Shown here: piece by piece, positions 1 through 24,191 of the stretch | How the letters are laid out: each line of letters opens with the position of its first letter | How positions within the stretch are numbered: position 1 is the first letter of the stretch | NCBI GenBank assembly: GCA_964403235.1 | Contig: CAYOGX010000001.1 | Coordinates: 1 to 24,191, forward strand | Direction of reading: 5' to 3' | Source: an uncultured Planctomycetales bacterium | Lineage (GTDB): Bacteria; Planctomycetota; Phycisphaerae; UBA1845; JAFGLZ01 | DNA: 24,191 nt | Notes under the pieces: model-generated | The model's input: only the letters and a program-made list of their open reading frames with translations | Databases searched by the model: none | What the model was told of the DNA's origin: nothing | Made by a program: the position numbers and the translations under genes

Positions 1-1
1 C

Positions 2-802
2 TCGCTCGCCGGCGGCGAGCCGTTGCTCCGCGACGACATCGTCGAGGTGGCCCGGTTGGTCTCGCGGCAGCACGTCTGCTTCATGACCACCAACGGGTGG
101 GACCTGACGCCGGACCTGGCCCGCGACCTGTTCGCGGCGAAGCTGTGGGGCGTGTCGGTCAGTCTGGACTATGCCGACCCGGCCAGGCACGACCGCAGGC
201 GTGGGCAGCCCGGGGCGTTCGACCGGGCCGTTCGCGCGTTGGACTATTTCTCCGCCGCCCGCCGTTGGCCCTGGCAGCGGGTCAACGTGATGACGGTCCT
301 GATGCACGACAACCTCGACCAGATCGAGCCGCTGCTCGAGCTGGCGGCCGACCATGGCGCGTACCTGATGGTCCAACCGTACTGCCATCGCAAGACGGGC
401 AGCCACCGGTTCGTCCATTCGAACGGGCAGGTGTCGCCCTATCTGCTCGAGCTCAAGCGGCGGCACCGGAACCTGCTGAGCCACCCGATCTTCCTGAGCA
501 AGTTCGACCAGGCCCTCGACGGCGGCGTGCCGGGCTGCATGGCCGGGCGGGCGTTCTTCAACATCGACTCGACGGGCGACATCGCCATCTGCGTCGAGCA
601 GCGGGATCGCCCGGTCGCCAACCTCTATCGAGACCACGAACAGGTCATCGTCCGCCGCCTCAATGCCGGGGCGCGGGGCAACACGTGCACGGATTGCTGG
701 TACAACTGCCGCGGCGAGGTCGAGATGCTGATGCGTCCGTGGAGCCTGGCCCTGTCGATGCCCGAGCTCCTGTTCGACCGCGGGCGACTGCCCACGCGCT
801 AA
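2..802 (+). CDS. Radical SAM / SPASM-domain protein, 5'-truncated by the window edge
   Basis: The frame is open from base 2 (SLAGGEPLLRDD), giving the GGEP SAM-binding motif, then TTNG, VSVSLD, a SPASM-like GCMAG...NIDSTGDIAIC and C-terminal CTDCWYNCRGE. The CxxxCxxC motif would lie upstream of the window. Confidence 0.9.
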   Translation, partial: SLAGGEPLLRDDIVEVARLVSRQHVCFMTTNGWDLTPDLARDLFAAKLWGVSVSLDYADPARHDRRRGQPGAFDRAVRALDYFSAARRWPWQRVNVMTVLMHDNLDQIEPLLELAADHGAYLMVQPYCHRKTGSHRFVHSNGQVSPYLLELKRRHRNLLSHPIFLSKFDQALDGGVPGCMAGRAFFNIDSTGDIAICVEQRDRPVANLYRDHEQVIVRRLNAGARGNTCTDCWYNCRGEVEMLMRPWSLALSMPELLFDRGRLPTR

Positions 803-817
803 GTCGCGCACCTGACA

Positions 818-886
818 CACTCAGAGCCGCGACCGTCAAGGAGCGGTCCTGGCCCAACCGCTCCCTGACGGTCGCGGCTCTGAGTG
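818..886. repeat. REP-like intergenic palindrome (30-bp arms, 1 mismatch, 9-nt loop)
   Basis: CACTCAGAGCCGCGACCGTCAAGGAGCGGT (818-847) and ACCGCTCCCTGACGGTCGCGGCTCTGAGTG (857-886) are reverse complements except at one base. The element lies between two co-oriented genes. Confidence 0.85.
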
Positions 887-931
887 ACCCCGCACACGCT
901 GGCGCGTCATCGAACCGATGGAGCTTCATCC

Positions 932-3900
932 ATGACACACACATCTGTGTTTGCATTGGTGCCCGGCATGATCGTGGTCCTGCTGGCCGGAGGTGCTGCG
1001 CCGGTGAGGGACAGGCCGCTCGAGCTCACCGGAGACGAATCGCCCGAACGTGCGATCTGTATCTATTGTCCGCAAGATGCGTCGTTCGCAGAAGCCCTGG
1101 CTGCGCGGGAGGTCCGCCGATACATCTACTTGCGGACCGGACACCTGTTGCCCATCCGGCCGGTCACGAAACTGCCCGACGGCGAAGATGCCATCGTCGT
1201 GGCGCGCCAGGATCGTCCGATCCATCGCGCGGTGTTCAGTGGCTACCGCAGTGTTCTCCCGCCGCTCAGGGCACAGGCGTTTTACCTAACGACCATCGCG
1301 AGGGCGGGACGTCGTGTGGTCGTGATTGCCGGCGGCGACGACGCGGGGACGCTGTATGGCGCGTACCGATTCGCCGAGCACCTCGGCGTGCGGTTCTACC
1401 TGCACGGCGACGTGATCCCGGACGATCGGATTGCGTTGAAGCTGCCCGACCTGGACGAGGTCGGCCGGCCGCTGTTTGGGCTGCGAGGCATCCAGCCGTT
1501 CCACGATTTCCCTGAGGGGCCCGACTGGTGGGATCTGGACGACTACAAGGCCATCATCTCGCAGTTGCCCAAGCTCGGCATGAACTTCATCGGGCTGCAC
1601 ACCTACCCGGAGGACCGACCGGCGGCCGAGCCGACGGTGTGGATCGGCCTGGCCAGGGACATCGGCGCGGACGGTCGGGTGAACTTCAGCTACCCGTCGA
1701 TCTACTACAACACGGCGTTGCCCGTCGGGTGGGGGTTCGCCGCCAAGAAGACAAGCGACTACGTGTTCGGTGCGGGGAACCTGTTCGCGAGCGACGCACA
1801 CAGCTCGCAGATCATGGCAGGCGTCGCGCCGAGGCCCGACAGGGCCGAACACTGCAACGAGGTGTTCAACCGCGCCGGCGCGATGCTCCGCGAGGCCTTC
1901 AGACACGCACACGCGCTGGGCGTGAAGACCTGCGTCGGCACCGAGACACCGCTGGTCGTGCCGAAGAGGGTGGCCGCCCGGCTGAAGAAGCTGGGGAAGG
2001 ACCCCAAGGCACCGGCCGTGTTGCAGGAGCTGTATGACGGGATGTTCCGCCGGATCGCTAAGGCCTACCCCATCGACTACTACTGGTTCTGGACGCCAGA
2101 GGGCTGGACCTGGCAGGGCGCCAAACCCGAGCAGATCGAAGCGACCATCAAGGACATCAAGACCGCCTACGCTGCCGCCAAGAACTGCAACGCGCCGTTT
2201 CAACTGGGCACGTGCGGGTGGGTCCTAGGCCCGCCGAGCAACCGTGCCCTGTTCGACGAAGTCCTGCCCAAGGACATGTTCACGAGTTGCATCAGCCGTC
2301 AGGTGGGCCACGCGCCGATCGAGTCGGGGTTCGCGCGGGTCTCCGGTCGGGGGAAATGGGCCATCCCCTGGCTCGAGGACGACCCGGCGATGACGTCGCC
2401 GCAGTTGTGGGTCGGACGGATGCGGACCGACGCCGCCGACGCGCTGCGATACGGGTGCACCGGGCTGATGGGCATCCACTGGCGGACGCGGATCCTCGCG
2501 CCGAACGTCTCGGCGTTGGCCAGGGCGGCCTGGGACCAGACGGGCTGGGGCGAGCGGGCACGGACGGCTGGACCCGTGGGCGGCAAGATCGCCACGTTCC
2601 CGGATCGCGACTTCGCCAATACCCGGGACGACACGCTGTACCAGACCGTCCGCTACGACGTGAACGCCTATCGGCTGGCCGTGCCGAACGGTGTCTATTT
2701 CGTGATGCTGCGGTTCTGCGAGCCGGCCTACAACGAAAAGGGCAAGCGCGTCTTCGGCGTCCGGCTCCAGGGCAGGCGGGTGATCGACAAGCTCGACATC
2801 TTCGCGACCGTCGGCCAGAACCGGGCGCTCGACTATCCGTTTGTCGGGGTCGAGGTGGCCAACGGCTGGCTCGACATCGAGTTCGAGCGTCACGCCGAGC
2901 TGCCCTGCATCGCTGCGATCGACATCGAGGGCGTCGGGTTCGTCCAGAAGATCAACTGCGGCGGCCCGGCCTACAAGGACTATGACCCCGATCCGCCCGT
3001 GTTGTCGCGGTATCCGCCGACGGACGATTTCTATCTCGACTGGGCGACGCATCTGTTCGGTGCCGCCGCGGCTGCCGACGTCGCCAAGGTCTTCGCGAAG
3101 ATGGACTGCGAACTGCCGCGCCCGTCGGACTGGGTGAACGGGCCAGGTGGGCTCAAGCCCGACAGTCAGTCATGGGAGACCGTCGGCAAGGCGTACGCGT
3201 TCGTGGATGAGTTGGCGGCGCTCCGGCCGCGGGTCAAGGGCGCGGGCAACCGGGCGCGGTTCGATTACTGGTTGGACAGTTTCCGTTACCTGCGTGCGTC
3301 CGGTCGGGTCAGGTGCACGTGGGCCCGATACAACGCCGCGATCAAGAAGGTCCAGGCCGAGAAGGACCCCAAGGCCCAACGGGACCTGGCCACCCAGACC
3401 GCCCTGCCGATCCGCAAGCAGTTGGTTCAGGACGTGCGCGAGGTCTATCGGCACCTGCTGGCGACGGTCAACACGACCGGCACGATGGGGACGGTGGCCA
3501 ACTGGGAGCAGCACATCCTGCCCGGCCTGTTGATCAAGCCGGGTGACGAGCTGTCGAAGATCCTCGGCAAACCGTTGCCGCCCGACGCCCAGCCCGACCA
3601 GCGCTACGACGGCCCGATGCGCGTCATCGTGTCGACCGTGCGTAGTAGCGTGACGGCCGGCGAATCGCTGACGCTGAAGGTGATCGTCCTGAGCCAGCAG
3701 CCGCCTTCGCATGCGGCGTTGTATTGGCGCACTGTCGACGACAAGGGCACCGGCGAGTTCGCGAAGATCCCCCTGACACACGTCGCGCGCGGCGTCTACT
3801 CGGTCACGTTTCCGCCGGACGGTGCGAAGGGCATGATGCTGGAGTATTATGTGAAGGTCATGACGGGAGATGGCAAAGCGGTCTGTTTCCCCGCCACCGC

Positions 3901-3937
3901 GCCGGACCTGAACCAGACGGTGGTCGTCGTCCCATAG
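932..3937 (+). CDS. Secreted putative glycoside hydrolase (GH20/GH67-type N-terminal domain, TIM-barrel-like core, inserted malectin domain, C-terminal Ig-like domain), ~1001 aa
   Basis: ATG at 932 with GGAG at 920-923. The ORF-track start at 884 lies inside the palindrome. Hydrophobic signal (VFALVPGMIVVLLAGGAAP); IAGGDDAGTLYGAYRFAEHLGVRF and RPLFGLRGI are typical of the GH20/67/115 N-domain junction; malectin motifs LYQTVRY and GKRVFGV. Confidence 0.75.
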   Translation: MTHTSVFALVPGMIVVLLAGGAAPVRDRPLELTGDESPERAICIYCPQDASFAEALAAREVRRYIYLRTGHLLPIRPVTKLPDGEDAIVVARQDRPIHRAVFSGYRSVLPPLRAQAFYLTTIARAGRRVVVIAGGDDAGTLYGAYRFAEHLGVRFYLHGDVIPDDRIALKLPDLDEVGRPLFGLRGIQPFHDFPEGPDWWDLDDYKAIISQLPKLGMNFIGLHTYPEDRPAAEPTVWIGLARDIGADGRVNFSYPSIYYNTALPVGWGFAAKKTSDYVFGAGNLFASDAHSSQIMAGVAPRPDRAEHCNEVFNRAGAMLREAFRHAHALGVKTCVGTETPLVVPKRVAARLKKLGKDPKAPAVLQELYDGMFRRIAKAYPIDYYWFWTPEGWTWQGAKPEQIEATIKDIKTAYAAAKNCNAPFQLGTCGWVLGPPSNRALFDEVLPKDMFTSCISRQVGHAPIESGFARVSGRGKWAIPWLEDDPAMTSPQLWVGRMRTDAADALRYGCTGLMGIHWRTRILAPNVSALARAAWDQTGWGERARTAGPVGGKIATFPDRDFANTRDDTLYQTVRYDVNAYRLAVPNGVYFVMLRFCEPAYNEKGKRVFGVRLQGRRVIDKLDIFATVGQNRALDYPFVGVEVANGWLDIEFERHAELPCIAAIDIEGVGFVQKINCGGPAYKDYDPDPPVLSRYPPTDDFYLDWATHLFGAAAAADVAKVFAKMDCELPRPSDWVNGPGGLKPDSQSWETVGKAYAFVDELAALRPRVKGAGNRARFDYWLDSFRYLRASGRVRCTWARYNAAIKKVQAEKDPKAQRDLATQTALPIRKQLVQDVREVYRHLLATVNTTGTMGTVANWEQHILPGLLIKPGDELSKILGKPLPPDAQPDQRYDGPMRVIVSTVRSSVTAGESLTLKVIVLSQQPPSHAALYWRTVDDKGTGEFAKIPLTHVARGVYSVTFPPDGAKGMMLEYYVKVMTGDGKAVCFPATAPDLNQTVVVVP

Positions 3938-4008
3938 GGACGATTGAATCGCGACCGCCTGTGTGTCGTCCAACCGTATTGGTGAGCGCGATAACGAAGG
4001 GTGCAACC

Positions 4009-5160
4009 ATGATATCGACCAAACTGCTTGGTGTCGCGTGTGTGATCGCGGGTCTGGCCGAAACGGCGAGCGCAGCCAAGCCGCTGTTCGTTCAGAAGGA
4101 CATCTTCATCGCCGGCCTGGACGGCGTCTGCCAGTACCGCATCCCCGCGATCGTCACGACCAACAAGGGCACGCTGGTGGCCGTCTGCGACGCCCGCGTC
4201 GACCGACCGGGCGACGCGCCCAACAACATCGACCAGGTCGTCAAGCGGAGCCTCGATCGCGGCAAGACCTGGACGCGAATGAAGGTCATCGTCGATTTCC
4301 CCGGCAACGAGGCCGCGGGCGACCCCACCTTGCTGGTGGATCGCAAGACCGGCACGATCTGGATGTTCTACGCCTACGCCATTCCCAAACCCGACGTGAA
4401 GCCCTTCGGCCGGGTCCTGTGGGTCCACGCGGTCACCAGCGACGACGACGGGGTGAGCTGGTCCAAACCGATTGACGTGACCGCCGCGTTCAAGAAGCCC
4501 GAATGGAGCGCGATCGTGACCGCGCCGGGCATGGGCATCCAGACCCGCGCCGGCCGGCTGCTCGTGCCCTGCTATTCCCGGACCGGCGACCGATGGTCCT
4601 CGCACTTGTCCTACAGCGACGACCACGGCAAGACGTGGCACATCGGCGGGCCGGCCCCGCTCAAGACCAACGAATGCCAGGTGGTCGAGCTCGTCGACGG
4701 CACGCTGATGCTCAACATGCGATCTAAACGCGGCAAGGGCTGCCGCGCGGTCGCCACCAGCACCGACGGTGGCAAGACCTGGTCCGAAGCGATCGACGCG
4801 ACGACGCTGGTCGAGCCCGTCTGCCAGGGCAGCTTCATCCGCTACACCGATCGCCGCGACGGCTACGCCAAGGACCGCGTGCTGTTCGCCAACCCCGCCA
4901 GCCGAAAGCGCGAAAACATGACGGTGCGTCTCAGCTACGACGAGGGCAAGACCTGGCCGATCGCCAAGGTCCTCCACACCGGCCCGGCCGCCTATTCCTG
5001 CCCCACGATCCTGGCCGACGGCACGATCGCGGTGTTCTACGAGCGCGGCGACCAAAGCGCCTACGAAACGATCACCTTCGCCCGCTTCAACCTGGAATGG
5101 CTCACCGACGGGAAGGACTGCTTGCGACGGGAGCGATCGTGCAAGAGAGCCGCGCAATGA
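4009..5160 (+). CDS. Exo-alpha-sialidase / GH33 family (BNR repeat) protein with signal peptide, 383 aa
   Basis: ATG at 4009 with a GAAGGG RBS. YRIP motif, five Asp-boxes (SLDRGKTW, SDDDGVSW, SDDHGKTW, STDGGKTW, SYDEGKTW), NECQ, NMRS and a C-terminal AAYS tyrosine motif. Confidence 0.92.
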   Translation: MISTKLLGVACVIAGLAETASAAKPLFVQKDIFIAGLDGVCQYRIPAIVTTNKGTLVAVCDARVDRPGDAPNNIDQVVKRSLDRGKTWTRMKVIVDFPGNEAAGDPTLLVDRKTGTIWMFYAYAIPKPDVKPFGRVLWVHAVTSDDDGVSWSKPIDVTAAFKKPEWSAIVTAPGMGIQTRAGRLLVPCYSRTGDRWSSHLSYSDDHGKTWHIGGPAPLKTNECQVVELVDGTLMLNMRSKRGKGCRAVATSTDGGKTWSEAIDATTLVEPVCQGSFIRYTDRRDGYAKDRVLFANPASRKRENMTVRLSYDEGKTWPIAKVLHTGPAAYSCPTILADGTIAVFYERGDQSAYETITFARFNLEWLTDGKDCLRRERSCKRAAQ

Positions 5161-5641
5161 ACAGGTTCCATTGGGACCGGGCCCTGTGGGGTGGGTTCGC
5201 TCAGCCAACATGGGATCAATGCGCCCCTCCCGTCGTCATTGGCGCATGGCGACTCGACCGGGCCAAACCTGAACCCGACGGTAATCGCGGAGGCGAAGCT
5301 CGAATCCTAGCAGGGGTCGGGGGGCGGAGCAGTACGACGGGGCGGAGCGGCAATGATCTGCGCGGCCGACCCTTCTCGCTGTGATTCGCTGGCCTACGAT
5401 CAGCTTGGGTAGCCCACTGGGATGCTCGGTGATTCACGTTGCTTTGGCCCGTTCCTTCAAATCCTAGGAGACCCTGGTGGGGGCTTGGGGGCGTTTTGGG
5501 CGGCTTCAGCGTCCGCGGCTGCGTCGTCGGCGAGGGTAACGCTGGGGGGAGGGAGGTGAGAACCCATACATCCGTGGCGCGGGGGGTTTGGGCCTGTCCC
5601 GGTACGTTAAGGCGGCTGCGCATTCAGTCGATATTGGAGAC

Positions 5642-6430
5642 ATGGGACGAGGTTATTTGGTACCGCGCATCATCACCGCGTTTGGCGTCAGGGTGCGCTG
5701 CGCAGGGGAGGACGGCTTCGTCCCCGCTTGGCCGATTAACCTCAGCGAGACGGGGGCCTGTCTGCGGCTTCGTCGCGAGGTTTCGGTCGGTCAGCCGATC
5801 CGACTGGAGATAGAGCTGACCGATGAGGCGGATGTGATGGAGGTCGGCGGACGGATTGCATGGGTGCGTGACGACCACGGCAACGGGATGCTTTATTGCG
5901 GGGTGGGCTTCACGGATCTGACCGATGATCAGTTGCAGCAGATCAGAAGCTATGTCGAAATGGGGGCCCGATGGCTGCTGAAGTTCCTCTTCGAGTTCCC
6001 GCTTTTCAAGGAATTCTCCTACGACGACTGCCGGTCGCTGCTGAGAATCGTCACGCTGCGCGAGCTACAGAGGAAGGAAATCCTGTATCACAAGGACACC
6101 CGCGATGCGAACCTGCAAGGGCTGTTCATTGTGCACTCGGGCTTGTTGAGCATTTTCGACGGTCACAAGCCGCGCCCGGAACGCCACCTGGCGGTGGTTT
6201 CCGCAGGGCAGCTATTCGGCGAGACCACGCTGGTAGACGATCAGCCGCATTCGGCTACTGTCATGGCGGTCAATCCCTCTCGGTTGATCCAGGTGAACAA
6301 GATGGGCTACCTGCTGCTGCGCGAAGAGGAGCCCCAACTGGCCCTGAAGATCATGGACGTGGTGGCTCGGGCGCTGGCGGGCCGGTTGGGCCGAACCACC
6401 AGGAGGCTCTTCAGTCCGGTGCGGTTCTGA
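5642..6430 (+). CDS. PilZ domain + cyclic-nucleotide-binding (CAP_ED) domain protein without HTH, ~262 aa; exact start uncertain
   Basis: PilZ second motif NLSETG followed by IRLEIEL...GRIAWVR...GVGF. cNMP domain LFKEFS...LFIVHSG...GQLFGETTLVDDQPHSATVMA. Confidence 0.85.
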   Translation: MGRGYLVPRIITAFGVRVRCAGEDGFVPAWPINLSETGACLRLRREVSVGQPIRLEIELTDEADVMEVGGRIAWVRDDHGNGMLYCGVGFTDLTDDQLQQIRSYVEMGARWLLKFLFEFPLFKEFSYDDCRSLLRIVTLRELQRKEILYHKDTRDANLQGLFIVHSGLLSIFDGHKPRPERHLAVVSAGQLFGETTLVDDQPHSATVMAVNPSRLIQVNKMGYLLLREEEPQLALKIMDVVARALAGRLGRTTRRLFSPVRF

Positions 6431-6567
6431 CCCGTCCGCCGCAACTCCGGTGAGCCGCAATCTTGTTCGGCCCACCGATGGTTCACTCTCGTGGTCATCT
6501 ATGTTCCGCCCTACAGGGCAGGATAGCGGACCCACCGAGACCGGCGAGGGCGGAGGGCTGCCGGTAG

Positions 6568-7224
6568 CTAACCACCGACGAACTCGAGCAATTCGCTGGG
6601 GTGGTCGAGGATTCGGATCGCTTCGGCCAGTTCGTCTGGGCCTCTAAAGCCCCAGGAGACGCCGATGGGGATCATGTTGGCGTTTTGGGCGGTCTCGATG
6701 TCTACGGCGCTGTCGCCGACCAGGGCAATCTGGGATGGGGCCAGGTTCATGGCGGCGGCGATGGCCTGGGCGGACGTGGGTTCGGGTTTTCTCGGGACGG
6801 CCTCCTTGTAGCCTTCGACCTGCACGAACGGCCAGCGGGCGTACATCGTCTCGATGATCTTGACGGCGAAGGCGTGCGGCTTGTTGCTGACCACGCCCAG
6901 GGGAATGCTGCCGCGGATGAGCTCGTCGAGCAGCTCGGGGATTCCCGGGTAGGGATACGACCGGTCCATCGGAAAGGTGTTGTACTCGGCGACGGCCAGC
7001 TCGTACATCCGGTCGAATCGTTCGCCCTCCTCTTCGCCCAGCGCTGCCTGGCAGAGACTTCGCAGGCCCCAGCCGACCCATTTAGCGTAGGCCTCGACCG
7101 GGTGGGCGGGCGCGCCGACGGCCTCGAGCGCGCGATTGGCTGCGTAGGCGATGTCACCCAGCGTGTTGCACAGCGTGCCGTCCAGGTCGAAGATCACGCC
7201 ACGAGCAGCGATGTCGTTCGTCAT
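6568..7224 (-). CDS. HAD-superfamily hydrolase IA, phosphoglycolate phosphatase (Gph)-like
   Basis: Motif I FDLDGT, motif II VSNK, motif III KPEP, motif IV VGDSAVD, and a C-terminal GVSWGF. Confidence 0.9.
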   Translation of the reverse strand: MTNDIAARGVIFDLDGTLCNTLGDIAYAANRALEAVGAPAHPVEAYAKWVGWGLRSLCQAALGEEEGERFDRMYELAVAEYNTFPMDRSYPYPGIPELLDELIRGSIPLGVVSNKPHAFAVKIIETMYARWPFVQVEGYKEAVPRKPEPTSAQAIAAAMNLAPSQIALVGDSAVDIETAQNANMIPIGVSWGFRGPDELAEAIRILDHPSELLEFVGG

Positions 7225-7233
7225 GCGGGGGTC

Positions 7234-8823
7234 CTATCGGGGCGAGGTCGTTGGCGTCGATGCGGGTCCGCGTTTCGGGCCCAGCTTGCCGAGACGCCGG
7301 AGGTTCGCGCGGACGGCCTCGGGCGACCAACTGATGACGATGTACCGATCGCTCACGGCGATCGCCGGCCGGACCACGCCCGCCTGGATGTACCACATGC
7401 CGTCCGGCTCGCGCCCGATCGTCGGGCGGAACTGGCCTCGCGTGCGGCGACGCGCGGGACGCGTCGTGCCGGCGGGTCCCGTGGTGGACGGTTGCATCGC
7501 GGTCCGACGCCACCACGCCAGCCACTCCTGCCACGCGCCCATCATGGCATCGATGGCGTCTTGGACGGGCGCGGGATCGTCGATCTCCACCATCAACGTG
7601 AACGTCAACGGCAGTCGGAGGGGGTGGGCGGGCCAGTCGTGGATGATCAGGTGTCGGCCGAGCCGATCCAGCAACTGCGACCGGACGTGGACGCCGGTTC
7701 GTCGCTGGAAATCGGTCAGCCACTGGTGCCATTCCTCCCGCTCCTTGGCCGTCTGCGAGGCCAGGTAAGCGTCGCGGAGTCGACACGCCCAGTCGATCAG
7801 GTCGAGCTGCATGATCGCGCAGTTCGCCCCGGGGGGCACGGCGGACAACTGATCCTCCGGCAGGTTCTTCGGGTGCGACAGGGGCACGAACTGGTCGCCC
7901 GCGTCGAAGTGGTTCATGATGTAGCAGACGAGGTATCGGCCCTCCATGCGGACCGCGGCCAGCCCGCGCTGCAGCTCGCCCGCGCCCAGGGCCTCGAGCA
8001 CCTGTTCCGGCCGGCCCTTGACGACCGGCTCGAGCCGTTCGTGGATGCCCTGGTAGTTCACCAGCCATTCGATCATCGCGCCTTGTCCGCGGCAGCGACG
8101 TCTGGCGTTGACGAACCAGGGATCGCGCTCGATGGACGTGCTCGGCCGCATGTAGGTCTTGGCGACGCGGTCGAACGCGCCCCGACCCAGGCCGATCACG
8201 TAGCCGTCGCCCAGCGGGCCCCATTCCCACGTCGCCCAAACCGGCAGGCGGGCATCGGTCAGCCGATACGACCGCGACCCGTCCCGGTCGGTCACCTCGA
8301 TCTTGCCGAATTGCTTGTCGGTATAGGTGGCCAGCATCCGCCGGATGCGGTCGACGACGGGCCCGTGCTCGCCGCCGGTCGCCAGCACGACGGCGACCTG
8401 CATGTGGGCCAGCCGGTACCCTTCCGGGCCGACCGGGCGGCTCGACACGTCCATCAGCATCACCACGTGCTCGTGGCTGCCCAACAACGGCAGCGACCCG
8501 GCGATGTCGCTGATGGTTCGGTACTGCTTGGGGATCAGGTTGAGCTGTCGGGCCAGGTCGACCCACTTGAGCATCCGCATGACGACGTGGTCGTCGGCGC
8601 GGGCCTCGGCAGGAAACCGTCCCCAGTAGGCCATCAACACGTCGGCGGGCACGTAGCGGGCCAGGTTGGTACCCGGGCCCGACGGGCGCGTCGTGGGCGA
8701 TTCCGCGCGGGTCGGCACGGACCAGGCCGGCGCCGCGATCAGCACGACGGTCGCCACCCGCCGCCAGGCGAACCGCGCCGGGCTTGTGCCCCCCAGTGTT
8801 GGTAGCGTCTGGCCGTCCGTCAT
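7234..8823 (-). CDS. Exported hypothetical protein, DUF3352-like (inferred), 529 aa
   Basis: Long ORF with GC3-rich codons. Signal-like segment RRVATVVLIAAPAWSVPTRA. The mature N-terminus TNLARYVPADVLMAYWG resembles that of the upstream gene. The start is coupled to the upstream stop (TGATG overlap at 8821-8825). Confidence 0.7.
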   Translation of the reverse strand: MTDGQTLPTLGGTSPARFAWRRVATVVLIAAPAWSVPTRAESPTTRPSGPGTNLARYVPADVLMAYWGRFPAEARADDHVVMRMLKWVDLARQLNLIPKQYRTISDIAGSLPLLGSHEHVVMLMDVSSRPVGPEGYRLAHMQVAVVLATGGEHGPVVDRIRRMLATYTDKQFGKIEVTDRDGSRSYRLTDARLPVWATWEWGPLGDGYVIGLGRGAFDRVAKTYMRPSTSIERDPWFVNARRRCRGQGAMIEWLVNYQGIHERLEPVVKGRPEQVLEALGAGELQRGLAAVRMEGRYLVCYIMNHFDAGDQFVPLSHPKNLPEDQLSAVPPGANCAIMQLDLIDWACRLRDAYLASQTAKEREEWHQWLTDFQRRTGVHVRSQLLDRLGRHLIIHDWPAHPLRLPLTFTLMVEIDDPAPVQDAIDAMMGAWQEWLAWWRRTAMQPSTTGPAGTTRPARRRTRGQFRPTIGREPDGMWYIQAGVVRPAIAVSDRYIVISWSPEAVRANLRRLGKLGPKRGPASTPTTSPR

Positions 8824-10799
8824 CAGCGCTTGTCCGCCGGCCTGGTCGTCGTACTGGGCTGGGTGGCCGTCGGCTTGGGGGCCTTAATGACCATGTGGAT
8901 CACTGCGGCGGTGACGCCAATCCCCGTAAGGACCGCCGGGGGGCTGACCACCGGCGTCGGCAGCGGCAACGGGCTATGGGAGACCCCAAGCACCCCCTGA
9001 TCGCCGGGGGCCACGCTCGCCACCATGCCGAACAGATGCCGCTCGAACGTCTGCGCCCTGGGCCAGTAGGAGACGTCCACCTCGAAGCCGGCCTTGGCCA
9101 GCTCCCCTGCCAGGACCGACGCCACCGGCAGGAGGAGCCGGTACAGCGGCCCGAGGAGGTCTTTCGTGTCGACGTATCCGACCAAGATGGCGTTGTCGGG
9201 CAGCCGTTTCCGTTGCGCCGCGAAATCCGGGTTCTTCAGGATCGAACCGGCCGCCAGCGCGTCGCCGCCCGCGCCCAGCCGTTCGAGGGTCGACGCGACG
9301 ATCTGCGGATACAGCCCGATCACGAGGTGCCGCCCGGCCGTCCCCCACGCCGGCGCGATGAGCCTGTAGGGATCGTCGTACTTGGCGTCGACGAAGTGGA
9401 CGGTCTGACCGCCGGCGGTCTTGTAGGTGGGCAGCTTGACCCGCGTACCGCCCATGGCCTTGACGATCGCCCGGGCCAGCGCCGTCATCGACCGTTCCGC
9501 ATGCGCGGCGTCCTTGGTCTCGATCACCAACGTCAATCCCATCCCCCAGATCCCGCCGCTGCTCGACGCGTTGTACAGGCACCACCCGTCGTCGAGCGGC
9601 GCAAGCAGATCGTCGACCAACTTGACCCCGGCCGTCTCTTCGCACTCCGCCAGCGCATCCTGCCAACCCTCGTGCATGTTCGGGTCGATTTCCTTCAGGG
9701 CCGACATCATCTCTTGATACAGACCGTGCAGGTCGAGGTTGACCGCGCAGAACAGGTTCGCGTCGCGCGGCACGACGGCCAGGTCGGCGTCCGTGAGGAG
9801 CTTCTGCTGGTAGAGCGTCATCAGGCCCCCCTTCGCGCCCGGTGCGTGCAGATACGAGGAGAATCGGAAGCCATTGTCGGCCAGGCTGACCGTGCCGGAC
9901 AGTGACTTAAACTTTCGCAGCCCCAGCGTCCGGATGGACCGGCCGACCAACACGCCCAGCGACCGCCGGCCCTTGTTCTTCCTGCCGCCCTCGGTGGCCT
10001 GTTGCAGGTCGATGATGGTGGCCACCAGCGGCAGACGACGGACGATCTCGGCGATGCTGAGATGCCAATTCAGCACGACCGTGCCGGGCTGCCCGGCCAG
10101 GCCCTTGCGGGCGGCGGCGAAGTCCTCGTCCTCGATCAGCGGCTTGATCTCCGACTTGCCCGTCAGCGAGTCGATGACTTTCTTCGGCGTGGTCCTGCCG
10201 GCCGTCACGATGAAGTACTCGCCGACGCGCCCCCAGGTCAGCAGCGGCATCCCCCCGCCGGGCGAGAACTGCGTCAGCTCGAGCTCGCCGATCGTCACGG
10301 GCTTCAACGGCGACTCGCCGCCCTCGGGCGTCTCGAACAGCGCGCCCTGTAGCGGCTTGAGCGCCGCCTCGAACCGCTCCGCGTCCGAACCGAGATGCCA
10401 CGCGGCCGCCGCCTGCACGTCGACGCCGTCCGTCTTGAGGACGAAGCGCATGAGGTTGACGGCCCCCGGGTGGCGCCACAGCATCCCGAGGACGTCCATC
10501 AACGGTCCGTGGAGCTGGGCGGCATCGCCTTTGCTCATTTCCTGCTTGATCAATGCCTTGGCCCGTGGGCAGACCGCCTCGCAGAGCCGTGCGAACTCCG
10601 GTTCGGCCATCATTCGGCCCAGGGCGGTCCTCTGGTAGGCCGGTCCGGCGGCCTCGGCGCCCCGCCAGCCGATGTACAAGACCGATGGGCCGGGCAGCAC
10701 CTTGGCCAGATCGGTGTCGGCCGCGCGGGCCCGTCCCGCGCCAGACAGGACCAACCCCAACGCGAGGGATACGATGACAACGCGAGTCGTGCTCAGCAT
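8823..10799 (-). CDS. Exported hypothetical protein, DUF3352-like (inferred), with a possible C-terminal membrane anchor, 658 aa
   Basis: GGAGG RBS; signal peptide RVVIVSLALGLVLSGAGRARA; N-terminus TDLAKVLPGPSVLYIGWRG; Pro-rich linker then hydrophobic VLTGIGVTAAVIHMVI near the C-terminus. Confidence 0.75.
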   Translation of the reverse strand: MLSTTRVVIVSLALGLVLSGAGRARAADTDLAKVLPGPSVLYIGWRGAEAAGPAYQRTALGRMMAEPEFARLCEAVCPRAKALIKQEMSKGDAAQLHGPLMDVLGMLWRHPGAVNLMRFVLKTDGVDVQAAAAWHLGSDAERFEAALKPLQGALFETPEGGESPLKPVTIGELELTQFSPGGGMPLLTWGRVGEYFIVTAGRTTPKKVIDSLTGKSEIKPLIEDEDFAAARKGLAGQPGTVVLNWHLSIAEIVRRLPLVATIIDLQQATEGGRKNKGRRSLGVLVGRSIRTLGLRKFKSLSGTVSLADNGFRFSSYLHAPGAKGGLMTLYQQKLLTDADLAVVPRDANLFCAVNLDLHGLYQEMMSALKEIDPNMHEGWQDALAECEETAGVKLVDDLLAPLDDGWCLYNASSSGGIWGMGLTLVIETKDAAHAERSMTALARAIVKAMGGTRVKLPTYKTAGGQTVHFVDAKYDDPYRLIAPAWGTAGRHLVIGLYPQIVASTLERLGAGGDALAAGSILKNPDFAAQRKRLPDNAILVGYVDTKDLLGPLYRLLLPVASVLAGELAKAGFEVDVSYWPRAQTFERHLFGMVASVAPGDQGVLGVSHSPLPLPTPVVSPPAVLTGIGVTAAVIHMVIKAPKPTATQPSTTTRPADKR

Positions 10800-10850
10800 G
10801 GCAACGGACCTCCAACAGGCTGGATCAAACTCCCCGATCGGGTGGCCGTT

Positions 10851-10879
10851 ATCCTAGCGCCCAAGGCCCGTTCGTGCAA
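10851..10879 (-). promoter_or_regulatory. Candidate sigma70 promoter for the 10799-6568 operon
   Basis: The minus strand reads TTGCAC-17 nt-TAGGAT, about 50 nt upstream of the start codon. Confidence 0.55.
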
Positions 10880-10961
10880 CCGACATTGATCCGAGGGCGC
10901 GTCATGGATGTACCGGGTCGGGTGACGGGGTCAAGGCGCGGTGGGGTGCCATCGGCGCCCG

Positions 10962-11681
10962 TCATCGGGGCGTGGGGCGCGATCGACGCGACGCCGCGTG
11001 ATCGCGTTTACGTTTGGTGCCCGGCTCGTCAACCTCGAGCACGGCGCGGACGGGCGTTCCCATCGCGCCGCGGATCTTCAGCGGAAACGCGAACAGCCGC
11101 ACCCGGATGAAGTCGTGCCGGTACACGTTGCAGACCGGCGCGAGCAGATACGGGACGCTCGCCCAAAACTCAGGCCACGGGAACGTGGGCTCCGGAACGT
11201 AGTCGAAGCGGGGAAAGTCGGCGGCGAGACATCGGATGCGACGCGAGAACAGCCACAACGCAGCGCCTCGACTGATATACGGGCTCGCCTCGATGAAGTA
11301 CTTGGGGTCGTGCCAGTGCGCGTCCCATCCGGTGGCGATGATGACGGCGTCGTCAGGCTCGATCGCGACGCCGGCCTCCTCGAGCTCCTCGAGCCGGACG
11401 GGGTCTCCCGCTTCCTTCTCGTCGACGCGCAGGATGACGGCGTTCATGACGAACTCGTCGACGGGACACGCGCTCACGGGCGTGCCCGATCGGTCGACGT
11501 GCGCCTTGGTCTCGATGTACGTCCCGCTCTGCCCGCCGATGTCGAACCGCTGGCAGTAGACCTTGTGATCCGCGGGCAGCTCGGGCGGATGGGGACACTC
11601 CGTGATGGTCGCGCCGGGATAGACCGACGAGTACGACCACATGCCGTTCTCGATCCAGCCTGTGATGTCGACGTATCGCAT
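10962..11681 (-). CDS. Cyclase family (kynurenine formamidase/KynB-like fold) protein with non-canonical metal motif
   Basis: YVDITGWIENGM N-terminus, QSGTYIETKAH at the HxGTHxDxPxH position, DAVIIATGW, AADFPRFD, and FAFPLKIRGAMGTPVRAV C-terminal motif. Confidence 0.85.
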   Translation of the reverse strand: MRYVDITGWIENGMWSYSSVYPGATITECPHPPELPADHKVYCQRFDIGGQSGTYIETKAHVDRSGTPVSACPVDEFVMNAVILRVDEKEAGDPVRLEELEEAGVAIEPDDAVIIATGWDAHWHDPKYFIEASPYISRGAALWLFSRRIRCLAADFPRFDYVPEPTFPWPEFWASVPYLLAPVCNVYRHDFIRVRLFAFPLKIRGAMGTPVRAVLEVDEPGTKRKRDHAASRRSRPTPR

Positions 11682-11686
11682 CGGAC

Positions 11687-13123
11687 CTACATCGCGTCCA
11701 ACAGGGCCTCGAACCGGGCGGCGACGTTCCGCAGGTCGCCGGTCCGTGCGTTGGGTGTGGTCAGCACCATTGGACCACCGAAGCTGGCGCAGCGGAGGAT
11801 GGAGATCATCTCCTTGACCTCGGCGTTGCCGTGGGCCAGCGGCTGTACGACACCGTCGTTGCAGGCGTCCTCGACGTCGAGCTGGTCGACGAATCGCCGG
11901 AGCTTCTGTTTGTAGCTGTAAAGGAACGGTGCCTCGCCGGCCCGCGCGAAGTTCGCGCCGTTGAACGTGAACCCCACGTCGGCGCCGGTCTCACGCAGCG
12001 CCAGCAGCATCCGCGACGCCATCAGGCTGCCCTGGACGCCGTTGTACAGGGAAAGCCTCAACCCGCGCTCTGACGCGAGGGTCGCGTGCTCCTGTGCTTC
12101 GGCCGACAGGGGCAGCACGATCCGGTCGACCTGGTTGTCGACGGCAGCGTCCATGAATCGGGCCACCGACTCGGGAACCGACGCGCACCGCAATGCGGTC
12201 ACGTGGCATTCGCCCTTGCGGAGGGCCTGCACCGTCGTCCGCAGGTCGTCGGCGGCGAGCCTGTGGACGGGTCGGCCCTGGACGAGGTCCAGCTCGATGT
12301 GGCCGACGCCGCTTGCCCGGAGGTTCTCAATCATCTCCGGCACGTACCGGCCCGCCAGGCCGCTGGCCGCGACTACCGTGAACGCCTCGCGGCCGAATCG
12401 CTCGCGCCGGAGCGCCGCGCGCTGGGCGACGCAATCGGCGCAGTTGGGATTCTCGCACAACACGAAGGCGGGATCGGCGCGGCCCGCCTCCAGACAGACG
12501 TCGATCAGGTCTTGGCTCTTCATCAGCCGGACAACCGAGCTGCCGATCCGCCCAACCCGCAGCACGCCCTTCTCGCGCAACAGCGGGTCCAGGCCCACGA
12601 AGTCCCGGTGCGGGCCGGGGAACCGTCGGATCGTCCGGGTGACCTCGCCCTCGTCGGTCATGAAGGTCTTGGTCCGGTCGGTCAAGTAGGGCGGTTGGAG
12701 CATTTCCTCCGCCGTGTGTAGCGTCGTGCTGCGGTCCTGGTCCACGCCGAGTAGACAGACGTACCCGCCGCGTTCGGCGATGCGCATGTAGGGCGTGTCT
12801 TCGGCGTGTGCGGTTTCGGCCTTCCAGTGGTCTTTGCAGAGCGCCTCGGCGGCCGCGCCGATGGCGGCCACGCTGGCCAGAGGATGGACGCTCCGCACCG
12901 ACCGCGGGTCGTCGCGGACCGCCTCCGTGATGACGCCCAGCGCGCCGAACGTCGGCACGACCAACGTTCCCCGTTCGCCCAGCACGGACAGGAACGCGTC
13001 GACGACGGTCCGCGCGCCGCCCTCGACGAAGCCAAGACTGGACAGCGAGCTGTGGAGCAACACGACGTCGCCTTCGCGGAGCCCCAGGTCGCGCAGTCCT
13101 CGTTCGATCTGATCCCGCGTCAT
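11687..13123 (-). CDS. AAC(3)/Antibiotic_NAT-family N-acetyltransferase fused to a C-terminal xylose-isomerase-like (AP endonuclease 2) TIM barrel, 478 aa
   Basis: ATG at 13123 with GAGGG upstream. GDVVLLHSSLSSLG, GTLVVPTF, RSVHPLASVAAIG and LLGVDQDRSTTLHTAEE are AAC(3) motifs. After residue ~243 come GVGHIELD...HVTAL...VGFTFNGANF...PLAHGNAEVKEMISIL, which fit an AP_endonuc_2-type barrel. Confidence 0.85.
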   Translation of the reverse strand: MTRDQIERGLRDLGLREGDVVLLHSSLSSLGFVEGGARTVVDAFLSVLGERGTLVVPTFGALGVITEAVRDDPRSVRSVHPLASVAAIGAAAEALCKDHWKAETAHAEDTPYMRIAERGGYVCLLGVDQDRSTTLHTAEEMLQPPYLTDRTKTFMTDEGEVTRTIRRFPGPHRDFVGLDPLLREKGVLRVGRIGSSVVRLMKSQDLIDVCLEAGRADPAFVLCENPNCADCVAQRAALRRERFGREAFTVVAASGLAGRYVPEMIENLRASGVGHIELDLVQGRPVHRLAADDLRTTVQALRKGECHVTALRCASVPESVARFMDAAVDNQVDRIVLPLSAEAQEHATLASERGLRLSLYNGVQGSLMASRMLLALRETGADVGFTFNGANFARAGEAPFLYSYKQKLRRFVDQLDVEDACNDGVVQPLAHGNAEVKEMISILRCASFGGPMVLTTPNARTGDLRNVAARFEALLDAM

Positions 13124-13216
13124 TCGCGGCCCTCGGTGAAGACGTGGCCCTTGGGCCTCGTCGACGGACCACAAGTAACATCCGCAACGCGTGTTCGTCA
13201 ACCGCTTGGGTGTCCT

Positions 13217-13233
13217 TCGGCATCGCACTTGCT
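13217..13233 (+). promoter_or_regulatory. Candidate sigma54 (-24/-12) promoter upstream of the GT87-like gene
   Basis: TCGGCATCGCACTTGCT has GG-N10-GC spacing with a perfect TTGCT -12 element. Confidence 0.35.
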
Positions 13234-13393
13234 CCGTGGTTTGTTGAAAGCTATAACCCCGTGCAAGCAGAGGCAGGCGGTGCCTGCCGCGTCCTACCCG
13301 AAGGGCCGGCCAACCGTGCCGGCAGACCAGTTGCCGGGTCGGTGCGTTGGCGTGTCACGGAATTCGACGGCTGCAATGGGCGATCGCGAAGAC

Positions 13394-14719
13394 ATGTCGC
13401 AAAAGGCGGTCGGCGAGAATCGCGCTTCGACGGGGCCATCGGGCCTCCCTCGTCAGCGTTGGATCAAGGTCGTCGTCGCGGTATCGCTCGTGGGCTTCTG
13501 CGCCGTGAACACCCGCAATTTCGTCAAGAAGGTGAACGCCGGGAAGTCCACGCTGAAGATCTGGTTGCCGTGTGCGGCCGAGATCGGGCGCGACGAGCTT
13601 CTGTACACCCACCACCGGAACTACATCTATCCGCCCTGGTACTTGGTCGTGATCCGCCCGTTGACGTACGTGTCGAGAACGGCGGCGGCCATCATCTGGC
13701 AGATGATGAAGTACGCGGCGGTGGGGGCGATCTTCTGGTTGGTTTGGGACCTGCTGTCGCGGGACGGGCCGCTGCCGACGTGGGCGAAGCTCGGTTCGGT
13801 CGTCATGAGCGCGCGGTTCATCCTCAACGATCTGGGGCACGGCAACGTCAACCTGTTTATCTGTCTGCTGGTGGTTTTGGCGGTGTGGCTGTTGGCGCGG
13901 GGGCGGTTGATTGCCTGTGGGGTTGCGGTGGCGGTAGCCGCGTGCATCAAGATCACGCCCGCCTTGTGGGCCGTGTACCTGTTGTACAAGCGGCAGTGGC
14001 GAGCGCTGGTGGGGGTCGTGATCGGTGTCGTGATCTGTCTGGAGCTCGTACCGCTCATGCTCCTGTCGCCGGCGATGAACCACGCGTTGCTGCGGCGCTG
14101 GTACGCGCACGTGATCACTCCTTACGTGTCGAAGGGACAGGTCTACTCGACCCGAATCAACCAGTCGATGGCGGGGGTGACGAATCGCCTGTTGGGTCGG
14201 AGCGAATGGGCGCCGCGCGACGAGCCGATCGCGCTGGTCGATCTGGACGATGAGACCCTCAAGTGGGTCCAGCGCGGGATTGGGTTCGCCGTGATCGCGA
14301 TGTTGGCGTGGTTCTGTCGAGGGGCATTGCCCGAGCCGGACCGGTTGGCGTTGGCGGTCGAGTGGTCGCTGGTGGCCGCAACGACGCTCGTCCTGTCGGG
14401 GTACACGTGGACGGGTCATTTCTGTCTGCTCATCCTCGCCCACGTGGCGGTGTTGGCGTATCTGGCGAGGCGTGGGGAGCAACGTATCGACCGGCAGGTC
14501 CTGGTCCTGACGATCATTGCCTTGGCGCTGTGCTCGTTGACCAGCGATCTGATCACGCCTGCGGGCCGGCGATGGGCGGCCGCGGTCGGTCTGATGCTCT
14601 ACGGTGTACTGGCGCTGGCGGCCGCGCTGGTGTTGATCCGCGAGCGCCGTCGTCCCTCGGCAGTGGCGCGTGACAGCACCCATTCGCGTTCGGGACGCGG
14701 GGGCTCGGAAGGGCGTTGA
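13394..14719 (+). CDS. Glycosyltransferase family 87 / DUF2029 multi-pass membrane protein; start could be 13376
   Basis: YIYPPWYLVVIRPL, GNVNLFICLLVVL, AACIKITPALW and NQSMAG motifs, with many hydrophobic helices. The ORF-track extension to 12806 overlaps the opposite-strand gene and is not credible. Confidence 0.85.
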   Translation: MSQKAVGENRASTGPSGLPRQRWIKVVVAVSLVGFCAVNTRNFVKKVNAGKSTLKIWLPCAAEIGRDELLYTHHRNYIYPPWYLVVIRPLTYVSRTAAAIIWQMMKYAAVGAIFWLVWDLLSRDGPLPTWAKLGSVVMSARFILNDLGHGNVNLFICLLVVLAVWLLARGRLIACGVAVAVAACIKITPALWAVYLLYKRQWRALVGVVIGVVICLELVPLMLLSPAMNHALLRRWYAHVITPYVSKGQVYSTRINQSMAGVTNRLLGRSEWAPRDEPIALVDLDDETLKWVQRGIGFAVIAMLAWFCRGALPEPDRLALAVEWSLVAATTLVLSGYTWTGHFCLLILAHVAVLAYLARRGEQRIDRQVLVLTIIALALCSLTSDLITPAGRRWAAAVGLMLYGVLALAAALVLIRERRRPSAVARDSTHSRSGRGGSEGR

Positions 14720-14726
14720 CGGCGGG

Positions 14727-15224
14727 CTACGTCGGCCTTCGGGGATCATGGTTGGCATGCTCGTCCAGCCACTCTTGTAGCATGTCGGCCTTGGCGGTCC
14801 TGCCGAGCCTGCGATAGGCCTGGCATTCGTATTCCAGCGACAGAACGGGGACGGCCAATCCATCGAGGTCGACGAAACGGCGGTGCTCGGACACGTCGAC
14901 GCGGTCTTCCCATTTCCCATCCGGGAGGCGTTTCTGAATCGCCCCCATGATTTCGACGCTCACGCCATCGATGCACAACTCGCCGAAATGGGAACGGATC
15001 GTCTCGGTGGACGAGAACTGGACCTTTCGAACGACGTGATCCGAGAAGCAGCGCTCGATCTCGTACGCGCCCGGTTCGTCGGTTTGGATGTCGATGTCAT
15101 GGACCGCCACTTCAACGCCCTGGAGCGCCTGGCCGAGGCTGCCAGTAACCGCCCAGGTCGTCTCAGTGCCGCTCAGGTGGGAACAGATGCATCCAACAAC
15201 GTCAATGAAGCGCGGGTCGATCAT
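14727..15224 (-). CDS. Small nucleotidyltransferase-superfamily protein (Pol-beta-like GS + DxD), 165 aa
   Basis: WAVTGSLGQALQG...HDIDIQTD (hG[GS] motif plus DxD) and a third acidic residue in VSVEIMG. The start is taken at MIDPRF. Confidence 0.75.
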   Translation of the reverse strand: MIDPRFIDVVGCICSHLSGTETTWAVTGSLGQALQGVEVAVHDIDIQTDEPGAYEIERCFSDHVVRKVQFSSTETIRSHFGELCIDGVSVEIMGAIQKRLPDGKWEDRVDVSEHRRFVDLDGLAVPVLSLEYECQAYRRLGRTAKADMLQEWLDEHANHDPRRPT

Positions 15225-15256
15225 CTCGATCCCCGACGACGGCACGACAGGCGGCG

Positions 15257-16264
15257 TCACTTGTCCGGGGCCGCGACGGGGGCGGGTCCGTCCGGGAAGT
15301 CGCGTCGCCATCGCTTGCGAAGCTCGTTGAGCGTTCCGGCGAACCAATAGATCTTTCCGCGGACGGCCCGCTTGGCGTTCGGCGGTATGGGCCCGACGTT
15401 TACGATGCTGTGCAGGCAGTCGGCCGGGTGATGGTCACTCACGTGGGACGTTCGCTGCCAGTAGATGCCGCAGACCCAGGTCCGCTCCCTGTTCGTTCGC
15501 GTGACCAGGCCGTTGTCGATCTGCTCGAGCATGCGGGCCTTGTAGGGTCCGACGGTGAGCATCGCTGCCAGGTCCCCACCGCTGCGCTCGGTGTCGACGC
15601 GGACGCCAAGGGGCGTCCGCGCGCCGACGGGCGATGACGTGGCCGGCAGGGCCTGCCACGTGCGTTTTCGAAGCACGTATGTGAGGCTCGTCTTGGCGGG
15701 CTTGTCCTTTTCGTGTCGCCGCCACAGATCGTATTCGCTGAAGGCGGGTGTCTGGGCGATGGTCCGCCGCCAGGCGGCGTTCGTCGTGCCGCTCATTCGG
15801 AAGCACTGCTGGATGCCGTAGTAAGCATTGAGCCCGGCCTGGTCGGTCTGAACGACGAGGAGCAGATCGATGCCGTCAGCCACGGGCGCCATGTAGAACG
15901 TCCATTGCTGCGGCACCCAGCCCTTGTCATCCACGCGAAGCTCGTTCTTCAGCACGCCCGGTCGCTTGCCGAAACGCCGCTCGAGCTCGGCCATCTCGGC
16001 GGGATCGATCCCTGCCCGCTCATTGTCGTCGGGCACCTGGCCGTGCACGATCGGCGTGTGTTCGTGGAATCGGTACCCGATCCGGTTGTCGGGATGGCGC
16101 CGGTTGGTGAACGTGGCGAAGCCGTTGCCCCTGGCGAGCTTGGCCATGATCGGTGAGTCAGCGGACATGTTGGCACCCGATGCCGATCCCCACGCGCACG
16201 TCGTCAGCAGCGCAACCAGCGGGACGGTGCGGTGGCGAAGGGGACGTTCATTGTGTTCGCCCAT
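15257..16264 (-). CDS. Uncharacterised exported protein, 335 aa
   Basis: GAGG RBS, signal-like RTVPLVALLTTCAWGSASGA, GC3-biased codons and a beta-rich composition. No family recognised with confidence. Confidence 0.7.
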   Translation of the reverse strand: MGEHNERPLRHRTVPLVALLTTCAWGSASGANMSADSPIMAKLARGNGFATFTNRRHPDNRIGYRFHEHTPIVHGQVPDDNERAGIDPAEMAELERRFGKRPGVLKNELRVDDKGWVPQQWTFYMAPVADGIDLLLVVQTDQAGLNAYYGIQQCFRMSGTTNAAWRRTIAQTPAFSEYDLWRRHEKDKPAKTSLTYVLRKRTWQALPATSSPVGARTPLGVRVDTERSGGDLAAMLTVGPYKARMLEQIDNGLVTRTNRERTWVCGIYWQRTSHVSDHHPADCLHSIVNVGPIPPNAKRAVRGKIYWFAGTLNELRKRWRRDFPDGPAPVAAPDK

Positions 16265-16413
16265 GGTCGCGTTCCTCGTCAGACAACCCGGACGCCAGTC
16301 GGTTCGAGCCGCTGACCCGACGCCGGGACACCCGAGCTTGCCGGGCCATCTCTACTGATGTACGGTGCACCCGACGCGTGCCCTGTGTGCCATTCCAACG
16401 GGAGAGACGATCC

Positions 16414-17691
16414 ATGTCCAGCGGGAAATGCAATCGGCCAATGAGCAGGCGGGCGGCCATGCGTGGTATGGCGGCCGGCGTGGCCGGTGCCGCCGGCCTC
16501 ACGGGCGCTGCCGGGCCGTCCAAGGGGGGCCTCTCGAAGGATCGACCCGCCACGCAACCGGCGAAACGCCTGACCCCCAGCGGCGCGATCCGCGTCGAGC
16601 GGCAACCGACCGGCTCGGAGATCTGGCAGATCGAGACGCAGCTCAAGTACAGCCACACCTACGCCAGCATATACGGCGAACGGTCGTGGTGCTCGGCCGA
16701 CTCGCGCTACTTCGTCTACCTCAGACGGAACGAATTTCTGTGGGGCCGGAACAAGAGCGAGTGGATGCGGGTGGAGCTGGGGACATGGAAGCGATGCCGA
16801 CTCGACATCGGCACGGGCCGCCCGGGCTGCGCCATCTCGCACGACGGCGTCTTCTACTACCTCAAGCACTTCGCCGACGACGACGCGGTGTACCTGATGC
16901 GGGCGGACCTGCGCGAGGGGATCCCCCAGAAGGTCCACCGCATGAAGGGCCTCGTGCAGAGCCTGGGCACGGCCTCGACCGACGGGCGGTACTACGCCTA
17001 CGGCACGGTGTTGGACAAGCAGTGGAAGCTGTTTGGCGTGGTGCTGGTCGATCTGAAGACGGGCCGACAGGAGGTCATCGATCGCGACCCCTATCTGTGC
17101 AACCCGCATCCGCACTTCGAACCGGGCGAAGGCAAGTACCTACTGATCCAGCATAACCGGGGCTGTCGGTTCTCGCCCGAGGGCGAGCGGATCCGCATCG
17201 TCGGGCCGGAGGGGGCGACGCTCTACCTGCTGTCCGTGCCGGACGGCAGGCGGACCCCACTGCAAGTTGGCAAGCCCTACACCGCCCCGATCAGCGGGCA
17301 CGAGGTCTGGGCCGGCAAGACCAAGGAGATCTGGATGACGGCCGGTGACCTGTGGGCCGTTCGAGAGGGCGAAAAGGCTCGCCAACTGACCAAGGGCTTT
17401 AACTTCGTCCACGTCCACGCGTCCCGTTGCGGGCGCGTCTTTCTGTGCGGCAATCACCGCGGCGAGTACGACCTGGTCCTCGGCTGCCGCAAGACCGGCA
17501 AGACGGCCGTCGTCTGCTCGGCCAAGACGCGGACCGACGGCCCACCGCGCACCATCAAGAACACGCACCCGCGTCCCTACCTGACGCCGGACCTCAAGTG
17601 GGCGATCTTCCTGTCCAACCGCAGCGGCAGCCCCCAGGTCCACGCCGCCAGCGTGCCGGAGGGGCTGGTCGAGCAGGTGTGCAAGGCGTAG
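16414..17691 (+). CDS. Tat-exported oligogalacturonate lyase (PL22)-like beta-propeller, paralogue 1, 425 aa
   Basis: GGAGAG RBS; SRRAAMRGMAAGVAGAAG twin-arginine signal; GHEVW, HVH and THPRPYLTPD...SNRSG motifs of Ogl-like propellers. Confidence 0.75.
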   Translation: MSSGKCNRPMSRRAAMRGMAAGVAGAAGLTGAAGPSKGGLSKDRPATQPAKRLTPSGAIRVERQPTGSEIWQIETQLKYSHTYASIYGERSWCSADSRYFVYLRRNEFLWGRNKSEWMRVELGTWKRCRLDIGTGRPGCAISHDGVFYYLKHFADDDAVYLMRADLREGIPQKVHRMKGLVQSLGTASTDGRYYAYGTVLDKQWKLFGVVLVDLKTGRQEVIDRDPYLCNPHPHFEPGEGKYLLIQHNRGCRFSPEGERIRIVGPEGATLYLLSVPDGRRTPLQVGKPYTAPISGHEVWAGKTKEIWMTAGDLWAVREGEKARQLTKGFNFVHVHASRCGRVFLCGNHRGEYDLVLGCRKTGKTAVVCSAKTRTDGPPRTIKNTHPRPYLTPDLKWAIFLSNRSGSPQVHAASVPEGLVEQVCKA

Positions 17692-17908
17692 CGGGCAAGT
17701 CAGCCGTGCGACGGCCGAACACAATGTACTGGATTGCGGCGTAAGGGGAAGCGGTATTCTAAATCATCTGCCGACAGGATCTTGCGACTGTTGGCATGCC
17801 CCGAGGATTGCTGGAGAGTCGTTCAATGCCAGGTTCTGGTTCCAGCGCGGTGCGGAGGCCGAGACGATCTGATCCCCGGGCCGCGGAGAATCCATAGGCG
17901 GAAGTCTT

Positions 17909-19408
17909 GTGTCAACCGAGCGAAAAGCGGCTCAAGAACACCTGCAGCGCAGGGCTTCCCGGCGATGGCTGTTTCGCCTCGCGGCGATACTGCTGAGTCT
18001 GTCGCCGCTGGTGCTGTGCGAAGGTCTCTGTACGCTCCTCGATTGGGGCCGACCCAGCCTTCACGACGACCCCTTTGTCGGCTTCCGGTCAGTGCGACCG
18101 CTGTTCGTGCTGAGCGCGGATCAGACGCGATACGAGATCCCCAAGGCCAGGCAGACGCACTTTCGCCCCGAGTCCTTCTCGTCCAACAAGCCGGATAACG
18201 GGTTCCGCATTTTCTGTCTGGGTGGATCGACGGTTCAGGGGCGCCCGTTCGCGCTGGAAACATCCTTTCCTACCTGGCTGGAGATCAGCCTACAGGCCGC
18301 CGATATGAGCCGCCGCTGGGAAGTCGTCAACTGCGGCGGCATCTCCTACGCCAGCTATCGTCTGGTGCCGATCTTGCAGGAGGTGCTTCAATACGAGCCT
18401 GACTTGATCGTGCTTTACACGGGGCACAATGAGTTTCTGGAAGACCGTAGCTTCGACCATATCAGGCGGCGCGGCGAATTCTTGAACGCGTTGATCGCAG
18501 CGGCCTCCCGATTGCGCACGTTCACCCTGATGCGGGAAGGATACTTGCGCCTTCAGGGCATCTCGTCAGAGGATTCCGCTCGCGTCCGACCGCTCTTGCC
18601 CACGGAAGTGGACGCCCTTCTGGATTACCGCGGTGGCCTGGAAGCGTATCACCGCGACGACCGGTGGCGTCGCGGCGTCATCATGCAGTACCGTCAGAAT
18701 CTGCGTCGCATGGTGGCATTGGCCTGCGACGCAAAGGTGAATCTAATTCTCGTCAATCCTGTCAGCAGTCTCTGCGACTCGCCACCGTTCAAGTCGGAGC
18801 ATCGGGCAGACCTGAGCACGCAGGAGCGAAAGAAGTGGGAGTCGCTCTGCCAGGGCGCGCGACAGCGTTTTCGCCGCGAGGACTACAATATCCACGAGGC
18901 CATAGCGCTGTTTGAGCGGGCATGCGAAATAGACCGCTTGCACGCGGGCACCTGGTACACGTTGGCCGAGTGCTACCGAACCGTTGGGAGGATCGAACAG
19001 GCTCGCGACGCATACGTGCGGGCGAAAGAGCTGGACGTCTGCCCACTGCGCATCCTCCAGCCAATGAACGAGGCGGTGCTCGAGCTCGCCCGTGAGACGC
19101 AGACGCCGCTGGTCGATGCCCAGGAACTCTTCGAGCGGCACAGTCCGCACGGCCTCGTGGGTGGCGACTGGCTCCTGGACCATGTCCATCCGGCGATCAA
19201 GGGACACCAATTGCTCGCCGACGAGATCGCCAACAAGTTGGTCTCGCTAGGGGTGGCCCACCCGAGACCCGGTTGGACCGAAAGAAAGAAGCAGCGGTTC
19301 CGAGCACAACTCGATGGATTGGATGATCTGTATTTCTTCAAGGGGTCCCAGCGTCTTGAGAATGTCCGGTCTTGGGCGCGAGGCCGAACCGAGGACGTTC
19401 GACCTTGA
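17909..19408 (+). CDS. Membrane-anchored SGNH/GDSL hydrolase with inserted TPR
   Basis: N-terminal TM helix; block I LGGST, block II GGISYAS, block III GHNE and block V DHVHP; TPR-like EAIALFERACEIDRLHAGTWYTLAECYRTVGRIEQARDAY. Confidence 0.85.
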   Translation: MSTERKAAQEHLQRRASRRWLFRLAAILLSLSPLVLCEGLCTLLDWGRPSLHDDPFVGFRSVRPLFVLSADQTRYEIPKARQTHFRPESFSSNKPDNGFRIFCLGGSTVQGRPFALETSFPTWLEISLQAADMSRRWEVVNCGGISYASYRLVPILQEVLQYEPDLIVLYTGHNEFLEDRSFDHIRRRGEFLNALIAAASRLRTFTLMREGYLRLQGISSEDSARVRPLLPTEVDALLDYRGGLEAYHRDDRWRRGVIMQYRQNLRRMVALACDAKVNLILVNPVSSLCDSPPFKSEHRADLSTQERKKWESLCQGARQRFRREDYNIHEAIALFERACEIDRLHAGTWYTLAECYRTVGRIEQARDAYVRAKELDVCPLRILQPMNEAVLELARETQTPLVDAQELFERHSPHGLVGGDWLLDHVHPAIKGHQLLADEIANKLVSLGVAHPRPGWTERKKQRFRAQLDGLDDLYFFKGSQRLENVRSWARGRTEDVRP

Positions 19409-19481
19409 TCAAAGAGTCCTTCGAGCCCATGCTCAGGTGTTCGGGGTATCACTGGCGACGGGTGTTCGGCCGACGGTTCGA

Positions 19482-19490
19482 TGGTATGCT
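19482..19490 (+). promoter_or_regulatory. Candidate extended -10 promoter for PL22-like paralogue 2
   Basis: TG-N-TATGCT about 100 nt upstream of the ATG at 19589. Confidence 0.25.
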
Positions 19491-19588
19491 GGCATCCCGA
19501 GAGAGCCTTCAAACGATGAAGTGATGTGGGTGGGCCGTTGCCTTGGCGGCGGGGACACCCAATGCCGGCCTGGAACGGAGAAAAGCAA

Positions 19589-20836
19589 ATGTCCGCAGAC
19601 AAGAGCGTCCGCACCATGAGCCGACGAACCGCGATTCGCGGCATGCTGGTCGGGACGGCCGGTGTCGTCGGGATGGCCCGGCCCGGGTTTGGGGCCAAAG
19701 GGTCCCCATCCAAAGGAGGTGTTCGAGTGGGGCGCGAATCGAACGGATCGGAGGTCTGGCAGGTCACCACCGAGAAATACAACCATTCGAACATCTACTG
19801 TGAGATGCCCTATTGCTCGGCCGATTCAAGGTACTTCGTCTATGAACGCCGGAACCCGAAGCTGCCCGGCAAGAACAAGGTCGAGTTCATGGTGGTCGAG
19901 CTGGGTACGTGGAAGCAGCATCGACTCGACGCGACCGTCGGGCTCGTGGGCTGTGCCATCACGCACGACGGGGTGTTCTGCTACCTCAAACAGGTCGGAA
20001 AGGACGCGTTCGACCTGATGCGCGTCGACCTGGCGAAGGGCCGCCCGGAGCAGATCCACCGTATCGAGGGCGAAGAGCGACCCAGGAGCTTCGGGGCCGT
20101 GACGCCCGACGGCCGATACTACCTGACCGGCAAGAAGATCGGCGACGACTACCAGATGTTCGGCATCCTACTGGTCGACCTGAAGACCGGCCGACAGTCC
20201 ATCCTCGACCGCGACCCGTTCATCCTCAACCCCCACCCCCAGATCGAGCCGGGCGAGGGCAAGCAGCTCATGATCCAGCACAACCGCGGCGGGAAGTACA
20301 CGCCCGACGGCAAGCGTCTGCGGCTCGTCGGGCCCGAGGGCGCGACGCTCTACCTCGCCTCCGTGCCGGACGGCAAGCGGACTCTCCTGCAGGTCGGCAA
20401 ACCCTACACGACGCCCTGTACGGGCCATGAGGCCTGGATCGGCAAGACCAAGGAGATCCTCTTGACGGTCGCGCCGAGCGGGGAGTTCGCGCCGGACAAG
20501 GGGAACCTGCTCGGCGTTCGTGCGGGCCAACCCGCCCGCGTCGTCGCTCGGGGGTACCACTTCGGGCACGTCGGCGCGTCCCGATGCGGCCGGTTCTTCT
20601 CCTGCGACGACTGGCGGGAAACCTACAAGGTCGTCATCGGCTCGATCCGAACCGGCAAGACGGCGGTGGTCTGCGAATCCCGGACGAAGCCGGGCCGTTC
20701 GCAAAACACCCACCCGCACCCCTACCTGACGCCCGACCTGAAGTGGGTGATCTTCAACTCGAACCGGAGCGGGTTTCCCCATGTCCACGCGGCGAGCGTA
20801 CCGGCCGGGATGATCGAGGAGTTGGGCCAAACCTAG
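19589..20836 (+). CDS. Tat-exported oligogalacturonate lyase (PL22)-like beta-propeller, paralogue 2, 415 aa
   Basis: GGAG RBS at 19577-19580; SRRTAIRGMLVG signal; CTGHEAW, GHVG and QNTHPHPYLTPD motifs; clear protein- and DNA-level similarity to 16414-17691. Confidence 0.8.
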   Translation: MSADKSVRTMSRRTAIRGMLVGTAGVVGMARPGFGAKGSPSKGGVRVGRESNGSEVWQVTTEKYNHSNIYCEMPYCSADSRYFVYERRNPKLPGKNKVEFMVVELGTWKQHRLDATVGLVGCAITHDGVFCYLKQVGKDAFDLMRVDLAKGRPEQIHRIEGEERPRSFGAVTPDGRYYLTGKKIGDDYQMFGILLVDLKTGRQSILDRDPFILNPHPQIEPGEGKQLMIQHNRGGKYTPDGKRLRLVGPEGATLYLASVPDGKRTLLQVGKPYTTPCTGHEAWIGKTKEILLTVAPSGEFAPDKGNLLGVRAGQPARVVARGYHFGHVGASRCGRFFSCDDWRETYKVVIGSIRTGKTAVVCESRTKPGRSQNTHPHPYLTPDLKWVIFNSNRSGFPHVHAASVPAGMIEELGQT

Positions 20837-20911
20837 TCCTTGTAGATTCTCTGTTTCATTGTGTCGCAGGGACCCCACCGCCCGCACCACAAAGGTCGGG
20901 CAGCGGTGTGC

Positions 20912-20940
20912 TTGTGGGGATGGGAAGACCACGTTATAGT
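20912..20940 (+). promoter_or_regulatory. Candidate sigma70 promoter for the KamA-family gene
   Basis: TTGTGG-17 nt-TATAGT. Confidence 0.4.
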
Positions 20941-20963
20941 GCACGACGCTACAATAACGCCTT

Positions 20964-21053
20964 GGAGGTTGAGGGGGTGGTCCTTCAAAGCGAAGGTCCA
21001 ATCCCACCCTCACATCTCCTAATAGGGGCTGACTCCGCGGGCCGGTGGCCCGC
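20964..21053 (+). other. Stacked stem-loops in the putative 5' leader of the KamA-family gene
   Basis: Outer stem GGAGGTTGAGGG / CCCTCACATCTCC; inner TGG.CCTTC-AAAGC-GAAGG.CCA; second hairpin GCGGGCC-GGT-GGCCCGC (21037-21053). Confidence 0.4.
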
Positions 21054-21081
21054 CGGGACCTGATGTACGGAGGCCCGGACC

Positions 21082-22185
21082 ATGCGATGGCAAGACGAGA
21101 TCAAAAACAGCATCACCACGCTCGATCAATTGAGCGAATACGCCAAGTTGCCCTTGGACGAGGACAAGCGCCTGCGACGGGTCGCCAAACGGCATCCGAT
21201 GGCCATGACCCGCTACTACGCGTCGCTGATCGACTGGACCGATCCGGACGACCCGATTCGTCGGATGGCCGTCCCATGCGTGGAGGAACTGAACGTCGCC
21301 GGGACGTACGACACGAGCGGCGAGGCGAGCAACACGAAGATGCCCGGCCTTCAGCACAAGTACGCGCAGACCGCGCTGATCCTCGCGACCAACCGATGCG
21401 CGATGTACTGCCGGCATTGCTTCAGGAAGCGATTGGTCGGCCTGACGAACGAGGAGATCCTGAGCCGGTTCGGTGAGGCGGTGGCGTATGTCAAGCGGCA
21501 CAACGAGATCAACAACGTGCTCATCAGCGGCGGTGATCCGCTCATCCTGCCGACCCGAGTGATTCGCGAGTTCCTCCGAAGGCTGTCGCCCATTGCCCAT
21601 CTGTGCTTCATCAGGCTGGGCAGCAGAACGCCCGTCACGTTCCCCCAGCGGATCTACGGCGACAGGGAGCTGCTGGCCGTGCTGAAGCGGTACTCCGCCG
21701 GTGACAAGCGGCTGTTCCTGGTCACACAGTTCAACCATCCCCGGGAGATCACCGAGCAGTCGACCAGGGCTGTCAGCCGGCTGATCGAGGCCGGCGTGGT
21801 CCTCAACAATCAGACCGTTCTGCTGAGCGGCGTGAACGACGATCCGGATACGCTGGCGGAATTGCAGAACAGACTGGTGGGCATCGGTGTCAATCCGTAC
21901 TACGTCTTCCAGTGCAGGCCCGTCAAGCGCGTGAAGCATTGCTACCAGGTGCCGTTCCGCCGTGGTTACGAGGCGGTGGAAAAGGCCAAGCGGCAGCTCA
22001 ACGGCCACAGCAAGCGGTTCCGCTATGCGATGTCGCACAAGACGGGCAAGATCGAGATCGTGGGGATCATGGGCAACGACATTTACCTCAAGTACTTCCA
22101 GGCCAAGAGCCCGAAGAACGTCGGCCGGTTTTTCAAGCGACGACTGACCGACAACGCGGCCTGGTTGGATGACTTGGGACCGTGA
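21082..22185 (+). CDS. KamA-family radical SAM, PLP-dependent aminomutase homologue (substrate probably not lysine)
   Basis: GGAGG RBS; GLQHKY, CAMYCRHCFRKR (CxxxCxxC), ISGGDPL, RLGSRTPVTFPQRI, TQFNHPRE, NQTVLL, PYYVFQC, and the PLP Lys in TGKIE. Confidence 0.9.
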   Translation: MRWQDEIKNSITTLDQLSEYAKLPLDEDKRLRRVAKRHPMAMTRYYASLIDWTDPDDPIRRMAVPCVEELNVAGTYDTSGEASNTKMPGLQHKYAQTALILATNRCAMYCRHCFRKRLVGLTNEEILSRFGEAVAYVKRHNEINNVLISGGDPLILPTRVIREFLRRLSPIAHLCFIRLGSRTPVTFPQRIYGDRELLAVLKRYSAGDKRLFLVTQFNHPREITEQSTRAVSRLIEAGVVLNNQTVLLSGVNDDPDTLAELQNRLVGIGVNPYYVFQCRPVKRVKHCYQVPFRRGYEAVEKAKRQLNGHSKRFRYAMSHKTGKIEIVGIMGNDIYLKYFQAKSPKNVGRFFKRRLTDNAAWLDDLGP

Positions 22186-22294
22186 GCCAAGCCGCCAGCA
22201 ACACCGGGGATCACGGTCGAAGCAGCGGAAGTCCTTTCGATCAAGGATGCATCCGGGCGAGACCACGATCGCTCGATTGCGGGATTTCCGTGCT

Positions 22295-22322
22295 TTGTTT
22301 TGCGGCCGACGCCCGCTAGAAT
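22295..22322 (+). promoter_or_regulatory. Candidate sigma70 promoter for the MFS gene
   Basis: TTGTTT-16 nt-TAGAAT, about 80 nt upstream of the ATG. Confidence 0.35.
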
Positions 22323-22400
22323 GCCCGCCTGTTCGTACCACCTGACAGTCAAGTAGGGCCGGCTGTGCCGACCGCTTCCTGACAACGTAGGAGGTGTTTG

Positions 22401-23732
22401 ATGGAACTCGGTGTGCGGATCCGCCTGAGCGTGATGATGTTCCTGACGTACGTGATCTGGGGCGCGTGGCTGCCGCTCCTGCCGGTCTATCTGGGACACC
22501 CGGACATCGGATTCACGGGGGAGCAGATCGGCCTGGTCTTCGCGACCATGGCGATCGCGTCCGTCACGGCGATGCTGATCAGCGGGCAGATCGCGGACCG
22601 ATGGTTCTCGACGGAGCGATTCCTATGCGTCAGTAGCCTTCTCGGTGCGGCCGCACTCTATGTCGTTTCCTTGCAGACAAGCTTCTGGCCGTTCTTCATG
22701 GCCTTTCTGGTCTACGCCATCATCTACGTGCCCATCCTGTCCCTGACGAACGCGATCAGCTTCGCGCACATCCCGGATGCCCAGCGAGATTTCGGGGGCA
22801 TCCGCGTGTGGGGGACCCTCGGGTGGGTCGCCGCCAGTTGGCCTTTCCTTTTGATCTTGGGAGACAAGGCCACGGTGGGCGACCTCAGGTGGATGTTCTA
22901 CGTGTCGGCGGCGGTTTCGGTGGTCTTGGGCGTTTTCTCACTGACCCTGCCGCACACGCCGCCGAAGCGTGAAGCCCGCGAGCGGTTCGCCCCGCTGCGG
23001 GCCCTGTCCCTGCTCGGCAAGCCGGCGTTCTTGGTCCTGTTCTTGGTGGCCTTGAGTGATTCGATGGTTCAGTTCTGCTACTTCATCTGGACGGGGCTCT
23101 TTCTCGAGGCCCTGGAGGTACCGGCCAAGTACATCTCCGCGTGCATGAGCATCGGGCAGATCGCCGAAATCCTGACCATGTTCGCCCTGGGCTACTTCCT
23201 CAAGACCTTCGGCTGGCGGAAGGTGATGGCCATGGGGGTCTTCGCCCACACCTTGCGATTCGGCATCTACACGCTCAGCGCCGGCAAGCCGGAGTTGGCC
23301 TGGTTGGTGGTGGCCAGCAATGTCGTGCACGGTGCCGCCTATGCCTTCTTCTTCGCGGCCGTCTACATCTATGCAGACGAGCACGCGCCCAAGGACATTC
23401 GAGCCAGCGCCCAGATCCTGTTCAACCTGGTGATCCTTGGAGCGGGTCAACTTCTCGGCAGCTTGCTGTTCGGGAAGTTGGGCGACTACTACACCACCAC
23501 GACCACGCAGACCGTGGGCGAGGTCGTCACGCAGGTCAAGGTCTTGGACTATCGAAGTCTGTTCCTGATCCCAACCCTCTGGTCGCTGGTCACCGGGACA
23601 TTCCTGCTCATCGCGTTCTGGCCCGGCGAGAAGCCGCCGGCTGAGGAGAACGGCGACGTGCCGGATTCCGGCCTGGGCGAGGGCGAGGCCGAGGTCGAGC
23701 AGCGGCTTCGCGATCTGGGCTACGTCGAGTAG
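22401..23732 (+). CDS. MFS transporter, nucleoside:H+ symporter (NupG/XapB)-like, with an atypical C-terminal tail
   Basis: AGGAGGT RBS; LSVMMFLTYVIWGAW N-terminus, GQIADRWFSTER, FGGIRVWGTLGW, IGQIAEI and DIRASAQ; about 12 hydrophobic helices. Confidence 0.9.
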   Translation: MELGVRIRLSVMMFLTYVIWGAWLPLLPVYLGHPDIGFTGEQIGLVFATMAIASVTAMLISGQIADRWFSTERFLCVSSLLGAAALYVVSLQTSFWPFFMAFLVYAIIYVPILSLTNAISFAHIPDAQRDFGGIRVWGTLGWVAASWPFLLILGDKATVGDLRWMFYVSAAVSVVLGVFSLTLPHTPPKREARERFAPLRALSLLGKPAFLVLFLVALSDSMVQFCYFIWTGLFLEALEVPAKYISACMSIGQIAEILTMFALGYFLKTFGWRKVMAMGVFAHTLRFGIYTLSAGKPELAWLVVASNVVHGAAYAFFFAAVYIYADEHAPKDIRASAQILFNLVILGAGQLLGSLLFGKLGDYYTTTTTQTVGEVVTQVKVLDYRSLFLIPTLWSLVTGTFLLIAFWPGEKPPAEENGDVPDSGLGEGEAEVEQRLRDLGYVE

Positions 23733-23829
23733 CGACGCCCGGCGTCCCGGCGTTCAACCGACAGGACAATCCCTTCGCGCGCTTCGGTTCAGAACTCGGC
23801 CTCCCCCGCGCCGTTCCGCACGTGCTGAT

Positions 23830-24191
23830 TTAGAACGTCGTGCCGAAGCTGAACTGGAAGTACTGCTCGTCGTCGTCGTCGTCGCGAACGACGGGGAAGG
23901 ACAGGTCGAAGGCCATCGGGATCGGGCCGAACCACTTGACGATGACGCGGGCGCCGAAGCCGACCGAGACCCGCCACGCGCTGAGTCCGAAGTCCTCCTC
24001 GACGGTGCCCATGTCGGTGAAGGCGACGCCGCGGAGGACCTTGCCGTAGATGGGGAAGTTGTACTCGCCCCCGGTGACGAACATGAAGTCGCCACCGACG
24101 CGGTCGTCGTGGATGCCCGCGCGGGGCGAGATACCACGGAACTCGAACCCGCGGACCGACCCGATGCCGCCGCCGAAGAACCGCTCGAAGA
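23830..24191 (-). CDS. bamA: Outer membrane protein assembly factor BamA (Omp85), C-terminal fragment truncated by the window edge
   Basis: The reading frame gives FERFFGGGIGSVRGFEFRGISP (VRGF loop-6 motif), GGDF...EYNFP, RVSVGFG, GPIPMAFD and terminal FQFSFGTTF with C-terminal Phe. Confidence 0.88.
   Translation of the reverse strand, partial: FERFFGGGIGSVRGFEFRGISPRAGIHDDRVGGDFMFVTGGEYNFPIYGKVLRGVAFTDMGTVEEDFGLSAWRVSVGFGARVIVKWFGPIPMAFDLSFPVVRDDDDDEQYFQFSFGTTF

Follow-up and report, generated by a model that had tools for sequence, protein, structure and literature searches.

An acetyltransferase gene of an uncultured Planctomycetales bacterium raises the question of what a sugar-isomerase-like barrel does at the C-terminus of an AAC(3)-type enzyme, and whether this barrel can still hold a metal. 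The gene lies in a stretch of 24,191 nucleotides (the window), and database labels for the fusion read 'AAC(3) family N-acetyltransferase' or 'aminoglycoside 3-N-acetyltransferase'. A first-pass annotation had proposed a C-terminal TIM barrel fused to AAC(3), with the metal ligands replaced. The barrel region is found here to be the C-terminal domain of a conserved two-domain enzyme that is predicted to be cytoplasmic.

Gene and domain organization

The reading frame on the minus strand starts with the ATG at 13123, ends at 11687 with the stop codon included, and encodes 478 residues (Table 1). A longer frame starting with a GTG at 13228 finds no support, because homologues begin at the position of MTRDQIE. 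The protein can be aligned from end to end with 32 full-length homologues. The AF2 model of the full-length protein has a pLDDT of 93.3 and a pTM of 0.86, the latter suggesting that the two modelled domains share a fixed interface.

Table 1. Position of the fusion gene, its domains and residues of interest, and the adjoining gene in the window
Feature	Coordinates	Strand	Basis
Whole gene, AAC(3)-like acetyltransferase and TIM barrel	11687..13123	-	ORF, translation
Antibiotic_NAT / AAC(3) fold domain, residues 1-238	12410..13123	-	PF02522, E 1.3e-45
PTFGALGV, site without insert 1 of the AAC(3) minor subdomain	12932..12955	-	Alignment
TTLHTAE (T133-E139), catalytic Thr/His/Glu motif of Antibiotic_NAT	12707..12727	-	Family alignment
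His172, candidate fourth ligand of C3H1 zinc site	12608..12610	-	Invariant in 181; aligns with HCC stretch of AAC(3)-IVa
CENPNCADC (C223, C228, C231), Cys cluster at domain junction	12431..12457	-	All three Cys invariant in 181
Divergent xylose-isomerase-like (beta/alpha)8 barrel, residues 239-478	11690..12409	-	AF2, VIA, hhalign
Tyr360, at canonical ligand 1 (Glu)	12044..12046	-	Profile-profile mapping
Asn388, at canonical ligand 2 (Asp)	11960..11962	-	Profile-profile mapping
Asp416, at canonical ligand 3 (His), relocated carboxylate	11876..11878	-	Profile-profile mapping
Thr455, at canonical ligand 4 (Glu)	11759..11761	-	Profile-profile mapping, HMMER against 3p6l
Cyclase/KynB-fold partner gene (PF04199)	10962..11681	-	PF04199, E 2.8e-23; 5 nt past the fusion stop

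The acetyltransferase domain

The N-terminal half matches PF02522 with 156 bits (cut-off 25), and its matches among PDB sequences are 3e4f and 6mn3. The best structural match found by Foldseek is AAC(3)-IVa (6mn5; E 5e-20, TM(target) 0.84, 30% identity). The TxPhiHPhiAE motif, the role of which has been described in the Antibiotic_NAT family (PMC8956665), is present, with H136 and E139 conserved in each of 181 sequences. This domain, of the AAC(3)/Antibiotic_NAT fold and closest to AAC(3)-IV, is predicted to be an N-acetyltransferase that depends on acetyl-CoA.

Compared to AAC(3)-IVa (PDB 6mn3-6mn5; PMC8956665), the fold and the catalytic motif are the same and a Cys/His cluster can be aligned, but insert 1 is lacking and a TIM barrel of 240 residues follows the probable zinc site. 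PTF is continued directly by GALGV, leaving residues 71-107 of BA2930 (37 residues) and some 10 of AAC(3)-IVa without counterpart. Insert 1 and the minor subdomain contribute to aminoglycoside binding (PMC8956665), and the insert-1 hairpin, which in resistance enzymes builds the greater part of the pocket for aminoglycosides, is absent. The CxxC in the C-terminal extension (insert 4) of AAC(3)-IVa is matched in the alignment by C228 and C231, and this extension carries a C3H1 Zn site described as unique to that enzyme (PMC8956665). A C3H1 zinc site formed by H172, C223, C228 and C231 is probable at the domain junction. The cut-offs of the NCBIfam models for AAC(3) resistance enzymes (NF033082, NF033081 and others) range from 270 to 675 bits, whereas the best score is 118.2 bits with AAC_3 (cut-off 270), and 117 bits are obtained with AAC_3_IV (cut-off 420).

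Fold of the C-terminal domain

Neither Pfam nor NCBIfam gives a match for the C-terminal half, even at E <= 10. With a full-length profile, AAC(3) proteins are the only matches among PDB sequences; with a profile of the barrel only, the matches are weak (3p6l, E 0.002; 5tnv, E 0.005). As AAC(3) chains also filled the Foldseek list of the full-length model, the barrel was modelled separately. This AF2 model, with eight strands and eight helices, has a pLDDT of 97.8, and Foldseek supports its assignment as a xylose-isomerase-like TIM barrel. It superimposes with VIA onto solved members with Z-scores of 18-22.9 and r.m.s.ds of 2.4-3.4 over 214-233 residues. The best match is 3p6l (Z 22.9, r.m.s.d. 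3.1, 233 residues aligned). In a wide search of 48,161 chains the top 50 were all xylose-isomerase-like, and so were the top 50 of a search seeded with Foldseek hits. Besides the weak profile matches, homology to PF01261 is shown indirectly: a comparison with 13 canonical PF01261 proteins using hhalign gave a probability of 98.9% and an E-value of 1.4e-17 over 237 columns, and phmmer ties the barrel to relatives that pass PF01261. The nearest clusters of the ESM Atlas consist of unnamed proteins of about 240 residues, PF01261 being recognised on 13% of one cluster.

The fusion of AAC(3) to a TIM barrel, as first annotated, is thus borne out by these models and searches. The superposition onto IolE and epimerase structures that had been proposed as a check found the same (beta/alpha)8 fold in IolE (3cny, Z 18.8) and D-allulose 3-epimerase (7dz4, Z 19.1), as well as in UlaE (3cqj, Z 21.0). 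The fold is also that of 3p6l and 3lmz, two uncharacterised Parabacteroides proteins of the PF01261 superfamily, which includes ketose 3-epimerases, UlaE and IolE/IolI. The barrel has in common with PF01261 members a G..VEL motif on strand 2, an Asn after strand 5, the Asp of HxKD and a GxGxxD-like loop (GNAEVKE in the barrel). It differs from them in scoring under every Pfam threshold, in being shorter (240 residues) and fused to an acetyltransferase, and in having a clade-specific invariant set, D279, R312, E397 and D416.

Metal-ligand positions and the conserved pocket

The canonical Glu-Asp-His-Glu quartet corresponds to Glu150, Asp183, His209 and Glu244 in Agrobacterium tumefaciens numbering, and the first Glu serves both as metal ligand and as catalytic base in canonical epimerases (PMC7008614). 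In the profile-profile alignment with the 13 PF01261 proteins, this quartet, carried by strands 5-8, is replaced by Y360, N388, D416 and T455. The mapping of positions 1 and 4 was also obtained independently by HMMER alignment to 3p6l. The motifs in which the replaced ligands had been sought lie where the first-pass annotation had placed them: LSLYN at residues 357-361 (12041-12055), with Tyr360 at 12044-12046, FTFNGAN at 385-391, QLDVED at 414-419 and MVLTT at 452-456.

The replacement holds across 181 family members. Position 1 is Phe in 73, Tyr in 53, Val in 16, Ala in 13, Cys in 11, Ser in 7 and Glu in none. Asn (103), Ser (59), His (10) or Asp (3) are found at position 2, and Gly (102), Thr (44), Ala (16) or Ser (13) at position 4. 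Position 3 is Asp in 168 members (93%) and Glu in 7. Since all four ligands are replaced, the barrel is predicted to be unable to hold the canonical metal of the family. A remodelled metal site could be formed by D416, D419, E397 and N361, possibly with the Asn, Ser or His of position 2.

Among the 20 residues conserved at 97% or more, 14 are at the C-terminal ends of strands or in beta-alpha loops, that is on the catalytic face. Highly conserved on this face are E277, D279, R312, N361, E397 and D419. This conservation indicates that the catalytic face is under strong selection, with a putative acidic polar pocket lined by these residues and D416. Together with the Asp at position 3 in the clade that has lost the Glu of position 1, the pattern points to a working pocket, for ligand binding or for metal-independent chemistry, rather than to a scaffold.

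Distribution and relatives

The barrel domain is kept in at least 179 database proteins and in the genomes of 219 species; it is therefore not a chance reading frame. The hosts are uncultured environmental and gut bacteria of the PVC group. The phyla represented, mostly by uncultured species, are Planctomycetota, Lentisphaerota, Kiritimatiellota, Verrucomicrobiota, Hydrogenedentota and Latescibacterota. No split form was found among the close 'standalone' matches inspected, each of which is a truncated gene call. Two of them, P0119 and P0069, were rejected as standalone homologues, as their first residues fall within the final strands of the acetyltransferase domain. Among the papers searched, none describes a fusion of AAC(3)/Antibiotic_NAT with a xylose-isomerase-like barrel, including for characterised AAC(3) enzymes, in agreement with the first-pass annotation.

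Two types of relatives belong to the same barrel clade and have the signature GNAE(V/I)KE(L/M)(I/V)S(I/A)L and a PF after strand 6. One comprises other AAC(3)-TIM fusions of about 490-530 residues (type B; P0199, P0186, P0194), with the same architecture and Cys cluster, and the other standalone proteins of about 245 residues (P0236, P0244, P0249). Unlike the studied clade, both have kept the Glu of ligand 1, and PF01261 recognises them with E-values as low as 2e-22. Their position 3 is Tyr or Arg, and Lys or Arg is frequent at their position 4. A hydrophobic position 1 and an Asp at position 3 set apart the studied clade, which forms one derived branch. One carboxylate of the old site is thus kept in each case, the Glu of position 1 in standalone and type-B proteins and the Asp of position 3 in the studied clade, and an acid at one of these positions excludes an acid at the other in 264 of 281 domains. 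The tree places the shift as one event at the root of the clade (one clade, SH-aLRT 97). The swap was therefore rejected as repeated convergent evidence; as a single evolutionary event, it is unreplicated.

Genomic context

In 62 of 80 loci, a homologue of the cyclase-fold partner adjoins the fusion gene in the same orientation, and this is the only widespread neighbour. The metal motif of the partner is also degenerate. Recurrent operons have the order Creatininase-Cyclase-(Gfo)-DegT-fusion, with a divergent ROK gene. The genes for the DegT aminotransferase, Gfo/Idh/MocA dehydrogenase, creatininase and ROK protein are found in 14-18 of the 80 loci, mostly of Lentisphaerota, and are absent from the window. 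An ANT(2'')-like gene (PF10706) is located 1.6 kb from the fusion gene. This gene and the GT87, HAD and exported-protein neighbours of the window were found by tblastn in none of the 80 loci. Neighbours were uninformative in two loci inspected for type-B and other Planctomycetota contexts (L103, L104).

Discussion

The leading reading, to which we give an even chance of being correct, is that the barrel serves an N-acetyltransferase of amino sugars or aminocyclitols as a substrate-binding module free of metal. The barrel would recognise a substrate bearing an amine by its sugar or cyclitol moiety, and the ammonium of this substrate may be held by the pocket carboxylates at the former metal site. 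The substrate would be presented to the acetyltransferase site, the barrel standing in for the missing minor subdomain. The operon context, with its Gfo/Idh/MocA dehydrogenase, DegT aminotransferase and cyclase- and creatininase-fold partners, suggests that this substrate may be an amino sugar or aminocyclitol. A more specific proposal, which is speculative and in our view unlikely, is that the pocket has swapped a metal cation for the substrate ammonium. During acetylation by AAC(3), a (di)amino sugar or aminocyclitol would be anchored by Asp416 with E277, D279, E397 and D419, and the fusion and its cyclase-fold partner would take part in an undescribed pathway of PVC-group and allied bacteria, from dehydrogenase to DegT transaminase to acetyltransferase.

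The conserved catalytic face could also belong to a bifunctional protein, the barrel still being an enzyme that performs an isomerisation, epimerisation, dehydration or hydrolysis of the same sugar-like substrate. The strong conservation of one old-site carboxylate along with this face, and the retention in the sister clades of the Glu that is ligand and base in epimerases (PMC7008614), speak for it, as do the structural neighbours that act on 3-keto sugars, which the Gfo/Idh/MocA dehydrogenases of the operons could make. We nevertheless find it somewhat improbable, as position 1 varies freely among Phe, Tyr, Val, Ala, Cys and Ser, position 4 holds Gly, Thr, Ala or Ser, position 2 is Asn, Ser or His, and epimerases have two catalytic glutamates, of which one alone has a counterpart. 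The chemistry would call either for a remodelled metal site (D416, D419, E397, N361 and N/S/H388) or for metal-independent acid-base catalysis with the relocated carboxylate as the base. To our knowledge, the xylose-isomerase-like superfamily has no metal-free catalytic member. The loss of all canonical ligands would also fit a barrel that lacks a ligand pocket and serves only as a structural scaffold or for oligomerisation; xylose-isomerase-like barrels commonly oligomerise, and conservation is lower in the barrel than in the acetyltransferase half (mean top-residue frequency 0.57 vs 0.72). However, the invariant residues, which are polar or charged, are found in beta-alpha loops and at the C-terminal ends of strands, not on helices that would form interfaces, and Asp416 is maintained despite the loss of the position-1 Glu, so we hold such a scaffold to be quite improbable. 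The initial proposal of a 'non-catalytic sugar-binding or oligomerisation domain' is partly supported by the lost canonical metal site, but mere oligomerisation is disfavoured because the catalytic face is conserved and the carboxylate has moved from position 1 to position 3.

A genuine aminoglycoside-resistance AAC(3) with an accessory domain is the least probable reading, with very little chance of being right. It would account for the PF02522 match, the intact catalytic motif, AAC(3)-IVa as the best structural match and the nearby ANT(2'')-like gene. Yet that gene is not a conserved neighbour, the NCBIfam scores are at most 118 bits where 270-675 are needed, the hairpin of insert 1 with key aminoglycoside contacts is deleted, and the hosts are uncultured environmental or gut bacteria of the PVC group with operons resembling those of sugar metabolism. 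The missing hairpin, the sub-threshold scores and this sugar-metabolism context argue that the fusion is probably not a resistance determinant. The fusion is an uncharacterised variant of known folds.

Carrying AAC(3) labels in the databases, the fusion could be counted as a resistance determinant in resistance-gene surveys. Together with its relatives it provides a natural series for the dismantling and reuse of a metal-dependent TIM-barrel site, from the canonical E-D-H-E through the standalone E-N/D-R-x and the fused E-N-Y-K/R to the fused hydrophobic-N/S-D-G/T, with one carboxylate throughout. The family is fixed in more than 200 species of poorly studied phyla and, given the conserved partner gene, knowledge of its substrate would allow an entire operon type to be annotated.

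The C-terminal half of the fusion

A single gene encodes the fusion. Because 31 full-length homologues begin at the position of MTRDQIE, its real product is the 478-residue protein and not that of an alternative, longer GTG-initiated frame reaching 13228. Residues 239–478 have no Pfam or NCBIfam match even at E ≤ 10, and the full-length family profile found no solved relative of this segment. The first-pass annotation had read it as a TIM barrel, and AlphaFold2, Foldseek, VIA-align and sequence comparisons concur that it is one, of the xylose-isomerase-like type. Modelled alone from a 49-sequence alignment, it forms eight alternating strands and helices with a pLDDT of 97.8 (full-length fusion: pLDDT 93.3, pTM 0.86). 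The best PDB matches from Foldseek are xylose-isomerase-domain proteins, the Art22 isomerase, UlaE and 3p6l. The barrel superimposes onto 3p6l with an r.m.s.d. of 3.1 Å over 233 residues (VIA-align Z 22.9), and onto UlaE (3cqj, Z 21.0), D-allulose 3-epimerase (7dz4, Z 19.1) and IolE (3cny, Z 18.8). The top 50 VIA-align chains among the Foldseek candidates all belong to the xylose-isomerase-like superfamily, as do the top 50 when 48,161 representative chains were scanned independently.

Sequence relatives are few: phmmer, run exhaustively against 1.84 billion representatives, returned only 131. The distant ones bear PF01261: they are fusions of about 490–530 residues with a PF02522 + PF01261 architecture (PF01261 E down to 2e-22) and standalone proteins of about 245 residues. 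Against a canonical PF01261 set of 13 proteins (12 of the window's genome, one of a related locus), the barrel profile aligned over 237 columns with an hhalign probability of 98.9% (E 1.4e-17).

Replacement of the metal ligands

At the four ligand positions the 13 canonical proteins have Glu, Asp, His and Glu, as expected; the quartet of Agrobacterium tumefaciens D-allulose 3-epimerase is Glu150/Asp183/His209/Glu244 (PMC7008614). The four motifs and the tyrosine cited earlier as replacing these ligands lie where they were claimed, and hhalign places Y360, N388, D416 and T455 on the ligand positions. Positions 1 and 4 are independently supported by a HMMER alignment to 3p6l. Residue counts in 181 non-redundant members extend this structural observation to the entire family, and the canonical metal site of the barrel is, as judged from the alignments, lost.

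Residues at the four canonical ligand positions
Position	Canonical	Window	181 family members
1	Glu	Y360	F73, Y53, V16, A13, C11, S7; Glu in none
2	Asp	N388	N103, S59, H10, D3
3	His	D416	D168, E7
4	Glu	T455	G102, T44, A16, S13

A conserved pocket and a relocated carboxylate

Active sites of TIM barrels lie on the face formed by the C-terminal strand ends and β-α loops. Twenty barrel residues are conserved at ≥97% in the family alignment (L256, G258, G272, E277, D279, R312, P338, N361, F392, G396, E397, P399, F400, D419, G432, E435, E438, S441, F448 and G450), and the secondary structure of the model puts 14 of them on that face, outlining a conserved, predicted acidic pocket.

In an HMM alignment of 281 domains, a carboxylate is present at position 1 only in 60, at position 3 only in 204, at both in one and at neither in 16, seven of which have Asp at position 2. 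Thus nearly every member keeps exactly one carboxylate within the former metal site. A 118-domain tree, computed after the trait columns had been taken out and given the standalone clade as root, places the standalone proteins first (E-N/D-R-x at positions 1–4), then the longer PF01261-bearing (type-B) fusions as a paraphyletic grade (E-N-Y-K/R), then the window's type as a single supported clade (hydrophobic-N/S-D-G/T; SH-aLRT 97). Loss of His and of the fourth Glu therefore predates the fusion, and the carboxylate shifted once, from strand 5 to strand 7, and was conserved afterwards; as a single event, the shift is suggestive and not statistical evidence. Both earlier groups keep the position-1 Glu, often with Arg at the canonical His position in standalone proteins (P0236, P0244, P0249, P0218, P0234) or Lys/Arg at the fourth in type-B fusions (P0186, P0194, P0203), where a side-chain cation may stand in place of the metal. 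The window's clade has no such residue, so its pocket is net acidic.

Distribution and gene neighbourhood

Relatives of the fusion were found in 219 species (one genome scanned per species). The 80 best loci are from Planctomycetota, Lentisphaerota/Victivallales, Kiritimatiellota, Verrucomicrobiota, Hydrogenedentota, Latescibacterota, Gemmatimonadota and Acidobacteriota; only about four of 401 sampled Planctomycetota genomes have a TIM fusion. Neighbouring ORFs of the 80 loci were clustered and labelled with Pfam and NCBIfam. In 62 of the 80, a cyclase-fold protein of about 218 residues (PF04199) is encoded next to the fusion and on its strand, upstream in 55 and downstream in seven, the latter being the closest relatives of the window's fusion. 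The fusion is obligate and its partner gene conserved. A recurrent operon comprises a divergent ROK gene (16/80), then creatininase-family (18/80), cyclase-fold, sometimes Gfo/Idh/MocA (14/80), DegT aminotransferase (16/80) and fusion genes. In three Lentisphaeria loci a canonical PF01261 TIM-barrel gene takes the partner's place directly upstream.

The metal motif of the partner is degenerate: it reads GGQSGTYIETKAH in the window and HVGQYGTHVDPPGH in a canonical PF04199 paralogue of the same genome, and the consensus of the 62 partners is GTYIDFPGH, with only the last His invariant. Canonical metal ligands are therefore gone from both proteins of the two-gene module.

Between the AAC(3)-like gene and an ORF 1.6 kb away that resembles aminoglycoside 2''-adenylyltransferases (PF10706, E 1.7e-26) lies a divergent GT87 glycosyltransferase gene; by tblastn the PF10706 ORF neighbours the fusion in none of the 80 loci. 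Several Planctomycetota have AAC(3)-like domains within open frames of about 900–1100 residues, a hint of further uncharacterised fusions involving the acetyltransferase fold; such long frames in high-GC DNA may be accidental. In one uncultured Phycisphaerales MAG the tblastn match of the family member is interrupted by an in-frame stop, which may reflect a pseudogene or a sequencing error.

Coordinates of the features
Feature	Sequence	Coordinates	Strand	Remark
AAC(3)-TIM fusion gene	window	13123 (ATG) to 11687 (stop)	-	478 aa
LSLYN	fusion barrel	residues 357-361
FTFNGAN	fusion barrel	residues 385-391
QLDVED	fusion barrel	residues 414-419
MVLTT	fusion barrel	residues 452-456
Tyr360 codon	window	12044-12046	-
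Cyclase/KynB-fold partner	window	10962-11681	-	downstream, begins 5 nt past the fusion's stop
GT87 glycosyltransferase	window	13406-14719	+
PF10706 ORF	window	14730-15347	-	206 aa
Canonical PF01261 gene	L045	7119-7973
Canonical PF01261 gene	L046	from 7074
Canonical PF01261 gene	L067	from 4828
AAC(3)-like domain, long frame	G304:C187	3573-4328
AAC(3)-like domain, long frame	G289:C22	35876-36631
AAC(3)-like domain, long frame	G016:C49	23117-23860
AAC(3)-like domain, long frame	G179:C189
AAC(3)-like domain, long frame	G268:C100
AAC(3)-like domain, long frame	G009:C145
Family member with in-frame stop	L076	8001-9436

The acetyltransferase half and possible functions

The proposed fusion to an AAC(3) was borne out. 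Residues 1–238 match PF02522 (Antibiotic_NAT, E 1.3e-45) and, by sequence, the AAC(3)-type structures 3e4f and 6mn3; their fold matches 6mn5 (Foldseek E 5e-20, 30% identity, TM 0.84 on target). The catalytic motif TxΦHΦAE (PMC8956665) reads TTLHTAE, and H136 and E139 are invariant in the family alignment, as are H172, C223, C228 and C231. The CxxC of the C-terminal extension of AAC(3)-IVa, an extension described as a C3H1 zinc site unique to that enzyme (PMC8956665), corresponds in the alignment to C228 and C231, and the HCC stretch to H172. Unlike in AAC(3)-IVa and BA2930, insert 1 is absent, PTF directly preceding GALGV, and 37 BA2930 residues there have no counterpart. This insert belongs to the minor subdomain and provides residues important for contacting aminoglycosides, Trp63 and Asp67 in AAC(3)-IVa among them (PMC8956665). 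By these alignments the dyad is intact and the aminoglycoside hairpin missing; the domain looks catalytically competent, yet not made for aminoglycosides in the usual manner. Membership of the AAC(3) family would suit a true resistance enzyme, but the missing insert and scores of at most 118 bits against NCBIfam resistance models with cut-offs of 270 or more make this very improbable.

For the barrel, a purely scaffolding role is unlikely, as 14 of the 20 most conserved residues line the catalytic face and the pocket is not dead. That the barrel is still catalytic is possible, if doubtful. The reading we favour, with about even confidence, is that of a metal-free module recognising a sugar-like, amine-bearing substrate. 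It would complete the truncated substrate site of the acetyltransferase, in an enzyme of amino-sugar or aminocyclitol metabolism that would follow a dehydrogenase, transaminase, acetyltransferase logic.

Both folds were already known, databases list the fusion as an AAC(3)-family member, and a literature search found nothing on an AAC(3)-TIM barrel fusion. New here are the recognition of a hidden TIM barrel in this clade of about 480-residue proteins, the ligand loss documented across the whole family, the relocation of the carboxylate and the conserved cyclase-fold partner.

Follow-up and report, generated by a model that had tools for sequence, protein, structure and literature searches.

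The gene and its flanking sequence

The window, by which we mean the whole stretch of 24,191 nucleotides that was analysed, contained a KamA-family open reading frame at 21082-22185 on the forward strand, starting with ATG and encoding 367 amino acids; the host organism was found in marine and estuarine sediment metagenomes. The features of the gene and its flanks are listed below, with residue numbers of the encoded protein (LAM, lysine 2,3-aminomutase KamA from Clostridium subterminale, PDB 2A5H).

21069..21073, forward: GGAGG, Shine-Dalgarno-like, 8 nt 5' of the ATG (read from the sequence)
21082..22185, forward: KamA-family radical SAM/PLP gene, short-loop clade II, Arg/Ser-His type, 367 amino acids (ORF call, TIGR00238, 2A5H, AF2, Foldseek)
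21370..21372, forward: codon of Thr97, a clade II signature replacing the near-invariant clade I arginine (LAM Arg116)
21397..21420, forward: CxxxCxxC (Cys106/Cys110/Cys113), putative [4Fe-4S]/SAM cluster motif (invariant in a 25-member alignment)
21424..21426, forward: Arg115 in CFRKR (21418-21432), aligned with LAM Arg134 (HMMER and L-INS-i)
21529..21537, forward: GGD (residues 150-152), putative SAM-binding motif conserved in the family (invariant in the 25-member alignment)
21916..21918, forward: Arg279 (AGG, in YVFQCR), where LAM has Asp293 (HMMER against 2A5H)
22030..22050, forward: MSHKTGK, hairpin loop shorter than in LAM, carrying Ser318/His319 where LAM has Asp330 and Lys323 where it has Lys337 (L-INS-i)
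22162..22173, forward: Trp361-Leu-Asp-Asp (WLDD), clade II-specific C-terminal motif (alignment)
22278..22302, forward: weak terminator-like hairpin with a T-rich tail, between the KamA-family gene and a downstream MFS gene

The N-terminus agreed with the M-x-W-x-x-E-L start of homologues in the 25-member alignment. An earlier note on this DNA had placed the gene, the arginine codon, MSHKTGK, CxxxCxxC and CFRKR correctly to the base, and all of them were found again. The hairpin at 22278-22302 is suggestive by position alone, the terminator scan having returned one site against 1.4 expected by chance, and a promoter scan found nothing. An antisense frame of 440 amino acids (21019-22341, reverse strand) was rejected as a high-GC shadow ORF and not a separate gene. 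Inspection of the window genes revealed no efp, epmA, ablB or kamDE within the 24,191 nucleotides, bearing out the same note, and no kdd or kce either.

Family assignment, fold and catalytic motifs

The protein passed the generic KamA model TIGR00238 (245.1 bits; cutoff, 199.2), but reached none of the NCBIfam equivalog cutoffs: 252.9 against 525.4 for TIGR03820 (Lys), 257.5 against 650 for TIGR04368 (Glu; the highest-scoring equivalog), 242.4 against 600 for TIGR04468 (Arg), and 204 against 369.3 for TIGR03821 (EpmB). Nine further clade II members likewise reached no equivalog cutoff for Lys, Glu, Arg or EpmB. This agrees with the previous suggestion that the enzyme is probably not a lysine aminomutase. 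Of the equivalog models, TIGR04468 alone gave an alignment that covered the loop region of the query, which raised the possibility that BlsG-type arginine aminomutases have the Arg/His state as well.

By HMMER, PDB 2A5H was matched at E=5.5e-71; identity to LAM is 36 % over the whole alignment. The AF2 model (pTM 0.87) has a LAM-like fold: Foldseek matched it to 2A5H over 368 columns (E=4e-30, TM 0.79), and the next matches were generic radical SAM folds with a TM of ~0.4.

The catalytic motifs were widely conserved among the 118 KamA-family representatives, with the CxxxCxxC cysteines retained in 112-115, the GGD residues in 111-117, and arginine at the column of Arg115 in 114; its LAM counterpart, Arg134, is presumably the ligand of the substrate alpha-carboxylate. 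Lys323 aligned with LAM Lys337 in the L-INS-i alignment of these 118 sequences (lysine in 106) and is a candidate PLP lysine, assigned at the alignment level only. The cluster motif, the carboxylate arginine and the PLP lysine, which had all been described as retained, each aligned with their LAM counterparts.

The distal substrate pocket

The LAM sequence and numbering were checked against 2A5H (100 % over 416 residues). HMMER aligned Arg279 with LAM Asp293, which, together with Asp330, we take to be the ligand of the substrate epsilon-amine; the observation of an arginine at a lysine-binding aspartate thus stood. The surrounding motif, [QH][CY]RP, was found in 207 of 210 orthologues, the remaining three being fragments, far more than chance would give, and column 279 held arginine in 41 of the 53 clade II representatives and aspartate in at least 48 of those of clade I.

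Since both pairwise and profile HMMER alignments ended at residue 309, they were rejected for placing LAM Asp330 and Lys337, and this region was mapped by the 118-domain L-INS-i alignment, in which Ser318, His319, Gly322 and Lys323 corresponded to LAM Asp330, Ala331, Gly336 and Lys337, respectively. The loop (F..K+1) consists of 12 residues in the query and 14 in LAM, and the AF2 model forms a tight beta-hairpin there (strands at 314-319 and 322-330, turn at 320-321). The description of this loop as shortened and free of aspartate was right on both counts and is refined here in that the Asp330 site carries a conserved Ser-His pair. The alignment placed Arg279 and Ser318/His319, not other acidic residues, at the epsilon-amine site. 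Arg279, His319, Gly322 and Lys323 were invariant in 25 diverse members, and homology to LAM suggests that Arg279 and His319 may point into the pocket.

Positions 279, 318 and 319 co-varied within clade II, as (R,S,H), (K,S,N) or (M,P,H/C/T). Since neither Thr97 nor Lys311 did so, the three positions are likely to be specificity determinants. The (K,S,N) variant mirrors the Lys/Asn pair of the Eam-like clade I proteins P0196 and P0197, the latter of which scored 556 bits on the Glu model TIGR04368; glutamate 2,3-aminomutase presumably carries Lys/Asn at the positions of LAM Asp293 and Asp330.

The same pocket may be read differently, as that of a 2,3-aminomutase whose substrate is a small amino acid, neutral or otherwise non-acidic (alanine to beta-alanine, glutamine, serine/threonine, methionine, or an N-acylated diamino acid), in which Arg279 and His319 would fill or polarise the pocket and not pair with a carboxylate. 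The retained catalytic motifs and LAM fold apply equally to such an enzyme, and the Met-type pockets inside clade II indicate that the scaffold takes non-charged substrates. In alanine 2,3-aminomutases evolved from LAM in the laboratory, an aspartate of the active site is changed to Gly or His (PMC9850924), and the change to His resembles His319. On the other hand, an invariant arginine and histidine would be an odd means of merely shrinking a pocket, and the K/N variants are conservative, retaining a cationic and hydrogen-bonding pair. We consider a neutral substrate unlikely.

Phylogeny and distribution

In a KamA-family tree of 118 domains, the query fell in a deep clade (clade II), sister to the clade containing LAM and Eam (clade I) and accounting for approximately half of the sampled diversity of the family. 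The Arg/Ser-His/short-loop features are the hallmark of clade II, and the proposal of a distinct subfamily is thereby supported. It had also been called uncharacterised, and our literature search gave no characterised clade II enzyme.

Two further features separated the clades. Column 97 held threonine in 47 of 53 clade II and arginine in 52 of 53 clade I representatives, and Thr97 was kept even in clade II members without Arg279. Arg279 was rejected as a relocated form of the clade I arginine (LAM Arg116), because Met- and Lys-type members keep Thr97 without any such arginine. The column of Trp361, absent from clade I, held tryptophan in 47 of 53 clade II representatives, and Trp361, Leu362 and Asp363 were invariant in the 25-member alignment. 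The placement of arginine aminomutases of the BlsG type in clade II was also rejected, since TIGR04468 scored clade II proteins at 146-242, the representatives among them at 146-213, and the Eam-like clade I protein P0197 higher, at 346.

The peculiarities of clade II, namely the change of Arg116 to Thr97, the invariant WLDD tail and the lack of the LAM C-terminal domain, might also indicate another radical/PLP reaction on the KamA scaffold (epimerisation, elimination/deamination or C-C chemistry) without a 2,3-amino shift. The PLP-dependent radical SAM cluster is described as functionally diverse by RadicalSAM.org (PMC9477430), which is in line with this reading, as is the fusion of one paralogue to a RidA enamine/imine deaminase. 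No residue that the aminomutase cycle is known to require has been lost, nothing points positively to a specific alternative, and a different reaction has, in our judgement, a slim chance. The nearest characterised relatives are, to our knowledge, 2,3-aminomutases without exception, which also argues against it.

The 210 orthologues (49-76 % identity) came from both archaea and bacteria, DPANN and CPR lineages among them, and the closest 120 protein clusters, also spanning both domains, were 62-76 % identical. The carriers are anaerobes, hundreds of species in all: the gene was present in no fewer than 572 species genomes, and the metagenomic proteins of the group number in the thousands. Orthologues also occur in Clostridium viride DSM 6836, Anaerotalea alkaliphila F-3ap and [Eubacterium] cellulosolvens. 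Carriers with small genomes included Micrarchaeota, Pacearchaeota, Nanohaloarchaeota, a 1.3-Mb Kerfeldbacteria and a 0.87-Mb Bathyarchaeota. A genome scan with K/N-type queries for the methanogen glutamate aminomutase gave no Methanococcales among the best 80 loci.

Many orthologues are annotated at source as "lysine 2,3-aminomutase" or "L-lysine 2,3-aminomutase (EC 5.4.3.2)", and these names, with the overall identity to LAM, are what speaks for a genuine lysine enzyme. Against this, both lysine-binding aspartates are absent and an arginine at the first site would repel the epsilon-ammonium group; the TIGR03820 score falls far below its cutoff; and, as in the window, no efp/epmA, ablB or kamDE partner was detected in the 89 loci surveyed. 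In addition, ANME-1 carries the Arg/Ser-His gene, whereas a KEGG-curated survey did not find kamA there. A lysine substrate is therefore extremely improbable, and the label is almost certainly wrong.

Gene neighbourhoods and fusion paralogues

No conserved partner gene was detected in the 89 loci by all-against-all ORF clustering, or among 80 same-strand neighbours within 300 bp by a Pfam census; the gene is normally stand-alone. The largest ORF clusters over the 89 loci consisted of shadow ORFs in antisense, or of generic paralogues of the ABC and response-regulator kinds. A GNAT neighbour was considered as an analogue of AblB and rejected as a general link: it accounted for three of the 80 partners, and the two that were located, both from Lachnospiraceae, lie 173-202 bp from the gene. 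The absence of a conserved partner fits a one-enzyme pathway, and a stand-alone gene is compatible with any one-step product, including that of a neutral substrate.

Four Bathyarchaeia species were the exceptions: in them, an MscS channel gene lay 33-48 bp downstream. This arrangement may parallel the published ynaI-kamA-ablB osmolyte operon (PMC11337218), but does not extend beyond one lineage, in which the synteny could simply have been inherited.

Occasional neighbours related to translation or tRNA were arcTGT, which immediately precedes the gene in Syntrophoarchaeum, and, in Cloacimonadota, nearby genes for His- and Asp-tRNA synthetases. These are among the points in favour of an enzyme that modifies an amino acid within, or attached to, a larger anionic molecule (an aminoacyl-tRNA, a nucleotide-linked compound, or a protein/peptide terminus) as part of anaerobe housekeeping. 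The very high conservation across domains (62-76 %), the retention of the gene in reduced DPANN and CPR genomes, and the extra conserved basic residues Lys282, Arg283, Lys311 and Arg312 in the 25-member alignment are also in its favour. However, neither a macromolecular partner nor a ligase or target gene recurred in the 89 loci; the retained alpha-carboxylate arginine implies a free carboxylate; and Arg283 and Arg312 were not conserved over the Arg/His clade. The ligases in the fusion paralogues described next, moreover, use free amino acids. We regard this reading as improbable.

Paralogues in the Arg/His state were fused to a Ddl-type ATP-grasp domain, to an NRPS condensation domain, or to AMP-binding and RidA domains, which implies that a free beta-amino acid is produced and ligated afterwards. 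The ATP-grasp fusion occurred at three independent loci in a conserved operon with genes for γ-glutamyltranspeptidase (GGT) and 7TM_transglut, and the Mesorhizobium condensation-domain fusion adjoined three L-amino-acid-ligase genes and a methylaspartate ammonia-lyase cluster. The GGT linkage indicates glutamyl chemistry and argues against a neutral substrate; the paralogues in the GGT/ATP-grasp context are only 44-46 % identical to the query.

Possible function

A substrate with an anionic or non-basic side chain is consistent with the evidence. We tentatively favour a 2,3-aminomutase acting on a free acidic amino acid, most probably one that turns L-glutamate into β-glutamate, so that a single gene would supply the osmolyte, and give this reading a little less than an even chance; glutamate itself as the substrate is possible but somewhat doubtful.

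In the proposed mechanism, a [4Fe-4S] cluster on Cys106/Cys110/Cys113 would split SAM to give the 5'-deoxyadenosyl radical, and PLP, released by Lys323, would form an aldimine with the alpha-amine of the substrate. Arg115 would grip the alpha-carboxylate while the amine moves from C2 to C3. Arg279 and Ser318-His319 would take the place of the two aspartates that hold the epsilon-ammonium group, in a loop two residues shorter. Because the distal pocket is rebuilt in this way, the substrate would be a free L-amino acid with a shorter side chain that is acidic, or at least non-basic. As partner genes are nearly always lacking, the product would probably serve unmodified, for instance as a compatible solute that is not metabolised, in habitats both saline and anoxic. 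What the analysis shows is the family, the fold, the retained catalytic motifs, the substitutions with their conservation, the clades and the gene contexts; the PLP/SAM chemistry, the acidic substrate, glutamate in particular, and the osmolyte role are inferred.

As an osmolyte, beta-glutamate is well established and metabolically static (PMC1224877), and in methanogens it is reportedly made by a KamA-family enzyme (Tunckanat 2022). Some considerations weigh against an acidic amino acid aminomutase with an osmolyte role. The canonical glutamate 2,3-aminomutases are the K/N enzymes of clade I, so that an organism with both would have no need of a second glutamate enzyme. The cross-domain identity of 62-76 %, with presence in DPANN and CPR, would be odd for an osmolyte enzyme, and a housekeeping role fits equally well. 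A more far-reaching proposal, that the most conserved clade II orthogroup, to which the gene belongs, makes an unrecognised beta-amino acid, or modifies an amino acid on a larger anionic molecule, needed by strict anaerobes of both domains and also by the reduced DPANN and CPR lineages, appears quite unlikely; if true, the gene would be a missing piece of core anaerobe physiology and not a second glutamate aminomutase.

Among the hundreds of species and the thousands of metagenomic proteins with this gene, the label "lysine 2,3-aminomutase" is frequent, and it almost certainly carries a wrong function into inferences on the osmolyte potential of beta-lysine/N-epsilon-acetyl-beta-lysine, lysine fermentation and EF-P modification. 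The Arg/Ser-His/short-loop features, together with Thr97 and the WLDD tail, provide a simple rule for telling clade II and true LAM apart. Should the enzyme prove to be another glutamate 2,3-aminomutase, not orthologous to the first, beta-glutamate would be explained as a one-gene trait in many anaerobes, and a new scaffold for beta-amino-acid biocatalysis would be gained; if it acts on another substrate, an uncharacterised reaction would lie within one of the best-studied radical SAM families. In either case, the (R,S,H), (K,S,N) and (M,P,H) sets that occur in nature are a ready series for specificity mapping.

Comparison with known enzymes

LAM and methanogen AblA share with the query the fold, CxxxCxxC, GGD, the alpha-carboxylate arginine and Gly-Lys, and the SAM/PLP radical 1,2-amino-shift mechanism is presumably as in LAM. 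The query differs from LAM in the replacement of Asp293 by Arg279, of Asp330 by Ser318-His319 in a loop shortened by two residues, and of Arg116 by Thr97; it lacks the C-terminal domain and the Cys-rich Zn site (Cys268 is replaced by Asp), adds the WLDD tail, has no ablB/kamDE neighbours, and belongs to a separate deep clade.

In Eam (Clostridioides difficile; TIGR04368; the methanogen enzyme), the two aspartates are likewise replaced by a cationic and a hydrogen-bonding residue, and the product, beta-glutamate, is a one-enzyme osmolyte. The Lys/Asn pair of Eam and the Arg/Ser-His set of the query are chemically similar, but not identical, and in Eam the Gly-rich loop is long (NAPGGxGK) and clade I features (Arg116) are retained, whereas the query has the short loop of clade II.

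EpmB (YjeK), for which E. coli epmB-efp served as the reference, is also a short KamA-family protein without the LAM C-terminal domain (342 against 367 amino acids), but has acidic residues at both sites (Asp and Glu), a long loop (REIGGEPSK) and a gene beside efp/epmA, none of which applies to the query. Arginine 2,3-aminomutase (BlsG type, TIGR04468) resembles the query in family and length (~350 amino acids), but does not belong to clade II.

Sequence features and family assignment

A KamA-family protein (referred to as the query) is encoded in the window, and the coordinates proposed in the earlier note for its ORF, the arginine of YVFQCR, and MSHKTGK were all confirmed in the sequence, as were its motifs CxxxCxxC and CFRKR.

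21082-22185, + strand: query ORF, ATG start, 367 aa
8 nt upstream of the query ATG, + strand: GGAGG (sequence reading)
21916-21918, + strand: Arg279 codon AGG, in YVFQCR (sequence reading)
22030-22050, + strand: MSHKTGK loop of the query (sequence reading)

The cysteines of CxxxCxxC were C106, C110, and C113, and Arg115 was located inside CFRKR. An antisense ORF (21019-22341, - strand) was rejected as a gene: it was a shadow ORF in a region of 62-65 % GC.

The generic KamA subfamily model was the sole NCBIfam model passed by the query (245.1 bits; cutoff, 199.2). Its scores fell below the NCBIfam equivalog cutoffs of glutamate 2,3-aminomutase (Eam; 257.5 vs 650), lysine 2,3-aminomutase AblA (252.9 vs 525.4), arginine 2,3-aminomutase (BlsG type; 242.4 vs 600), and EpmB (204 vs 369.3). 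The sole solved relative was lysine 2,3-aminomutase from Clostridium subterminale (LAM; PDB 2A5H), with E=5.5e-71 for the sequence alone and 8e-84 with a profile. In Foldseek, the AlphaFold2 model of the query (pLDDT 84, pTM 0.87) matched 2A5H with E=4e-30 and a TM of 0.79 over 368 columns, the remaining matches being generic radical SAM barrels (TM ~0.4). By cutoff, motifs, and fold, the query belongs to the KamA family; since it falls short of the equivalog cutoffs and lacks the defining residues, it is outside the LAM/AblA, Eam, EpmB, and BlsG families.

Two deep clades in the KamA family

Searched exhaustively with HMMER, 1.84 billion representatives yielded 5109 relatives. The earlier note had proposed a phylogeny as a check; in the neighbour-joining tree of 118 near-complete domains, two deep clades (I and II) were found, and the query orthogroup formed a tight cluster within clade II, outside the LAM/Eam-like clade. 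This separation, together with the failure of all equivalog cutoffs, supports the view that the query is not LAM but probably a different aminomutase.

In clade I, the loop was long and Gly-rich, and the position of LAM D293 was occupied by Asp in at least 48 representatives; this clade included LAM and two Eam-like Lys/Asn proteins, P0196 and P0197 (556 bits for the latter on the glutamate model). Clade II had a short loop, and the equivalent residue was Arg in 41 representatives, Met in 6, Lys in 3, and different in the others. The clade-II T97 site (window 21370-21372; LAM R116) was Arg in 52 of the 53 clade-I sequences, and a C-terminal WLDD tail (W361-L-D-D, window 22162-22173) was conserved in clade II and absent from clade I. 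No equivalog cutoff was reached by any of nine clade-II representatives. Methanogen glutamate 2,3-aminomutase has an N-terminal extension of ~160 aa together with Eam-like residues, and this combination was in no clade-II representative.

The presence of BlsG-type enzymes in clade II could have undercut the logic by which Arg means an anionic substrate, and the arginine-aminomutase model aligned through the query loop. Such membership was rejected because this model scored P0197 of clade I (346 bits) above every clade-II protein (146-242 bits).

The PLP-dependent cluster of RadicalSAM.org is large and functionally diverse (PMC9477430). No characterised clade-II member was found in NCBIfam, PDB, or the literature searched; the query is of interest as a target for enzymology and as a case of widespread misannotation.

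Residues of the distal pocket

The LAM sequence and numbering were verified against 2A5H (100 % over 416 residues). D293 and D330 of LAM are reported to be the ligands of the epsilon-ammonium group, R134 that of the alpha-carboxylate, and K337 the PLP lysine, and glutamate 2,3-aminomutase is reported to have a Lys/Asn pair at the D293 and D330 sites (Lepore et al. 2005; Ruzicka & Frey 2007).

R279 was paired with D293 by HMMER, using both the single sequence and the profile. Since both of these alignments end at residue 309, an L-INS-i alignment of the 118 near-full-length domains was used, in which R115, R279, S318, H319, G322, and K323 corresponded to LAM R134, D293, D330, A331, G336, and K337, respectively. 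From the Phe to the residue past the Lys, the loop was 12 residues in the query vs 14 in LAM, and it was a tight hairpin in the AlphaFold2 model (strand 314-319, turn 320-321, strand 322-330). The shortened, Asp-free loop described earlier was therefore correct, and the alignment added a conserved Ser-His pair at the Asp330 site.

Positions 279/318/319 co-varied in clade II: (R,S,H) in the majority, followed by (R,S,T), (K,S,N), and (M,P,H/C/T). Because they changed in sets while T97, K311, G322, and K323 were constant across the pocket variants, these positions behave as predicted specificity determinants. R279 as a mere relocation of the clade-I Arg (LAM R116) was ruled out because Met-type clade-II members have neither. 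The K/N variant of clade II carried the same pair as the clade-I Eam-like proteins, and this recurrence supports a putative cationic/hydrogen-bonding pocket for an anionic group.

Conservation, distribution, and habitat

The closest 120 protein clusters (62-76 % identical to the query, ~366 aa) came from both domains, including Syntrophoarchaeum, ANME-1, Thermoplasmatota, Halobacteriota, and Micrarchaeota in archaea, and Omnitrophota, Cloacimonadota, Phycisphaerae, and [Eubacterium] cellulosolvens in bacteria. R279, H319, G322, K323, the three Cys, R115, and GGD were invariant in 25 diverse members, and [QH][CY]RP was found in 207 of 210 orthologues, the other 3 being fragments. In one-genome-per-species contigs, a relative is encoded by at least 572 genomes; carriers among the matches listed included Bathyarchaeia, Methanothrix, Thorarchaeota, Pacearchaeota, and Nanohaloarchaeota, as well as many Clostridia, WOR-3, Aquificota, Spirochaetes, Acholeplasmataceae, and a Kerfeldbacteria (CPR) chromosome of 1.3 Mb. 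Conservation this high across the two domains, together with carriers in DPANN and CPR, would suit a housekeeping role just as well as the reading of an acidic-amino-acid aminomutase developed below.

Near-identical DNA was found in sediment, seawater, and marine-sediment metagenomes. Two 151-nt contigs of a wetland metatranscriptome (at least 99 % identity; window 21753-21903 and 21927-22077) lie within the query gene, weakly suggesting that this gene, or the copy of a near-identical strain, is transcribed in situ. Contigs of one sediment metagenome join over skips of 192 bp (20458-20651) and 181 bp (21848-22030), the second inside the query gene; since the short side matches only 20-24 bases, the joins most likely arose in assembly, from chimeras or paralogues, and not from real deletions.

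Gene neighbourhood

The neighbours of the query gene were a GDSL/TPR protein, a Tat-signal beta-propeller, a NupG-like MFS transporter, and an Omp85 fragment, with glycosyl hydrolase-like, BNR, PilZ-cNMP, and GT87 proteins farther upstream. These neighbours were unrelated, and, as previously claimed, the window held no efp, epmA, ablB, or kamDE.

5588-6430, + strand: PilZ + cyclic-nucleotide-binding domain protein
11687-13228, - strand: AAC(3)-type Antibiotic_NAT domain protein, 512 aa, E=1.3e-45
12806-14719, + strand: GT87 glycosyltransferase ORF, overlapping the Antibiotic_NAT ORF by ~420 bp
14727-15347, - strand: ANT(2'')-type nucleotidyltransferase, E=1.7e-26

The PilZ protein is possibly a dual c-di-GMP/cNMP receptor. 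On this environmental Planctomycetota-like contig, the two homologues of aminoglycoside-modifying enzymes are 1.5 kb apart, either side of the GT87 ORF.

All-against-all ORF clustering of 89 loci revealed no conserved neighbour, nor did a Pfam census covering 80 partners on the same strand at a distance of up to 300 bp; the commonest families in the latter were MscS (4), MgtC (3), and GNAT (3). The sole tight linkage was in four Bathyarchaeia species, in which the KamA-like gene is followed, after 33-48 bp and on the same strand, by an MscS mechanosensitive channel gene, the MscS proteins being 71-77 % identical to one another.

L017 9146-10231; L018 9163-10251; L019 2190-3281; L022 9149-10240: Bathyarchaeia KamA-like/MscS loci

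In two Cloacimonadota (L027 89-3073; L029 4420-7542), the KamA-like gene is squeezed between a gene of ~434-454 aa located 3 bp upstream and one of ~190-202 aa that follows after 8-26 bp. The two flanking genes are probably purD and purN, because the sizes fit and the census contained exactly two GARS and two Formyl_trans_N matches. In Syntrophoarchaeum (L005 5471-8128; L006 1811-4468), an archaeal-type tRNA-guanine transglycosylase gene (483 aa) is located 78 bp upstream on the same strand, and the pair sits in a block of radical SAM/Fe-S genes.

Fusion paralogues

Clade-II paralogues with the Arg/His state of the pocket (44-46 % identical to the query) were fused to a Ddl-type ATP-grasp domain, an NRPS condensation domain, or AMP-binding + RidA domains. 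These fusions imply a putative free beta-amino-acid product that would be ligated afterwards. The ATP-grasp fusion was common in Sedimentisphaerales and other Planctomycetota, and a conserved operon at three independent loci consisted of gamma-glutamyltranspeptidase, 7TM_transglut, and the Ddl-type ATP-grasp/KamA fusion, in this order.

L092/L093 5468-10115; L094 3477-8142; L096 2177-7040; L097 1795-6658: gamma-glutamyltranspeptidase/7TM_transglut/fusion operon, Sedimentisphaerales-like Planctomycetota

This looks like an uncharacterised beta-amino-acid/glutamyl peptide system. The related 7TM-transglutaminase/ATP-grasp Rlo system is a relative of RimK (glutamate ligase) and is tied to osmotic stress tolerance (PMC11957051).

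In Mesorhizobium (L091 10001-21581), the fusion of NRPS condensation and clade-II KamA domains (896 aa) is followed by three L-amino-acid-ligase-type ATP-grasp genes; methylaspartate ammonia-lyase, CoA-transferase, HpcH lyase, and fumarase genes (a mesaconate cluster) lie upstream on the opposite strand. A radical SAM aminomutase within the putative peptide gene cluster of an aerobe is unusual.

Potential function

Because the catalytic apparatus is retained on a LAM fold, a SAM/PLP 1,2-amino shift would be the most economical mechanism, and the query probably works like LAM and Eam. Since the distal pocket appears rebuilt, shortened, and cationic, lysine would be excluded and a shorter acidic side chain favoured; the query may thus be an acidic-amino-acid 2,3-aminomutase, a tentative assignment with a little under an even chance. 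L-Glutamate, although rather doubtful as the specific substrate, would be the best single candidate. The arguments for it are the analogy of the K/N variant to Eam, the presence of a gamma-glutamyl enzyme in operons of paralogues, a stand-alone gene that would suit the synthesis of a non-metabolised solute by one enzyme, and the MscS linkage together with a saline anoxic habitat; the supporting gene contexts are limited to paralogues or one lineage. Beta-glutamate is such a non-metabolised solute (PMC1224877), and methanogens are reported to make this osmolyte by a KamA-family glutamate 2,3-aminomutase (Tunckanat et al. 2022). A precedent for the MscS linkage is found in Methanoperedens, whose osmolyte operon is ynaI(MscS)-kamA-ablB (PMC11337218).

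Follow-up and report, generated by a model that had tools for sequence, protein, structure and literature searches.

Why should a membrane transporter end in a peptide that is also found at the C-terminus of alkaline phosphatase (AlkP)-type enzymes? The question is raised by a protein encoded in a 24,191-nucleotide stretch of DNA from an uncultured Planctomycetales bacterium (contig CAYOGX010000001.1; hereafter the window). The original prediction was that this MFS transporter ends in an acidic linker and an LGY-containing tail, and that the tail is a portable docking peptide. We examined the protein itself, its homologues and the other proteins that carry the tail, and weighed the functions that such a peptide might have.

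The transporter and its C-terminal tail

Translation of the open reading frame at 22401-23732 confirmed the predicted acidic linker and tail, with the protein terminating in LLIAFWPGEKPPAEENGDVPDSGLGEGEAEVEQRLRDLGYVE directly before a TAG stop codon (Table 1). Residues E431-E443 (EVEQRLRDLGYVE) are encoded by nucleotides 23691-23729, and nucleotide 23640 lies in the codon of A414. Across all six frames of the window this is the only open reading frame with an LGY-type C-terminal motif. The gene has a GC3 of 0.87, and a scan for promoters and terminators around it gave no signal above shuffled sequences. The TAG stop is shared with four homologous genes and with all five tailed MFS genes found in metagenomes, including L130, whose product is the protein of the window itself.

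Table 1. Positions of the transporter gene, its upstream signal and the segments of the encoded protein in the window.
Feature	Position	Strand	Basis
Shine-Dalgarno-like GGAGG	22390..22394	+	Seen in sequence; 5 nt 5' of the ATG at 22401
443-residue MFS transporter gene, NupG/YegT (Nuc_H_symport) family, TAG included	22401..23732	+	Translation, Pfam, GC3, PDB matches
Transporter core, residues 1-405, 12 TM helices (TM12, residues 384-405)	22401..23615	+	AlphaFold2 and Pfam
Beta-hairpin insert, residues 365-382, TTTTTQTVGEVVTQVKVL, TM11-TM12 loop	23493..23546	+	DSSP strands E365-372 and E375-382 (AlphaFold2 model)
Acidic, Gly/Pro-rich variable linker, residues 406-427, FWPGEKPPAEENGDVPDSGLGE	23616..23681	+	pLDDT 50-64, without assigned secondary structure
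Conserved C-terminal tail, residues 428-443, GEAEVEQRLRDLGYVE: amphipathic helix 428-438, then L-G-Y-V-E cap	23682..23729	+	AlphaFold2, alignment
TAG stop	23730..23732	+	Sequence; homologous genes

The Pfam family Nuc_H_symport (PF03825) matches residues 4-407 of the protein (E = 1.4e-115, profile positions 2-396 of 400) with 387 bits, above the gathering score of 25.9, and the last ~36 residues fall beyond this transporter domain. Searches of the PDB with phmmer matched YegT (8zoj, 1e-58) and NupG (7dl9/7dla, ~1e-42), and the AlphaFold2 model (ma995132e9f4b, mean pLDDT 91) is all-helical up to residue 405; together these indicate a 12-TM MFS fold akin to the solved structures of NupG and YegT. 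By homology with both proteins, the tail probably faces the cytoplasm. TIGR00889, the NCBIfam model for the nucleoside permease proper, scored 266.5 bits, below its curated threshold of 446.1, so that the substrate cannot be assigned from the family. The beta-hairpin insert in the TM11-TM12 loop is separate from the C-terminal tail.

In the AlphaFold2 model the last ~16 residues are predicted to form a self-contained, capped amphipathic helix on a disordered acidic linker of ~22 residues. The helix has a pLDDT of ~67 and one hydrophobic stripe (V432-L436-L439), followed by the Gly C-cap and the terminal Y-V-E-COOH. The LGY-tail carriers are an uncurated group, defined in this analysis. In the window's protein, E433-Q-R-L-R-D-L-G-Y-V-E443-TAG fits the pattern E-x-R-L-x-x-L-G-Y-[LIVM]-[DE] in the last 11 residues before the stop, with a hydrophobic residue at -12 (V432), a small one at -14 (A430) and an acidic lead-in, EENGD...GEGE, on their N-terminal side.

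Conservation of the tail among related transporters

The tail is present in all 13 of the closest MFS homologue clusters (54-78% identity), which come from independent assemblies and form one clade, monophyletic on the TM core; the possibility entertained at the outset, that close homologues never carry it, thus falls away. All 13 terminate in VExRL[RK]DLGY[VI]E. The more distant of the 120 nearest homologues (107 of them) are without the tail, in agreement with the view that it is no general feature of NupG-like transporters. Residues E433, R435, L436, D438, L439, G440, Y441 and E443 are invariant across the 13, and the last 12 residues are the most conserved window of the protein, with a mean column identity of 0.94; the corresponding values are 0.72 in the TM core and 0.57 in the linker, which carries indels and has a lineage-specific sequence. 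Beneath the kept peptide the codons change synonymously (CGG/CGC/AGG, CTT/CTC, GAT/GAC, GGC/GGT/GGG), and variation of this kind at many codons rules out an RNA or DNA element. As the tail is retained in 13 of 13 clusters at such high identity while its codons vary, selection acts on the peptide itself.

There is no AlkP or sulfatase gene in the window and no AlkP-type gene near the MFS gene in four homologous loci, among which synteny is absent, and the three sulfatases encoded beside one homologue (P0010, locus L001) all lack the tail. Comparison of accession numbers found no assembly with both a tailed MFS protein and a tailed PF01663 protein; an orphan tail remnant in L014 is the sole evidence for their occurrence in one assembly.

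Carriers of the tail in other protein families

The tail proved to be undescribed, as had been proposed, in the curated models, PDB entries and papers searched: no Pfam or NCBIfam model covers the tail, the small tailed proteins or the cassette membrane protein described below, the tail profile matched PDB entries at chance level only, and a literature string search on motif variants and COG3379 returned nothing relevant, mostly casein peptides. Against 1.84 billion protein representatives the tail profile gave two matches at E<=1e-3, the MFS protein itself and a repeat protein (P0121) whose repeats we assigned by eye as PG_binding_1-like; tail-only matches score ~35-40 bits, too low for significance among 1.8 billion targets. 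A word-index search with the 42-residue tail alignment found no match and missed even the protein's own entry (82 bits by hmmsearch), such an index being unsuited to short motifs.

To find carrier families, 185,579 genomes were scanned at the DNA level with a degenerate pattern encoding ExRLxxLGY[hydrophobic][D/E]-stop. This gave at least 120 tail matches, against 2-17 expected by chance in the whole collection, and among the matches listed 119 end at a true stop. Among the matches listed, 103 of the 105 open reading frames of at least 80 residues encode AlkP-superfamily proteins (PF01663 or PF00884) and still form one BLAST cluster when the tail is removed; ten representatives of this cluster were assigned to PF01663 or PF00884. 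These carriers span more than 15 phyla of both Archaea and Bacteria among the matches listed, from haloarchaea to Planctomycetota. An acidic stretch followed by ExRLxxLGY at the extreme C-terminus is therefore typical of PF01663 (type I phosphodiesterase/AlkP) and PF00884 (sulfatase-like) proteins, much as the original prediction had stated. Its mention of sulfatases stands in so far as sulfatase-like PF00884 proteins are tailed, but these are not true sulfatases, since the formylglycine motif C/S-x-P-x-R is absent from all 19 PF00884 carriers; in about half of the 19 that position is occupied by a WT(L/G)xS-type segment, which may provide a Thr nucleophile. Sulfotransferases, also named as carriers, were not seen among 131 sampled matches, and no MFS carrier occurs among the genome matches listed.

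The likeness between these tails and that of the transporter extends beyond the search pattern. Similarity across carriers covers 14-20 residues, including positions -12 and -14 and an acidic or S/T-x-x-E lead-in, with the consensus [YF][ST]xEE..x[VIL]ExRL[RKQ]xLGY[LIVM][ED]-COOH. At positions that the pattern did not force, -12 is V, I or L in 82 of 91 carriers (90%), -14 is most often A and the residues before it are acidic. The last residue is E or D in 91 of 91 carriers, as the pattern required; tails ending in LGYL, LGYM and LGYVQ also exist, so a terminal acid is not obligatory. In metagenomes the exact string VE[EQ]RLRDLGY[VI]E-stop ends five MFS, four sulfatase-like and one PF01663-like gene. 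The tails of PF01663 proteins (annotated 'alkaline phosphatase family protein' or 'predicted AlkP superfamily phosphohydrolase/phosphomutase') and PF00884 proteins thus represent the same peptide as the MFS tail, with identical 12-mers (VEERLRDLGYVE/IE), and share its extreme C-terminal position, acidic disordered lead-in and predicted cytoplasmic location. The bodies differ: these carriers are AlkP-fold enzymes and the MFS carrier is a 12-TM transporter, on which Pfam and NCBIfam match MFS families alone, with no AlkP-superfamily catalytic domain.

Most carriers share the compartment of the MFS C-terminus, since a signal-peptide-like segment occurs in only 2 of 72. In a few PF00884 carriers (L021, L056) the signal peptide is of the lipoprotein type; their tails would be extracytoplasmic, which is hard to square with a single cytoplasmic partner. 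The peptide is portable, as had been proposed, being found on at least four unrelated folds: PF01663/PF00884 proteins, the MFS clade, small proteins of ~65 residues and one PAPS-reductase-family (PF01507) protein. The lineage with the tailed transporter also has tailed enzymes, because a conserved 562-residue PF01663 family in Phycisphaerae ends in L-E-x-R-L-S-[ED]-L-G-Y-L-E in 118 of 120 members among the matches listed. In both the MFS protein and one PF01663 carrier modelled by AlphaFold2, a low-confidence linker leads to a short helix without confident packing on the body, and neither single-chain model docks the tail in cis (tail pLDDT ~67 and 50-56, respectively); for the PF01663 body this argues weakly against the AlkP domain as receptor.

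The tailed AlkP-superfamily enzymes are encoded in gene clusters for glycan and envelope biosynthesis, alongside glycosyltransferase and sugar-nucleotide genes, and at six loci (L048, L050, L058, L069, L071, L089) two or more tailed proteins are encoded side by side. In Planctomycetota, Acidobacteriota and a Deltaproteobacteria MAG, and in variant form in Bipolaricaulota, we found a cassette with the order PF01663, PF01663, ~65-residue tailed protein, membrane protein. Its PF01663 proteins have no tail and the small tailed protein is encoded beside them, which ties the function of the tail to AlkP-fold enzymes in trans. On plasmids, tblastn with the consensus tail matched just three genes, all from Haladaptatus and annotated 'alkaline phosphatase family protein', whose neighbours are uninformative. 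We also considered Agl7 of Haloferax volcanii, which contributes to sulfation of DolP-hexose (PMC3892788), as a carrier that has been studied. The Haloferax massiliensis carrier locus (L121) encodes GT1, GtrA/DUF2079, a tailed sulfatase-like protein and Inositol_P, with no recognisable agl genes in the 8-kb block, and Agl7 was set aside.

Possible functions of the tail and comparison with known systems

We think it about an even chance (probability roughly 0.5) that the tail is a portable C-terminal docking peptide that tethers the transporter to the partner of the enzyme tails and couples transport to an AlkP-type step. The main carriers of the peptide are cytoplasmic AlkP-superfamily enzymes, of PF01663 and the putative Thr-type PF00884, and the MFS tail would recruit the same partner as theirs. 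There are two candidates for this partner: the AlkP-fold enzymes, since no other proteins were seen with the tail wherever it occurs, and a third protein shared by all carriers. With either, transport would be physically linked, at the inner membrane face, to phosphoryl transfer or hydrolysis of the AlkP type. Protein binding by the tail, the identity of the partner and the functional coupling we infer from sequences and models. The docking interpretation is favoured by the selection on the peptide, its occurrence on unrelated proteins, the tailed enzymes of Phycisphaerae, the cassette, and the free short helix on a low-confidence linker, an architecture typical of docking peptides. Against it count the lack of docking in cis on the PF01663 body, the lack of AlkP-type genes near the MFS gene in the window and the four homologous loci, and the lipoprotein-type signals of L021 and L056. 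RLxxLGY is also an ordinary structural helix in PG_binding_1-like repeats, and part of the similarity between tails could reflect a generally favourable helix-cap sequence.

Taken to its extreme, that last point would make the tails convergent helix caps without functional relation, RLxxLGY having arisen independently on the transporter. The four occurrences of AVKxLQQRLKDLGYY in the repeats of P0121 speak for this; the likeness between carriers nevertheless spans 14-20 residues including the unforced positions and lead-in, lies at the very C-terminus in every carrier, forms the best-conserved segment of the MFS protein and reaches an identical 12-mer on sulfatase-like proteins, and we consider convergence highly improbable. 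Only an assembly chimera or miscalled gene end has less to commend it. That explanation is refuted by the tailed homologues and the synonymous codon variation, as the same architecture recurs in independent NCBI, JGI, ENA and Logan assemblies, with the tail in frame, no frameshift and lineage-specific linkers. Slightly less improbable than convergence is an intramolecular role, in which the tail folds back as an autoinhibitor to plug the cytoplasmic vestibule of the transporter or the active site of an enzyme. The long flexible linker would permit this, and the conserved Tyr near acidic residues could conceivably mimic an aryl-phosphate or aryl-sulfate substrate of AlkP enzymes, but a single peptide would have to suit an MFS protein, an AlkP fold and a ~65-residue protein, and AlphaFold2 docked it on neither body modelled.

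Two further explanations are unlikely rather than far-fetched. The tail might be a turnover, quality-control or localisation signal with no AlkP link, read by general machinery (as an AAA+ degron or anti-degron, or for polar or membrane-domain targeting). Its extreme C-terminal position and conserved terminal residue recall degrons and its presence in Archaea and Bacteria fits a universal reader; many carrier families would then be expected, however, and among the matches listed one superfamily accounts for 103 of the 105 sampled carriers of at least 80 residues, and the small tailed proteins adjoin that same superfamily. Next in order of likelihood is self-association, in which the capped helices of the MFS, PF01663, PF00884 and small proteins bundle with each other, without a separate receptor. 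A single hydrophobic stripe flanked by complementary E/R/D charges, the loci with adjacent tailed proteins and the helix left free by AlphaFold2 would all suit such bundling. On the other hand, at ~11 residues the helix is rather short to bundle stably, the invariant Gly-Tyr-hydrophobic-acid-COOH end points to a terminus recognised by a pocket, and tail-tail contact cannot join the tail-less PF01663 proteins of the cassette to their small tailed neighbour.

If the docking interpretation is right, the tail would offer a direct handle, by peptide pulldown, on the role and partners of AlkP-type enzymes, would predict a transporter-enzyme metabolon and would give annotators a simple sequence signature. 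If the tail is merely a stable helix cap, the finding is no more than a curious case of convergent or transferred sequence. What has been observed is a peptide of 16-20 residues that is carried by cytoplasmic AlkP-type enzymes, a large group whose functions are uncharacterised, and that has been transplanted onto a transporter and small stand-alone proteins. A broader proposal, which we offer only tentatively and regard as doubtful, is that the LGY tail is a prokaryote-wide interaction tag, in Archaea and Bacteria, that assembles cytoplasmic AlkP-fold phosphoryl/sulfuryl enzymes, small adaptors and the Phycisphaerae MFS protein into complexes close to the membrane that act on envelope glycan or glycolipid intermediates by modifying or moving them. 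Such a tag-and-receptor system, not described before, would match the SSB tip or EEVD/TPR in generality.

Resemblances to known C-terminal signatures are of several kinds. PEP-CTERM, LPXTG and VPDSG-CTERM are likewise short C-terminal signatures on unrelated proteins, but these tags include a TM helix with a basic cluster and have extracytoplasmic roles, whereas no TM segment follows the motif in the MFS tail. The string VPDSG does occur in the MFS linker (residues 420-424). A VPDSG-CTERM sorting signal was rejected there: NCBIfam gives no match, the residues that follow are acidic and helical with no TM segment, and the string is not conserved, homologues having DSDSG, ADDSG or EPDSG. The first helix of PG_binding_1 (PF01471) shares the core L-x-x-R-L-x-x-L-G-Y with the tail, but there the motif recurs within the protein as a piece of a three-helix domain, the rest of which is missing from the transporter; PF01471 has no match in the MFS protein at E<=0.01, and only ~11 residues resemble that first helix.

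Short C-terminal docking peptides organise bacterial machines, for example through SSB and FtsZ, and to our knowledge few such peptides are known. The SSB C-terminal tip (DDDIPF) and the FtsZ C-terminal peptide are conserved peptides on disordered linkers that dock partner proteins, and the MFS tail resembles them in having a variable disordered linker and a short conserved C-terminal peptide. Their sequences are unrelated to the LGY tail, each belongs to one protein family whereas the LGY tail is common to several, and partner binding has been shown for them, whereas the LGY tail is known here from sequence and models. The EEVD-COOH of Hsp70 and Hsp90, read by TPR carboxylate-clamp domains, is like the LGY tail a short acidic C-terminal motif on different families with a conserved terminal acidic residue, which hints that the free carboxylate of the LGY tail may also take part in recognition. 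EEVD is eukaryotic, non-helical and of different sequence; the LGY tail is prokaryotic and predicted to be helical.

The transporter and the conservation of its tail

Pfam family PF03825 (Nuc_H_symport) covers residues 4-407 of the 443-residue transporter (E=1.4e-115), its closest solved structures are YegT (8zoj, 1e-58) and NupG (7dl9/7dla), and it scores 266 bits against the NCBIfam nucleoside-permease model, under the cut-off of 446. These matches identify it as a NupG/YegT-like MFS transporter and assign it no specific substrate. The protein ends ...LLIAFWPGEKPPAEENGDVPDSGLGEGEAEVEQRLRDLGYVE-TAG, with residues E431-E443 encoded by 23691-23729 and A414 at 23640, exactly as originally mapped. 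By homology with NupG and YegT, and from established MFS topology, this terminus would be cytoplasmic.

Among the best 120 homologue clusters, all 13 closest (54-78% identity, 430-443 aa) end in VE[EQAR]RL[RK]DLGY[VI]E; in the remaining 107 the motif is absent and the protein stops soon after TM12. When a neighbour-joining tree is built from the TM core only, the tailed homologues form an exclusive clade, consistent with a single acquisition. Mean column identity is 0.94 over the last 12 residues, 0.72 in the core and 0.57 in the indel-containing linker; no other 12-residue window of the transporter is as well conserved as the tail. At the DNA level, five genes retain the tail amino acids through synonymous changes and their downstream DNA is unrelated, indicating that constraint acts on the peptide; an RNA or DNA element is thereby excluded as its target. 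The tail is thus under selection, not accidental. A one-off fusion or assembly chimera, which the original prediction had named as one way to refute it, is ruled out by the tailed homologues, drawn from four assembly sources (NCBI, JGI, ENA and Logan).

A second scan, of metagenomes, for the exact string V-E-[EQ]-R-L-R-D-L-G-Y-[VI]-E-stop gave 11 matches: five MFS genes (that of locus L130 codes for the window transporter itself), four sulfatase-like genes (507 aa), a PF01663-like gene and a truncated fragment. TAG is the stop codon in every tailed MFS gene inspected (the window gene, four homologous genes and five metagenome matches, some encoding the same protein), despite GC-rich genomes and otherwise scrambled synonymous sites; the tailed sulfatase-like genes sharing the MFS 12-mer stop at TGA. 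The DNA 3' of the stop is not conserved.

Tailed enzymes of the alkaline-phosphatase superfamily

Because the tail is too short a query for word-indexed and whole-library protein searches, the pattern E-x-R-L-[RKQ..]-x-L-G-Y-[hydrophobic]-[D/E]-stop was back-translated to degenerate DNA and scanned against one genome per species (185,579 species, 596 Gb). This gave at least 120 matches, whereas chance alone would yield 2-17 over the full 596 Gb. Among the matches listed, 119 of 120 end at a true stop codon and 105 lie at the end of an ORF of 80 aa or longer; once the final 25 residues are trimmed off, a single BLAST single-linkage cluster takes in 103 of these 105, and ten representatives comprise six PF01663 and four PF00884 proteins. 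The premise that the tail is typical of AlkP-type proteins was therefore right. The "sulfatase" label is doubtful, the C/S-x-P-x-R formylglycine motif being found in none of the 19 tailed PF00884 proteins (including those of fetched loci L015, L056, L072, L073, L115 and L127). About half of the 19 have a WT(L/G)xS-type segment in its place, and the PF00884 carriers look like Thr-nucleophile "sulfatase-like" hydrolases or (phospho)transferases, not sulfatases, and are probably soluble.

Hosts among the matches listed, as named in the records, include archaea (Halobacteria, Bathyarchaeia) and bacteria (Actinomycetota, Chloroflexota, Verrucomicrobiota, Planctomycetota, Myxococcota, Desulfobacteraceae, Acidobacteriota), with Binatia, Poribacteria, Hydrogenedentota, Armatimonadota, Spirochaetaceae, Bipolaricaulaceae and others. 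No MFS gene is among these 120 matches, so MFS is a rare carrier. Positions outside the search constraint are also conserved in the matches listed: 82 of 91 have V, I or L at -12, A is frequent at -14, and [YF][ST] and E/D occupy -20/-19 and -17/-16, respectively. The window transporter agrees, its residues at -12 and -14 being V and A. A hydrophobic signal-like segment precedes the first beta-strand in only 2 of 72 carriers, which suggests that most are cytoplasmic. For a Phycisphaerae PF01663 carrier (locus L113), 118 of the 120 homologue clusters listed (about 562 aa, 68-86% identity) end in ...LE[KQE]RLS[ED]LGYLE; the lineage of the tailed MFS therefore also has a well-conserved tailed enzyme.

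Other carriers and gene neighbourhoods

Nine small tailed ORFs are among the genome-scan matches listed; eight measure about 63-70 aa and the ninth about 105 aa, and ...AGYSSVDEFVMHIIERELAKFQDATDEQAIEERLRGLGYIE is an example of their ends. They appear by eye to resemble ribbon-helix-helix proteins, and match no Pfam or NCBIfam model. They lie in a cassette conserved across phyla (see table), for which no description was found in the libraries or literature searched. In it, two long tail-less PF01663 paralogues ending directly after the catalytic domain are followed by a small tailed protein and a multi-TM protein of ~280-300 aa (ending KPF[VL]KVQ[FL]) that has no family match.

When the fetched loci were searched under relaxed criteria, a second tailed PF00884 gene was found adjoining the first in L048, L050, L069 and L071, as was a PAPS-reductase-family protein in L089, a further carrier outside the AlkP superfamily. 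No sulfotransferase carrier was seen in this search or among the genome-scan matches listed, and a tailed Halomonas M78 peptidase is probably a chance match. Some tails finish LGYL, LGYM or LGYVQ, so a terminal acid is common, not obligatory. An orphan intergenic remnant of 24 codons, ...EQREIEQRLKNLGYME-stop, without start codon or upstream ORF in any frame, lies in the assembly that encodes the tailed MFS homologue P0006 (GCA_964622545.1) and looks like a relic of a carrier gene that has since been lost.

All ORFs of the 120 listed loci were clustered and screened for cross-phylum recurrence near tailed AlkP genes. GT4 glycosyltransferases recur at 39 loci and NAD-dependent sugar-nucleotide epimerases/dehydratases at 15, and GT2 glycosyltransferases are also cross-phylum neighbours. 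In Haloferax massiliensis the gene order, with a possibly CysQ-like inositol-monophosphatase-family protein, points tentatively to a glycosylation pathway that includes sulfation or phosphorylation. Given these neighbours and this order, the tailed AlkP-type enzymes appear to be part of glycan or envelope biosynthesis.

Comparison of the window with four homologous loci showed no conserved neighbourhood for the tailed MFS gene, whose neighbours in the window are a radical-SAM gene (one of two) and a truncated Omp85 gene. No AlkP-type gene lies within the 24-kb window, and three sulfatases near the MFS homologue P0010 lack the tail. Elsewhere in the window, the 5' part of a GT87 ORF overlaps a NAT ORF on the opposite strand; start assignments are provisional.

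Coordinates of the tailed genes, their cassettes and other features
Feature	Locus and position	Strand	Remarks
MFS transporter gene, 443 aa	window 22401-23732	+	GGAGG 5 nt before ATG; GC3 0.87
Predicted beta-hairpin with poly-Thr run (YYTTTTTQTVGEVVTQVKVLDY)	window 23493-23546	+	TM11-TM12 loop of transporter; pLDDT >90
TAG stops of tailed MFS genes	window 23730-23732; L001 11303-11305; L003 11294-11296; L005 11312-11314; L007 11297-11299		also L130, L131, L134-L136
Radical-SAM gene	window 2-802	+	
Radical-SAM gene	window 21082-22185	+	directly upstream of MFS gene, gap about 215 bp
GT87-family membrane glycosyltransferase ORF and flanking Antibiotic_NAT and Aminoglyc_resit ORFs	window 11687-13228 (-), 12806-14719 (+), 14727-15347 (-)		flanks: aminoglycoside 3-N-acetyltransferase (PF02522), aminoglycoside-2''-adenylyltransferase (PF10706)
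Cassette	L026 297-5913; L101 1414-6569; L100 1-3406	+	Phycisphaerae and Planctomycetales
Cassette, partial	L076 55-4086; L094 7126-8000	-	Bryobacterales
Cassette	L105 3201-7999	-	Deltaproteobacteria MAG
Cassette variant	L058 2255-4031	-	Bipolaricaulaceae; small tailed protein, PF01663, small tailed protein
PAPS-reductase-family protein (PF01507), 268 aa	L089 2122-2928	-	Bathyarchaeia contig; ends ...QKLRSLGYM-stop
Small tailed protein	L089 2997-3212	+	divergent neighbour of PF01507 carrier
Orphan tail remnant	L014 1189-1263	+	
GT1 glycosyltransferase, GtrA/DUF2079 membrane protein, tailed sulfatase-like protein, inositol-monophosphatase-family protein	L121 487-6931	+	Haloferax massiliensis

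A putative docking peptide and its alternatives

We propose, with a probability of about 0.5, a portable docking function for this C-terminal peptide; on the transporter it would dock onto a partner common to the tails of cytoplasmic AlkP-type enzymes. The original prediction of such a peptide is supported in part: premise, conservation and portability (the AlkP superfamily, an MFS clade, small proteins and one PF01507 protein) are confirmed, binding and partner are hypothetical, and the word "sulfatase" is doubtful. The AlkP-fold enzyme itself would be the most economical receptor, because it is the only protein accompanying the tail in every lineage seen, in cis or via adjacent genes in the cassette; a third-party reader of the tail is an equally good candidate.

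In an AlphaFold2 model of the transporter (47-sequence alignment, mean pLDDT 91) the helical TM core finishes at TM12 (residues 384-405), followed by an unstructured segment (406-427, pLDDT 50-64), a short tail helix (428-438, pLDDT about 67) and low-confidence final residues. The AlphaFold2 model of a PF01663 carrier, P0132 (mean pLDDT 83), has an NPP-like fold (Foldseek match to Xanthomonas NPP 2gsn, 8e-17, 14% identity), with a catalytic body to near residue 530, a low-confidence stretch and a helix at 545-557 (pLDDT 50-56). In both, the capped helix is thus predicted to hang free from a flexible linker, with no packing in cis. This absence of cis docking counts weakly against the AlkP-fold enzyme as receptor; intramolecular autoinhibition by the tail is improbable. 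Along the tail helix run a single hydrophobic stripe (-12, -8 and -5) and i-to-i+4 E/R pairs, and tails bundling with one another are an unlikely alternative, with a degron or localisation signal, also unlikely, standing fractionally higher.

The helix ends in a Gly C-cap and then Tyr-hydrophobic-acid, and many carriers have an S/T-x-x-E box upstream; we infer that these features cap the helix. Against 1.84 billion representatives, the only non-MFS match to the tail profile was a PG_binding_1-like repeat protein (P0121) with four internal AVKxLQQRLKDLGYY helices, and the tail core is thus a common structural helix end as well. Mere convergence on a stable helix cap is rated a little below autoinhibition, and an artefact has a negligible chance.

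The motif is described by none of the Pfam or NCBIfam models, PDB entries or papers searched. Known examples of C-terminal docking peptides carried by flexible linkers are the SSB tip, the FtsZ C-terminal peptide and EEVD; compared with these, the putative LGY docking tail would stand apart in its unusually broad taxonomic reach and its multiple carrier families.
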